Part shown: piece after piece, positions 1 through 64,000 of the stretch
Layout: every line of letters starts with the position of its first letter
How positions within the stretch are numbered: the stretch's first letter is position 1
Source of the DNA: Pseudogymnoascus verrucosus
Taxonomy: Eukaryota
DNA: 64,000 nt
Direction: 5' to 3' (one strand)
NCBI GenBank assembly: GCA_001662655.1
Contig: KV460217.1
Notes under the pieces: generated by a model
Databases searched by the model: none
The model's input: the letters and a program-made list of their open reading frames with translations, nothing else
What the model was told of the DNA's origin: nothing
Made by a program: the position numbers and the translations under genes

Positions 1-2734
1 TTGGTCCGAGGCATTTTGTGGTAGTCCTGGCCAGACGTGGCTGTCGAAGGTTTCCTAAACAAATGCTATCAGCTTATGAACCTCTTGTTAATATTAAGAA
101 GAAGACGTTCTGTCCTGAAATTTGACAATTATAGAAGTTCGACTTACCCAGTCGAAATTTCCAGGCGAATCTAATATTGTTTGCAGGGGTTCCGAAGGCG
201 TGGATACAGAGCCCAAGTTGGATTGTAGCCCATACTCTGAAGCCTGCATCATATTATTGGAGGGGTCGAAGTTCCATGGTTGATTCCCGTCGGTAGCAGT
301 TGGTAAAACAGATGCCATTGAGTCTAGATTAGTATTTGTTAGCTATAATTTTCCATGTCATGTGCTGAGAAGATGAAACATAATGTTTAAGGGGAAACAG
401 GTCGCGCGTCGTTAACTGAAAGAGGTTACGCTGCAATAATTATGTATTTGCTCACCATTGAGTGATAATTCCGAGATGGAATATGGCCTATCAGGCATCG
501 CTGAGGCCCTTTCCATACCGTCAACTGGAGCATTAGCATTATTAAGGACACATCCAGCAGGAGCCAAATTAGCGTTCTTCATCATGGCACCAAGAATTCT
601 GGATCCTTTCTCCGCATTAGCCGACATAGATTCTGTGTCAATCCAGACGGCATGTGATTTCTGGAGAGCAGCAACCATCTCATCACGGGATGGTTGTGAT
701 TCGTCTAATGAACTGTTATATTCACTGCTGGGACTCTCTTTCGCCAATTGAGTGAGGCTAGAGTATACTATCATCCCGGCAAGAAGGAAATCGTGGACTG
801 ATAGGGACGAAAGGAACCACCTGTTCAGAGCCAATGGCCCTCCAGGGAGAGCGGCTTGATGAATGGATGATTGATATGAAAGCAGCTCCATTGCCGCATC
901 AACAGCAACTTTTTTGGAATAAGATTCTGTCGCGATGTACTTCCGATGTAGCATACACCGACTCTTTTGTAATAGCAAAGCAATGCTATATCTTTGGATG
1001 ATAATTGCAGCAGGATCGGTAATTGATAGTTCTAAGGGTTTCAGGCGCATGAATTCCGGTACACCAGCTTCGGCTTCCTGAAGAACCGTGTCCAAGGCCA
1101 TAACCTCATCATACGATGGCAGAGACATACGGTTGGCAAGCACGCCCACCTTTCCAAAGACTTCACATATTCTGCTCTTGCAAATGGTGTACGACAATGG
1201 TGTAATTTCCGTTTCCGGTCGGGATGGTGGTAGTTCCGTTGAGTTCTCATCGAAGTCTTCATCTTTTAAATTCCGTGGGTATGCCGTGTCGCTCTCGATC
1301 GCCTGGGTCATAACAGGTAGGCCAAGGAGGAAGCTGCATAATAAATCAACTTGAATAAGGATATGCCAGAGACGTCGTCGCATCTCGCCTTGATAAGGTG
1401 TCAAGCTTCCCCCAACGTTTGCTGGGTCTCTGTGAAGACCCATACGCAAGGCTAGGCGCACTGCAATACCAATAAGCAAATACGGCATCCCCACATCGTC
1501 GTTACTCAAGACAAATTCCCCTTCAATATAAATCAAAAGCGCTTCAAGGGTGTAAGCCCCGGGCTGGGAGTAGTTGGAAAGAACAAGGCACTGAGCCGAA
1601 CAACCGCGATAGGTGCGAATCATTTCTGTTGGTGTTCCGCGCGTATCAGTATTACCTTCTCCAGCTCCGAGCGCTGCAAGAGTTGCAAGGCACATCAATG
1701 CGTATAGCAGGCCTAGCCAGCTGACTGGAGTACTGGACGGATCGGCCCAAAATCTATTGTACTGCCATTTGTGTCAGATGCGAAAATAGAGGCAACCATG
1801 CAGCAAAAAATTGAAGAAATACCTCTTTCAGGAACGTTGGGCGGTGAATAATATCTAGAGAACGTTTAGCTGACGTTGGCTGGTAGGTAAAATTCAGACT
1901 CACGTATAGCTGGGCTGTTTGAATTAAAGTAACGGGAAACAAGCCGATCAACAACTCCCTTCTGAGGTAAAGCTGCTATGAGTTCGAGCTTGGTAACACG
2001 GGAGCCTGGCCTGAATAGAAGTGACATATCTGGGCGGGTGCTATCATCAACAATGTAGTCGGCCTCCTCGGTCTCCTCAAAGTAGCTATGCATTTCTTCA
2101 ACCTAGTAATCGTCAATACTGGATTATAATATCAAAAGAAGGAGGCTCATACATCGTCTAAAATCGCTGCCCAATGAGTAGCCCCAACATAGGTTGTCTG
2201 ATTTGTGCCGAGAAGTACCTGGCCTGCAGAGGGTTGAAGCCCATCTTTCACATCGGGACTTATCGTTTGTGAAAAGTCATTGTGAATATCTCCAGAAAGC
2301 GCTGGGTCAATATTACTCGCTATTCCGTCGCCATGCCCTTCACTGGGAGGAGTTGGCTGTCCAGCAGGGGCCTGGCCAGCCATTACGTCTTTCAGAAGAC
2401 TTTGGAGGTGCTTCAACCTATTCTGCATACTTGCCGCCGGCTTCCTCTTGGCAACAGGTGCTGGAAAAGTGCATTGGGACCCTCGTCCCCTTTTTACACA
2501 TTGCAAACAGGGTTGGTTGCGGTCACATTTTAATTTTGCGTGGCGACAGTGTGTGCAACTCAACTGGCTTCTATTTCGGCGGGGATGAGGCTGACTGGAG
2601 ACCCCTGGGGTAGCATTCTCGCCATCTGGCACAATAATTAATGGGGGCGTGATTGATGGAGCTGGTTTTATCGAGTCATCCATCTTTGTATCTATTTGTT
2701 GGGTTTGGAAAGTTGGTAGATTCATTCCTTGCAT
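1..2734 (-). CDS. Zn(II)2Cys6 transcription factor with fungal-specific TF (Fungal_trans) domain; 3' end runs off the window start
   Basis: Zn cluster CTHCRHAKLKCDRNQPCLQCVKRGRGSQC and Fungal_trans motif AVRLALRMGLHRDP...EMRRRLW. GT-AG introns at 2103-2152, 1855-1903, 1762-1822, 324-455 and 66-147 join the ORF-track pieces. Confidence 0.92.
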
Positions 2735-3539
2735 AGGTAGATTCCCGAGATGAGTGCATAATCACGTGATATGATGTCGACATTTAGCCTATCAGTGAAT
2801 ACTTATGGCCCATCAGTATCTTACTATCATTCAAAGTATAAGATTTGCTCTGCCTATAACCATACCGTTAATCTATATTTGTGATGAGTGCAAGCCGTTG
2901 TGGCTCAACGATCACGTGGAAGTTTTCTCCTCATGAGGAACGATTTAGGAGCTGATCCAGGCGCTTCCATAACCACCAAAGACACCTATTGGGAGTATTT
3001 CAGTACTCAAACTCCAATTCGTCCCTGCTGATCCGTAGGTTCTTCATTATCTTGTAAACAGTTTCAGAGGTTACCATTTTAACTTTAATCCTCCGTGCGC
3101 CGGATCGTGAACCGCGCAAGGGTGAGTGAGATGCGACATCTTCCCGCACAACTCGCGTTTGAGGATCGTCGGATCACCAGTTCGGCGCTTTGAACGAGCC
3201 TCCTTTTCCCCAGCGTCAAATCCCACCCGATACTGTCGCAAGTTTGGATTATTACACGAATCAGAGCCCATGCCCTATTATAATTTCGCTGGTAGGTATA
3301 CCGAGTGAAAGTTGCATCCGTTTGAGGTTTTGATCTGCGTCTTTTAAATATCCCACATCTCCCCCGTTCCATGTCGCTATTTCTCTTTTCAGCAGTTTCG
3401 TCTCGATCTACAGTCTTTTTGTCTTTTATTGTTTAGTAACGGAATTGATTTCTGTTTTATTTTCTCTGTATACATTTTCTTTCGCAATCCAAGCCTTTGC
3501 TTCAGCATCTATCACGCAAACAACATAAACCCGATCACC

Positions 3540-4018
3540 ATGCATCCATCCACTCTTCTCATCGCGCTCCTTGCAGCAACAGCGACCGCCCTCCCCACCC
3601 TCGACGCCCGCGCAAACACATCCGTCAACCCCGACTCCGTAACCTTCACAACCTGCACCGACCCTGGCGTGTAAGTCGCCCCTTCCCTCTTGCGCCCCCG
3701 CACTTACTAACACACCGCAGTTCCATCGACAGCCATGACATCAACGTCGCCATCCTTTCCATCTGCGGCACCATCGCTGGCACAATCCAGAAGTGCCAGG
3801 GCAGCCCGGCCTCAACCACCGGCGCATCGGGGACGGCGGTGCTGAAACTGAATGTCGTGAATCAGGGGTCTACGATCAATGTGTCGAAGGGCAGGTGGGA
3901 GGCGTGCATGAGGGCTGCAAGGGCGGTGTGTGGGAATAGCCCGTTCAAGAGCGAGTGCGTTGGGGGAACGGCTGGGACAAGTGGTGGGAACATTGCGTTT
4001 GAGTTGACAGCTGCGTAA
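3540..4018 (+). CDS. Small secreted cysteine-containing protein (~142 aa, 6 Cys), effector-like
   Basis: ATG at 3540; signal peptide MHPSTLLIALLAATATA-LP. Intron 3671-3720 (GTAAGT..CTAAC..CAG) joins in frame to the 3497-4018 ORF. Confidence 0.85.
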
Positions 4019-4289
4019 GGGAAATGGATGGGCTGGATATTGTGGATATTATGGGCGTACTGGATACGCGGCACTTGGTATAGGTTATATAAACTATCTT
4101 GTCCAAGACAATAATATTGTTAAGATGCCTATAGGCCGAACTGTTACTGTTGTGTTGAACTGGAAGGCTATGCCGTTCTACGTACACCCCAACTAATACC
4201 CCACTATCAAGACGCCCCCAGCAAAATGCCAACCTTCCCCAAACATAACCTCCTTCATAATTCATCACTATGTACTTGCAACCGCTCTC

Positions 4290-5950
4290 CTATGTCTCCT
4301 TTGGCCGGCACCATGCCCTCAAGTGTCTCCCAGGATAATATGGCGTAAAGCAATCCCTAAACACCAAATCCTCCTCAGTCGTCCCATCCAATTCCATATC
4401 AAAGCGCCTCAGCATCGTCGCATACGCAATATACAACTCGCACCAGGCTAGATTAACACCCGTGCAGCTCCGGGGGCCCTTGCTAAATGAAATGAGGTAC
4501 CTGTCCAACCCAGTTGCGTCTTTACCTAGCCAACGCTCAGGGATAAAGGCTTCTGGGTCCGCGAAGATGGAAGGTGATTTGTGCACGATCGCGGAAGTCA
4601 TCCCGACAATGGTACCGGCTGGGATAGCGCATCCGGAGATGGTGGCACCACTAGCTGGGACAATGCGGAGGAGAGAAGAAGTAACACCTGGGGAGTGGCG
4701 CAGAGATTCTTTGATAGTTGCTGTTAGGAGAGGGAGCGTCTCAAGGACTTCATACCGGGGAGGGTTGTCGATATCTGGCCATGCATTGAGGACCTCGGAT
4801 TGGAGCTGCGCGTAGAGTGTCGGTTGGGAGAGGATGTGGAAGTGGCCAGTCATGATTGTATCAGCGACCGTGACTCCACCAGCAAAGACAAGAGACTGGG
4901 CCTCTTCATAGAGTGCCGTTGCGTCTGGTATTGGGTTGCCTTTTTGGGCGTCTGGGTCGAGGAGGCGGTTGTAAATAATTGGGTGCGGGGCATCCTTGAG
5001 GCTATCAGGGTTGGCAATCACGTCTCTAACTTGCTTCCCAAGGAGCATTTGCAAGCGCGATAGGCCTGCCATTTGAGGCGATATTTTCAGAGACAGCCAT
5101 GGTGGGATGCCGAGAATAGATTTCCGTAAGAGGGGGAAGTACTTGAAGGCGTGGAAGGCAGGAAGTGTGTTATCCATAGCCTCCACAATTGGGGCGGCGA
5201 AGTCTGGCTCATCAATTGCGTCAACCGATTGGGCGAAGCAAAAGGTTGTGATAGTATCAATTGTAAAGCAGCGAAATCCGAGCAACAGGTCTGATGAGTT
5301 GCCGTTTGCATTATTCTTTGCCAGAATGCTTGCAAAATGGTCGACCTGGAAGCATTAGCTTGCTGTCCTAGATTTCTGGCATTGGCGGCCATACCTTTTC
5401 TCTGACGAGGCCTTGCATGGTCAGGATGGCCCGCCGAGAGAACAGTGGCAGGAGCACTTCCTTCCGCGGCCTCGACTGGGCATACGTGAGCATCCCGAAG
5501 GAAGAGTGGTCCTCCCCGAAACCCTCATAGAGCATCCGCTCCTTGTCCCACCGGGCCGAAGAATTATAAATATCATGGTAAGCAGCCGGGTTGGAAAAAT
5601 GGAGCTGAGTGCGAGTTAGCGACCTGGGGACTATCTCGCTCCCTCTTCGTCAAAACTTACCTCGTTGGGCCCTATCCGGACGATATCGCCTATAATTCTA
5701 TTAGCTAAGGCTGGAAATACGAGTTTGCATACGTACCAAACTGTTTATGCAGTCGGAAGAGCACATCGGTCATCGACTCTTGTTTGATAACCTCGATATA
5801 AATCTTCCACCAAATCGTGGCCCCCGCAGCGAAGGGTCCAGGATACGCTTTCAGTGGGTGGAAAAACACATTGTAGAGGAGGTGGGTGGCTCCAAAACCA
5901 AGCCACACAAAAAGCACAGTCCACAGAACTTCCGAAAGCTGAATTTCCAT
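4290..5950 (-). CDS. Cytochrome P450 monooxygenase (trichodiene-oxygenase-like group)
   Basis: N-terminal anchor and FHPLKAYPGP; I-helix AGGVT; ESLR (ExxR); PERW; heme motif FSKGPRSCTG. Introns 5690-5736, 5605-5660 and 5346-5393. Confidence 0.93.
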
Positions 5951-6940
5951 CCCGATCAGCTTCTCATGTCTCAATTAAGCACGACAGCATTGAGAGTTAC
6001 ACAGGTGCGAGTCAGAACGATCATTTGGCGGTGCTAGCAACTAAATAGCCCACAACACAAGGGATAGAGCTGAAGTCGCAATCGAGGGGAACTCAATTAG
6101 CGAGTTAGTTTTATGACAGAGAAGATCTGAGTGTTTTCTTTAATTTGGAAGCGAGCAAGCCAATTGATGCAGGAGCACGGATCGTGATTGCAGAAACAAG
6201 ACTTGGCCGCATAAAAGTGACAATGTTTCGTTGGTCCGTTAATATGTGGGTGTATATTCCCAGGTCGCGGGGCTTCTAGGAATGGATCCCCTGCGTAGAT
6301 CAGAGTTTACCGCAAACCCTTATACTTCTATATACAACGACCCAATACTCGTATGATTCAATCGTTAGTTTCCTTGCTTCCTTTACGCCCTCACGATTAT
6401 CGATTATGACGGCCCACAAGAGGCAATAGATAGGAATATCAATCAGTTGTCATATCGTCATACGGCCATGTCTCAAACGCCCGCCTTCGGGATCTGCGGC
6501 TTCTCAATTCAGCTGTCATTACTCGTAGCCCGCAGCACAAAAAGATGCATGCACAACTGTGCTAATGCCACGTTTTCCACGGGGGCCACGACGCGGTTAG
6601 GCACCGCATCGCGAACACGGCACCGGAATCCCGTGCGTCCTACTGAGTACCACGCCATGTGTCATCTCCTCCCTACTCATACATATGCGGCTTGCATGAC
6701 GGGTAGTCATGGCATGCACGCGGTCAACGGAGTCTTTTCCTGGAAGAGGAGGGAGGCCGTGGGTCACAGCTGCAGTATGGTCAGACTGGCTGTCACAGGC
6801 GCTCTTTAAGGCCAACTTCAACTTTTTAATTATTCATCGCTATCTGAAAGCATTCTTCTAATAGTATGTAGATTGTTGGGAGTAATATTTCCAGCACAAT
6901 TCCCAATATGTTATACATTTTGCTCCTTGCGTGAAATTTT

Positions 6941-8813
6941 CTACACATTCCGCTTCACCTTATCAACAGGTGCTGTGTAGACCTTTCTTCCCACCGCGAA
7001 ATAGTAACCCACAGCAAAGATCATAGTAGACCCAAACATGACCGCGTTCCAATTCATAGTTTCCGGCGTTACAGGAATCTGGATGGGGAAGAATACAAAA
7101 ACCCAGACAACAGACAGATAGAGTACCGCGCCGATATTGATGAAGATGCCATAGCGTCCCAGTGACCAGCGACGCGGTGGAAGAGGATCTCCGGTCAGGC
7201 GTCGGATGATGAGACAGACGAACGAAATCATGTATGTTGCCAGCAAGGCGCTTACGGCGAGAGAACCAATGGCGTTGAATGCAACGTGCGACCCGATGTT
7301 TATCAGGGATAAGAGGGTGGTAATTAGAAATGTGACCAATACGGCGTTGAGGGGTATGTTCCACCCAGGCTTAACCTATTGAGCTGTATCAGTATATGCC
7401 AAGACAGCCACCAACAGGACCAGGTGGCACCAGAGACAATGGTCACGCTCATAATTAGGAACTTACGTGTGAAATGAAGTTAGAGAATGGCAACCCCTTG
7501 TCTCTTGCGAAAGACCAGGTCTGGCGAGACACCGTTGCTACAGTGCTGATGCATGCCGAGGTAATATTGACGATGAGGATGGAGGTCATAATTGATGTTC
7601 CGGCATAGCTTTGAGTCGCGTTGAAGAAGACTTGGATGAACGGATAGCCTGTTGGCGAGTCGATAATATCGAGAATATTTCCGAGGGTGAAGCAGAAAGT
7701 GATAACCATCACAAACCCCAGGGAACCATTCATGACAGCAGCCCACATAATGGCCTTTGGGAGGACAATAGACGCATCCTTGATTTCCTCGGACATATGC
7801 ACGGCCGAGTCGGCTCCGATCAGAGTGTAGATTGGAGACAATAGGCCGACCATGAATGCGAGTCCAGTCGTCTTCCAGCCCCCAAAGTTGGAGAACGTAG
7901 TGAAGACATCCGCGGGCGAGCTTCGGGGAGCCAGGACCCAAAGAGGGATGAGAACGGCGAAGAAGCCAAGAATGTGGATTATCAGTACCATACCTTCCAC
8001 CATGGGAAGTTTTTTGGCGAGGAAGGTATTGAAGATGATACAGAACGCCGTGATGGCGATAACGAAGAGGGTTCCATGCCAATTTTCAGGCACGTAATCG
8101 GGCCTGTTCAGAACCAGAAGGCCTTGGATCATAGTTCCCGTCAGGAAAGTAAGAGACGCCAGGCCCGTCTGCCATCCCAGGACAGATGTCCAGCCTATAT
8201 AAATTAGAAAGGCTCCAACAAAGTATGAAGAGAGCAAATCTTACCAACAGTGTAGCTGACGAATCTTTGCCATTTTCTTGGTGCAAATTCAGACACCCAG
8301 TGGTACTGGCCCCCAGAAGTTGGAGCCCTGGCATATGAAGTCAGAGATGAAGTCCATACAACTTAATAGGTGCTCCACTTACATAGATGCCATTTCAGCA
8401 ATTGTGGCAAACACCAACATATACCCCATCCAGACGATGAAGTAGCCCCATATCAAGCCGGCAGTGCCTCCATTGATCAGTGCAAATGCACTCGTCCTAT
8501 CGTTATTAGAGATGTTTAGTTGATATGCCAATCCGGAATACATACATCAATGCGATTTCCCATGTGCTCATCAAGGTGCACGCAAACCCCAGGGTTGAAA
8601 TAAAACGGAAATTCCTCTAACTGTCTCAGCGGCGTTTCCATAGCTGTCAATTCTACTTACGTTGAGCTGCTGAGTCCGTCCCAGCATACGCATTTCATGC
8701 TCATCATGGTCGGTGCCACCCATTCCAGAAGAGCTACCGAGCCCAGCTCCCTTCTCCAGGTGCTGGTCGGAGCTAGTGCTCTCGGCCACGTTTTGCTTCT
8801 GTGCATCTGCCAT
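6941..8813 (-). CDS. Amino acid/GABA/choline permease (APC superfamily, Hnm1/Uga4-like)
   Basis: Motifs GWTSVLGWQ, GADSAVHMSEEIKDA, SRQTWSFARDKGLPFS and TPETMNW; many TM segments. About 5 introns, near 8615-8660, 8497-8543, 8328-8382, 8193-8244 and 7376-7466 (approximate). Confidence 0.92.
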
Positions 8814-10301
8814 GATATCAATGGAGGATGTTTATGTTAGGAGTGGACCGGATCGACAACTCAAGGAGATGATGTCTTCGTATTTGGCGTGCCTGAAAGA
8901 AGGGTCACTGGGAGCAAGGAAGAAAGACAAGAAGGGGTGCTTTTGCAATCAATCTCCTTGGGGAGGGGCCTGCTTCTATCGTCCGTAACACATGGCACCC
9001 CACTCACTCATGCCTATAAATGTCAATGCACAGTCACTTCTCATGATATGGCGTTCCTGGGCAATGGCTGAGTGGCGGCGCCAAATCGATTCCGCGTTCC
9101 CAACTTATTTCCCCCCGTTGACCCAACTCTGCGACCGAAACAAAATCCCCACTCTCAAAGACAACAAACAGAGCAGAGTACGGCTGAGACATCTGTACTG
9201 CCATTTGAGGCGGGACGCCACCTTCATGTATGCTGTAGGGGGAGGACAGGATGCAGATCGCCTTTTCCCAAATAAGTGTGTACTATTGAGTCGCTATTAC
9301 ACCAAGGCCTTGGTGGCCGGATTGTGAGCTTGGGTGTCCACGCGCCATAATATGCGGGCGCAAGGGGTGGATGTTGAGACAAGCAATACATCTCCGATGT
9401 GATAGATCGTATGTACGGAGAATCCCCTAGCGTCGTCGCCGCCGCCACTCTTCCTAATAGGGCGCACACGGCAGTCGCGGTACAGTGCACCATACATATT
9501 ATTCCTTGGCGACAGACAAATCGGTCTCATATTGCCCGCATACGTCCGCATTTGTCATACCACATTAATGCCCATCTCAGGACAGCTGCGGCTTACCTGC
9601 AGTTCGAGGACTAGCCCGTCGAACTGAATCGCCAGCCGACAGCCCCGACCGGTAGGATGTCCCGAGCCAAACGGAATATCCCATCTCCCTTGTCCTGTCG
9701 CAGTAGTTAAGGAGCTATGTCCACCGCATAGCTGTCGCGCTTTCAGGAGTGAGACTATTAAAAGCTATCCGTCGCATTGTGCAGTTGCCGCTCTGTGCGA
9801 TCGTTTTTTCTGTTTCCTTGTTTCCTGTTTGTCTCACCCCGAGGCGAGCGGAGGGCTCAGCTTTTGTGACTAAATCAGCTCTTGGAGGTCGTGCAAACTC
9901 AGCCCCTATTGCCGACCGAGTGACCAGTTTGCCCTGTATGAGGTGGGACGAGCATGTGGTGTCCATAATACACCAACTTCCGTAGCACGCATCCCCCGGT
10001 TGTCCGGTCTTTGGTCTTTGATTGTGGGAGCGTTTGGTGTGGCACGACAGGACGGATCCAACAGAGTTAATCACCAATCGTACTCTGAGACACCCACTGC
10101 TGGCCCAAGGAGGTGATTTTCATCGGGCAAGCGCAGGTTCCCACCTTCTCTGTTAAGGTGCAAATCATCGTAGATCCCTAAGATATGATGTGCATCCCGT
10201 TGACCGGTCCAGTAGATCTACCAGGGGCTTGACGATTGATATACTTGGACTTGTTCGTCGATGCCTCTCTGTACTGGTCTCCGTCGCGTACGGCTCTCTT
10301 G

Positions 10302-11662
10302 ATGGCTTCAACCGCCCCAGTCCTTGCGCCAGGGCAGTCGCCGCCGCTGACGGTGATATCGCCCACCAACCAAGGCGGGGTAATCTTGATTATCACTGCC
10401 TTGGGCATGGTGTTTGCTCTCGTATCTATTCTAATTCGATTGTATATCCGGCTCCAAATTCGCCATGCTTATGAGCGCGACGACACCGCCATTGCGGCTG
10501 CTATGGTAGGCATATATGGCGGCAAAAGATTGAAATTGAAGCTGATAGTAACTAGGTATTTTCGATAATACAATCAAGTCTTGTTTTTGTGGAAGTTTCC
10601 AAAGGTTATGGCAAAACCATAGGAAATATCTCGGCGAGCGGCATCATAGAGTTACAGAAGGTGCGTCTACCCGTGAGACTTGGATAGCTCGACTTGGTCT
10701 CACTGATTCAGGCGTCATACGCAAGCGATCTTCTTTATATTATCACCCTCTGGTTCACAAAATTCTCTGTGGCTCTTTTGTTATTTAGACTTTCATCAGA
10801 CAAGCGCCATAATTGGATGTCGAGAGCGATCTTGCTCGCCGCTGCCATACTTGGTGCCATATCTATATTCATCGTTGCCCTCCGCTGTGATGTTTCGCGC
10901 CCCTGGGTTTTCATCAACGAGCATTGCTCTGACTTGGTGAGATTATAACTGAAGTCTCATTACTATATTTATGCTGACTACAGCCAAGTTGGTCCGCTGG
11001 CAAGTGGTGCTTGCGTTTGACATCATTACGGAATTATCCCTCGTAGGAAACTCTATTTATTTGGTTCAAGATCTCCAAGTGCCGCTCGGAAAGAAGATTG
11101 TCGTCGTCCTCGCTTTTGCGCTGCGACTCCCGTGAGTTCTATCACTCGCCTTCAAACTCAATATCTAACCAGACATAGAATACTTGCCCCCGCAGCACTC
11201 AGGCTATACTATCTCAACATCGAATTCTCCTCGTCCGACCCAACTCTTACTGGCGTCCTCGCATCAGTCTGCGCCCAGATCGAAACAAGCTATGCCATCA
11301 TCTCTGCCACGATCCCTTGTCTGCGGCCATTCATGTCATCTCTCAACACACACTATGGCGCGCCTGCAAAGCCGAAGTCCTCGACCGGGACAGGCTCAGG
11401 AGGTAGCAACCCACGCACACCGCTGGAATCGTTGACAAAAGCTGGACGATCTCTCGGAACAAAAAAGGGAGAGGCGCGTGGAGAGATGTGGGATAAGCCG
11501 GGGAACCTCACATGCGTTACGCGGGGAGAGAAGAATAGTATTGACAGTCATGATAGTAAGCAGATGATTATTACGAAGGATACGGAGTGGGTAGTGGAGT
11601 TTGAGAGACAGAGTGGGATGCAGACCCCGCGGACGGCAGATCGGCCTGTGTCCGATGCCTGA
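10302..11662 (+). CDS. PTH11/SAT4-like (fungal rhodopsin-family) integral membrane protein without CFEM
   Basis: Motifs LIRLYIR..DD, YASDLLYIITLWFTKFSVALLLFRL, FDIITE, AFALRL and QIETSYAIISATIPCLRPFM. Four introns starting at 10506, 10661, 10937 and 11132. Confidence 0.85.
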
Positions 11663-12893
11663 AATTAGGCAATGTTGTGCTGTGTTGTTTAATTTATAAA
11701 AACCTACTATTGATTAGGGGTCGGCGTATGGAATGTATTAGCGCAGCGTTATTATAAACAGAGATTTATAGAGGAAGAGGGCGGAATGGATACACACCGT
11801 ATGTTTACAAAATCCTTGCCTCCTGCGAGACAATGTTGTATGTCCGACGTGCAGTTGCAAGGAGGCCGCGTGCACACCCGAAAGTTCAACGCTATATAGT
11901 TTTGATATGTGATCAACTCGAAGCTGACTCTGTAAGGGACTTCTGGTCTACAAGGGGCTTCAAGCCCAGGTAGACTCCCATTGTTATAAGAACACATGAA
12001 ACACCCGCCATGTTTTCCCTTTCAGAATAGAAAGATGATATGACTGCTATCTATCACGTGGAATTTATCATCGGCGACAGTCCACTTTTGAAAGACTTGG
12101 CCTTGATGACCTGTGATACTTGTCTCGGAAGCGGCCAGCAGCCTCGAAATTATGGAACCTGTACTTCCTTCACCACGGTAAATTCTTTTTTGTATTTGTC
12201 TGTGTTACTGCCAACTCATATGTAATATGTATTATGGGTATTACGGGTACTCTCCTGTCTCTGGAGTCATTCTGTCTATTCGTACTCGTTGCTGACCTAA
12301 GATCTCGAGATAGTTGACAGCGGAGCGGGGCCGCCAAGACATGTCAATACCCCACACTGGAGCCAAGCTATTTGCTAGTGTACGCCTAAACCAACGCTCT
12401 AGGCTCAGGCGGGTATAAATGGGCCACAACAGGAGATAGCACCGATGCTTCTATCGGCGCCGAGACAGTATGATTCAAGGTTCCCCGCAACTCAGTGCCG
12501 TCGAAGTATGCGCCGTCGCGAAGTCATAGACCGAGCCACCCGAAGCATTTGAAGCTCGAAGGATCGGATTGAGCTTACGGTAATCTTACTTTGGAAGGAG
12601 CTCAAAGTTATTCTTGGCAACTTGCGCGAAAGTGTTGCTGACACCGCAATTTCACAGACCATGCGGCCTCTCAATGCCTGCCAATAACGCCGAGTAAGCC
12701 CGCCTTTGTGACCGCGGAGTGGGCCATGAGCGTGCCGGTGCCTCTTGTAGCTCATATCGCGCTCCAATAACCCGAGGGTTGTGACATGGACTTAAAATCT
12801 CACGTGAACATCCCTGTGGGATACCAATTGATAAAGGATGAGGATCCCGTAAAGAGAGTTGAAGGCCAAAACCGCAAACTCTTTCGAAAAGCG

Positions 12894-15477
12894 ATGGCGC
12901 AAATTGCCCTCCGACGCTGGTGGGCTCTTGCCCTCCTTCTGCTGATAAACGCCGTGCCGTATATTCAAGGACAGCAGTCGCCTTCGTGGGCCCAATATAT
13001 TATATCACCTCAGAGTCTCACCGTTCTACCTTCAGCGATCCTAGAAGACCGCACCGTTGGCGATGTTACCAACCCAAGTGCCTTGCTCACTAGTGGTGGT
13101 GATGTGACAACGCTGAAGAGAGCCGCCCCAGTAGCTCCACCTTCATGGCCAGCGGGAACGACAGCAGACGCTTCTAGCTTTCACCCGGAAAATCAAAATA
13201 ACGGCCAGACGCGGACGTATAACCCTAGCAATGCTATTGATGGAAACGAAGCGACCTTCTGGAACGACGACACAGTCGGTGCTTATCCTGATATCTTAAC
13301 ACTGACAATACCAACTGCGACTACTCTATCCGGCATAACAATTCTGTCAAGCTCGGACGGCGTTCCAGTGAAATTTACAGTAGAGGCTCTTCAGGGTGGC
13401 TCATGGGGCGCAGTTGCCACTGTCAGCGACAATGCCGCAGTCTTGATCCAGGTCCCATTCGCTGCGCCCGTTAATGCGAAAGGGATCCGTATTACCGTAA
13501 CTCAAGCTCAGGCGACTGGCCAGGGAGAATACACGAGGATTGCAGAAGTCTGGCCTGGTATAGTTGCTGGACAATTGGCCCCTGCGGTTGTTCTTGACTT
13601 TGGGAAAGTAGTCGTTGGAAAGCTCTCTATCAAATTTGCTGGCGCATCGACCAACAACCCGGGCATACGATTGGCATTTTCAGAGACAACACAATACTTA
13701 TCGGACCTAAGCGATTTCTCGCGGTCGAACAATGTTAGTTTGGGAGCCCACTTTGAAGCATGCTGTACTGACCGTTTAGGGGGATACCATTACACCTGGT
13801 TCGGACCAGATTGCTGTCAAGTCTGATCCATACACTTGGACTGATAATCACGGGTGTGAGGATGGCACGAAAGTATGCGCTGATGGCTTGCACGGCTTCA
13901 GATATGTTAAAATCTACCTTGACGCGCTTGCTGCCGATGCTCCAAATACCGAGGCTTCTGGATCCGTGTCTATCGATTCAGTCTCCCTTGCATTCTCAGC
14001 GTATCTAGGGACAGAAGACACCTACTCCGGCAATTTTGAGTGCTCTGATGCTGCACTGAACGAATTTTGGTACGCCGCGGTTTATACTAACGATCTTTGC
14101 ACTGATACATTCCGACTTGAAGACACAGAGCCAAGGAATGCCGGAAGTCCCACCCTTGTTGGCAAGGAGGTGCTTTTCGACGGGGCCAAGCGTGACCGTG
14201 ATCCCTATGTTGGAGATTTAGCTGTCGCCGCCAGAACGTTGTATCTCACGCATAACTTTAGCATTGCAGCTGAGAACGTTTTAGCAGATTTGGCGGATCA
14301 CCAAAGGAGCGACGGCTGGATCCCTCCAGCATCTATCAACAACTACCAGCTACAGCTATTGGATTACCCCCTCCACTGGGTGACCTGTACCTACGATCTG
14401 ATCGTATACACATCAAGCGATGCTTACGCAGCAAAGTACTATCCAACAATTTTAAAGGTGCTGGACAACTTTTACCCCTCCATGACAGACAGCGCCACAG
14501 GCCTCATCAACAAACCAGATGACTCGCCATATGGAGACTATGCCTTCCTCAACCGCCATGGCTTGATCACGTACTACAACGCACTCTATGTCCAAGCACT
14601 CAGAAATGCCGCCAGCATCGCAACCTTTTATAACCACCCCGATGACGCCAAGCGCTGGACGGAGCGTGCCCAAACCGTCTCCGACGCTATCAACGCCCAT
14701 CTTTGGGACGCCAGCGTTGGCGCCTATTTCGACTCCTCGAAAACGACCAATCACGGCCAAGATGGTAACGGTCTCGCGGTCTTGAATGGAATTGCCGACA
14801 GCACTCGATCAGCTTCAGCCCTCAAGTACTGGGCCTCCCTCGCCCTGCCCTACGGCAACCCTTTCTTCGACTCAGATGTCATCGGCGGCGGTTTCTCCAA
14901 GCGCGTGTACGCTTTCATCTCATACTTTGAGCTACAAGCGCGTTTTGCCTCCGGAGCAGGCGACTCTGCCATCGAGGAGATCAAGCGCCTGTACGGGTGG
15001 ATGGCGACGCACGACCCGAAGAGCACGTTCTGGGAGGGTATTGGGACAGATGGCTCGATGTATGAGGCGGGGTTCACGAGCGCGACGCATGGCTGGAGCA
15101 CAGGCATCGTGCCTCTGATGTCTAACTACGTGTTGGGGATCTTGCCGACGGCACCAGCGTTCACGGAATGGACCGTCAAGCCGATGCTTGTAGGGGGGAT
15201 TACGTGGGCGAAGGGGCAGGTGGACACGCCTCATGGGCCGTTGGTGGTGGATTGGACGACGGAGAATGCGAATTCACAGTTCCAGATTACGGTTACGGTG
15301 CCAAAGGGCACGAAGGGGACCGTCTCGGTGCCGGTGAGCAGTGAGAAGGTGATGGTAGCTGTAAATTCGAAGCTGGTGTATGCGGTGGGAAGGAGGGCAT
15401 TTAATCCGAAGTACAAGGATGGCCACGTTACAGTGCAGCTCGATGATGGGAAGCACGTTATTACGGCGTCGAAGTAG
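12894..15477 (+). CDS. Secreted alpha-L-rhamnosidase (GH78) with an inserted F5/8 type C (CBM32-like) module
   Basis: Signal peptide; GH78 motifs HGFRYV, LFDGAKRDRDPYVGD, TFWE and SATHGWSTG; F5/8-like NAIDGNEATFW...RITVT..RIAEV. Intron 13734-13779. Confidence 0.9.
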
Positions 15478-16218
15478 TTCAGAGTGTACATATGGATTGG
15501 ATAAATATATAGTATATTGACAATGCCCACTCGTGAAAACCTCTACACAACTGACCATAAGGGACGTATAGCCAACTATCGATCATCCAACCCGACATGT
15601 CCATCTCACGCTCTCCATCTGACCCCTCGCAGGTCAGCCCACACTCAATGTCGCGACGTCAAAACAAGTTTCCAAGCCCGCGCCTCAATCTATACCCATA
15701 GTGCCGTGGCGGCGCCCATCTCATATGTGCGGTTTAGGCTAAAATACCGACCCCTGAGCGTACGTGTGTGTGTGATATACATTGGATTTATGCGTTCTTG
15801 GCGGAAGGTTCCGAGGGTTTTCTGGGGAGCATTGATATTTAATAAGGGCGGGTAATGCATAGTGGCGCAATAGTGGGTGGGTAACATTGGAGGGGTATAA
15901 AGCTTCTATTTATGAGAGAAGCTGACCTTCATGGTTCTGCTGTTAATACGCGGTGGTGGCGGGTAAGTTATCCTGGAAAGAAACATGACGTGGGACGAGC
16001 GATATTAGCAGTTTGAACCTGATCTAGATCCATGGCTTCCCTCATCTTTCTATCAGCCACTGCACGCCTTGAGTTTCATAAACATATTTATATGTACGGT
16101 TCAAAGTTAACTACAAGAAGATAGCCCCATTCATCCCGCCCATGTTTCGTCACCCGACACTCAAGGGCAATCAGTGATGCCATTCCACCAGCTACCCTGT
16201 GGCATGCTCATAGACACT

Positions 16219-17019
<801 letters not shown>

Positions 17020-17043
17020 TCAATTGAGCGGGCTTTCCTTTCC

Positions 17044-17261
17044 TTATATACATCTTGCTGCATCACGATTGTCTCCATTCAAGCTGGCTCAATTGCCTAA
17101 AAGGCATGAGGCCTAATCTACCCTTGCCGGGGCTGGCTCCCCACGAAGTAAAGAGGACTCGATTTATCCATTGTCTGCCGGTAGTCCGTTTATGTTGCAT
17201 CGGGCGTGACCAGTGCCGATCATCACTACCGGACTGCCTCTATTTAATATGCGGGGTGGAG
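17044..17261 (-). promoter_or_regulatory. Xylanase promoter: TATA box and putative CreA (SYGGRG) sites
   Basis: TATATAA on the minus strand at 17044-17050. SYGGRG matches at 17127, 17139 (reverse), 17251 and 17256. These are short motifs and function is inferred. Confidence 0.4.
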
Positions 17262-18155
17262 GGGGTGCAATCTATATACGTCAGCTACCCCAACTCCCCT
17301 GAAACACGCCAATAGGGAAGGATGACGTTGGAGATCCGCCCCTGAAGGAGGCTGATGCCGAGAACTGAGGAATCCAAGAAACTTCTAGTCGTGATCTAGC
17401 GGATAATAGGATAAATGTTGGAAGTTTAGTCGTGTAAACCAGCCCCGTGCCGTAGTGCCGATATGGACGAATGGTGATGAGATTGGGTTTGGTGTGTTGC
17501 TTTAACACGCATGAATGAGGAAAGTATCAGGTTGATCGGGTGGGGCCTTGTGCGTCTTCCCGAGTCTTCTTTTCAGTGGCTCGCAAGGCGGTAGGAAGGT
17601 GGGGTACTGTGTGATATAAAGATGTAGAATTTAGGATAAGTTATTAGCATATTCTATTCAATGATGTGATGGCAAGGAGGTTGCCGTAGTTGCTGAAAGA
17701 GCAGTATATCACAAATATATCTCACAAATAGATCTTGCAATTGGTCGCTTGTTTTACATGGGTAACTTGCCGCACACTTTCTAACCCTTCTGCACCCAAC
17801 CCCATAGCCATAATTCTCGAAGCTGCCGTCTTCATCTATAACATATGGGAATATTCGAATTGCCTTCTCAGTACATACTGACATAAATTATAATATGAAG
17901 CGTTACATACGCCACGGCGTTTCCAGTATCGCGTACGATAAGCGGTCTGGTTTACAACACGAGCGAACGTGATGTGGCCCGCCGAATTCGGAAGTTGGTG
18001 CCTTGAGCTTGGTTTCGCTATGAAGAAAGGCAACAGCAAACTCATCTCCATATACTTACTACATAGACCCTAAAATGAATCAAAAAATCAGTTAACACTT
18101 TATGGCTACTTAAACTTACGTCGAACATTTGCGTTGCGCGTCGCCCCGTCAGGCC

Positions 18156-20384
18156 ATGTCGCGGACACCATTCAAGCCATATTGGAGGCCTGTCGGAGGG
18201 CCTATATTGGGAGACCCAACGGAACCTTACTCATGGGCGTTTTTTGCCGTAGCACAGATCGGCGGCCGCCACCGTCCTGTTGCCGTTGTCTCGAGCCTAG
18301 TCGACAATAGCAATGAGGACGAGACAGTGCTACGAGGATACCCTCTCACTGCGGCATGTCATCGCGTCATTACTATCTTCTCAGACCAAGCAAACCACCG
18401 CGCCATCCGCGCCGAGCTTACTCTCGCTTCTGGATATTATGTGAGAGATGGCAACCGCGAGTACAGCCCAGAGCTGGTGGAGCTACCGGACTTCAACCGC
18501 AGGGATTTCAATCCCAGCGGTCGCAGAAGAAGCTGGTACCATACCAGTGTGCGCGAGTTTCCCTTCATCTCGGCTTGTCTTCTTCAGGGCGTCGCTTTTG
18601 ACACCGAGCAAGAGCTCGCGCGTCCAGCATTTCCGGAACCACTTGGCACGGTATATCGCGACACAAGCATTGAATGGGGAATGGTGGTCATTGATATTAC
18701 CAACTTAGATGCCATTAGCTATGGTATTGTCGGCTTTAGGGTGGGACCTATGACCTTCATTGGGTCACGAAATCACGAAAATCACCCACCAGATTATGAT
18801 GGTATTGGCTTCCACTTCGTACGTGGCACGCTCAGGGTCATGGATGAGGTGCGGCCCCGACGTGCCATGTCTGCAACTGAGTATATGACCGAGTTCGACC
18901 ATACCTCTTCGACAACGAATAATATCGACAGGCTAATAGCCAAGGTGCCTCTGATTAATGTGTCTGCCATGGATCTTGTCTGGCCGCCCAGTATAGAGGA
19001 AGACATTGAAATGTTACTAGGCATACTACTCGATGCCAATAAATCCGTATTGGACCAATACCAGGCTACCACAAACCTAATACAACGTGTTTTAGAGTTA
19101 AAAGAGCCTGATATATCCATTTTAAAACAGGTTCGCACCATGCCTCACTTCCAGGAGATATTTTCTCGTGCCTTGTTGCAAGACCCAGCTCGGCTTCTCA
19201 CCATGCACTCGTCTAATCGGCTTATTACAATGGCGTTTCTTGACGGGGAGCATCTCAGCTTGGAACAACTAAGCAATCTTCCTGTGGAGGCTATTTCGGC
19301 TATCCTCAGTGCGCCTAACATGGCTAAGGTCACGTCCATCAGTATTTGTATCGACAGAGTTCAAGGCAAGCCAGCCCAGCTTGCCCACGCACTATCACAA
19401 GTTGAGAGGCTTCGTAAGCTCTACTTCCTTCAAAGTCCTATCCGGGACAGTGATGCGCTAAGCGAGCAGCTGTTTGTGGAGCTGGCAACCTATCCTCAGA
19501 TATTACAACGCACAACTGTCATGTTTGCGGGCGCCTATTCAGCTGCCCAACGTATGAGGTCCTGGCTCCCAAGTTCCCCGACAGCTAATGGGGTCCAGGT
19601 GGCACCCCTTGACATCTTTCCCGTTCAGCAAATTCTCGTATTAGACCAAATGTATGAAACGAAGGATCGTATCTACGTCCACTTAGGCGATGCACTCCTT
19701 AAGCCAGAGCGCTTTGCCGCCGGCTTCTTAATCTATATACAATCACTACTAACATCAACGGACGAATATACAATTCAGCCACTGAATCTCTTCAGCTTCT
19801 CTAGCGCCCCATCGTTTCTTAATGACGACCCAGAAACTGCAGCCGAGATCAGCCCAATTCTTGCTGAAAGCTTTTCTGTTCCTGAATCTATGCCTCAAGG
19901 CAAAAATAGCAACAACCCATATCGTCGGCGCTGGGCACAGATGCGCGACTTAGACCCCAAGGGCTGGACAGTCATAGTGTCGCTGGAAACCCACAGTTCT
20001 TCTCGCGCCCTGCGAGCCCCATATGCATGCCACTGCATCCGATACGCGTTTATCCGTGCGCTCCAGCAACCTATCGTAGTCAATCAGCCTCGTCTAATAT
20101 CGCCAGGCCCGAAAGAACTTGAGGCAGTAGGGCTAAAAGATTTTTTGGATGCCATGGGAGCTGAGGTGGCTCATGACGTTATCGATCGCCGCATACAGCA
20201 AGTTGGGGAGAGAATAGCCAGAAAACCTTATGAAGGACCCCTTTTCCTCAAAGACCGTATATCAGTGTTACCCCAAGACGATGCGGCGGAAATTCTTCTA
20301 GGCTTTCTTGAGGACACTGTAGAAGTAAGGAATATTCTGAGTGCGGCAATGGAAGAAGACTCTGAAGATGAGCGTCGCGCCTAG
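18156..20384 (+). CDS. Uncharacterised ~740-aa fungal protein
   Basis: Long uninterrupted ORF, first ATG at 18156, globular-looking composition. No motif I can name. A short extra 3' exon after the CAG at 20441 is possible. Confidence 0.75.
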   Translation: MSRTPFKPYWRPVGGPILGDPTEPYSWAFFAVAQIGGRHRPVAVVSSLVDNSNEDETVLRGYPLTAACHRVITIFSDQANHRAIRAELTLASGYYVRDGNREYSPELVELPDFNRRDFNPSGRRRSWYHTSVREFPFISACLLQGVAFDTEQELARPAFPEPLGTVYRDTSIEWGMVVIDITNLDAISYGIVGFRVGPMTFIGSRNHENHPPDYDGIGFHFVRGTLRVMDEVRPRRAMSATEYMTEFDHTSSTTNNIDRLIAKVPLINVSAMDLVWPPSIEEDIEMLLGILLDANKSVLDQYQATTNLIQRVLELKEPDISILKQVRTMPHFQEIFSRALLQDPARLLTMHSSNRLITMAFLDGEHLSLEQLSNLPVEAISAILSAPNMAKVTSISICIDRVQGKPAQLAHALSQVERLRKLYFLQSPIRDSDALSEQLFVELATYPQILQRTTVMFAGAYSAAQRMRSWLPSSPTANGVQVAPLDIFPVQQILVLDQMYETKDRIYVHLGDALLKPERFAAGFLIYIQSLLTSTDEYTIQPLNLFSFSSAPSFLNDDPETAAEISPILAESFSVPESMPQGKNSNNPYRRRWAQMRDLDPKGWTVIVSLETHSSSRALRAPYACHCIRYAFIRALQQPIVVNQPRLISPGPKELEAVGLKDFLDAMGAEVAHDVIDRRIQQVGERIARKPYEGPLFLKDRISVLPQDDAAEILLGFLEDTVEVRNILSAAMEEDSEDERRA

Positions 20385-21049
20385 TTTGATCACCTTGCAA
20401 TTGTATTGTAGACGATATATTTAACCTATCCTGCACTGCAGAACAAAACATGTATACAGAGTTTCTCGGGGGCCAGGTTAATGCTAGCTAGACGGACGGT
20501 AGAATCTATATGCATGTGAAATAAGTCAGTTGATGTTGGAATGAGTCGTATGCTCGGTTCGGCCGCATGTTTTAAAAAGTTAGCCAGCCCATGACCTACT
20601 AAAGCAGTGGATGCAGACGTATATCGAGTCCTACGGCTTCCGCTAAATTACTTTGTTTCAGCGAAATTAAAGTGAGTCCGAAGGTATGAGTGACCTATTC
20701 GATAGGTACGTATGACTGGGTGGTGTCATACTTTGTTGTAAAAGGATTGTAAAAGCAAAGCGGCAGGATGGTAAAGATGGCAAGGACGGCTACACTATAA
20801 TACGTAGACAGCCCTAGTGCCCATTTACAGGTGAGGCATGTATTTCGCGATTGCCATCTCGGCAGTTTGTCCATGTTCCGCAGCTCAAACGGCTGGCTGT
20901 ACGGATTCTGTTTAGCCGACGCGAGAGCATCGCTTCACAGCCTGATTGTGCTCACTTCGCATCCAATCGTAGGCACGGTACCATGACGGATACAAGATAG
21001 GAGGAGCGACATGAACTCAATCAAGGCGGATTCAGCCGCATCCACTGAT

Positions 21050-22271
21050 CTAATCAATCCTTTCATTCACTATCACCGCTGTCTCTCCCCTTTTCTCCCC
21101 AACTACCCTCACTCCCCCCTCCCAGATCTCCACTTCCTCCCTCCCTCCCGGTCCCCACGCAGAAAAAACCACCTTCAACCATCTCCTCCCTCCCCCCCTT
21201 CCAACCGCGACCCGACACGCCAACTGATTCGTCCACACCAACCCCAAACTCGGCGTCTTCATCCCACCCACCTTCTCCCAATCTTCCCCATCCCCCCACC
21301 CCGTAAAAAACCTCATCTGCCCATCCAGCGTCAACCTCTCTCTGCGCCCCTGACTCTCTGCCCACGAGCCCCGCGGAGGACCCTCCCCCACACTCAACGG
21401 TGCGAAACGATCAGCAACTTGATTTGACACCACCACCGCAACGCTCTCACTCCTCGCAATGCCCCTTAGCAACGCACCTAGCCCCACTAGCTCCGCCGTC
21501 CGGCGCGCCATATTCGCGCCATGCGCCGCCCCCCCCCCGTCGCCGCGCTCGAACTCGGCACGAAAGTTTGCGGCGACAGAGTCGATGACTACCAGCCCGA
21601 CGTTATGGCGGCGGATGGCGAGGGGGAGCTGGAACCGTAGGATGTGGTCTTGTGTCTCGAGGTCGCGGGCGGGGATGGTGAGGACGCGCGAGAGGGAGGT
21701 GTCTGCGAGGATGGGGTGTGCAGCGCGGAGCTGGGCGAGGCGGGTGGTGGGGAGGGAGGATTCGGTGGTGATGTATATTGCGGAGCGGTTGAGGCCGTGA
21801 GGGGATGGGAGTTGCACGGTGAGTAGGAGGAGGAGAAGGAGCTGGGTTTTGCCAGAGCCGCTGTTGGGGTTAGTTATGGCTTGAATTCATGGGGGTGGGG
21901 TGCTACCTTTCGCCGGTTACCTCGGTGATATATCCTGCAGGGAAGCCACCGCTCAGGAGACTATCAAGGTTTGGATCGAGGGTGCTGATCGCATCCCACT
22001 TCTTCGAAATCTCGTTCCCCCTACCTCGGAGCGAGGAGTGCGACGTCTCTAAGTCGTCGCCTGTGAGGCCGAGATCACGCTGGATAGCCTTGAGGACGTC
22101 GGTGCAGAGTCGCGTGACATCTTCGACGGGTATATTTGCGCGCTTGGCGAGGGCGGCGGGGTCAAGGGTTAGGAGATCAGTTGTGCTGACGCTCTGCCTC
22201 TCAAGTGAGGGGAGGAGATGGGCATATGGCGCTGTAGGAAAGGCGGGGAGAATGGACGAGAGGTCAGTCAT
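21050..22271 (-). CDS. RAD57: DNA repair protein RAD57 (XRCC3-like RecA/Rad51 paralog)
   Basis: MTDLSSILPAF start; Walker A GESGSGKTQ completed by intron 21861-21906; YITTESSLPTTRL, LVVIDSVAANFRAEF, AVVVSNQVADRF, PSLGLVWTNQ. Confidence 0.92.
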
Positions 22272-22469
22272 GGAGGCATCGAGAGTAGTATTGCCGGGAG
22301 CGAGGTTTCCTTTGCTGCGCCGGAGGGCGTGATCTGCTATCGCGGCTGCGACTGTGCCGACGACTTGACGTGGACAAACCGCGATGTGGTGGCGCGTGAG
22401 CACGTGATCGTATTTTGGTTTTGTGCTAAACTACATTAGTTGGATTTGAGCTTCGAGCTGTAGTCTACA

Positions 22470-22830
22470 CAGATAATATTTAATCTTTGTAAAAGCGCAC
22501 TAGTTCGAAACATCCCTAACCAAGCTGTGGTTTGCTATAAAGGTAATAAATACTCCCTATCAGATAAAGTTGTTAAATTTGAGGTTTTAATGCCTATTAA
22601 AATTTATGAGTTTTTCCGTTATTGTGTGAAAATGATAATATAAGTGACACCCAAAATTATGAGGAGACATGTAAAACAGCACTACTTTAAAGAAACTGTA
22701 AGTGAAATAAATGCTATTATTTAGGATTATAATTTTCTGAACGGGTTGCTTCAAGACAGCCAAAAAGATATTTTCCATATGCTTAAATACTGGCATCAAT
22801 TATCATATCATAACCATCCCATCTGAGACT
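22470..22830. other. AT-rich, TpA-rich island; probable RIP-degraded relic
   Basis: Abrupt AT richness. The + frame from 22572 is protein-like and broken only by a TAA and a TAG. Confidence 0.4.
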
Positions 22831-23047
22831 TTTGGGCGGCACGAGTAACCCTCTAGGTTCTCGTGGTTTTATCTCAGATATCCCAACAAAAATATTCATA
22901 CATCGTATATTTCGTTCTCTCATTGATTTCAAGAGTCGAGCCATCAATCCTTTGTTTTATTGTTAGCGGCCAGAAACATCCGGGGAACCTTCATACCAAC
23001 CATCAGGTCGTGCCTCTGAGCTATAGCCCCTGAGACGCCTCCGCCTT

Positions 23048-24132
23048 TCATACACCACCTAAACCCCGATGCTCCTTCTCCTCTCTCCACACCTTATTCT
23101 CAATCTCCAAGCTTTTTTGCACCCACTTCGTCGTAATCAGCGTCCACACCGCCGCCCACCCAAACGGCACCGTCCACCCAATAACATACGCGGCATTCCT
23201 CGACAGCGTAAAAATCATTGCCGTCGACGCCGTCGCAATCGCCAGCGCGCCCGTCGCCCAAAACAGCGTTAAGCGATGCAACATCTTCCGAAACGGCTTA
23301 CTCGCCATATACCTTAAATTCAGACGCTGGCGGAACTCGGTACCCCCCGAGCCATCAACGGCGCATACGTCTTCGATAAAACTGTAGACGCCCGGGCGCA
23401 GAGGAACGCCGGCAGGGACAGAGGATATGCGAACGGGAGTGGGGATGCCGAGGAGGCGGAGGCCATCGACGAGGGCAAGCTCGAGGCCGAAGGCGAAGAC
23501 CATGCTGGGGACGGGCATGGCGAGGAGGCGGATGGGGGGTTCGCGGGGGATGGTGCCAATGATGAGCTCGATCATGACAGCGATCCAGGCGAGCGAGAGG
23601 TTCCAGTGGAACCAGTCAAGCTGGGTGGGATTAGGTGGCTGTAGAGTAGAGGGGTGGGGGGGTACTCACATACCACCGTCGTGCGCCGATGACACGGCAG
23701 GTGGAACCTTTTTTCCATAATCGGCGGAAGCGGATGAAATACTCGATGACGGAGACTATCCCTATAGCTCCTGTACTGATACTGAAAACTGCCTACATAT
23801 TAGTTCTTATCCCCATCCCCACAATAACAAAACTCACCTGCATTATGCGACAAGTGTGTCCCATACCACAGCCCGAAATACAACGCGAGAGGCATACAAA
23901 TACAATCGAGGAAGATCAAAAACCAGAAAATAGCAAGGCTCCATTTGCGTGTTCGAAGGGAGTAGTTAAGTGGCGGTGGTGCCGCAAAGTTAGGGTCGGT
24001 GTAGAGGACCTGCGTGGGGGCCTCTACGATTCGCGAGGACGCGTGTTCGAGGAACCCGCGTGTTGGAGCGACCGCATGAAGGGATTCCTCGGTTGATGGA
24101 GGTTTATGTCGTCGTTTCGTGAACCAGAGCAT
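23048..24132 (-). CDS. Conserved fungal multi-pass membrane protein of unknown function
   Basis: PPPLNYSLRTRKWSLAIFW, several TM helices, EDVCAVDGSGG..FR..LN.RY.AS..FR.ML. Introns 23793-23837 and 23621-23669. Confidence 0.85.
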
Positions 24133-25779
24133 TGTGCGGGGGTTGAGAGGGGCGAGGGAACATTGCGGATAGCGTGTCGGAGTTGTTTGGCTTGTGGTAG
24201 TTTGAATTTTGTGTAGACAAATTGTTCTGTAGTGTGTGATAAATGACGATGATATCGTGTGACGTCAAGACTAGATTGCCGCTATAAATATTAGAGTTGT
24301 GTACCTTCACACTCGAAATTTAGTGTAACGGTACTAATCCTCTTAGTCCGTATGCCTAAGCATGTTATTGGATAATACAACGTTCTGCCCATACAAACGC
24401 TATAAGGAGTAGTTGTGAAGTTATACATATTCCATGGTAAGAATGAGGAGCTAGATGAACGGCGGCATTATTAACTTTAGCAGTGACTTACTACACTAAC
24501 AACCCCACACAACCCCACACTTCCCCATGTTTGTTCCCCATATTCTGTGATGGAGAAGGCGATGCAGCTGAGCATCGTAAGTTAACCATATCGACCGACA
24601 ATGGGCTGACCACAGGTAAAAAATATAAAGCCCATCGTTGGTTCGTTTCAGTGCCGCTTTCTACCCTTTTCCTCCATTTTTAAGTAAACTATACTCCTGT
24701 ACTCCTCTCTTATCTGAACGTTTACCCGCACCTGAAACCACATATCAAACTGGCACCATGGCCACATCGGCTCCATCGATCCCTCTCACCAACATCGGAA
24801 AAAATGATGAAGAGACCCAAGTCCCAACCGAGTCTCCAGCTATACGCCAAGCTCGTCGGGAGCGAAGACTCGAAATATTCCCTATCCTCTTCGCCGTCTT
24901 CCTAGGTTGAGCCATCATCGGAGGCACCACCTGTGCACTTGCCCTTAGGGTCCAACGCGGCATCACCAACGCTGGCGGCCCTGTGAACCCCGGCGACCGC
25001 GAGCGCTGGGTGGAAGCAGCCCGCACCAAAGTCTACGACGCCTGTTACAACGGGTGCGATGCCAGCCCGAGCTGCGCCTCTGAAGCCTGCGCTAAGACGG
25101 CAGCGCTCAACGTCACTGGCGTCGTCTGTGATGCGAACTTGCTGTGGGATCAGAGGGATAGGTACCCGGTTCCGTGTCTGGAGGCTGTGGCGGAGATATA
25201 TAAGAGGAGGCGTTCGGGACCGAGAGACAGGAGCACTTGAATTTGCTTATTATGATGATTTTCATTGTACCTGGTGGCGCCCTATGCGGATTACTCGCAT
25301 GTCGTATCTTCCCGTGTAGTGTTGACGAACGCAGGCATAAAAAGCTGGAGAAGGCACGCCAGAACCTCGCCATCCAGCCGCAAAGGATTCCTTGTTATCG
25401 ACCCCCTCCACCGCTGCCGACGACGTCAGGAACTAGGACTGGAAATACAACTACGCCATTGCAAAAGAAGGTATCACCACCGCCAAAGGCACCAAAGAAG
25501 ATGGCACCGCGTAGTCCTAGTTTGGACCAGTTATCCCTTGAAACACTCGTAAATGATGCAGCTACCCCAACACCGGCTACGACCCCATCGTCAGCCAGTA
25601 CTTTGTCGACGTCAACCGAACCTCCATTGGTGTAGTTCATGGTTCATGGCCGGATGTCGAACTGCTACCATAGCAGGCGCCACACTAAAACAAATATGAA
25701 TCTACTAGACTGGGTCAACGACGTTTTACCGAGCGTTGTTGGATGCGGTTTTAAATTAACTCATGCTATAGAGGAGGCG

Positions 25780-26135
25780 AAGCATGATGAATGCATGCGC
25801 AAGTGTATAATTTTTACGACGCTGTCTCATTTTTTTCTGTATCCCTTTCTTAACTGTTGCTTTTTGTTTAGATTTTAATGTTTTTGATTTGTATTAGACG
25901 AATCTTAGTTGTCTTCTAGTAATAAGAATAAATACATGATTATGTTTAGAGTTTAGGGGCCTCTTAAGATGTTAAGAACTGTAGGAGGGCAAGAACGATG
26001 GATGGGAATTCAAGAAGGAAGGAGCGATGGCTAGGAATTTAGGAAGGAAGGGGCGATGGCTAGGAATTTAGAAAGGAAAGAACGATGGCTAGGAACTCAA
26101 GAAGGAAAATAACGATGGTTAGGAACTTAGGATAG
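25780..26135. mobile_element. AT-rich insertion (possible degenerate TE remnant) interrupting the pseudogene
   Basis: Absent from the paralog, which reads EAVEGDTNLRI contiguously. T-rich left part and minisatellite right part. No TIR or TSD recognised. Confidence 0.45.
25985..26128 (+). repeat. Minisatellite, ~5 copies of a 29-30 bp unit (approx. AAGAAGGAARGRRCGATGGCTAGGAAYTY)
   Basis: The core CGATGG(C/A/T)T(A/G)GGAA recurs five times with ~29-30 bp period. Confidence 0.9.
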
Positions 26136-26626
26136 GATATGAATCTGCAGATTGTGAACCCCTTAATTAAGAGTGACTGATGGGTATTGAATAAAGTGGA
26201 TGGGTATAACTTAACTTCAAACGGGGAAACAGACTAGTCGATTTAGTTCTTACATGATATTAGAAAAAGCCATAAATAAGCCTCATTACATGTATTTCGT
26301 ATTATTACCACGGTATAAGAATGAGGAGCTAGATGAAGGCCGTTGTTATTAACTTATTAGTTAGTTTGCTAAACTATTAAGCCCACACCAACCCCGCATT
26401 TGTTCCCCATTCTATGAGGGCGAACATGAGGCAACTGAGAATCGTATGTGAGCTAGCCAAATACCATCCGATGATGAACTGACCACAGGCAAAAACTATA
26501 AAGCCCCATCCTCGGTTCGATTTAGAGCCTCTTTCTACTTCCATTTATTTATTTCGGCTAGAGTTATACTCCTTTCATACTCGTCAATTTAATCCGCGCC
26601 CGAAAAGCGCATATTAAACCGGCACC

Positions 26627-27877
26627 ATGACCAAACCTACTCCTCGGCCAGATGATGGATATTCCCTATATGTGTCCGACCCCACCCCATCATTCCCGCT
26701 CGAGCGTATCAGAAAACAAGACGAAGAAATCCAAATACCACCCACCTCCCCAACACCACGCCGATCCCGCCCCGACCTTACCCTGAAAATCCTCTCAATC
26801 CGCCTTGCAATCCTCATAGGCTGTGCCATCACCGGAGGAAGCACATACGCACTCGCCCGTGACGTCCAACGCAGCATCGAAACCTCTCGTGGTGCTATGA
26901 ATTCTAGAGATTACAAGCACTGGATGCATATAGCCCGAACCACTGTCTACGATGCCTGCTACCACGGCTGTAGAAACTGTAATAACCCCAACTACGCCTA
27001 CGACGCCTGTGCCAGGACTGCAGAGGTCAACGTCACGGGGGTCATATGCGACGGAAACGTGATGTGGAATTGGAAGGATAGATACCCGGCAGCGTGCCTA
27101 AAGGCTGTGGGGGAAATCTGCAAGAAAGACATGTTCAGAAGCGCTAGACGCGATCATTTGAAAAAGTTTGCCTATATAGTCCTCACCGTCCTCGCTGACG
27201 TCGTTTTTGGATTCCTCACATACGGTATATTCTGGTGTTGGATCGGCCAATACAGAAAGCACAGAGCGGTAAAGGCGCGCCAGAGAAGCGCTGTTTGGCC
27301 GAGAGAGAATGGATATGGATATGATCAGCCCCCTCCACCGCCATCAACAATGTGGGAAAGCGGGACTGAAAAGACACCCACGCCATCGAAAACGGGGGTA
27401 GCGCCGCCCCTGAAGGCGTCGAAGAAGACGACGGGGCGGCGCAGTCTCAGTTGGGGACAGTTATCGATCGCGGCGCTCGCGACGCTGCCAGGAAAGACTG
27501 CTGCGTATCCCTGCACGGGCTACGACGATGTCGCTAACCAGTACTTTGTCGATGCTAACCAGAGTACCTTTGGTGTAGTGAGTGGCTGGATGTCGAATTG
27601 CTACAAGTACAGACGCCGTAGTGGCAAGCACTGGCCCACTCACACTAGGAGAAATGTGGCTCCGCTAGACTATGTCAATGAAATTCTACCGAGTGTTGTG
27701 GGATGCGGGTTTGAACTGGTTGAGGCGGTGGAGGGGGACACGAATTTGAGGATTGCGAATCCGTTGATTGAGAAGGAGTGGAGGGTTATGATTAGGGTGA
27801 ATGGGTATAACCTAACTTCGAGCACGGAAACGGACCAGTCGATTCAGTGTTTACATGATATCAGTAAGAGCAAGTAA
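26627..27877 (+). CDS. Uncharacterised 416-aa membrane protein with two Cys-rich putative luminal domains
   Basis: Intronless ORF, TATAAA upstream, hydrophobic segments, CYHGCRNC..C..C..C domain. Supported by the adjacent diverged paralog. Confidence 0.85.
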   Translation: MTKPTPRPDDGYSLYVSDPTPSFPLERIRKQDEEIQIPPTSPTPRRSRPDLTLKILSIRLAILIGCAITGGSTYALARDVQRSIETSRGAMNSRDYKHWMHIARTTVYDACYHGCRNCNNPNYAYDACARTAEVNVTGVICDGNVMWNWKDRYPAACLKAVGEICKKDMFRSARRDHLKKFAYIVLTVLADVVFGFLTYGIFWCWIGQYRKHRAVKARQRSAVWPRENGYGYDQPPPPPSTMWESGTEKTPTPSKTGVAPPLKASKKTTGRRSLSWGQLSIAALATLPGKTAAYPCTGYDDVANQYFVDANQSTFGVVSGWMSNCYKYRRRSGKHWPTHTRRNVAPLDYVNEILPSVVGCGFELVEAVEGDTNLRIANPLIEKEWRVMIRVNGYNLTSSTETDQSIQCLHDISKSK

Positions 27878-28158
27878 TAAGCCTCGTTATATATCTATTT
27901 TATATTATTACCAGGGGGGTTTATATTAATTTATAACGAAATGATCAGATTATATATATCCCTCTCGCAGTATATTACGGACCTTATAACGTATATAACG
28001 AAATGATCAAAATTCTATTTCCTCCCATCTATAGCCTATCCAGCCAGACAAAATCGCTTCCCTTAAAATGAATCTGTATACACTCTACCCCCCTCCCTCC
28101 CCGTCTAAACCACCTACCCACCCCAATCTATAATATAACCCCCGCCCCCCATCCAAAT

Positions 28159-28710
28159 CTACAACCCCATCATAGCCCCCCCCCCATACGGCCCCCCCAT
28201 CGGCCCACTACTCATCTGCGTCCTCGAAATCGCATCCTGTTCCCCCTCCGGAATCCCATTAGGGTAGAGTTCCTTTATCCTCGCTCTAGTTTTTGCTGCT
28301 AGCGCGAGGCTATGTGTTTCCATATTAGCTTTTCCATTTCGTCCGTTTTCTCCGTCATGTTCTTCTTGGCCTGGGTGGGTATTGGGGAGGGCGGGGAATG
28401 GGAAATGGGGAATGTGAAATAGAACGACGAAGAGAAATAGAAAGACAAAGGGCAAACGGAAAGACAAAGAGAAATTGAAGAATCCTCACCTAACAGAATC
28501 ACCATACTCATCATCATTCCACTTCTTCTTCTTCGGCTTCTCTGCCTTCTCGACCTTCTCGGGTTTCCCAGACATCATCGACATCTCGGACCCATCGCCG
28601 TTGAGGTTCTGCTGGGGTTGGGGGCTTGAGATCTTCCTCGCGGGAATGTCGATGTCTGTGCCGTTTTGGATGTCGGCTTTGGCGCCGCTGCTTCGGAGAC
28701 CGAAACACAT
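28159..28710 (-). CDS. Small orphan hydrophilic protein (start MCFG...), probably two exons; splice pattern uncertain
   Basis: ORF 28486-28737 plus ORF 28159-28467; acceptor CAG at 28371-28373. Donor is ambiguous (G|GTGATT near 28502 gives an in-frame join). TATAAA on the minus strand near 28945. Confidence 0.5.
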
Positions 28711-29344
28711 GTTGGTGTTAGGATCTAGTGTATACAAATAAAAAGTCCCGTTTAATCGAAGGTGTGTTTTCTCGGGTGCTGGTTATGTATGCCGTCTGTC
28801 TGGAGGGATTTCTAGAGATAAATATTGGTTGTGTATATACCTCTTAAACAGTAGGTTTTATAGTTTTCAACTCTCAACCTATTGATTGACTTGATTGACT
28901 TGACTGACTTATTGTCCCCATCCTCAAGCAGAATTTCATTCCATTTATAAACCCTCTTAAACCCATCAATCCATCCTCCACTTCACCCATCCATCCATCC
29001 CCCCCACCGTCGCCGAAGGATTCCCCCACAGCCTCGCCAGTAACCCGCAATGACGTCCACCAGCCTTGCCCAGCCTCGCGTACACCCCCCCCAAACCCAT
29101 CACGGCACCGATCATCGCCCGATCACCCTTTTTTATGGGGAAACACCAGCCATCACATGGCGTTTAAGGGAAGCCGTCCTCGCCGTCTGTTCCGCGATGC
29201 CTGCGGATCGGTCAAGTCCTCGGGAATAGGGATGGGGATAGTGGGGATTGAAGGATTGCATTTCACTGCCTACCGGTGATCGATCACAGCCTTGTGGGGG
29301 GTAGAGAAGTTAGAATGGAAGGCTGTCAAGGTAAAGCAGCACCC

Positions 29345-29463
29345 ATCACGTGCTGTTCATTACGTGGTATAACACACAACCAATCGATGTCACGTGATAC
29401 AAACCATGTTCACATGATTTTAAACGTGACTTCAAACATGTGATTTAAGATGAAGTCACGTGG
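29345..29463. promoter_or_regulatory. Cluster of bHLH E-box motifs (CACGTG and variants)
   Basis: CACGTG at 29347, 29391 and 29457; CACATG at 29411; CATGTG at 29437; TACGTG at 29361; AACGTG at 29423. Confidence 0.55.
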
Positions 29464-31571
29464 GGTAAGCACTACGAGAGCCCCGGGTGTGCGGCAAGGG
29501 GGCTCGTAAGGCGGATCAGCCTTGGGTGATCGGCTGCTGGGGGGTGACGGGGGAATGGACTCCGGGGGTTGGGGTGTGTGTGGTGACGGTGTGTTGGTGG
29601 CGCGCTGGCAGTTAATAGTGTTAGTAGTGTGTATGCACGAGTTCGATAATGTGGTGGATGGACACGAGAGGGGGGGACGGTGAGATATATATAGTTTATA
29701 GGTGGTGATGGGAGTATGGTATGTGTAGTGAATGGTAAACACATGGCAGAAGGGAGTACGGAGTTCGGGGTACATAGAAGCTTCTTAGGTGAGAGACAGA
29801 CAAGACATATACAAGCATTGCGAAATGCGAGATACGGCGGAGGAATGACAGGGGTACTTCATTCGGTCTGGTCTGGGGCCTTTGACTGTGCCCTAGAGTA
29901 GAGTAGAGTAGAGTAGTTGCCCGTACAGATGCCGATCGTTATCAGGGAGGGGGGGATGCTATTGGTTGGCTGAGATGTTTTGTAGGGGTGCGAGGGCGAG
30001 GTCGGGGAGTAAGTGAGGATGGATGGGGGTGAGTTGATTTGGGGAGGGGTGTGTAGAGTACTGCACTGTAGATGGGTGTGATGATGGTTGATGGGGGTGT
30101 TTGTAGACTGTGTGTAGACTGTGTGTGAGTGTCGATGGGTGTGTTTGTAGGGTTGATATGCTGCGGATATGAGAGGTGACAGTCAAAAGACAAGCACAAG
30201 AACATGGTCAGGGTGTGGGACCAACATGCCGAATATTAGCCAAGGTGTACTTGATCGAGACTCTGCCTTACTGCCTTACTGCCTTGCTCTTTCCCACCCC
30301 TGTCTCCTCTCTCTCTCTCATCCTTCAGCCGCACCCCTACATGCACGAACACACCACAGCGCTAATCTCACCCCCTCCTACTCCCTCTCCCTCTCTTCTA
30401 CACGAAGACAGCATAGCACTAATCCCACACCCCTTACACGCCCTGCCAGTCCTCCCTCTCCCTCTCCATCACTGTCTGTCCGTCTTCCCTGTCCATCAAC
30501 CTCTCTCTTCCCACCCCATCAACCTCTCTCCTCCCACGCCCTCTCCCTCTCACTTCAGCCGCACCCCACACACACGAACACACCTTACGCTAACATCCAC
30601 CCTACGCCCAAACAAGTCCTAAGAAGGTTAAAAAAGGGTAAGCACGCTAAACAATCCCGCGCCATGACACTCTTACCGATCCAATCACAACACCAGCACC
30701 CTAACCCCTAGGACCCCTGATACTGACAGCCCCTAACCTGGCCAATCCAGACTGTCACTCTATGGGCACTCCCTGGGCACAATGTGGGATCGGGCTTTAA
30801 TTCTCCCGTACACCTGTCAGACAGTTCCACTTATAAACTTGAAGCTGCCAGCTGCCAAGACTCTCTTGTTTTTGCTCTGTTTATACGGGAGGAGCTCTAC
30901 AATCAAGCGGGAACTCCAATCAAGCTTGGGGATCAGAGCTAGGTTCATGTACTGCCGGATGTAGAGGGTACATGATGCTTGATGGGGGTGGGTGGTGAGA
31001 TTAGGGACGGGGGGTTGTAGATGATACTCTTGTTAGCTATAGGTGAGTACTTGTTAATCCCATCTTTCCCAGCCTTTCCCACCATCTTCCTCCCTCTTCC
31101 TCTCCTCCTCCTCTTCCCTCCACTTCCTCCTCTTCTTCTTAGGGTTAGTTTGGTTTCTACTAACTTCAGCTGTCAGGGCTGTGCTATTTATTGCTGTGCT
31201 GTGCTGTACTATCCTGTGTTTGCTCCCACCTTTCCTCTCTGGGAAACCTAAATCTCCACAACTCACTCACCTCACTCTGGCTCAACACACACCCTCGTTT
31301 CCCCAATTTTCTTGGCTCTCCTCGTTGCCGTTGCCGTGCTGCCGCTGCTGTCGTCTGTCACAGCCTCATTCTTTTTCTTCCTCTCTCACTCTTCCTCCTC
31401 CTCCTCTTCCATCATTGTCGTCGCTGCCTCATTCTTTCCGTTTCTGGATATTTTGACCACCACCACCGCCGCCTCCTCTGACACCACCTCGCACCCCAAG
31501 GGACTCGGCAACCCAGAGCCTTGCGCCCTCCCTCTCTCTTCCTCACCACCACCACCACCACAACCACAACA

Positions 31572-33377
31572 ATGGTCCACCTCCCCCTCCTCACCCTCCT
31601 CCTCGCCACCACCCTCACCCCCACCAACGGATTCAAATGGACACCCCCCAAAGCCACCCCCGCCGCCGCGCCCCTCCCCTCCATCGTCCCACGCTTCAAG
31701 CCTCCGAAACCGACTCTCGCGCCTGACGCGCCGTATGATCTGCTGAACAAGCATGGAGTTGGGAGACGTGCGGAGAGCTCGACGGGGGCGATAACGGCGT
31801 ATGCGGCGCCGGATGCTACGTGTGGGTATTTTGATGGGAGACCTGGTGAGTAATAGCCTGACCAAGAAGACTGAGATGAGATGACACATGGGATTTGAGT
31901 GTGAAGTGGGAAAATTGAGAGCTGGGATATGCGTGTGAAGTGAAGTGGGAGAATTGAGAGATGGGAAATGGGAAAGCTGACTTGTGTGACTACCACAGGC
32001 GCGCCACTACATTGCGGAACGGCAGATACGTGTTTTATGTTCACGTCGGCAGGGGGGAATGGGTATATCGGCTGCTGTCCGATTGATGGGCCCTTTGAGC
32101 AGTGTGGGTTCAGGACGAATTGTTTAGATGCGGCGGATATTAAGAATGGGACGCTTTGTGATAGTGGGTGTTTGCATGATACCTATACTTTGAAATGGTT
32201 TGCTCTCCTCCCCACCTTCTCACCTACAACTTTTTTTTCTAACATACCCCCCCACAGCACCGAATCCACCGCCCCCTACTGCGCAGCCCTCACCTGGCCC
32301 ATGAACGGCGTAGCCGACTACTTCTGCGACAACGACCGCATCACGACCACCCAAACCCTCTACACCTCCTACCGCGGCCAAACCGACAAAACCTGGTTCA
32401 CCACCACTATCTCCTCGTCCTCGTTGACCGCCTCGTCGCACAGCAGCACGTTCACCGACGGTAATAACGGGTTTAATGATGCGCTGGGGCCGACTAGCGA
32501 TTCCTCCTCCGACTCCAGCGCGAACCCGACGGGGGGGACGGATAGTGGCGCGAATGGCTCGAGTGACCATTCTACGAGTAAGAGTAAGAAAACTCCTGTT
32601 GGTCCTATTGTAGGCGGTGTCGTTGGCGGGGTCGCTGCCCTCGCGATAATAGGACTCCTTATCTTCTTCCTTCTCCGCCGGAAGCGCGCCGCTGCTGCCG
32701 CGTCTGCCGCGTCTGCACCCACTGTCGCCCCGCTACCCCAGGGCGGTGCGCCAGGTCCACAACAGCAGGGTCCACAGGGTCCACCGGCTTATATCGCTGA
32801 TGCGAATAAACCCCCGTTGAACCCTAATACGAATTCCTATTACGGACCCCCCGCCCCGCAAGCTGGGTTCGCCGGACAATATGGTGGGCCGGAGATGCAG
32901 CAGCAGCAGCAGCAGTATGCCGTATCACCGGAGATGCAACAACAACAGTACCCCCAACAACCACCCCAGCAGGCAGGTGGATACTTCGACCCCAACACCG
33001 GGACCTACTACTCCCCCGTCCCCCAAAGCCATGGATCACCCAACCCCACAAGCCCTACCACAACAGCCGTGTCCGGGCAGACAAACGATGTTATTAACAG
33101 TGCCGGGGGAGTACGAGATAGTACCGCGACGGGGAGCACGGCGGTGGGAGCGGGCGCGTATGGGTATTCGTCCCCTAGACCGGGGTTTAGTGAGATGAGT
33201 GCGAATATGGCGGGGGGGCCGTTTCCGAGGGATCAGCATGAGGGGACTTTTGAGGTTGAGGGGAGTGGACCGGTGGTTGGAGGGGGAGTGGGGGGAGGGG
33301 GGGGAGGGGGAGGGCAGGGGGTGATTAGGGAGGTTGGGGGGATTGGGGAGTTGGAGGGGGGGGGGACGGGGAGGTGA
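31572..33377 (+). CDS. Type I membrane cell-surface protein (Mid2/SKG6-like architecture): signal peptide, Cys-rich domain, Ser/Thr stalk, TM, Pro/Gln/Tyr tail
   Basis: Signal MVHLPLLTLLLATTLTPTNG; Cys-rich ectodomain; TM PIVGGVVGGVAALAIIGLLIFFLLRRKR. Introns 31846-31998 and 32198-32257. Confidence 0.87.
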
Positions 33378-33787
33378 TGTGATGAGGTAGGGGGGGAAAC
33401 AGGGAGGAGGGGAGGGGAGGGGAAAAGCGGGGAGAGGGGAGGGGTGTAATATGAACGAGATAGCGGGGTTCATGTGGATGTGACTATTCATTTAGTAGCA
33501 TGATTTAGGTGTATCTATTTCCAATTTATTTATCGCCTCTTTAAACCGGCGTTTTCACTCTCCAATTTTTTTTTTGGCTCGTCGGGTTTAGGTTTAGGTG
33601 TTTATGTGAAAGGGATGATCTGGGCTAGGATGTTGGTTTTTTGTTTCTGGGATAGCGAGAAAGGGGGGGGTAGTAATTTGTTTTTTTTTGGCATCTACCC
33701 TACTTCTTCAATGCGGTTATTGACTAGTGTTATAGTCTTGGTATCTGCTTTAGTTGAGCGCATACAAGCTCTCGGCCTATCTACTGA

Positions 33788-35612
33788 TTAACTAGCTAAC
33801 ACCCACCCACCCACCTCCTCCTGCTTACTGATAGTCCTATCATCAATGCCGTCCTCTAACAAAAACCGAACACCAGCCTTACACCCTTCCTCGGGATCAA
33901 ACACGAGATCAACATCCTCCACCCTCTTCCTCCCCTTCCCTTCCCCACCAACCCCTTCAATAACCACCACCCTCCCCGCCACTCTAGCTAATAAGTTACT
34001 ATCCCATAACCCCTCTCTCCTCCCCTCCGCTCCCGCAAGTAACCGCACCGCTTCCGAACGAATCACCGGATCGCGACACCTCAGCGCGACGAGATATAAC
34101 GGTCCCAACACACCGGTATCCATCCCCACTTTCCCCCCTCTTCCCCCGCTTATCCCGGTTTCGTCATCTCCGAGCGCGTCTTCCATCTCTATTATCGACC
34201 GTGCAAGTGCAACTATACCCGCGAACTGCGGTGTATACGAACTCCACACCTCTTCGCAACCAGCAAGTGACGCGGGGCTCAGAGAGAGCGTCGCGACTGC
34301 GTCGTGGAGCTTTAATAACATCCCTGCTTGTCGCTCGCGAGGTGTGAGAGGGGGGTGGGTGGCGAGGTAGGTTGAGAGGGCAGTAGAGTAGCGGGCCTGG
34401 AGATCTGCTAAATAGATGCGAGACGTATGTCGATGAGCTTGACCGCGGGGCGAAAGGCAGTAATCATCATTATTGGCGGAGGAGCAGGAGGGGGGTGATG
34501 AGGAGGCGGATGACGCGGAGGGCTGGAGGGTGTAAAGACTGTAATTCCACAACTCATCCCCCCTCGCCCTCGCCTCCTCCAACGATGTAAACGCATAATC
34601 CGTGCACGGCGCGGAGAAAGGACGTAAACGCGTCCGTCGCGTGGGGAGGAGTTGTGTCGCTTGTGTATCTAACCTCATAACTAGTTCTCGCAGCGCGGGG
34701 AGGGGCGTGTAGGGTAGACTCGGGTATGCTGGGCGCTGTTTGTTGGCGTGGGAGGGGGAGTGCGAGTGCGAGTGCGAGTCGGAGTGGGACTGGGACTGTA
34801 GTTCAAGGAGCAGGTTCACCCCATTATCCAAGTGCGTCAGCGCCGCTGCGTGGTAGCCGCGGAGGGATTCGAAAATGGTGAAGAGGAGACACGCAATCAG
34901 GGTAACATCAACCCTCCTCTCTCCCGCCGGCCTCGTCAAGCCGCGGATTGCTTTGACGTACTGCCTTACCGCGAACTCCCCGTCCCCGTCCCCGTCCCCC
35001 CAAGTTCTGGTGTGGATGGAGTTGCTGTGTAAGGCGCCTAACGCCACAGCGGCGTGAAAGATAGAGGGTTCGTGGAGTGACGCTTGCAGGACGTGGCGGG
35101 ACCAGAATGGGGATGTGAAAAGCCCGCTGAGGTGCGCGGTGGTGAGGGTGCGGAAGGTGTGGAAGGAGTCCTGCTCTGAGGGGGTGCCGGGGAGAAGAGG
35201 GGTTGGGGCGTTGGTGATGGCGGGGGAAGGGAGCGGGGTGGGGAAGTGAGTGATGGTATGTGAAGGGGAGTGGGTGATAATGTGGGTTAGGAGGCGAGGA
35301 GGGGAGTACCCATCGCACACCCGGCCAGTGGAGAGGCAGCGCGTGCAGTGCGGTTTGGATTCATCGCATTTGACGTGTCTGATCCTACGGGGCGGGTTAG
35401 CTTGTATGATTTAGTTAGGGGGGTAGTATATAGGTGCTGGGATTTATAGGGGATTTATAGGGGAGGGTAGGGCGAAGGAGGGTTTAGTGGGTTGGGGAAG
35501 TGTGGATGGGGGATTTGGGGGGAGCGTACTTGCAGGTTAGACAGCCTGTTTTGACTTTTGGTTTTGAAGCTCGCGGCCTCTTGGTAGTAGAGGGGGACGG
35601 TTTACGAGGCAT
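33788..35612 (-). CDS. Zn(II)2Cys6 transcription factor (Fungal_trans_2-type C-terminus)
   Basis: KTGCLTCK|IRHVKCDESKPHCTRCLSTGRVCDGY split by intron 35385-35529; FWSRHVLQASLHEPSIFHAAVALGALH; PLYLVALRCRDPVIR..RREGLWDS. Confidence 0.92.
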
Positions 35613-36464
35613 CGTGGTGGACGCGCAAGCGGGATGTCAGTTTGCAGGGAGACTGCTGTCGTCTAGAGGTGTGTTGGTCATATATCTGCACAAGGGGGTA
35701 CGAGCGAAGCAATCATGTCGTGATATAGAGACCGGGAGAGGAGAAGAAGGGGAGCATTTTGCCAGATGCTCGGTATATGAGAGAGCAGACTGATTGGGAT
35801 ATCATCACCCCGAACGTATGTAATACTACTGTAGGTAAAGACACAGGAGGCTGTAGTCTAGGGCCGATCCAGGGTTGGGGGGGTGGGCGCTAGTGGGGGG
35901 ACAGCGCCGATCGTTTACGAGCGGGCCAATCGGGGGTGGGGGATCTGCGGGGGGTGCGAATCTTAATGCTTAGCCACGTCTATGAGACGGTGGCGTTTGG
36001 GGAAATGGGACTGTGTTTGGTATGAAACTTTGATGGGGATGTAGATGGGAATATGGATGAGACATTCGTATAGCGGTAGGAATATGAGTTATGACAGAAC
36101 GAATTATACGCCTGCGTATAGACTCGATGGCTTTTAAGTGGACGTTAAGTTGTGAGCTGAGCTTACTTTCCTTGCCAATGGTAATTTGGTAAATATAGCG
36201 TTATTGCGGCGAGAATGGTGATATTCTGCATAGCTGAGCCTTTCATAGACGGGGCCATGACGCGGAGTAAGGCCGGTATTCGAGAATCCCTCTCACCGGT
36301 GTTGCATTGCCTGTACCCCGGGCGAATGGTTCGCCGAGTAAGTGTATAAATACTGATCCGTCCCCATGAGCCAGAATCTCAGCAAAGAGAAATTTAAAAA
36401 GGCTATGTTAATATCTCGTTTACTGCTTACCTTGACTAGCACTCCTCCCACCGACGTCCGAACA

Positions 36465-37505
36465 ATGACACGCTACGATAACTGGTTCGTCCGATTCTGG
36501 AGGAAGGTTTACAACCCCCTCGGCTTCAAGAAAGGCTACAACTTCCCTCTTTGTGAGTTCTCAAACACTTCTCTATATCCCCGCCCACTAACAATCGTAG
36601 TCTTTATCTTTGGCGGCGCCATGCTCGGCTTCTCACTCGCCAGAATCTCCTACCTTAACATCAGCGGTGACGCCCCTTCCTCTTTCAAAACCGGTGCGGT
36701 CACTGGGGAATGGTTCTGGTACCAGTCAGGAATCCACCGCGTTGGAATTACCCTCCATCTCACTACCATTGTCCCTGCTGGCGTCCTCATGGTGTTCCAA
36801 TTTGTCCCCATTATCCGCTACAAAGCCATTCTCTTCCACCGCATCAACGGCTACCTAATTATTATCCTCGCAACACTTGGTAACATCGGAGCTATCATGA
36901 TAGCCCGTCGCGCGTTCGGTGGAACTCTCGCTACGCAATCCGCTGTTGGTTACCTCGTCATTGCTACCACGATCTTTATGGCACTAGCATACTACAATAT
37001 CAAGCGGTTGCAGATCGACCAGCACCGCGCGTGGATGTTACGGGCCATGTTCGCGCTCGGCACAATCATCACCCTACGCATTATCATGGCTCTCGCTTCA
37101 GGAATCATCTCATCCATCGGCTCCTACTCCACCGTCATAAACTGTGGGGAGATAGAATTCATATACGCCAACTCCCCTGCTGCATTACAGAGCAGGTACC
37201 CAACATGTGTGGGCGGTAATAACACGGATGTGGTCGTGAAGGCAGATATCAATAGTCCCTTTGGGGAAGAACAGAAGGCGAGTATGGTGCTGACGTTTGG
37301 TATGGCGTGGTGGGTTGCTATTGCGATGCATGCTGTGGGAGTGGAGGTTTATCTGAGGTTGACGGCGGCGGAGGGGGAGAGGTTGAGGGGGGTTAGTTGT
37401 GAGATGCAGAGGAAGGCGGGGATGAGGAGTCCGGGGAGTGCGGGATTGACGGGGGATCGGTTGGGGGATGTTGGGAAGTGGGAGGCTCCGAGAGAGACGG
37501 CGTGA
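36465..37505 (+). CDS. DUF2306-type integral membrane protein
   Basis: YNPLGFKKGYNF, QFVPIIRYKAILFHRINGY, IKRLQIDQHRAWMLR. Intron 36553-36600. Confidence 0.85.
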   Translation: MTRYDNWFVRFWRKVYNPLGFKKGYNFPLCEFSNTSLYPRPLTIVVFIFGGAMLGFSLARISYLNISGDAPSSFKTGAVTGEWFWYQSGIHRVGITLHLTTIVPAGVLMVFQFVPIIRYKAILFHRINGYLIIILATLGNIGAIMIARRAFGGTLATQSAVGYLVIATTIFMALAYYNIKRLQIDQHRAWMLRAMFALGTIITLRIIMALASGIISSIGSYSTVINCGEIEFIYANSPAALQSRYPTCVGGNNTDVVVKADINSPFGEEQKASMVLTFGMAWWVAIAMHAVGVEVYLRLTAAEGERLRGVSCEMQRKAGMRSPGSAGLTGDRLGDVGKWEAPRETA

Positions 37506-38047
37506 TGGGGGTGGAGATGGAAGGGTTTGTATGTTAGACTTGGATATTTCGTCATGTTAATTATTTTTTGTCTTCGTAATTTAGATCAAAACAGGTTTTA
37601 GACCACTGGACATTTAATAGTCACCAAACATAAACATATATCGCAGATTAAATCAAATACATTAATTAAATCAACATACAGATCTTATCGAGTTATTCAA
37701 TCCTACATTTGATGTATGTTGGCGGCGTATACGCCTGAACCTGATTAAGCGCCTAAAGGCCGACTATGGCCACTCCGCCACTATCCATCCCCGTAATTAT
37801 CAAATCCGCCCGGTCTCTTCAAGGAGGCCAGGCATATATTCACAAACCCACTTCTTCCAGGCAGTCGCGAGACTCCCGAGCTGCCCGTATTCACAGCCCT
37901 CCCCATATTCTATAAAACTTCCTCCGATTCCGCCAACTTAGCATCATGTATAGAACCTCATCCAACACGCCACTCACCAGAAAACAAATATACTATACTC
38001 GCACAACTGAAAGCCTATATTCAAATCTCACGCCTATACCCGTCGTT

Positions 38048-38419
38048 ATGGATGCGCTATCCACCACTGCCGCGCTTGCAACAACCGACCTCCCTGTGGA
38101 CATGCCCGCGCTCACGGTAACGCCGATGGCAGCGCCAACCAACCCCACCGCCGCCCAAGTGTCAACGATAGACTGCCATATCTGCGTATGCATGAATAGG
38201 CGGAAACCCGCGTGGAAACAGGCCGGGCCGTCGAAGATGTGCGTCCTCTGCGTCCGGCAATATTGCACCGTGCACGCTGCACCGGTGGACAAAGTAGGCG
38301 GGGAGGATGTGTGCGAGATTAATCATGAGACATATTACTGGAAGCATGAGGCTAGATGGGGCGAAGGGGTCCATGCGACGCTGTACGATAGGAAGTGTGA
38401 TAAGTGGGCTTCGTGTTGA
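38048..38419 (+). CDS. Small orphan protein with a putative zinc-binding Cys/His motif
   Basis: CHIC-x19-CVLC-x3-CTVH-x12-C-x3-H; TATAAAA at 37911. Start could be 37946 or 38048. Confidence 0.55.
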   Translation: MDALSTTAALATTDLPVDMPALTVTPMAAPTNPTAAQVSTIDCHICVCMNRRKPAWKQAGPSKMCVLCVRQYCTVHAAPVDKVGGEDVCEINHETYYWKHEARWGEGVHATLYDRKCDKWASC

Positions 38420-38603
38420 GAGGGTGGAAAGCGCTGTGGCGGACGGAGAATCACATTCAAGCTTCAAAATTTCCAAGTCAAAGGCCATTCATAAGGCAAC
38501 CGTGATCCTACTGAAAGGCAGCTATGTTGCTCTTTAAACGCTCTGTAGAACTGTATGTGAGATCAGTACCGGTGCTATACCATATAACCTCTGGATGCAA
38601 TTT

Positions 38604-38831
38604 CTAGTACGAAATTTTATCTCCGTTCCAGTTCCAAAACCCGCCGGTATTCTCCATGTTGAGCTTCTTGATGATAGATATCATTCCCTCCACAGACTCG
38701 TCAATATCTGTGTCCCCGAGCCAGCCCGACAACTTAGTCTTCACCCATCCCGGACTTACAGACATGACTGCAACTTTGCTTCCCTTGTTTTTCAGGTCCA
38801 TAGCAATCGTTTGAGTTTCCTGGTTCAAAGC
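38604..38831 (-). pseudogene. 3' fragment of a CsgA/C-factor-like short-chain dehydrogenase
   Basis: [38 protein letters not shown]...TGGFWNWNG is a typical SDR C-terminus. The Rossmann and YxxxK portions are absent. Confidence 0.8.
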
Positions 38832-38979
38832 GTGGTGACGAGAAGGTAGGAGCGGAATGATATGGCGGCTGCGATGGCGGGCTTGCCATACACGGCCGCG
38901 TGTTCACCGAAGACGATGACTTTTCCGGGGGCGGAGACCATGAAGGGGGCGCCATTGGCGAGGAGGGTTTGCGATGCAT
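38828..38979 (-). pseudogene. ERG12: 5' fragment of mevalonate kinase (frameshifted, truncated)
   Basis: Reads [11 protein letters not shown], then (after a 1-nt loss in a C run) [39 protein letters not shown] and TGA. This is GHMP motif I of fungal mevalonate kinase. Confidence 0.85.
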
Positions 38980-39673
38980 AGCTAGGATTGTACTGTAGAA
39001 TGCTGGTATTAGAGGGTTAGTGGTTAGCTAGTAGAATACAGGTTCAAGCCATCGAATAGTGCGCTGTTGGAGTCGGTGGAGGGATAGACTGTTGAAGTTG
39101 AACTACGAGCTGTCGAAATCGTTTCGATTAAGTTATCCTTATCAAACTGAAAACAAAGGGGACGTGCATGATGCTGCAGCACGATACGGTTGCGCCCCAG
39201 CCGCGCAACCATATCGTGGTGGTGCAGCAACAGCACAGTTAACCAACTCTATAGTTCATTCGCAGTTGTTGCCAGTGCACTGGCGTAGCCAAAGACCATA
39301 ACAGGCCATTATCACCTTTATAAGCACTGTAGCACACATAAGTGCTTGTAAAAATTAATGGCATATTTCTTATCTTTATCTTTGTATTTATATCAAATAA
39401 ACAGGCGCCTAGACGCCCTGAGGGAGGGGTAAAAATGGGGCGTATTGATTTCTAATAATGTGGTGATGGCGGAAGCTATTTCCGCCCCTCCACCCCACTG
39501 GAGCTTGTCCCGGTGGGGCAGAGTACCCCGCTAGCCTACAGATTTTATATCTTATTTTTATATCCATGATTTCGTATAACTTTGTCACCTCATCTCTCCG
39601 ACTTCCCTCCTCTATATTCCCTCCTATTTATTATCTCTCAAACAAAAAACAGGCACATGCCCACACAGTTATC

Positions 39674-41146
39674 ATGGCATTGTCGAACAGCGGGCTTGAT
39701 TCGTTTATTCGCATAGAGGGGTCGCCCAGCCTTGCAAACCCCCCCGCCACGGTACGGAGAGATAAGCAGGGCATTCCAATTCCCCCTTCAGAATTCGAAC
39801 TTAATGACATACGCCCATCTCCCTCTACGACTCTACCCTTTGCCCGCGATGTCCCCCCTAATGACGTCGAGAGCAGTACCCCGCCGACGCCCACCACCCC
39901 CACTGGAGTCGACCTCCTCCAGACATTCACCAATCCTCCCATGAACAAATATCGCATGGCAAGCTCAACTTTCATGAACTTCGCAAACGGCGTTAATGAC
40001 AGTGCTCCCGGTGCCCTCATCCCCTACCTCGAGAAGGCCTACTCCGTCAACTACGCCGTTGTCTCCCTCATCTTCATCTCCAACGCCCTCGGCTTCATCG
40101 TCGCCGCCCCTCTCACCCACGCCATCGAGACTCGCCTCGGTCGAGCACGCACGCACCAGGTCGCTCTCTCCATCCTAGCCGTCGCCTACGTGGCCCTCCT
40201 CTGCGCGCCCCCCTTTCCCGTCATCGTAATCTCCTTTTTCTTCCTCGGTTTCGGCATGGCTGTCAGCCTCTCCCTCAACAATGTCTTTTGCGTCGGTCTC
40301 TCAAATGCCACTGCGGCCCTCGGTTTCCTCCACGGCGCCTACGGCGTAGGGGGTACTATTGGCCCGCTCATCGCCACAGCCCTCGCCTCCAATGGCGTGA
40401 AGTGGAGTTACTTCTACAGCATTCCTCTATTCTTCGCCCTCTCAAACATCACCGCTGCAACTTTTGCCTACCGCAACTACGAGGCCGACGCCCCAGCAGC
40501 GCAACTAATGACAGCGCTCGAACAGACCGCCTCGAGACAGCAAACCAACACACCAACGCGCATGCAGACTCTCAAGCTTGCCGCGCGCAACAAAACTACC
40601 ATCCTCGGCTCCCTCTTCATCTTTGCCTACCAAGGCGCTGAAGTCAGTATTGCTTCTTGGCTCGTGTCCTTCCTCATCAGTTACCGCCACGGTGAAGCCG
40701 GGCAGGTTGGGTACGTCAGCTCTGGTTTCTGGCTGGGCATTACGCTGGGCCGGATCTTCCTGTCGCCGCAGGCCGCGCGACTGGGCGAGAAGACGTCCGT
40801 CATACTGCTAGTCGCATGCTCGCTGGTGTTGCAGGTGGTGTTCTGGTCCGTGCCTAACATCATTGGAAACGCGGTTGCCATTTCGATTGTTGGTTTATTG
40901 CTAGGGCCGGTGTATCCATGTGCGGCGGCCGTGTTTAGCAAGTTGCTGCCGCGCGACTTGCAGGTGCCGAGCTTCAGTCTGATTTCAGCGATGGGGAGCA
41001 GTGGAGGCGCGTTTGCGCCGTTTATTACGGGATTGTTGGCGCAGAAGCTGGGGACGGTGGTGTTGAATCCTGTGACGATTATTTTGTATTGCTCGATGGT
41101 GGTGGCGTGGCTTTGTCTGCCAAGGATCGTGAAGAGGACCGAGTAG
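39674..41146 (+). CDS. MFS transporter (Bsc6/FucP-like)
   Basis: NGVNDSAPGALIPYLE, LHGAYGVGGTIGPLIAT, FAYQGAEVSIASW, SGFWLGITLGR; about 12 TM segments. Confidence 0.9.
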   Translation: MALSNSGLDSFIRIEGSPSLANPPATVRRDKQGIPIPPSEFELNDIRPSPSTTLPFARDVPPNDVESSTPPTPTTPTGVDLLQTFTNPPMNKYRMASSTFMNFANGVNDSAPGALIPYLEKAYSVNYAVVSLIFISNALGFIVAAPLTHAIETRLGRARTHQVALSILAVAYVALLCAPPFPVIVISFFFLGFGMAVSLSLNNVFCVGLSNATAALGFLHGAYGVGGTIGPLIATALASNGVKWSYFYSIPLFFALSNITAATFAYRNYEADAPAAQLMTALEQTASRQQTNTPTRMQTLKLAARNKTTILGSLFIFAYQGAEVSIASWLVSFLISYRHGEAGQVGYVSSGFWLGITLGRIFLSPQAARLGEKTSVILLVACSLVLQVVFWSVPNIIGNAVAISIVGLLLGPVYPCAAAVFSKLLPRDLQVPSFSLISAMGSSGGAFAPFITGLLAQKLGTVVLNPVTIILYCSMVVAWLCLPRIVKRTE

Positions 41147-41756
41147 ATGTGTGTTGGATATTTTGGTATGATGGGACGATATTGCAGGCAGGAACAGGAC
41201 ACTGTGATAGTGTCTATCACGGATACGGATGGTCAGTATATTTATTTCCCGAACTGACGATAATAACGGCCTTTGCGATATATTTTCTAGAACAATTAAT
41301 GACGACGTTTATGAAAAATTAGAATAGAAATTCAAACAGGACTATAATATTATAGCAATATATATGCACTTTTCCGCTCTAGCCAGACCTGGGTAATTAA
41401 ATGAAACAGGCTATATATGTGGTTCTATGGGGTTTGAATCTTTCACAGATCTAGCATGTTGAGTCTGGCGTCAAAGTAAGCCTCGGAGAACATTGCGCCG
41501 TGCTACAAAAGGATGCCTTAGCGATCTCTTCTCACTGCACCAAAACTAAACGGCGCTGAATAGAGCTGAACAAAGCGTGCATGATCTTCGCTGAGAAGAG
41601 TCAAGGCAGAACTAGGTAGGGAGTGGAGGCGCTAATCGTGATGTTTATATCGTACCACAGCCTTCCATTGTTTGTGGGCGGAGTACAAGAATATAACGTC
41701 TAAAGGAACACCTCTCTCAGAAAGTAACACCTCATTTCATTACTAGCATACATACC

Positions 41757-42779
41757 ATGGCGACAACCGACTCCCCAGAAGTGTCCGGGGAAGACGGAGA
41801 GCTTGACGAAGACCTACTCGACGACATCCTAAGCCGCGCCCAGGAGTGCGAGAAATCAAGACAGTGGGAGGAATACAATGAGCTCCGACTCCAAAGCATC
41901 GACATGTTCTCACAGCATTTCGGGCCAGACCACAGAATACCGTTAGACTACAAGATGAACCTCGCCTACAACTATCGCACGCAAGCAAAATTCCCACAGG
42001 CTGAATCCGTTGCTCGCGATGTTGTCGAGCGGCGGCGCAGAGTACTCGGTGATCATGCCGACACAGCTAGCGCCATGAATAGCTTGTCGATTAGCATCAA
42101 GGCCCAGGAGCGAGTGGAAGAAGGGCTTAGGCTGGACGAGGAAACGCTGGAAATGCTGCAGCGTGTGCAGGGAGATGGGGAAGATGCTACACAGGCAGCG
42201 ATGCAGAATCTCGGTAATAGCTATTTCAATGTCGGCCGGCACGAGGAGGCGGCCGAGCTTCACCAGAAAGTCGTTGACTTCCGGGTACAAAAATTGGGAA
42301 AGAATAACCGCGAGAGTATCATCACTATGGATATGCTCGCGAGGGATTTCACCGCCCTTGATCAATGGGACAAGGCGAAACAGCTACAAGAGGAGGTGAA
42401 TGGTCTGGCAAAGGTGAACTTCGGCTACGGCGACAATACTACCATCACCTGCATCCTGAACCTATTAAAAACGTACCGTCATCTGGGGGAACCAGATAAA
42501 GCACTAAGGATGATGGAAGATGCATTAGCGTCCTTCCGACAGCTAGGTCGTGATCACACCGAGCCCAGCGCGTCACTCATGAAGCAGCTAGCAATAGTGT
42601 ATTCTGATGAAGACAGGTTCGAGGAGGCTGAGCCGCTGTTTGAGGAGTTTTATGAGTGGATTAAGGGGGTTTTGGGACCTGATCATGAGGTGACGGAAGA
42701 GGCGAGATTGGATTTGACAGATAACTTGGTGGCCCAGGGAAAGCTTGTGTGGACAAGCCCCTACGGGGCTTTGGAATGA
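41757..42779 (+). CDS. Stand-alone TPR-repeat protein (kinesin-light-chain/NLR-type ~42-aa TPRs)
   Basis: About 7 repeats of the LGxDHxxT...M.NLA type: FGPDHRIP, LGDHADT, LGKNNRES, LGRDHTE, LGPDHEVT. Intronless. Confidence 0.85.
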   Translation: MATTDSPEVSGEDGELDEDLLDDILSRAQECEKSRQWEEYNELRLQSIDMFSQHFGPDHRIPLDYKMNLAYNYRTQAKFPQAESVARDVVERRRRVLGDHADTASAMNSLSISIKAQERVEEGLRLDEETLEMLQRVQGDGEDATQAAMQNLGNSYFNVGRHEEAAELHQKVVDFRVQKLGKNNRESIITMDMLARDFTALDQWDKAKQLQEEVNGLAKVNFGYGDNTTITCILNLLKTYRHLGEPDKALRMMEDALASFRQLGRDHTEPSASLMKQLAIVYSDEDRFEEAEPLFEEFYEWIKGVLGPDHEVTEEARLDLTDNLVAQGKLVWTSPYGALE

Positions 42780-43176
42780 ATAAGTCGAACTGGGTTCATA
42801 ATAATAATATGCTACATTCACAGCAGCGTAAATGGTTCCAACATAGCACGTCATGCAAATTGACCTTCTAGAAAGAAAAGGTTACTGGAGCAGGGTGGGC
42901 AAACCGCCAGATACATCGAGTTTAATACTAGATCATATTGTCTATTTACAACTGTTGCTAAAGACCGGCTTACATTCAAAATGCAAGATTCAACCAAATA
43001 AGATCGCTAATAAACACGAATGCCATGCAAAAATCGCGAAGGGAGTGTGTATCCATCTCCAACCGAATCCAACCCACTCCAAACCTAAATCCACTCTCGT
43101 CCGAAATGCACCCAGTATCCATCCCACGCACTACCCATCATACCCGTAATCTCGTCTATCGCTCCAAACCACCCAT

Positions 43177-45789
43177 CTAATACTCGCTCAGCCGCAGCTT
43201 CTTCCCCACCTCCCTCCGCCTTGGTATCGCTTTCTCAACCGCAGCCAGGACCGTATTCTCAAGACTGCCCGTGCGCGCCTGCAGAGCCTGGAGTAGCATA
43301 CCCGCATCAAAGAAGCCATCTGTATCCCGTTAGCTCTGTGTCCACAGAAAATACCCCAGCAAACAAGGAATAGAAATCAAAAAGTAAAAAAGTAAAACTC
43401 ACATCCACCCAAATCGTCATCATCACTCCCAACCCTACTATCCACACTCGCCGCCTTCGGCACCCCTTCACTCCTAATCGGCCTCCCCCTCTTCATCTTC
43501 CCCTCACCAACACCCCTATCCCTCTCCCTCGCGCGACTCGACGCCGGACTCCCATCTCTTCCGCCAACAGCCCTCAACATCCGGCGAATCTCGACTAGGT
43601 AGCTCTCAAGCGCATCCACAAACCGCTTCGTCTGCCTATGCTTCGAGGAGGCACAGATACTGATACCCTCATCTTTAATAATATATCCTATCCCAAATCC
43701 ATCGCCGCTGGTGGGACCGAAGCCAAAGTGTCGAAGCGAGGGGTTACCGCAGTTCGAAGTCGACAGGATAGTGCTATTAAGCCTATCCCACCCATGATCC
43801 GCAAACAAGCTCGGCAAGGCTTGAAGACGCGTCGGGCTCGGGCTAGGCGAACTACTCGAGCGAATACGCTGCGGCAATCCATCATCACTCTGCGCGCTCA
43901 GCGACGGGCTAGAGAGCGGGTCCGGACTACTCGCTCCTCGACTCGAATATCCATCCCCATTACTCGACGCCGCCTCCGCACCATCCTCATCCAGACCGCG
44001 CTGCCACACGCTGAACAGGGCGTAGAGATGTCTATCGCACCCCTGTGCTTTGGCGCACTCGCGCGTTTGTGCAGTGTGGGCCTGGCATGCGCGGCGGAGG
44101 GCTTCGACTTTGCGGGCTGGTTCGAGCTCGCTCCAGAACTCTTGGACGAAGGCGAGGGATTCGGGGGTTACGGAGCGGATGGCCTCGGTGCGGCCGTGGA
44201 GGTAGACTTTGGTCATTGCGGGCTCGTAGGTGCATTCCGAACGGCCATAGAGGCCGTAATAAGCAGCTTGAAACGCCATTTGTACGAATGCGTCGGGAGA
44301 AAAGCCCATGGATGTCATGAAGTTCTTTCCGTAGGCGGCGAAGTCGAGGGTCTGGAACTCGTTTTGCTGGATTAGGTCGGCCAGGCGAGTTTCGGCGAAG
44401 CGGACGGCGATGCTGAGTTCGGAGGTCATGACCCATTCGAGTTTGCGGGGGGTGGTGGAGACGGGACCGAAGGATTTGGGGTCTCGCTTGGACGGGTCGG
44501 GGGAGGTGGAGGCCCAGAGGGAAGGGGCTTGGCCGTTGATGGTTCGGGCGAAACGGAGGATGGTGTCGGTGTAGACGTCGGACGCAAAACGGAGGACGGT
44601 GTGGCCATCTACACCCGTGTGCTCGAAGTTGATACCTGCTGAGCCATTGGCACAGACGATAATCTGCAGTTTATCGTACCAGCGGTTCGTGCAGGTTCCG
44701 ATTTGGATGCCCTTTTCGATTTTTGAAGTGCCGCAAAGCATGTTGCCGCAGAGATCTGGAGCGTTGGAGGGAGCGGCATAGTCGAGGCAGACGATGAACA
44801 GGGCGGAGTCTACGATGCTAAGGCAATCGGCGTTGTTGGATCCCTCGTCACGGGTGAGGACTTCTCTCAGCCCAGCCCAGACCTTGCGATTCTCGGTACT
44901 GAGGACGCCAATGGCGCTTTTGGCGGCTTCTTGAATGGGCGTCTGCTGAGCATCATCGACGATCGTTTGGAGGTTGATGGCGATGTCCTTCTCGCTCATC
45001 ACATGATCGGAGTTTTCGTCCAGAACATCGAACCAGTAGAATTGGCCGTGGCAGAGTACCACAATGTGCTGGGAGTCAGGGTCCTGGCCGATGTGACAGC
45101 CGTGATCAGTTGGGATTCGAGCTGTACCAAACAACCTCGAGTACTGATACATGCAAAGTGGCTGACCCTTGATAGTATCAGGCGGCAGTTCTTCCCTCCT
45201 AACAGCTCTCACGAACGACAATGCTGATACAACCAACGATGCAGCTCTTGTAACCTGGTTGTTACGCGCTGGCGTCGGGTCATCCTCCAGCAAGAAGAAC
45301 GGATTAAGGTTCAGCACGACCGGATTGTCGTAATTTAGATACGAATCATACCCTGGGATATCAGCCTAACACTCGATTAACACGGCAAGACAACTCACAA
45401 AACTGCTCAATATAACTAGTCTTTCCATTTGCATACTTCTTCAACTTCTCGTTCAGCTCCGGTCCATCACCCTTCAGAAACTCCTCTGCCGCCTGTTGCG
45501 TCTCGGCATGCTCTCTCGGAGGCTGCAGCGGCTTCAGTGCGGCCAGGTACTTGGCGATTGAGTTCTCGAGCTCGGGAATCGGGAGCTTAGGCAGCGAATC
45601 CTGCGCCGCGAATGTGATGCCCTGCTCGATATTAGGAGAATGAGAGGCGAGCGGCTTGCGTTGCTCTTCGGTGTACTGCCTTGGGGCATCTGACTTGACC
45701 GGTACCGCAGGAGGCTGACCCTCTGCTAATCTCTCGTTGAGTGGCTTAGGCATAGTGAAATGTCTGACACCTGGGGTTGCGATAGGCAT
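43177..45789 (-). CDS. facC: Carnitine O-acetyltransferase (cytosolic facC/YAT1 type)
   Basis: LPKLPIPELE, NRWYDKLQIIV, catalytic FEHTGVDGH, SPDAFVQMAFQ, LSTSNCGNP, C-terminus KLRLSEY. Introns 45353-45398 and 43320-43402. Confidence 0.93.
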
Positions 45790-48195
45790 TTTGTTAGTAT
45801 GGTGCGTTTAGGTATACAACGGAGAAACCGAGGTGGAGATATTGAGACCGCGCAGAGCAGTGCGGTAGAAATAGTGACAGTCTTGCAGACAGTATGGCGG
45901 CATTAGAACAATGTAAGGAATGGAGACATGTGTGTATATTCTCCTCTTTGCGAGTGAGTGGTTTGCATGAAGGAGTAAAGATCGGGATGGATATAATTAT
46001 ATCAAGCTCCAACTCGGCAATACCCCTCCAGCTTATCATACATCATCTTAGCTCCGATAGGCCACCCCCATGACTCCATGGTAGATCCCCATAGTGTAGG
46101 CGTATGCGAGGAAACTTCCATGCTATCCGTTCCGCAGCACCGAGAGGCCGTGGCAGACCCACCCGGAGCGCGGGTATGCAGCGAAACAAGCAATCGGGTT
46201 GCGCGCCATCTCAGGTTTTTGCCGAGACACATGGGTAAAAGTGAGAGCATAGCATATAGCACATACCTAGTTACTTGCACCAACGCCTGAGTGGTGGCAA
46301 TAGCTGAGAAAAGATATGCGTAATCCAGACTGGTGGGTTGGTGTCTGTGGATTGGTGGCACCTTGAATGGTCCGGATCTGATGGCTGTTTCAGCGCCTTC
46401 TAGCCCTCCATCAGTTACTCGGAGAATTCGACACCGGGTTGGATTAGGAAAGAACATACCTGGTAGTACTATGGGATACCACACGCCTCTTCGACGAACG
46501 AGGCACCAACTAACCACTCGCAGTCTTCGATACGCCTCCTCCTGCTTTCCCAACAACTGCCGCTTCACCAGCCGCTGCGTCGGTCAGCGCCCGAGAGTAA
46601 ATTGCCTCACTCAAGCAGCACTTTCCCTTTCCTGCCAGAGTACTCGTGCCTGTAGTATGTAATGCTTCGTAACTTCCCAGGCGTTGGCACGTCCTGGCAC
46701 GTCCTGGCAGAGTGACCCACTCCGGACCAGAGGAAGCAGGGTGACTAGCCTAGTGCGTCGGGGCGTTTGGGGGACAACGATGGTCCTATCGGAGCGTCGA
46801 AATCGATGACAGAGGAGTTAAGGCGCACTTAGTCTGATGGGAGATCGCTGGATGGTATGTGCAGCGTAGATGCAACTGCAAGGTATGAGGGGATGCGACA
46901 ATATAAATAATATATCACATGTGATGATGAAGGTAGTAGGTGTAGGGTAGTAGGGTAGGTAGAAGTAGTTAGAGAGACGTTGCACCGGAGAAGATTTTCT
47001 GCAAGCTGTGTAATATCTGTTGAGGTGCAGAAAGGGCACGTGGTTTAGCGTAGAGATGTGCAATGTACAGTAGGATATGTGGCCGGTGACAATTTATCCT
47101 AGAAAGAGAATAATGACTTTTCTTTTTCTCTCCATACAGCGTTCGAGTTACGGCTATGTGAGGGTTAGAGGGTTATGGGTATGGGGTCAAAGTGGATCAT
47201 GTGGGCAATTAGCGAGATCTCGGGGGAAGGAGAGAGGTACATTAAGGTAAAGCCAAAATAGACTACAAGACCCTGTACCATCCCCAGCGAAGTCGAGCTC
47301 TTTATAGTGGTGATAATAGTTATATAGTAGAGAAATATGAGTGTAAAAGTGAAGCTATACGAGGTTAGAGGTGTATTTCTAACGCTGCAACACTACTAGT
47401 CGAGTGCCCTGTCGTCGGCTAGCCACAGCGTAATACCGTGTAATACTGTGTATCGTATCACTGCTCCCACTACGGCAATGCTACTGCTACAACTACAACT
47501 CCATGATTCCGTGCCGCTGACTTGAAACTTGGCAGCTCGGTGTCTACGTACTATACTTTTGGCCTGTGGTAAGCCGGTGCGGCGGATGCGGTCGAGCGGA
47601 AACATATCTCTCCACCTCTCTCCACTCTCTCCGCCTCCAACTCCACGTCCAACGGCCAATATAACTGCGTCATTAGTCAGCATGTGATTATTCCGCCTTC
47701 AGCCTTCAAGGTTACAATATTCTATAACTGTATGAAGATTAGAATCCAGTCTCGTGACCACGATAATTCCATATTCAAGTCGAACATATAATTTCATGTG
47801 ACGATGCCGCCAAGGAGATGCCGTTGTACTCAGACCAGGCGAGCGAGGGTGATAAATGACGCTGTGCTTGGCCTGAAAGCCACAAAGCTTGAAATTTTTA
47901 TATTTCCTATCCTATTTTACGGTATGCCTGAGTATTATCGAGTAGAGTAGCTCTATGAGAACCTATTTGCAGCCTAATACAAGGTATCAGAGATCACCAA
48001 ACTGAACAATCCGGACCAGCGTACCCACCAGCCACACCAAGTTTCAGCCACACCCATCAGATCCACTAGCCACACGCTAACAACCAGCTCCAGCCACATC
48101 AACCTCACGACCTCAAATTCCCAATCCGCGCATCCCCATCCACGCATCACACACCTCTTCATACCACTCACCACACCCACGCACCACCAGCGAAA

Positions 48196-49068
48196 ATGCA
48201 CCTCCCACTACCACACCTCCTCCTCCCCCTTCTCCCCCTAACCCTCGCCCTCCACCTCCGCGTCCTCCTCCCCCCCACCGCCTCGCTCCTCACCCCCTCC
48301 CTCCTCCCCCCCTCCACCACCGCCTCTCTCACGACACAAGGGCACGTCTACACCGCCCCGCTCGGCGCATCCAGTACGTTCGATTTCCGGAATGTGAGCG
48401 CGGGCAGCTATTTGTTGGATGTGGTGGGGTCGACGCATGTTTTTGCGCCGCTGAGGGTGGATATCTCGGAAGGGAACGAGGGGGGAGCGGAGGTGGTGAA
48501 GGCGTGGGGGACGTGGAGGGGGAATGAGTGGGAGAATAAGGGGGAGGTTGTTGAGGTTGGGGTTTGGGGGAGGGAAGGGAGGGTTGTGGAGGTTAAGGCG
48601 GTGGGGGCGAAGGAGTATTTGATTGAGAGGACTGGATGTGAGTTTGCTTGTTCCCTGGGTGCTGGGAGTGGGAGTGGTTGATGGATGCTAATTGTTGTGC
48701 CTGGACAGTTTCCCCATTATCGATCCTCAAGAACCCGATGATACTCATGGCCGGCGTGGCGATGTTGATGATGTTTGGAATGCCTAAACTTATGGAGAAC
48801 AGTACGTCCCCATACCCCATTCCCCCATTTCCCATTTCCCTCCCCGACACTGTCCCCCCAAATTAGAAAGGTACCATATGCTAACCCACACCCAGTGGAC
48901 CCAGAAACCCGCGCCGAATTCGAGGAACGCCAGAAGAGCAGCCCCATGAACGGACTCCTGAACGGACAAGCGGCGCAGGGCGGTGCGGCTAGTTTTGATG
49001 CTGCGGCTTGGTTGGCGGGTGCGCCGGCGAAGAAACAGGCGGCGGTGGAGAAGGGTGTTACGAGGTGA
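48196..49068 (+). CDS. EMC7: ER membrane protein complex subunit 7-like (DUF2012)
   Basis: Signal peptide, FRNVSAGSYLLDV, TWRGNEW, FSPLSILKNPMIL..PKLMENMDPE. Introns 48638-48708 and 48802-48895. Confidence 0.85.
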
Positions 49069-51914
49069 TAATGCGGTGATGTGGAGAGTGGGGAGGAGGT
49101 GGGGATCATAGACTGGGGAGTGAATTGTAATACAAGTGAAATATTGAGCGTGGCGCTGTTTATGTTCTCTGGATATGATTTACTGCGGGTGAGATGACAT
49201 CGGGAACTGGGAAGAAACATGGCTCAGCGTCAAAATATACTGAACTCCAATCTCCCCAGTTGGATTTCTATAAAAAGCTCCCCCGGCGATCTCAGTATCC
49301 GATAGTGAGGCTATCATACCCCGATTCCTGGAGAAGAGAAGAAATGACTCTTGGGGGGTTTCTGCCCTTGTTTGGTGGTTTTGGCCATGGGGGAAGATGG
49401 TGGGATGGGGAGCAAAGGTGGTGTTATGATAGCTATCTGACAAGACGAAGTAAATAGTGAGGGAAGAGGAAGGAGTCACCACAATTCTGCCTCTAAAGGA
49501 ATGAAATATTCACAGCATAACACGCACAGCATATAGGGGCTGTGAGACCACTGGCAAAAGGAAAGTCTCCAGATAGTTAAGCATAGGCGCACATGTAGCT
49601 GGACAGAGGTGGAGAGCTGGTGAACGGCTAGTGCTTGAAAGTGTGGAGTTCGGTATTGGATATCTGGTGTCCGACAAAAAGGGAGTTTCTTCCTGTCATC
49701 ACTGATCATTCTCACTGCAATCTTTTCCCACCACCGTCACTTCTCACTGCCTTGCTGTAGCACTGTCTCTCAGCGTTGTCACCGCCAGGCCCCAACTTCG
49801 CCCGTCTGAACACATGAAGCACCAACTAATATCCCTAGTAAGATCCGCAATCATTGGAATCAATGGCGCGAGGATATTTTCTATGACCCAATTGTGTATC
49901 GTAATTGCCGCTTGGTGGCTATCACCCATCGCTGGTGGTTTATAAGTAAACCCTGTTTGCTCGGAGTGGCGAGTCTGGGAATGAGCTAGAGCGTACATTA
50001 GCAGTATTCAAATCCCATACCTGCAGAAACTGATCGTCGACCCGGAGAGAAAAAGAACATGGTGATCGCCTCTAGGAATAAGGGATGGTGTTGAAGGATG
50101 GTGTGGTGGGCAGCAGGTTGGGTTTAGGAGGTGGTGGATATAAAAAGAGCAGGCGAGGTGATGAAAAAGAGGACAAACCCAGAAATTTGAACACAACACA
50201 CAAATATGCTATGTCGGGGTTGAAGGGCAACGATAGAGAGGAAGTAGGTTGCTCGACGGCGGATTCAAGTATGAGGTTCATAACAAATTGAGATCCTACC
50301 TCATGTTGCTGAGTATTCACGCCGCTGTCGCCATTTCTCACCAGTCATCTTCTCGCTGTCACACAGCACCTCTTATCTCAACATCGCCACTGTCCACTCG
50401 TATTTCAAGGGAGTTGCTGTGGGAGGTTAAATTGCAGGTGGGTAACAAAGCACGCACGTAATGGAGAGAGCTATAGATAGAGTAAAGGTTGGAATATAAT
50501 AAAGGGGCAGGCGGAAAGAAAACAAATACACAGGAACTACCGAATTGGACAAGATGGAGGAGGTGTGGGTGGAGAGTGGAAGAAGGTGCCGGTAATAACG
50601 ATTAAGGCCAAGGGTTCGAGTTTGTTATTTGAAATCCGTCACCATTCCATTGTTATCGTCTTCTCGCCGCCACTGTTGTATTCTCAGCACCGATATATTC
50701 TCACCGTCGTGGTGCACTCCTGTTGCGTTTTTGTCACCACCATGGTTCTAATAAGCCCGCGTGCACCAGCCATCCCTTGGTTATGCTCTTACTCGTGGTA
50801 AACTCCATCTTGATCTCTCGTCGTACGCCAGCGATCACTTCCCCTATCCAATCTATCTTTTGGCTTACGTACGGAAATGAACTTTTTCGCCTTTGCTACT
50901 GAGCTATATATGAACATATTACCCATAATAAGTAGCGCAGCTCGACGTCCAACTGCAGAGCTCAGGGGATGTGAGAGTATCCCCCACACCCCCAGCGAAG
51001 AGCTCGGTGGGTTGCCGCGGTTGCCTTTCGGGGAGATAGTGTGGGAGACCGAGTTGGAGTTGTGAAACAAGGCGGGGGGGAGCTATAAAATGAGTGGCCG
51101 TGCGGACAGAGGAAAGGATATGGTAGATAAGATCTCTGCGAGAGATGGAAGCGACGTGGGGAGCGATGATCGTATCCCATTAACAACGCTCGAGTTGCGA
51201 CATATCATAAGGCTAACTGATCAATGTCATTGTGGAATAGACGTTTCGAGGACTGAAGGAATACGGAAATTCGGAGAGGAAGGTGATAAATGAGATTAGC
51301 TGTCCAAAATTGGTGGTAAATCATGAAAGGGGCTTACGTGAACAATGGGAGCAGAGTCTTGTCACCGTCGTCGCATTCTTACCGCCGCCATATCACCGCG
51401 CTACACTGCCGTCACTCAGTGCTGTCACTATCGTCGTGCAGATAATAGCAACTGACGGTCTAATTACCCTCGCATCCGTCCTGATCACTGCCTCACAATA
51501 CCCCAACCTACATCTGACAACTGTTGTTCATTTTTGTTTCCTTACACGAAATTGATTTATTCGACAAAGCTAGTACTTTATATGGGATAGGTTTGCCCGT
51601 TGCATACGAGCGGCACCATTGTAAATCCCGTTGTAGGGGTGTGTATTCTCGGTTTTGCTATCTGGGCTTGGTTTTCACAAGACGGAAGAATGCAAATCAC
51701 TGTTAGGGGAATAAGTAGATGACAAGATATCAGGATTCCCGTATTAATCAGGACGTCCAAGCGGTCCTCCGCGACTATCTACGACCGCATCATCTCAATC
51801 CTCCACAGCACCACAACGAACAGCACCAGAACGACGAAAACATCGAAATCCACGTAACCTCCCAGCCACAAACAATCCAGCCACCTCCCTTCTCTAGCCT
51901 CTCCTCAAACACAC

Positions 51915-52829
51915 TTACTCACCCCCATCATCTCCACCGCCGCCATCCTCATACCCCTGATCATACTGCTCCTGGTCATGGTCCTGCATCGCATCGGCAA
52001 TCAGCATCCCTCCGATCAACCCTCCTCCCAACCCTAACGCCGCACCACCCGCCATCCCCATACCACCACCACCTCCCTGCCTCCGCTGTTGCTGCTGTTG
52101 CGGATACCCGCCGTACCCGCCGCCGCCATACATAGGCTGCTGGCCATACATCGGCTGCTGTCCATACCCCATCGGCTGCTGTCCATAGCCCTGAGGCGGA
52201 TATCCCATCTGCTGCTGCTGTCCGTAGCCCTGCTGGGGGTACATCTGCTGCTGCCCGTACCCTTGCTGTTGCTGGGGGTACCCGTGGCTGCCTCCACCGC
52301 TGGTCTTGGAGCTCGCGGCGCTCATCAGCTTGCCGAGGAATCCGCCCTTCTTCTTCTCTCCGCGCGCCTGCTCCTCTGGGAACGGGCTGCCGGTGTTGCT
52401 GGGGTATCCGCCGCCGGGTGGGCCACCGCCGTAGTTCGGGTTCTGGTGGCCGCGGGTGCGCTGGTCCTCCTCAGCTTGGAGCTGGGCGGCCAAACGGGCG
52501 TCTTCGTCGACGGTGCTTTTGGTCGCGTCGGGGGTGTCGTAGGGGTTCACCTTCGCGTCGGAGGTGGGTTGGGTGGCGCCGCCGTAGGAGGGGGGTGCGC
52601 CGATGGGGGGCGCGGAGGAGTCGGGGGGGTATACGGGGGCGGTGGGCTTGTCCCATTGGGATTTCTTGGTGTAGATGTTTACGTAGAACCTGTGGGGGGG
52701 TTAGTGATGTTCGTCTAGGGAGATCCGGAATGCGACGCACCATTCTTTATATTGGTCGTTCCATTGGGCTTTCCATCCCTCTGGCACTTTGGGGGGTGGT
52801 GGCCCTGGTGGCGCTTCGAAATCCGCCAT
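51915..52829 (-). CDS. WWM1: WW-domain, Gly/Gln/Tyr-rich protein (Wwm1-like)
   Basis: PEGWKAQWNDQYKEW|FYVNIYTKKSQWDKP across intron 52690-52740; DARLAAQLQAEE; GYGQQP repeats; GGAALGLGGGLIGGMLIAD. Confidence 0.85.
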
Positions 52830-53493
52830 CTTCACTCTTTGTTGGTTGTCTGGTTGTTGTCTACCCCACACTCGTATCTCGGGGTCTTCGGGTGCTCGTA
52901 GTGCGATCAAAGATCAAAGAGCGGTGTAGTTTGTAGGACAAAAGATCGAGATGGATAACTAAACGTCGTCCAGAGATAGATATTTAGAGTCCCAAGTCGG
53001 CGTTGATGACAGATCCTGTTATATTAGTCTGCTCGGCGCGGAGTGTCACAGGTTAAGCTAGCACCTCATGCCAAGATGGAAGTTACGCAACCCCGCTGTG
53101 GGTGTGGCGATGCGGGGTCTGAATAACCGCTGCGCCACACTTTGAAACGTCAGTCGCCATAATTTGACCCAGAAATCCGATGTTGCCTTCAGGCACAGCA
53201 TACAGGTACGAATATATCAAATTTGAATATCGTTTCTCACGTTAATCTACAAGTAAGCGTGACGCCACCTAAATAGCCTTAAATTGATGTCTCCGGTATG
53301 GAATACTAATTACGGAGTAGGGCTATGGCTATAGCTTCAACATAATCTACTACGGCGAACTCTTCGCCATCTCGGTGAGGTTCTGCCGTCTATGTATAGT
53401 TTCAGCTATATTCTTTGGCACTGCCTTGTTCGCGGGTGCCTAGTAGCACTTCTGTGTTGTACAGGACTGTGGATTCCGTCTCATAGGAATTAT

Positions 53494-54739
53494 TCACTGT
53501 GTCCGTGAGATGGATACGTCCACTCTCTTGTGAATGTCCCGGTCCTCCCCCCAAATGAGCTCTTGACTGTCGTTGTCTTGGCCTAGGTTAGCCGCTACTT
53601 TGGTGGTAGATGACTGTGTGTTTAACTTGGATTGTTTGATATATCCAAGCTCCTGAGACTTATAGTTCGACTCTCTGGTATATTGGTCGCTGCTTCCAAG
53701 CCCGGTAATGTTCATCTTCCTGAGCAGTGGACGCAACGTGGCGATCGATCCTGCTACCATGCCAATTCCAACTTCGATAATCGTCCACATTTGGGTAATG
53801 CAAATCGCGACTGGCTGGGGTTAGCATTCGATATGACAATTAACAGCGAGCAAAGAGGGAGCTTACACAATACATCGGCCTCGTCAGTGAGAGCAATTAG
53901 GTATTTGAGGCGAACAATAGTTGCAACACTTGCACTAAGTTCTGTTAGCAAAGCAGCAGGAATGATGTGACGAGAGTGAGATTACAAGATGCCGAAACTG
54001 AGGACAATGCAAATCGAGAATTTCAACTTCCAGGTCATCTGAATGTTCCATAGCATTGCCACTGGCAAGAACGCATACAGAAAATCGGAACCAATATCCA
54101 ATGCCGAGAAGGCATATCCGAGTCTTGTGATAGATATGGCCGCCATGCAGGTTCCAGTCCCAGAGGCAGGATTCCATGCCAGACTAAGTGGGCGGCACTG
54201 GAAGGCTACGATCAGAAAGGTGACCGTGGTCCACAGAGCTAGAATGTAAATAGAGGCGTGAAGTATGTATCGATGAATAGGCACAACAGCAAGGCGAAGT
54301 AGGAGCAATCCGACGCTGATCTTTATAAATCCAGAATCGATGATGTATATTAATTCTCCAATAATCAAGTACTAAAAGCTGTCTGTTAGCTCAAGTCATT
54401 ATCCGTTGCCAGGAGGTAACACAACACACCTTTGCAGCATTAATTTGCTGGTATGACTCCAGATCAAGTGCGTGTTTACCAAGTCCATAATGAATCGAGA
54501 CAACAAGTACAGCGACGAGAGACGCAAAGAGACCCTAACGCACAAATATTAGCAAGGAATCCATAGACAACATATCGAACCAGCGCAGAGCCACTCACAT
54601 AGCCAATAACCATAAACCAGTCATCAACACCAAAAGACTTCGCTATTGCCAAGCGCACATAACATCGTAGTCCCACTGTCACAGTGGTGAGGCCGAGAAA
54701 CGTCCATAATACTACCAGCAATTTGACTTCTTGCTCCAT
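53494..54739 (-). CDS. PTH11/SAT4-like integral membrane protein without CFEM
   Basis: LRCYVR..FGVDDW, IKISVGLLLLRL, FQCRPLSLAWNP, DFLYAFLPVAMLWNIQM..K, WTIIEVGIGMVAGSIATLRPLL. Four introns. Confidence 0.88.
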
Positions 54740-55791
54740 GCTGAATTTAACTATCAAGGAGTCGCGTTTTCGTTTTCCGGTTCCACTGGGGACGGAGCAT
54801 TGATATGTGGCTAAGAAAAAACTAATCCATGTCTCTCCTGAGAAAATACCGAGAGCGGCGTATTTTAAGACAATAAATTATTATCACCTGCCGGCAGGCA
54901 TTACAAGGTTTGTTGACGTCCTGGTAACATATTCCGGAGACACGAAACTTTAGTATTGTACGCGGACAACTCGGGTATAAAATAGGAGTAGCACGAACCC
55001 TACCACCTTCACCAATGCGGTAGTGATCTCGGTACCGGTGAAGAATCAGAGTCTCACTGGCGGCTCCAGGTAGTGAAGCCACGTGCAAGGGACGGGCCAT
55101 GACAAAGGCACCCGCAATGAGGCGTTGTATTTTACCACTGAACTTGTATATAAAAGTACATAGGATTATAATGCTGTATATAAATACGACGCTGCTATAG
55201 CTTTCTCCACCATCAACTCTTCTTGCCCGTCCAATATAAGGCATTGCATTTCTCAGTGGAGTTGTCCACGTACCCTTTTTGAAAGGCGGCTGGGTCCAAG
55301 TCCCCGGCCGCTAGGGTCCGCTCCGCGAAACCCACGCGGGACACTACCCCAGTGGGCCCGGAGGAACTAGCTAAGCAATAGTAGCCGTTTCACCCTATGA
55401 TCAACAGAAAAATCACCATATGAGTGTATCGCTGTAGCGGCATAAATGTGACAGCCCTTGCGGCACAGGGGTGTCCATACCTGTCGTCTCTTAAAGCAAG
55501 CACGCACGCGCATCGCTATTTTAGTAGTCCAAACATGGAGGAAAATAAATGCAGTTGTTTGGAGGTAAAACTTTCGAAATGGATCTATACCCTGTCCCAT
55601 ACCTTGCTATTTGAAGCTCTTTTAGGGCTTCGTCGGAATATCGCCGGATGCGATCCTACTCCGGCTAATGACATTTTGGGAGGATTGGGACCTCTCCCAT
55701 TCGTCCCCATATTGCGTGAGTTCCCATTTATGTATTCAATATTTCTTCTGGGGGCTTGCAGTATTTTGCGTCTGTAAGACTGTCTCAAACG

Positions 55792-57489
55792 ATGGCTTTT
55801 GCAAACTCCATCTCCGGGGCTATTCTCGCCGTTCCGGCCACAATAGGCACACTTGCTTCGCTTCTCCTTCTTGTATGTTGGCCTTGAACCACGGCCAAGT
55901 GCCAAGATGTCAATACTGAAGATCATCTCTAGGCGATCTTGATCAGTTGTGGATATATACTGTATAATGTTTACCTTCACCCCCTCTCGAAGTATCCAGG
56001 ACCATTTTGGTCCGCCGCGACTCACATCCCTCGAGTTCGAGTCCTTCTCTCCGGGCAACTCTCCTACCACGTCCTCGAACTCCATGATAAATACGGCGAC
56101 GTAGTGCGCATAGGTCCCAACGAGCTATCCTACAACAATGCCAACGCATGGAAGGATATCTACGGCTTCAAACAGGGCCATGCGCAGCTTCCAAAGGATC
56201 CCAACTTCTACACGGCGCCTCCTGGTGGGGCTCATAGCATCATCACGACAGATGTTGCCGGCCATTCTCGAATGCGTCGCCTCGTCGCCCACGCCTTCTC
56301 CGAAAAGGCGCTTCGGGAACAAGAGCCGCTGATGAAGGGATACATGGATTTGTTTATTCAACGGCTACGGGAAAACTGCGACGATGGAAAGAACAAGTTG
56401 GATATCGTGTCTTGGTACAACTGGACCACTTTTGATATCATTGGCGATCTCATGTTTGGAGAGCCCTTTGACTGCCTTGAGAACGTAAGCTATCACCCGT
56501 GGGTAAGCATTCTATTCGATAGCATCAAAGCCGCCACGATCTTCAGCACCACCTCGTTGTTTCCCGGAGCACAGACAGTCATCATGGCGCTTGCACCAAA
56601 GAAGCTTATCGAGACAAGAGACTATCATCAAAACCTAGTTGTCGAGAAGGTGAAGACGAGGCTTGAGCGGGTGACTGACCGATCCGACTTTATGACTTAT
56701 ATCCTGAGGCATAACGACGAAAGGGGGATGTCCATACCGGAAATTGAAGCCACCGCAAATGCCATCATGATTGCTGGGTCTGAAACTACGGCTACGCTAT
56801 TGTCAGGAGTGACATACCATCTTCTGAAGAATCCCGAAACTTTGAAGAAGCTTGTTGGTGAGATCAGAGGCGCATTTGCGACAGAAGAAGAGATCACTCT
56901 CATCGGTGTCGGAAAGCTGAAATACCTACTTGCAGTCCTGGACGAGGGGCTGCGTATGTATCCTCCGGTACCAGTAGGCCTGCCTCGTAACATACCAGCA
57001 GAAGGAGCTGTTATAAACGGTAAATATGTTCCTCCAAAGGTAAGCATCCTCTCTATTTCCCCATCTCCAAGGAAAATAACTAAATAAAACAGACATTGGT
57101 ATCAGTGAATCAATGGGCCTCCTACCACACCGAAAAGAATTTCCGCGAGCCGAACTCCTTTATTCCAGAGCGCTGGCTAGGGGACTCACGCTTTGCATCC
57201 GACGCGAAGGACGTACTACAACCTTTCTCTGTCGGGCCAAGAAACTGCATTGGTAAAAGGTATAAACTACACCTGTCATCTGGGCATTTTTTTCTATCAA
57301 CTACCATCGACACGTTAGCTAACTTCACATGATAGCCTGGCCTACGCTGAGATGCGCTTAATTCTCGTACGACTGTTGTGGAACTTTGACCTGCAGCTCG
57401 TACCGGACTCCAAGAGTTGGGAGGGCCAAGAAATGTATATCCTGTGGCAGAAGGATCCTCTATATATTACTCTCACCCCGAGGAAATGA
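55792..57489 (+). CDS. Cytochrome P450 (CYP65/Tri11-like)
   Basis: YLHPLSKYPGP, AGSETTAT, EGLRMYPP, PERW, FSVGPRNCIG. Introns 55873-55946, 57040-57092 and ~57260-57335. Confidence 0.93.
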
Positions 57490-57765
57490 TGTAAGTACAG
57501 GATATAGGATCTCACATATATTTAAATATAACGGCCTTCTTGTACTGTACACAACACGCGCATAATCCCAGGTGCAATAATCAATATTCAGTCAAGCTAT
57601 GCCAATCTTCCCCTCCCAACTCCATTCTATCTCCAAACGAAAATGCCATATGCGTGGCGTCTTCTACGCCAGACTCCAGACTTCAATATACAACTCCCTC
57701 ACCCACCATGCACACGACACCTAAACCCTCCCCACAATACAAAAAAGGCCAGGTCAGGCCACCCT

Positions 57766-60104
57766 TTACTCCCTCTCCTCCTCCCTCCCATCCCCAAACA
57801 ACCACCCAGCCTCAAGACAATACCTCCCCCCCCCAACCGTCCCCCTCTCAATCCCCCAACACACAACCGCCCCATCCACAATCCCCGCCAACACCCCCTC
57901 CATCGCCCCAAGCACGCCCCACCCAATAAACCCCGCTACCATCCCAACCACATAAGCGTACACGCTCCCCCGAACCCCCTTGCTCCCTGCAACCTCCAGC
58001 TGCTGCGCCGTAGCGACCCAGCCGCCGAATCCGAGGGATACAGCCATAATACAGCGCGTCGCGTGCAGCAGCAGCTTCGCGAGCCTATACGGCAACAGCG
58101 GCGCGTTCCCTTGGTTCCTGGCTCCGAACGAGCGTGGCGCTAAGGTGCTTGTCGGGCCCTGGAGACCGAGATATGTCATGTGGCTCAAGGCACGCGCGGA
58201 TGGTGCGAGAGGCTGTGACTGGATGCCCGCGTAGGTGAGGGTGAGCGGGTTCGTGAGGGAGGCAACGGGGGATGGAATGAGGTTATACGCGAATAGAGAA
58301 GCGCATGCGAGGAGGCGACGTGGGAGGAGTAGGACCGGCAGGCGGATAGCGAGCGCGAGGAGGGTAGCTAGGCAGATAGTGCCGAATTGGGTGGTTGAAG
58401 CGTGAGTCAGGCCAGCGAGGACGATGTCGCGCGAGGACGGGGCGGGCGCGGCGTTGCGGTGGAAGTACCACTGGCTTACTGTGGCGGCTGTGGCGACGCG
58501 TTGGAGGCCGCTGAGGACGGAGAGCGTCCAGAGGTACATGAGGACGAAGAAGGCGCCGAGCCACCAGGTGGCGAAGTCGATGATGAAGATGGAGGAAACG
58601 AGGTGGCCGCCGAGGAAGACGCGGGTGAACATGGCCAGCCAAAGCCAGGTCCAGAGGATTACGGAGGCGAGAGTCGCGAAGCCGAGGGTGAGGAGCGCGG
58701 AGTTGGCGGCGAGGATGCGCGACGAGAATTCGAGGATTCCGACAGCTTTGTGGAGGGAGTGTCGGCCTTGAAAGACGGTGTAGCTCCAGATTATGGCGGT
58801 GAGGAGGGGGACAAAGGAGAGCCAGCGCATGGCGCGGTCTTGGATTGAGGTCCCGTGCTCGACGCCTTTGTAGGAGGAGATCAGCGGGTAGAGAGAGAAT
58901 GAGAAGAGGATCACAGGAACTGCGACAACGAGGATGTAGACTAGGGGCCGTACGAAGGACCTGAGGAGTGCTAGCCAAAGCAGTGAGATGATAACCGCAA
59001 CGACCGTGTCGACTGCCAATAGGTGAGATGACGCCCGAAGTGCCGTGTATATAGTATCGCCAAGCGGAACCTTCGAACTCGGCGTCGACGTGTGCAAGAA
59101 CACGAGGAAGAAGGTTGAGAAGAGCGCCGCAAGTCCGATGAGATAGAGTGATCCCCAGAATATATCGTGTTTTGGCAATTCACCCATTGCCATCGGTCCC
59201 ATCGTCGCAGGAACCGTTGACACAACACTGGGAGGCCTCGTGCTATCCATCATAGCAGCCTCCAAATCCCTATTCCCGTGAAAGATCTTCGAATCCGGCA
59301 TCCTCCCCGGGCCGCTCTCAGGCGTTCGAAACTGCTGGAATGCCGGAGGAGAGTCATCAGCGGCTTCATAAGTAAGGTCATCCGGCGGCACATTATCGTC
59401 AATAGCTGATTCCAGCCCAATATCCACCATGCGTCCCCTCTCATTGCTGCTTGCATCGCTATTCGTCCTCCTCTGGCTTTCCTCATAACGTATTCCCTCC
59501 GGCACCTCCCTGAGCGTCTCCGGTTCTTGCCCCCGCTCTCTTACGCTCCCTCTTCCTCCATGCCAACTACTCTTGATCCCCCTACCTCTTCCCCCGCCCC
59601 TCTCCTCCTCCCTACTCAACTCCACCGTACTCCCACCCTCCCGTTCCGTCTCCTCACTCTCCTCCATCCTCGCACCCACCACTCTCCTGGACCTCTGCAG
59701 CGCATAAAAGTCCGCTAAATCCCTCTCCCTCTCCTCCTCATCATCCTCTTCCCTGAACTCATCCAGCGCACTATGAAACAGCGGCGCATCGGGCGCCGCC
59801 GACAGTCGTGATGCAAATGGGAACCCGCTCAGCTGTCCCCCACCACCGCCCTGATATGGATTCCCCAGCGCTGAGCGCCCGGCGTATGCACGACCTGTGC
59901 TGGCGAGAGGGCGCGAGGAGCGACGTGAACGAGATGGGGCGACAGAACCAGCGTCGCTTTCCGGGGGTTGAACGAAGCTGGAAATTCGGGACTGAGACTG
60001 AGCGAGGAAACGGGAGGCATCTGCGGGAGGTAGAGTTAGGAGCATGTTCGTGGCGAGGATAGACAGGGTGGGTTGGTGGCAGGCAACTTACATTCCGAGA
60101 ACAT
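57766..60104 (-). CDS. Choline transporter-like (CTL/SLC44) family protein
   Basis: Micro-exon MFSE plus intron 60021-60091; long disordered N-terminus; ~10 TMs with QRVATAATVSQWYFH and STTQFGTICL. Confidence 0.85.
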
Positions 60105-60783
60105 CTTGGAGGTGTGTGTTTGTTGTAACGGTTGTTGGGTATTGACGACGATGGCCGCTTCAGGTCAGCCTCTTGCTGCCTGGTCTGTTATCGTTGGGGC
60201 CACTGGGTCCGGGGCGTGGATGATATCGTCAACCTGGTGAAGTGATGATCCGTTTGCCTGATCTGACAAAGGCGGCGATTACCACGCCGGGTTTCGGGTC
60301 TTGAGGCCTCAACGAGGGCAAATAACACAGCAAGAAAGAAATAATCAATATATATGCTTCTTCTCGTCTGAGAAAGAACAGCGGGTATAGGCTGTAGAGG
60401 GTTGTAATGTCGGTGGTGTTGGTTCTGTGAGTTGTTTGAAGGTTAGGCGGCCTTGGGTGGTGCTATGATTCCAAGAGCTCACGCACGCACGATAACAGGT
60501 CCGGAGATCGATTTGGTCATTCAGAGGTACGAGGGTACCTGGCTGAGGCGGTGACTGATACGGCGTGGGGGGACAGTTTGGGCGCTAGGCGCTAAGTATA
60601 GCTAGCGCCGGCAATATTTAGCGCCCAATATGGCACATGCCAAATTCAGACCAGCTTGACGACGTTGAGGTTATACAATGCTGCAATCAAAAGATCCAGG
60701 AAGATTTAAATGCAGTATATAAGTACAATATTTAAATCTTCTGGGACCTTTCACTCTCTTATATCACTTGGCTCTTGAAGGCG

Positions 60784-61476
60784 ATGGCGACTTTCCATCC
60801 CTTTCCCCGCCTTGCCCCTGAACTCCGCATCTGCATATGGGGATTCGCTACAGAGGATCGAGTTCTCAGAGTCAGAAAAACATGGAGTGATAAGCAAGGT
60901 TACTGGTCTCCCAATCCAGTACCAGCTGTGACCAGGGCATGTCGGGAATCTTGCGACCATTGCAGCTACCGAAAAGCCTTTATCATTGGCTGGTCTCCAC
61001 GCTACATTTGGGCGAACTTTGATTGCGACGTTGTACAGATGAGAAGTGGACTACTATCAGAAGAAAGTCTCTTGGAAAATGACGAGATTAGGCATTTGAG
61101 GATTGAGCTGGTGAATGAACAGGGCTTAGACGAGTCGGAATCTTTCTACTACTACCACGTTCGCAATCTCCGATATTTCCCCAAGCTAGAGAATTTCAAT
61201 CTCTTGGTGAGTGATGGGCTGTGTCCGTGGACAGACTTTTTTAAAGAGACGTATTGGGGAGCGTGTCCGAGTGGTAATATTCGGATAGTGAATGCGAAGA
61301 CGGGGGAGTGGATTGATGAGGAGACGTGTGGGGTGTACCAGGACTACATTGATACTAATAGAGGGATGCATGATGATTATACAAGGGTGGTTGATGATGA
61401 GGATGAGGATGAGAAGGAGGCGAGGATGGAGGCTGTGAAACGGCTTCAGATTCCCCTGCCACGGATGGCAATATGA
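60784..61476 (+). CDS. 2EXR-domain protein
   Basis: TFHPFPRLAPELRICIW...PAVTRACRES...YIWANFDCDV signature; TATATAA at 60716. Confidence 0.85.
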   Translation: MATFHPFPRLAPELRICIWGFATEDRVLRVRKTWSDKQGYWSPNPVPAVTRACRESCDHCSYRKAFIIGWSPRYIWANFDCDVVQMRSGLLSEESLLENDEIRHLRIELVNEQGLDESESFYYYHVRNLRYFPKLENFNLLVSDGLCPWTDFFKETYWGACPSGNIRIVNAKTGEWIDEETCGVYQDYIDTNRGMHDDYTRVVDDEDEDEKEARMEAVKRLQIPLPRMAI

Positions 61477-61603
61477 CCATATGACAAAATGATAATATTC
61501 ATCCATCCAAGGTTTTTTTCATTGCAAGTTATAATCCGAATATTCATTCCATCCTATTCTAAGAAATCAGGTACCCTCATCACCACCTCTATCTTCACTA
61601 CTA

Positions 61604-62962
61604 TTAACTCCGCGAACCTCTCCCATTTCCACACCAATACCTCACATACTCACCCACATTTGAAGGTCGCCTTACGGGTGCACTCCCAGGTTCACTCATA
61701 GCTGACATCCCCATACGTTTCCTCGTAGGTAGTGCCCCCACAGGCTCACTTACAGGCGGCACCGTCTCAGGCTCACTCACAGGTGGCACCGTCTCAGGCT
61801 CACTAACAGGTGGCACCGTCTCAGGCTCACTCACGGGTGTCACCCTCACAGGCTCAGCCACAGGTAGCACAGCAAGTTCGGTCGTCTTACCCAAATGTGG
61901 CTGTGGTCTGCTCTTCCACCAAAAAAACCACAAACACCACAAACAAAATAACAGTAGAGCCCCCCCTCCAAGCCCCGCCGCTAGACCCACTGTCAGATCA
62001 ACATGTTTGTCTGTGCCAGAGTTGTTGGGTTTAGGTGTGTCGGAAGGGGACAGTCCTCCAATCTGACTCGTAGTAGAAGACACGCCAGTGTTGCTGAATT
62101 CAGGATTGTCGGATGCTAATGTTGTCGATGGTTCATGCTGGGTAACAGTTAAAGACATGTCAGGCATGTTAGATGTCAATGTTGATGATGGTCCTTCAGT
62201 CGTCTGCGCAGGAGTAGAAGACACGATATGGTTGTCTAGTCGAGACAAGTCAACAGATGGAGATGGTGTGATAGAGGGAGCGGGTGCGACAGTAGAAGCT
62301 GGCGTAGTAGAGGAAGCTGGCGTAGTAGACGAGGATGATGCGGGGATATTGTCACTAAGCTTCCAGTTCTTCGAATCATCACCAATAGTGGTTGTATCTA
62401 GCATCACGCCGACGTAGTTGTTATCGACCAGTGCAGAGCTCAGGGAGCTACCTGGCAGTCCGAGGCTGCTTATTTTAAATTGGCCATTACTGCCACCCTT
62501 CCCCGCGTGTCAGCATTTTATATTGTGCCTTTCGGCGGAATAACTCACAAGAAACCAGCGCTGGTTGTTGTATATCTCGCCCGAGGGGCCCATCCACATG
62601 ATGCACATAGATGGTTCAGGGCAGTTGATATCCAGTCGATGGCCAGAACTTCCCCATCCCTTATTATATATGAAATAGTGGCCCTGGGAGTCTGGAACGA
62701 ATTGCCACAGAGAATCGTCTTCAAGCGGATCGCATGATTTGAATCTAACGGGGTACGGACCGGACCCGTCGACGTTGGGAATTGCAAACAAACAGTTGCT
62801 GTCGCCAGCCTCGGGGGTGGTCATTGTATACCATAACTTCGAATCAGGCACTGCTGCCCTTCGCAAGTGACGGTGGAAATGCTGCGGAGCGAAAAATGGC
62901 AAAGTCGGCTGTGTGGCCAGAGTTGGCATCTGGCAACGAGTTGAGGGGTCCATATTAGCCAT
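61604..62962 (-). CDS. Single-pass membrane protein with ricin-B-lectin-like domain, Ser/Thr stalk and repeat-containing tail
   Basis: C..SLWQF, RLD, NQRW and KNWKL are QxW-like beta-trefoil motifs; intron 62490-62548 joins in frame; TM VGLAAGLGGGALLLFCLWCLWFFWW. Start codon uncertain. Confidence 0.7.
61741..61864 (-). repeat. Coding 27-bp tandem repeat (~4.5 copies, PVSEPETVP)
   Basis: CAGGCTCACTNACAGGYGGCACCGTCT repeated on the + strand. Confidence 0.9.
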
Positions 62963-64000
62963 ATTATATAAGAGAATTGCGGCTGACAGGGAGTATATTA
63001 TAAAGTATAGTTTGTAGCGGCCAGAAAATAGGGGCCAGCCTCGTTTGAGAAGGTGTAAAATGTGTAGAAAAAAAGAGTGATGAAAAGAAACCGAAAAAGA
63101 CAAATAACTAAGAAATAGCTAGTAACAAGAAATTACCGAAGACAGGAAATCAAGAGGACTTTATGCCATCGCTGGCGACAAGGAATTATTGAAATGGCGG
63201 AGAAAGCGGACTTCTATATTCAACAAACGCCACCACAGAATAATTCAGCCACATGTAAAAATAACTCTACGACAAGGCTGCTGTCATGTCGCGGCTACAG
63301 TGCGATAGTATTGGCAATATTGGAGTGGGGATGAGACTCAAATAATAGGACTTACCTATTATAGTGCATAGTGAGCTCGTTATTGGTAGTGTTTGGTCAT
63401 TTCTCATTTTATGGTGATGCCGGCGCGTATCCAAAACAGCCTTTTTTAAAGCGAACCAGTAACCCGGATAACAAGGGGCGGGCCACTTTGCGCCATGCGT
63501 CAACAGCGCGAAGAATTAGCGAGTAATATAATAATAGAGTATTCTCTAGTCTAGGAATACAGGCGCGCGCTTTGTGGAGCCATTGAGCAACTCCTCCTCT
63601 TCGACCTACGGGAGCCTTGCGAGAGCCTCCTTCGGCATTGTAGAATCCAAATTCGTGGAGTGCCGTGTCCACAGTGTCCACTGCGCACTTTGCCTGTCGA
63701 GGTAGCCGCCACGATGCAGATGATGTGGCATCTTCGCAGAACGCAAACATTTCAGGACGTCAAAGAGTGAATGATTGCCACGGCTGAGTAAACCACAACA
63801 CACCGCCTCCCCTCCGATCTCCAAGGCTGCGCATCGCATATCCCGCACCAAGCCTGTACAACTGAGCCATTTTATGCATCATTTACGCCTCTCTAGCATA
63901 GAGCTGGTAACTCCCGTTTCTGCCTACTTTGGGTGAGTGATCAATGTATTTGCCGAACTTTTGGTTCGGTATATGGAAGTCTCCATAATACCTCAAAACC

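Follow-up and report, generated by a model that had tools for sequence, protein, structure and literature searches.

A single-exon gene and its fungal family

The window analyzed here, a 64,000-nucleotide stretch of the Pseudogymnoascus verrucosus genome, carries on its plus strand (26627..27877) a real, intronless open reading frame of 416 residues. In order, it encodes an N-terminal tail, a transmembrane helix (TM1), a six-cysteine helical domain (D1), a second transmembrane helix (TM2), a basic loop, a short hydrophobic stretch and an alpha/beta domain (D2). The leader, transmembrane helix, cysteine domains, sequons and signal-like stretch listed in an initial annotation of this DNA are all present at 26627..27877. 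The nearest named relative, V499_08630 of Pseudogymnoascus sp. VKM F-103, is annotated as a hypothetical protein and is 96% identical from end to end; the single-exon model matches this independent annotation. The gene family is cellular, and the neighbors of the gene in the window are ordinary fungal genes (glycosidase fragments, an MFS transporter, a TPR protein, a carnitine acyltransferase and a Zn2Cys6 factor).

Among 6836 candidates, a word-indexed search identified 22 homologs of the 416-residue protein, and a profile search of 1.84 billion representatives returned 136 family clusters at E<=1e-3, of which 118 reached E<=1e-10 and 88 reached E<=1e-30. Two alignments underlie the comparisons below: one of 20 sequences, from which the truncated matches P0015, P0018 and P0019 were left out, and one of 57, comprising the query and 56 matches that cover both D1 and D2. 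The latter omits the long two-stretch models P0028, P0038, P0045 and P0051 as well as fragments. Named members belong to three classes of Pezizomycotina: Leotiomycetes (Pseudogymnoascus, Halenospora), Sordariomycetes (Xylaria, Whalleya, Biscogniauxia, Podospora, Cercophora, Cladorrhinum, Lasiosphaeria, Coniochaeta, Thyridium) and Dothideomycetes (one species, Trematosphaeria). Except for a fused model of 801 residues labeled "Amidase signature enzyme," every name retrieved for the family is "hypothetical" or "uncharacterized."

Pfam returned no family for the 416-residue protein at E<=10, only scattered subthreshold matches across the 57 members (with the exception of a Myb domain in one presumably fused model) and no match above the cut-off for D1-only or D2-only relatives. 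The ESM Atlas gave no usable match for the whole protein, and a literature search with the locus tags of six family members retrieved no paper on the family. Judged by this search and by the matches listed in searches on internal signal peptides, the family, both of its domains and its putative natural internal signal peptidase site appear to be undescribed.

The 20-sequence alignment also recovered 13 metagenome loci. The whole arrangement lies in one open frame at nine of these; three are cut by contig ends and one is interrupted inside D2, probably by an intron. No neighbor in the window recurs at the 13 loci except for a Zn2Cys6 transcription factor (near one locus, L007, and at 33791-35410 in the window), a coincidence that we attribute to chance because this transcription factor family is very large.

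Five distant relatives (P0138, P0140, P0147, P0151 and P0152) consist of TM-D1-TM only, which suggests that D1 is the older module and that D2 probably joined it later. Fusion with a once-separate gene for a secreted protein would explain why a signal peptide came to lie inside the frame. None of our searches gave a D2 that convincingly stands alone behind an N-terminal signal peptide of its own; the short matches look like fragments or doubtful gene models.

Architecture and membrane topology

The N-terminal tail (residues 1-50; 26627..26776, plus strand) comprises about 50 nonhydrophobic residues modeled at low pLDDT and is basic where it borders TM1 (PRRSRPDLTLK). TM1 (residues ~51-76; 26777..26854, plus strand) coincides with a window of low insertion energy and with a predicted helix spanning residues 49-91 (pLDDT 86-91), and its stretch ends in GGSTYALA, followed by RD. 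The initial annotation had placed a signal peptidase cut at this point (ALA|RD). The family does not bear this out: at the position of A77, 26 of the 57 members have V, 13 have A and 8 have I, and the AlphaFold helix runs unbroken through the proposed site. Because the AxA position is not conserved and the helix is continuous, we read TM1 as an uncleaved signal anchor.

D1 (residues 77-180; 26855..27166, plus strand) is marked by invariant cysteine and motif columns, among them a WNW..RYP motif, and is modeled at pLDDT >90. The query has seven cysteines in this domain, six of which are family-wide (the count is six in most of the 57 members) and one of which, C165, is clade-specific. The annotated NVT sequon is present at residue 135 and is kept in only 12/57 members. 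We propose that D1 forms a lumenal or extracellular helical cap. TM2 (residues ~181-206; 27167..27244, plus strand) is the strongest hydrophobic window in nearly all members, lies within a helix spanning residues 155-223, is followed by QYRKHRAVKARQR and is taken to be a stop-transfer helix paired with TM1. The loop that follows (residues 207-265; 27245..27421, plus strand) is basic, rich in Pro, Thr and Lys, free of Cys and predicted to be disordered; in the query it holds 12 K+R against 4 D+E, and most of the 57 members show a similar trend. Judged by a Hessa-type scale (19-residue windows) and Kyte-Doolittle values, only TM1 and TM2 have membrane-spanning capacity, and the third hydrophobic segment is too short in essentially all members.

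The AlphaFold2 model of the whole protein, built with the 57-sequence alignment (mean pLDDT 81.0, pTM 0.65), is consistent with this layout. The two long helices pair as a hairpin capped by the small helical D1; the TM1-D1-TM2 unit and D2 are modeled at pLDDT above about 85, mostly >90; and the loop (~221-290) averages 44-59 by block, most of 228-274 lying below 50. Foldseek returned nothing for the whole model in the PDB at E<=1e-3, nor did the BFVD viral fold search at the same cut-off. In a VIA-wide fold search, the sole matches were generic helical hairpins covering residues 46-228; their Z reached at most 9.4, a value below the level at which this search is meaningful for helical models.

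Short motifs of the form [PL]PxY also bear on sidedness. The tails and loops of the family contain 25 of them in 4,968 residues, spread over 19/57 members, against a single instance in 13,620 residues of D1 and D2 (an LPYY in D2); after shuffling of the tails and loops the count is 2.6 +/- 1.6, and the highest count in 500 shuffles is 10. The tail and loop of the query itself have none. PY motifs are read by cytosolic ligases of the Rsp5/Nedd4 type, and their distribution hence places tail and loop in the cytosol. Taken over the family, the sequences point to a topology with the N-terminus in the cytosol, D1 out, the loop in and D2 out.

A putative signal peptide inside the frame

Between the loop and D2 lies the hydrophobic stretch KKTTGRRSLSWGQLSIAALATLPGKTAA, followed by YPC from residue 294 onward. 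We interpret residues 266-293 (27422..27505, plus strand) as an internal signal peptide, with an n-region KKTTGRR, an h-region SLSWGQLSIAALATL and a c-region PGKTAA, and predict that signal peptidase would cut after A293 (TAA|YPC). The n/h/c build of a cleavable ER signal peptide precedes D2 in 20/20 sequences of the smaller alignment and 57/57 of the larger. The n-region is basic: over the 15 residues that precede the core, the net charge is positive in all 57 members (+1 to +10, median +5). The h-region is short, the longest uncharged run having a median of 13 residues (range 9-29) and measuring <=17 in 44/57. Pro or Gly occurs at -8..-4 in 48/57, and the residues around the predicted cut follow the pattern of a signal peptidase site, in which -3 and -1 are small, -2 is free and +1 is not Pro. 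Position -3 holds A (31 members), T (11), V (10), S (3), G (1) or I (1), and position -1 holds A (54 members), G (2) or T (1). The entropy amounts to 0.35 bits at -1 and 1.80 bits at -3, against 3.15 bits at -2, the freely varying position between the two. Position +1 is aromatic in 44/57 and Pro in 1/57. The sequence of the core drifts freely between clades and its character is retained, as is usual for signal peptides, which evolve with a drifting core of constant character.

Conservation of the AxA|YPC motif among homologs had been suggested as a check on the initial annotation, and loss of the internal hydrophobic/AxA motif had been named beforehand as a result that would speak against it. 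The motif is conserved: a small residue occupies -3 in 57/57, Ala occupies -1 in 54/57 and Cys occupies +3 in 52/57. Because the stretch, the AxA and the Y-x-C recur in 57 homologs down to about 26% identity, the second signal-like stretch is not a chance resemblance. AlphaFold2 gives its hydrophobic helix (276-285) a pLDDT of just 51-57, in keeping with a segment destined for removal and not for packing. Two features complicate this picture. Lys or Arg occurs at -7..-2 in 40/57 members, which is unusual for the c-region of a signal peptide. In addition, the conserved -1 Ala, +1 aromatic residue and +3 Cys could in part serve the fold of D2, since high AlphaFold confidence begins near residue 291.

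The behavior of internal signals in yeast offers a guide to what such a stretch might do. When a small-x-small cassette lies behind an internal segment of 14 Leu, signal peptidase cuts most of the protein; with 17 Leu the cut is partial, and with 20 Leu no cleavage product is reported (PMC8277137). The dependence of cleavage on core length traces to an earlier study (PMC2120157). Endogenous internal signal sequences are also cleaved, with help from the C-terminal helix of Sec11 (PMC13578380). The yeast work on Leu segments further indicates that long N-terminal extensions are better tolerated by less hydrophobic signals, that a longer segment before the signal lowers cleavage efficiency and that Spc1 shields segments of membrane proteins from signal peptidase (PMC8277137).

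The last two observations bear on the main rival to a two-chain product, an uncleaved three-span membrane protein in which the third stretch would start the translocation of D2 and then stay as a tilted or short anchor, so that D2 is tethered beside D1. Here about 265 residues, including two transmembrane helices and the folded D1, precede the internal signal, and the effects of segment length and of Spc1 would both favor retention. Uncharged runs of >=18 residues, found in 13/57 members, point the same way, whereas the median core of 13 residues has basic residues on both flanks and the stretch fails the 19-residue insertion window in most members. Similarly, a whole-model pTM of 0.65 may suggest that the model fixes the relative position of D1 and D2, yet the stretch between them is modeled at low pLDDT, unlike TM1 and TM2, and the entropy pattern at -3 and -1 has no obvious reason in a plain anchor. 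We consider the three-span form unlikely, and favor cleavage at the internal site.

The D2 domain and its location

D2 (residues 294-416 plus the stop codon; 27506..27877, plus strand) starts with YPCTGY and has, in the query, four cysteines, an NQS sequon at 311, an NLT sequon at 395 and an RRR at 329-331. The initial annotation read the RRR as a site of polybasic, Kex2-type processing. As a family feature this reading does not survive comparison, the RRR being restricted to the closest Pseudogymnoascus relatives, where it sits at the position of a Cys-rich insertion found in most others. The sequon at N395 is kept in 53/57 members with eight different middle residues, the one at N311 is kept in 30/57 and the number of cysteines in the domain is mostly even, ranging from 4 to 14. 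On account of the sequon kept in 53/57 and the mostly even Cys counts, D2 is very likely lumenal.

A cytosolic D2, preceded by a peripheral or amphipathic third stretch and using its cysteines to bind metal, is the converse possibility. Many members carry in D2 an insertion that is rich in C-x-C, varies in length and in number of cysteines and might in principle be a zinc site, but the D2 of the query keeps its fold without it. A cytosolic location also sits poorly with a retained N-x-S/T whose middle residue is free, with cysteines that are mostly even in number, with PY motifs that are confined to tail and loop save for the one LPYY and with a basic n-region of the right polarity. We regard this location as highly improbable and treat D2 as a domain of the secretory pathway.

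Modeled on its own with a 62-row alignment, D2 folds confidently (pLDDT 95.7, pTM 0.86) into a beta-sheet packed with three helices. The structural comparison that had been recommended for this domain was carried out: Foldseek found nothing in the PDB at E<=1e-3, and a Foldseek-independent search of 48,161 chains gave no chain with Z>=5. The best match in that search, the YebC protein 4f3q_A, reached Z 4.2 (rmsd 4.1 over 77 residues), where models lacking a clear match usually reach Z 7-8 in the benchmark of the search. The model thus describes what seems to be a soluble alpha/beta domain with no detectable relative among solved structures. We also considered DUF6736 as an assignment for D2 and rejected it; the best ESM Atlas score, 0.79, to clusters with some members annotated as DUF6736, lies below noise, and Pfam did not confirm the match.

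Proposed biogenesis

The anatomy, the conservation and the evidence on topology described above are direct; from them we infer the cleavage, the fate of D2 and any function. We hypothesize that the precursor enters the ER membrane in the form of a helical hairpin, with a cytosolic N-terminal tail, TM1 as signal anchor, D1 in the lumen and TM2 as stop-transfer sequence. D1 would be stapled by disulfides on the lumenal side, and the basic disordered loop would remain in the cytosol. The short internal signal peptide would then re-open the translocon such that D2 crosses into the lumen, where it would be N-glycosylated and form disulfides, and the signal peptidase complex would cut after A293. 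A cut at this position would yield two chains in equal amounts from one gene: a membrane subunit of about 293 residues bearing D1, and a soluble glycoprotein of about 123 residues, D2, with no membrane anchor of its own, which may be secreted or held at the surface by D1.

Two-chain biogenesis by an internal signal peptidase cut is, on the comparative sequence evidence, the reading we consider reasonably likely. It draws on the n/h/c build, the entropy at -3 and -1, the short core, the D2 sequon, the mostly even Cys counts and the basic, Cys-free loop with its PY motifs in relatives. The polyprotein envisaged by the initial annotation is thereby retained in part: a Cys-rich membrane protein and a domain of about 123 residues freed before YPC have comparative backing, and the additional cut after TM1 does not. 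Our best guess at a function is a two-chain complex of the secretory pathway or cell surface that is specific to filamentous ascomycetes.

That host signal peptidase cleaves viral polyproteins at internal signal peptides is textbook knowledge. In the glycoprotein precursor of bunyaviruses, Gn and Gc are arranged as a first ectodomain, a transmembrane segment, a cytosolic tail, an internal signal peptide and a second ectodomain, and the same order is found here. Viral polyproteins yield two chains from one open reading frame by means of the host signal peptidase, and we propose the same for this family. The processing of bunyavirus precursors has been described (PMC7926653). In contrast to Gn-Gc, the fungal genes are intronless members of a cellular family, the first hydrophobic segment serves as an uncleaved signal anchor and pairs with TM2 in a hairpin, and the domains are far smaller. 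The family alignment of 20 sequences had no relatives in viral contigs and the gene sits in fungal genomes amid ordinary fungal neighbors, so that a viral glycoprotein polyprotein is not indicated; the BFVD result given above would carry little weight by itself.

Among cellular proteins, internal signal peptides have recently been shown in a few cases and in engineered constructs (PMC8277137; PMC13578380), and full-text literature searches on internal signal peptides gave no fungal cellular case among the matches listed. Close parallels are the yeast proteins and constructs LepCC/LepH2, Rrt6 and Ecm38, which share with this family a short hydrophobic core and a small-x-small cassette downstream of other sequence, and for which cleavage depends on core length and hydrophobicity (PMC8277137; PMC13578380). 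The n-regions of Rrt6, Ecm38 and Kar2 are given as 10-33 residues (PMC13578380), whereas two transmembrane helices and a folded lumenal domain come first here; and the N-terminal product, unlike that of Rrt6 or Ecm38, is a conserved domain protein.

If the two-chain reading is true, this family would represent a natural class of substrate for the signal peptidase complex in which the site comes after two membrane helices plus a folded domain, and in which an internal site has been under selection across three fungal classes with both products being conserved domains. It would also constitute a genetic device for making two partners of the secretory pathway in fixed one-to-one amounts, and a natural test case, for laboratories working with yeast or Neurospora-type fungi, of how the signal peptidase complex selects internal sites. 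Two uncharacterized domains are added as well, including D2 with its confidently predicted fold and no neighbor among solved structures.

Killer toxins, conflict and a decayed tandem paralog

The initial annotation compared the gene with yeast killer preprotoxins. The preprotoxins of K1, K28 and SMKT have a cleaved N-terminal signal peptide and are processed at dibasic sites by Kex2 in the Golgi. In common with them, one open reading frame would here give more than one Cys-rich product of the secretory pathway, with self-protection linked to the precursor. The analogy breaks down in the details: TM1 is a 25-residue anchor that follows a tail of 50 residues, the sole dibasic site is the clade-specific RRR and the proposed cut would be made by signal peptidase. 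A cleaved N-terminal signal and conserved Kex2 sites, the two marks of a killer preprotoxin, are both lacking in the family, and the fold matches listed for D2 include no killer toxin.

A broader form of the idea, also raised in the initial annotation as a toxin/immunity or ligand/receptor pair, is that the gene is a self-contained conflict system in which D2 would be secreted as a toxin or recognition ligand, with the D1 subunit as its immunity factor or receptor; the producer would always be protected because D1 and D2 are made together. The evidence that bears on it comes largely from a dead tandem paralog upstream (24758..26279, plus strand), recognized by DNA alignment and by a duplicated promoter region upstream of it. 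As the initial annotation had noted, this copy is indeed dead, and it keeps six D1 cysteines, two of the four D2 cysteines and all three sequon positions. It has an in-frame TGA at codon 51, in TM1, a stop after D1 and further stops in its tail; its signal core shows charged substitutions and a 12-nt deletion, and it is frameshifted exactly at the junction between the signal peptide and D2 (YPN). V501_05080, from another Pseudogymnoascus, has the same frameshifted tail, and its TM1-D1-TM2 frame of 292 residues is open. These sequences suggest that the paralog lineage lost D2 first and that D1 lasted longer.

Tandem duplication with decay within the window, and the loss of the signal peptide and D2 through a frameshift common to V501_05080 while D1 was kept, form the pattern expected of an orphan immunity gene, although plain pseudogenization also leaves the 5' half open. 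D1-only relatives exist, the insertion in D2 is highly variable in length and Cys content and dN/dS for one close pair of loci (L001 vs L002) is 0.81 in D2 and 0.25 in D1, values from few sites in a single pair. Yet both D1 and D2 are recognizably conserved in three fungal classes, which is atypical of arms-race genes, there is neither a conserved partner gene nor a mobile-element context and the Pfam searches and the fold searches with D2 matched no toxin family or fold, leaving the decayed copies that keep D1 as one weak hint. Toxin/immunity is thus a minority possibility, and we judge a conflict system distinctly improbable. Our view of its most specific version is equally skeptical: a single-frame killer or recognition module in which D2, freed by signal peptidase, acts on other cells and the D1 hairpin neutralizes or receives it. 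Were that version true, the paralog lineage, V501_05080 and the distant TM-D1-TM proteins would be orphan immunity genes. The remnant of the signal might then also persist after the proposed cut as a type II stub, its core containing Gly, Ser and Thr, and the loop with its PY motifs could be released or re-sorted; such stubs are typical substrates of signal peptide peptidase.

Finally, the paralog carries an insertion of about 350 bp that contains a tandem repeat of a 29-bp unit in 4.6 copies (25991-26125).

Decay of the tandem paralog

The decayed tandem copy of the gene (24758–26279, plus strand) and V501_05080, an annotated 292-aa protein of another Pseudogymnoascus, have in common a frameshifted C-terminal tail (…TPTPATTPSSASTLSTST…), and therefore the loss of the internal signal peptide and the second domain (D2) in the paralog lineage predates the appearance of the TGA codon in the first transmembrane segment (TM1). 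An open frame encoding only the first domain (D1) survived in at least one species, that of V501_05080. The D2 region of the dead paralog is also divided by an insertion of roughly 350 bp, which contains a tandem repeat (25991–26125; 29-bp unit, 4.6 copies, 83% match).

[PL]PxY motifs and gene models in the family

Among the relatives in the 57-sequence alignment of the query and its homologues, the predicted cytosolic tail and loop are strongly enriched in [PL]PxY motifs (25, versus 2.6 expected), and the lumenal domains contain a single one. The motif-bearing members number 19 of the 57, the protein encoded in the window not being one of them, and the enrichment in these segments is a hint that some family members undergo ubiquitin-dependent sorting of the Rsp5 type.

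The homologous gene calls P0006 and P0007 carry 20 extra residues (60 nt) precisely between the predicted cut site (after AAA) and the Y-x-C that opens D2, an insertion that looks like a short intron left unspliced. A Met 27 residues ahead of the predicted cut site (…PPRM-RGGGRSAGR…) is conserved in one clade (the homologues P0008–P0013 and P0057, and the members at metagenome loci L001 and L002). Translation could possibly start internally at this residue, and the product would then be D2 by itself, preceded by a conventional signal peptide at its N-terminus. The 165-aa gene call P0057 begins at this very Met; it may be a mere contig fragment. The 801-aa Coniochaeta hoffmannii protein P0156, which clusters with the family member P0029 and is annotated as "Amidase signature enzyme", is probably a fused model of an amidase gene and an adjacent family gene.

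Neighboring genes

At a distance of about 6 kb, the gene has a Zn2Cys6/Fungal_trans_2 transcription factor as a neighbor (33791–35410, minus strand), and a matching factor, 25% identical to it, stands beside a family member in one metagenome locus (L007, 3397–4896, about 1 kb upstream). Because this transcription-factor family is so large, its proximity to the gene in both places is probably due to chance. The ORF pieces at 12786–15477 (plus strand), with F5/8 type C, alpha-L-rhamnosidase C-terminal and six-hairpin domains, likely constitute a single glycosidase gene split by introns. An ORF at 41757–42779 (plus strand) consists of TPR_10/TPR_12 repeats, a type with which NLR-like proteins of fungi end.
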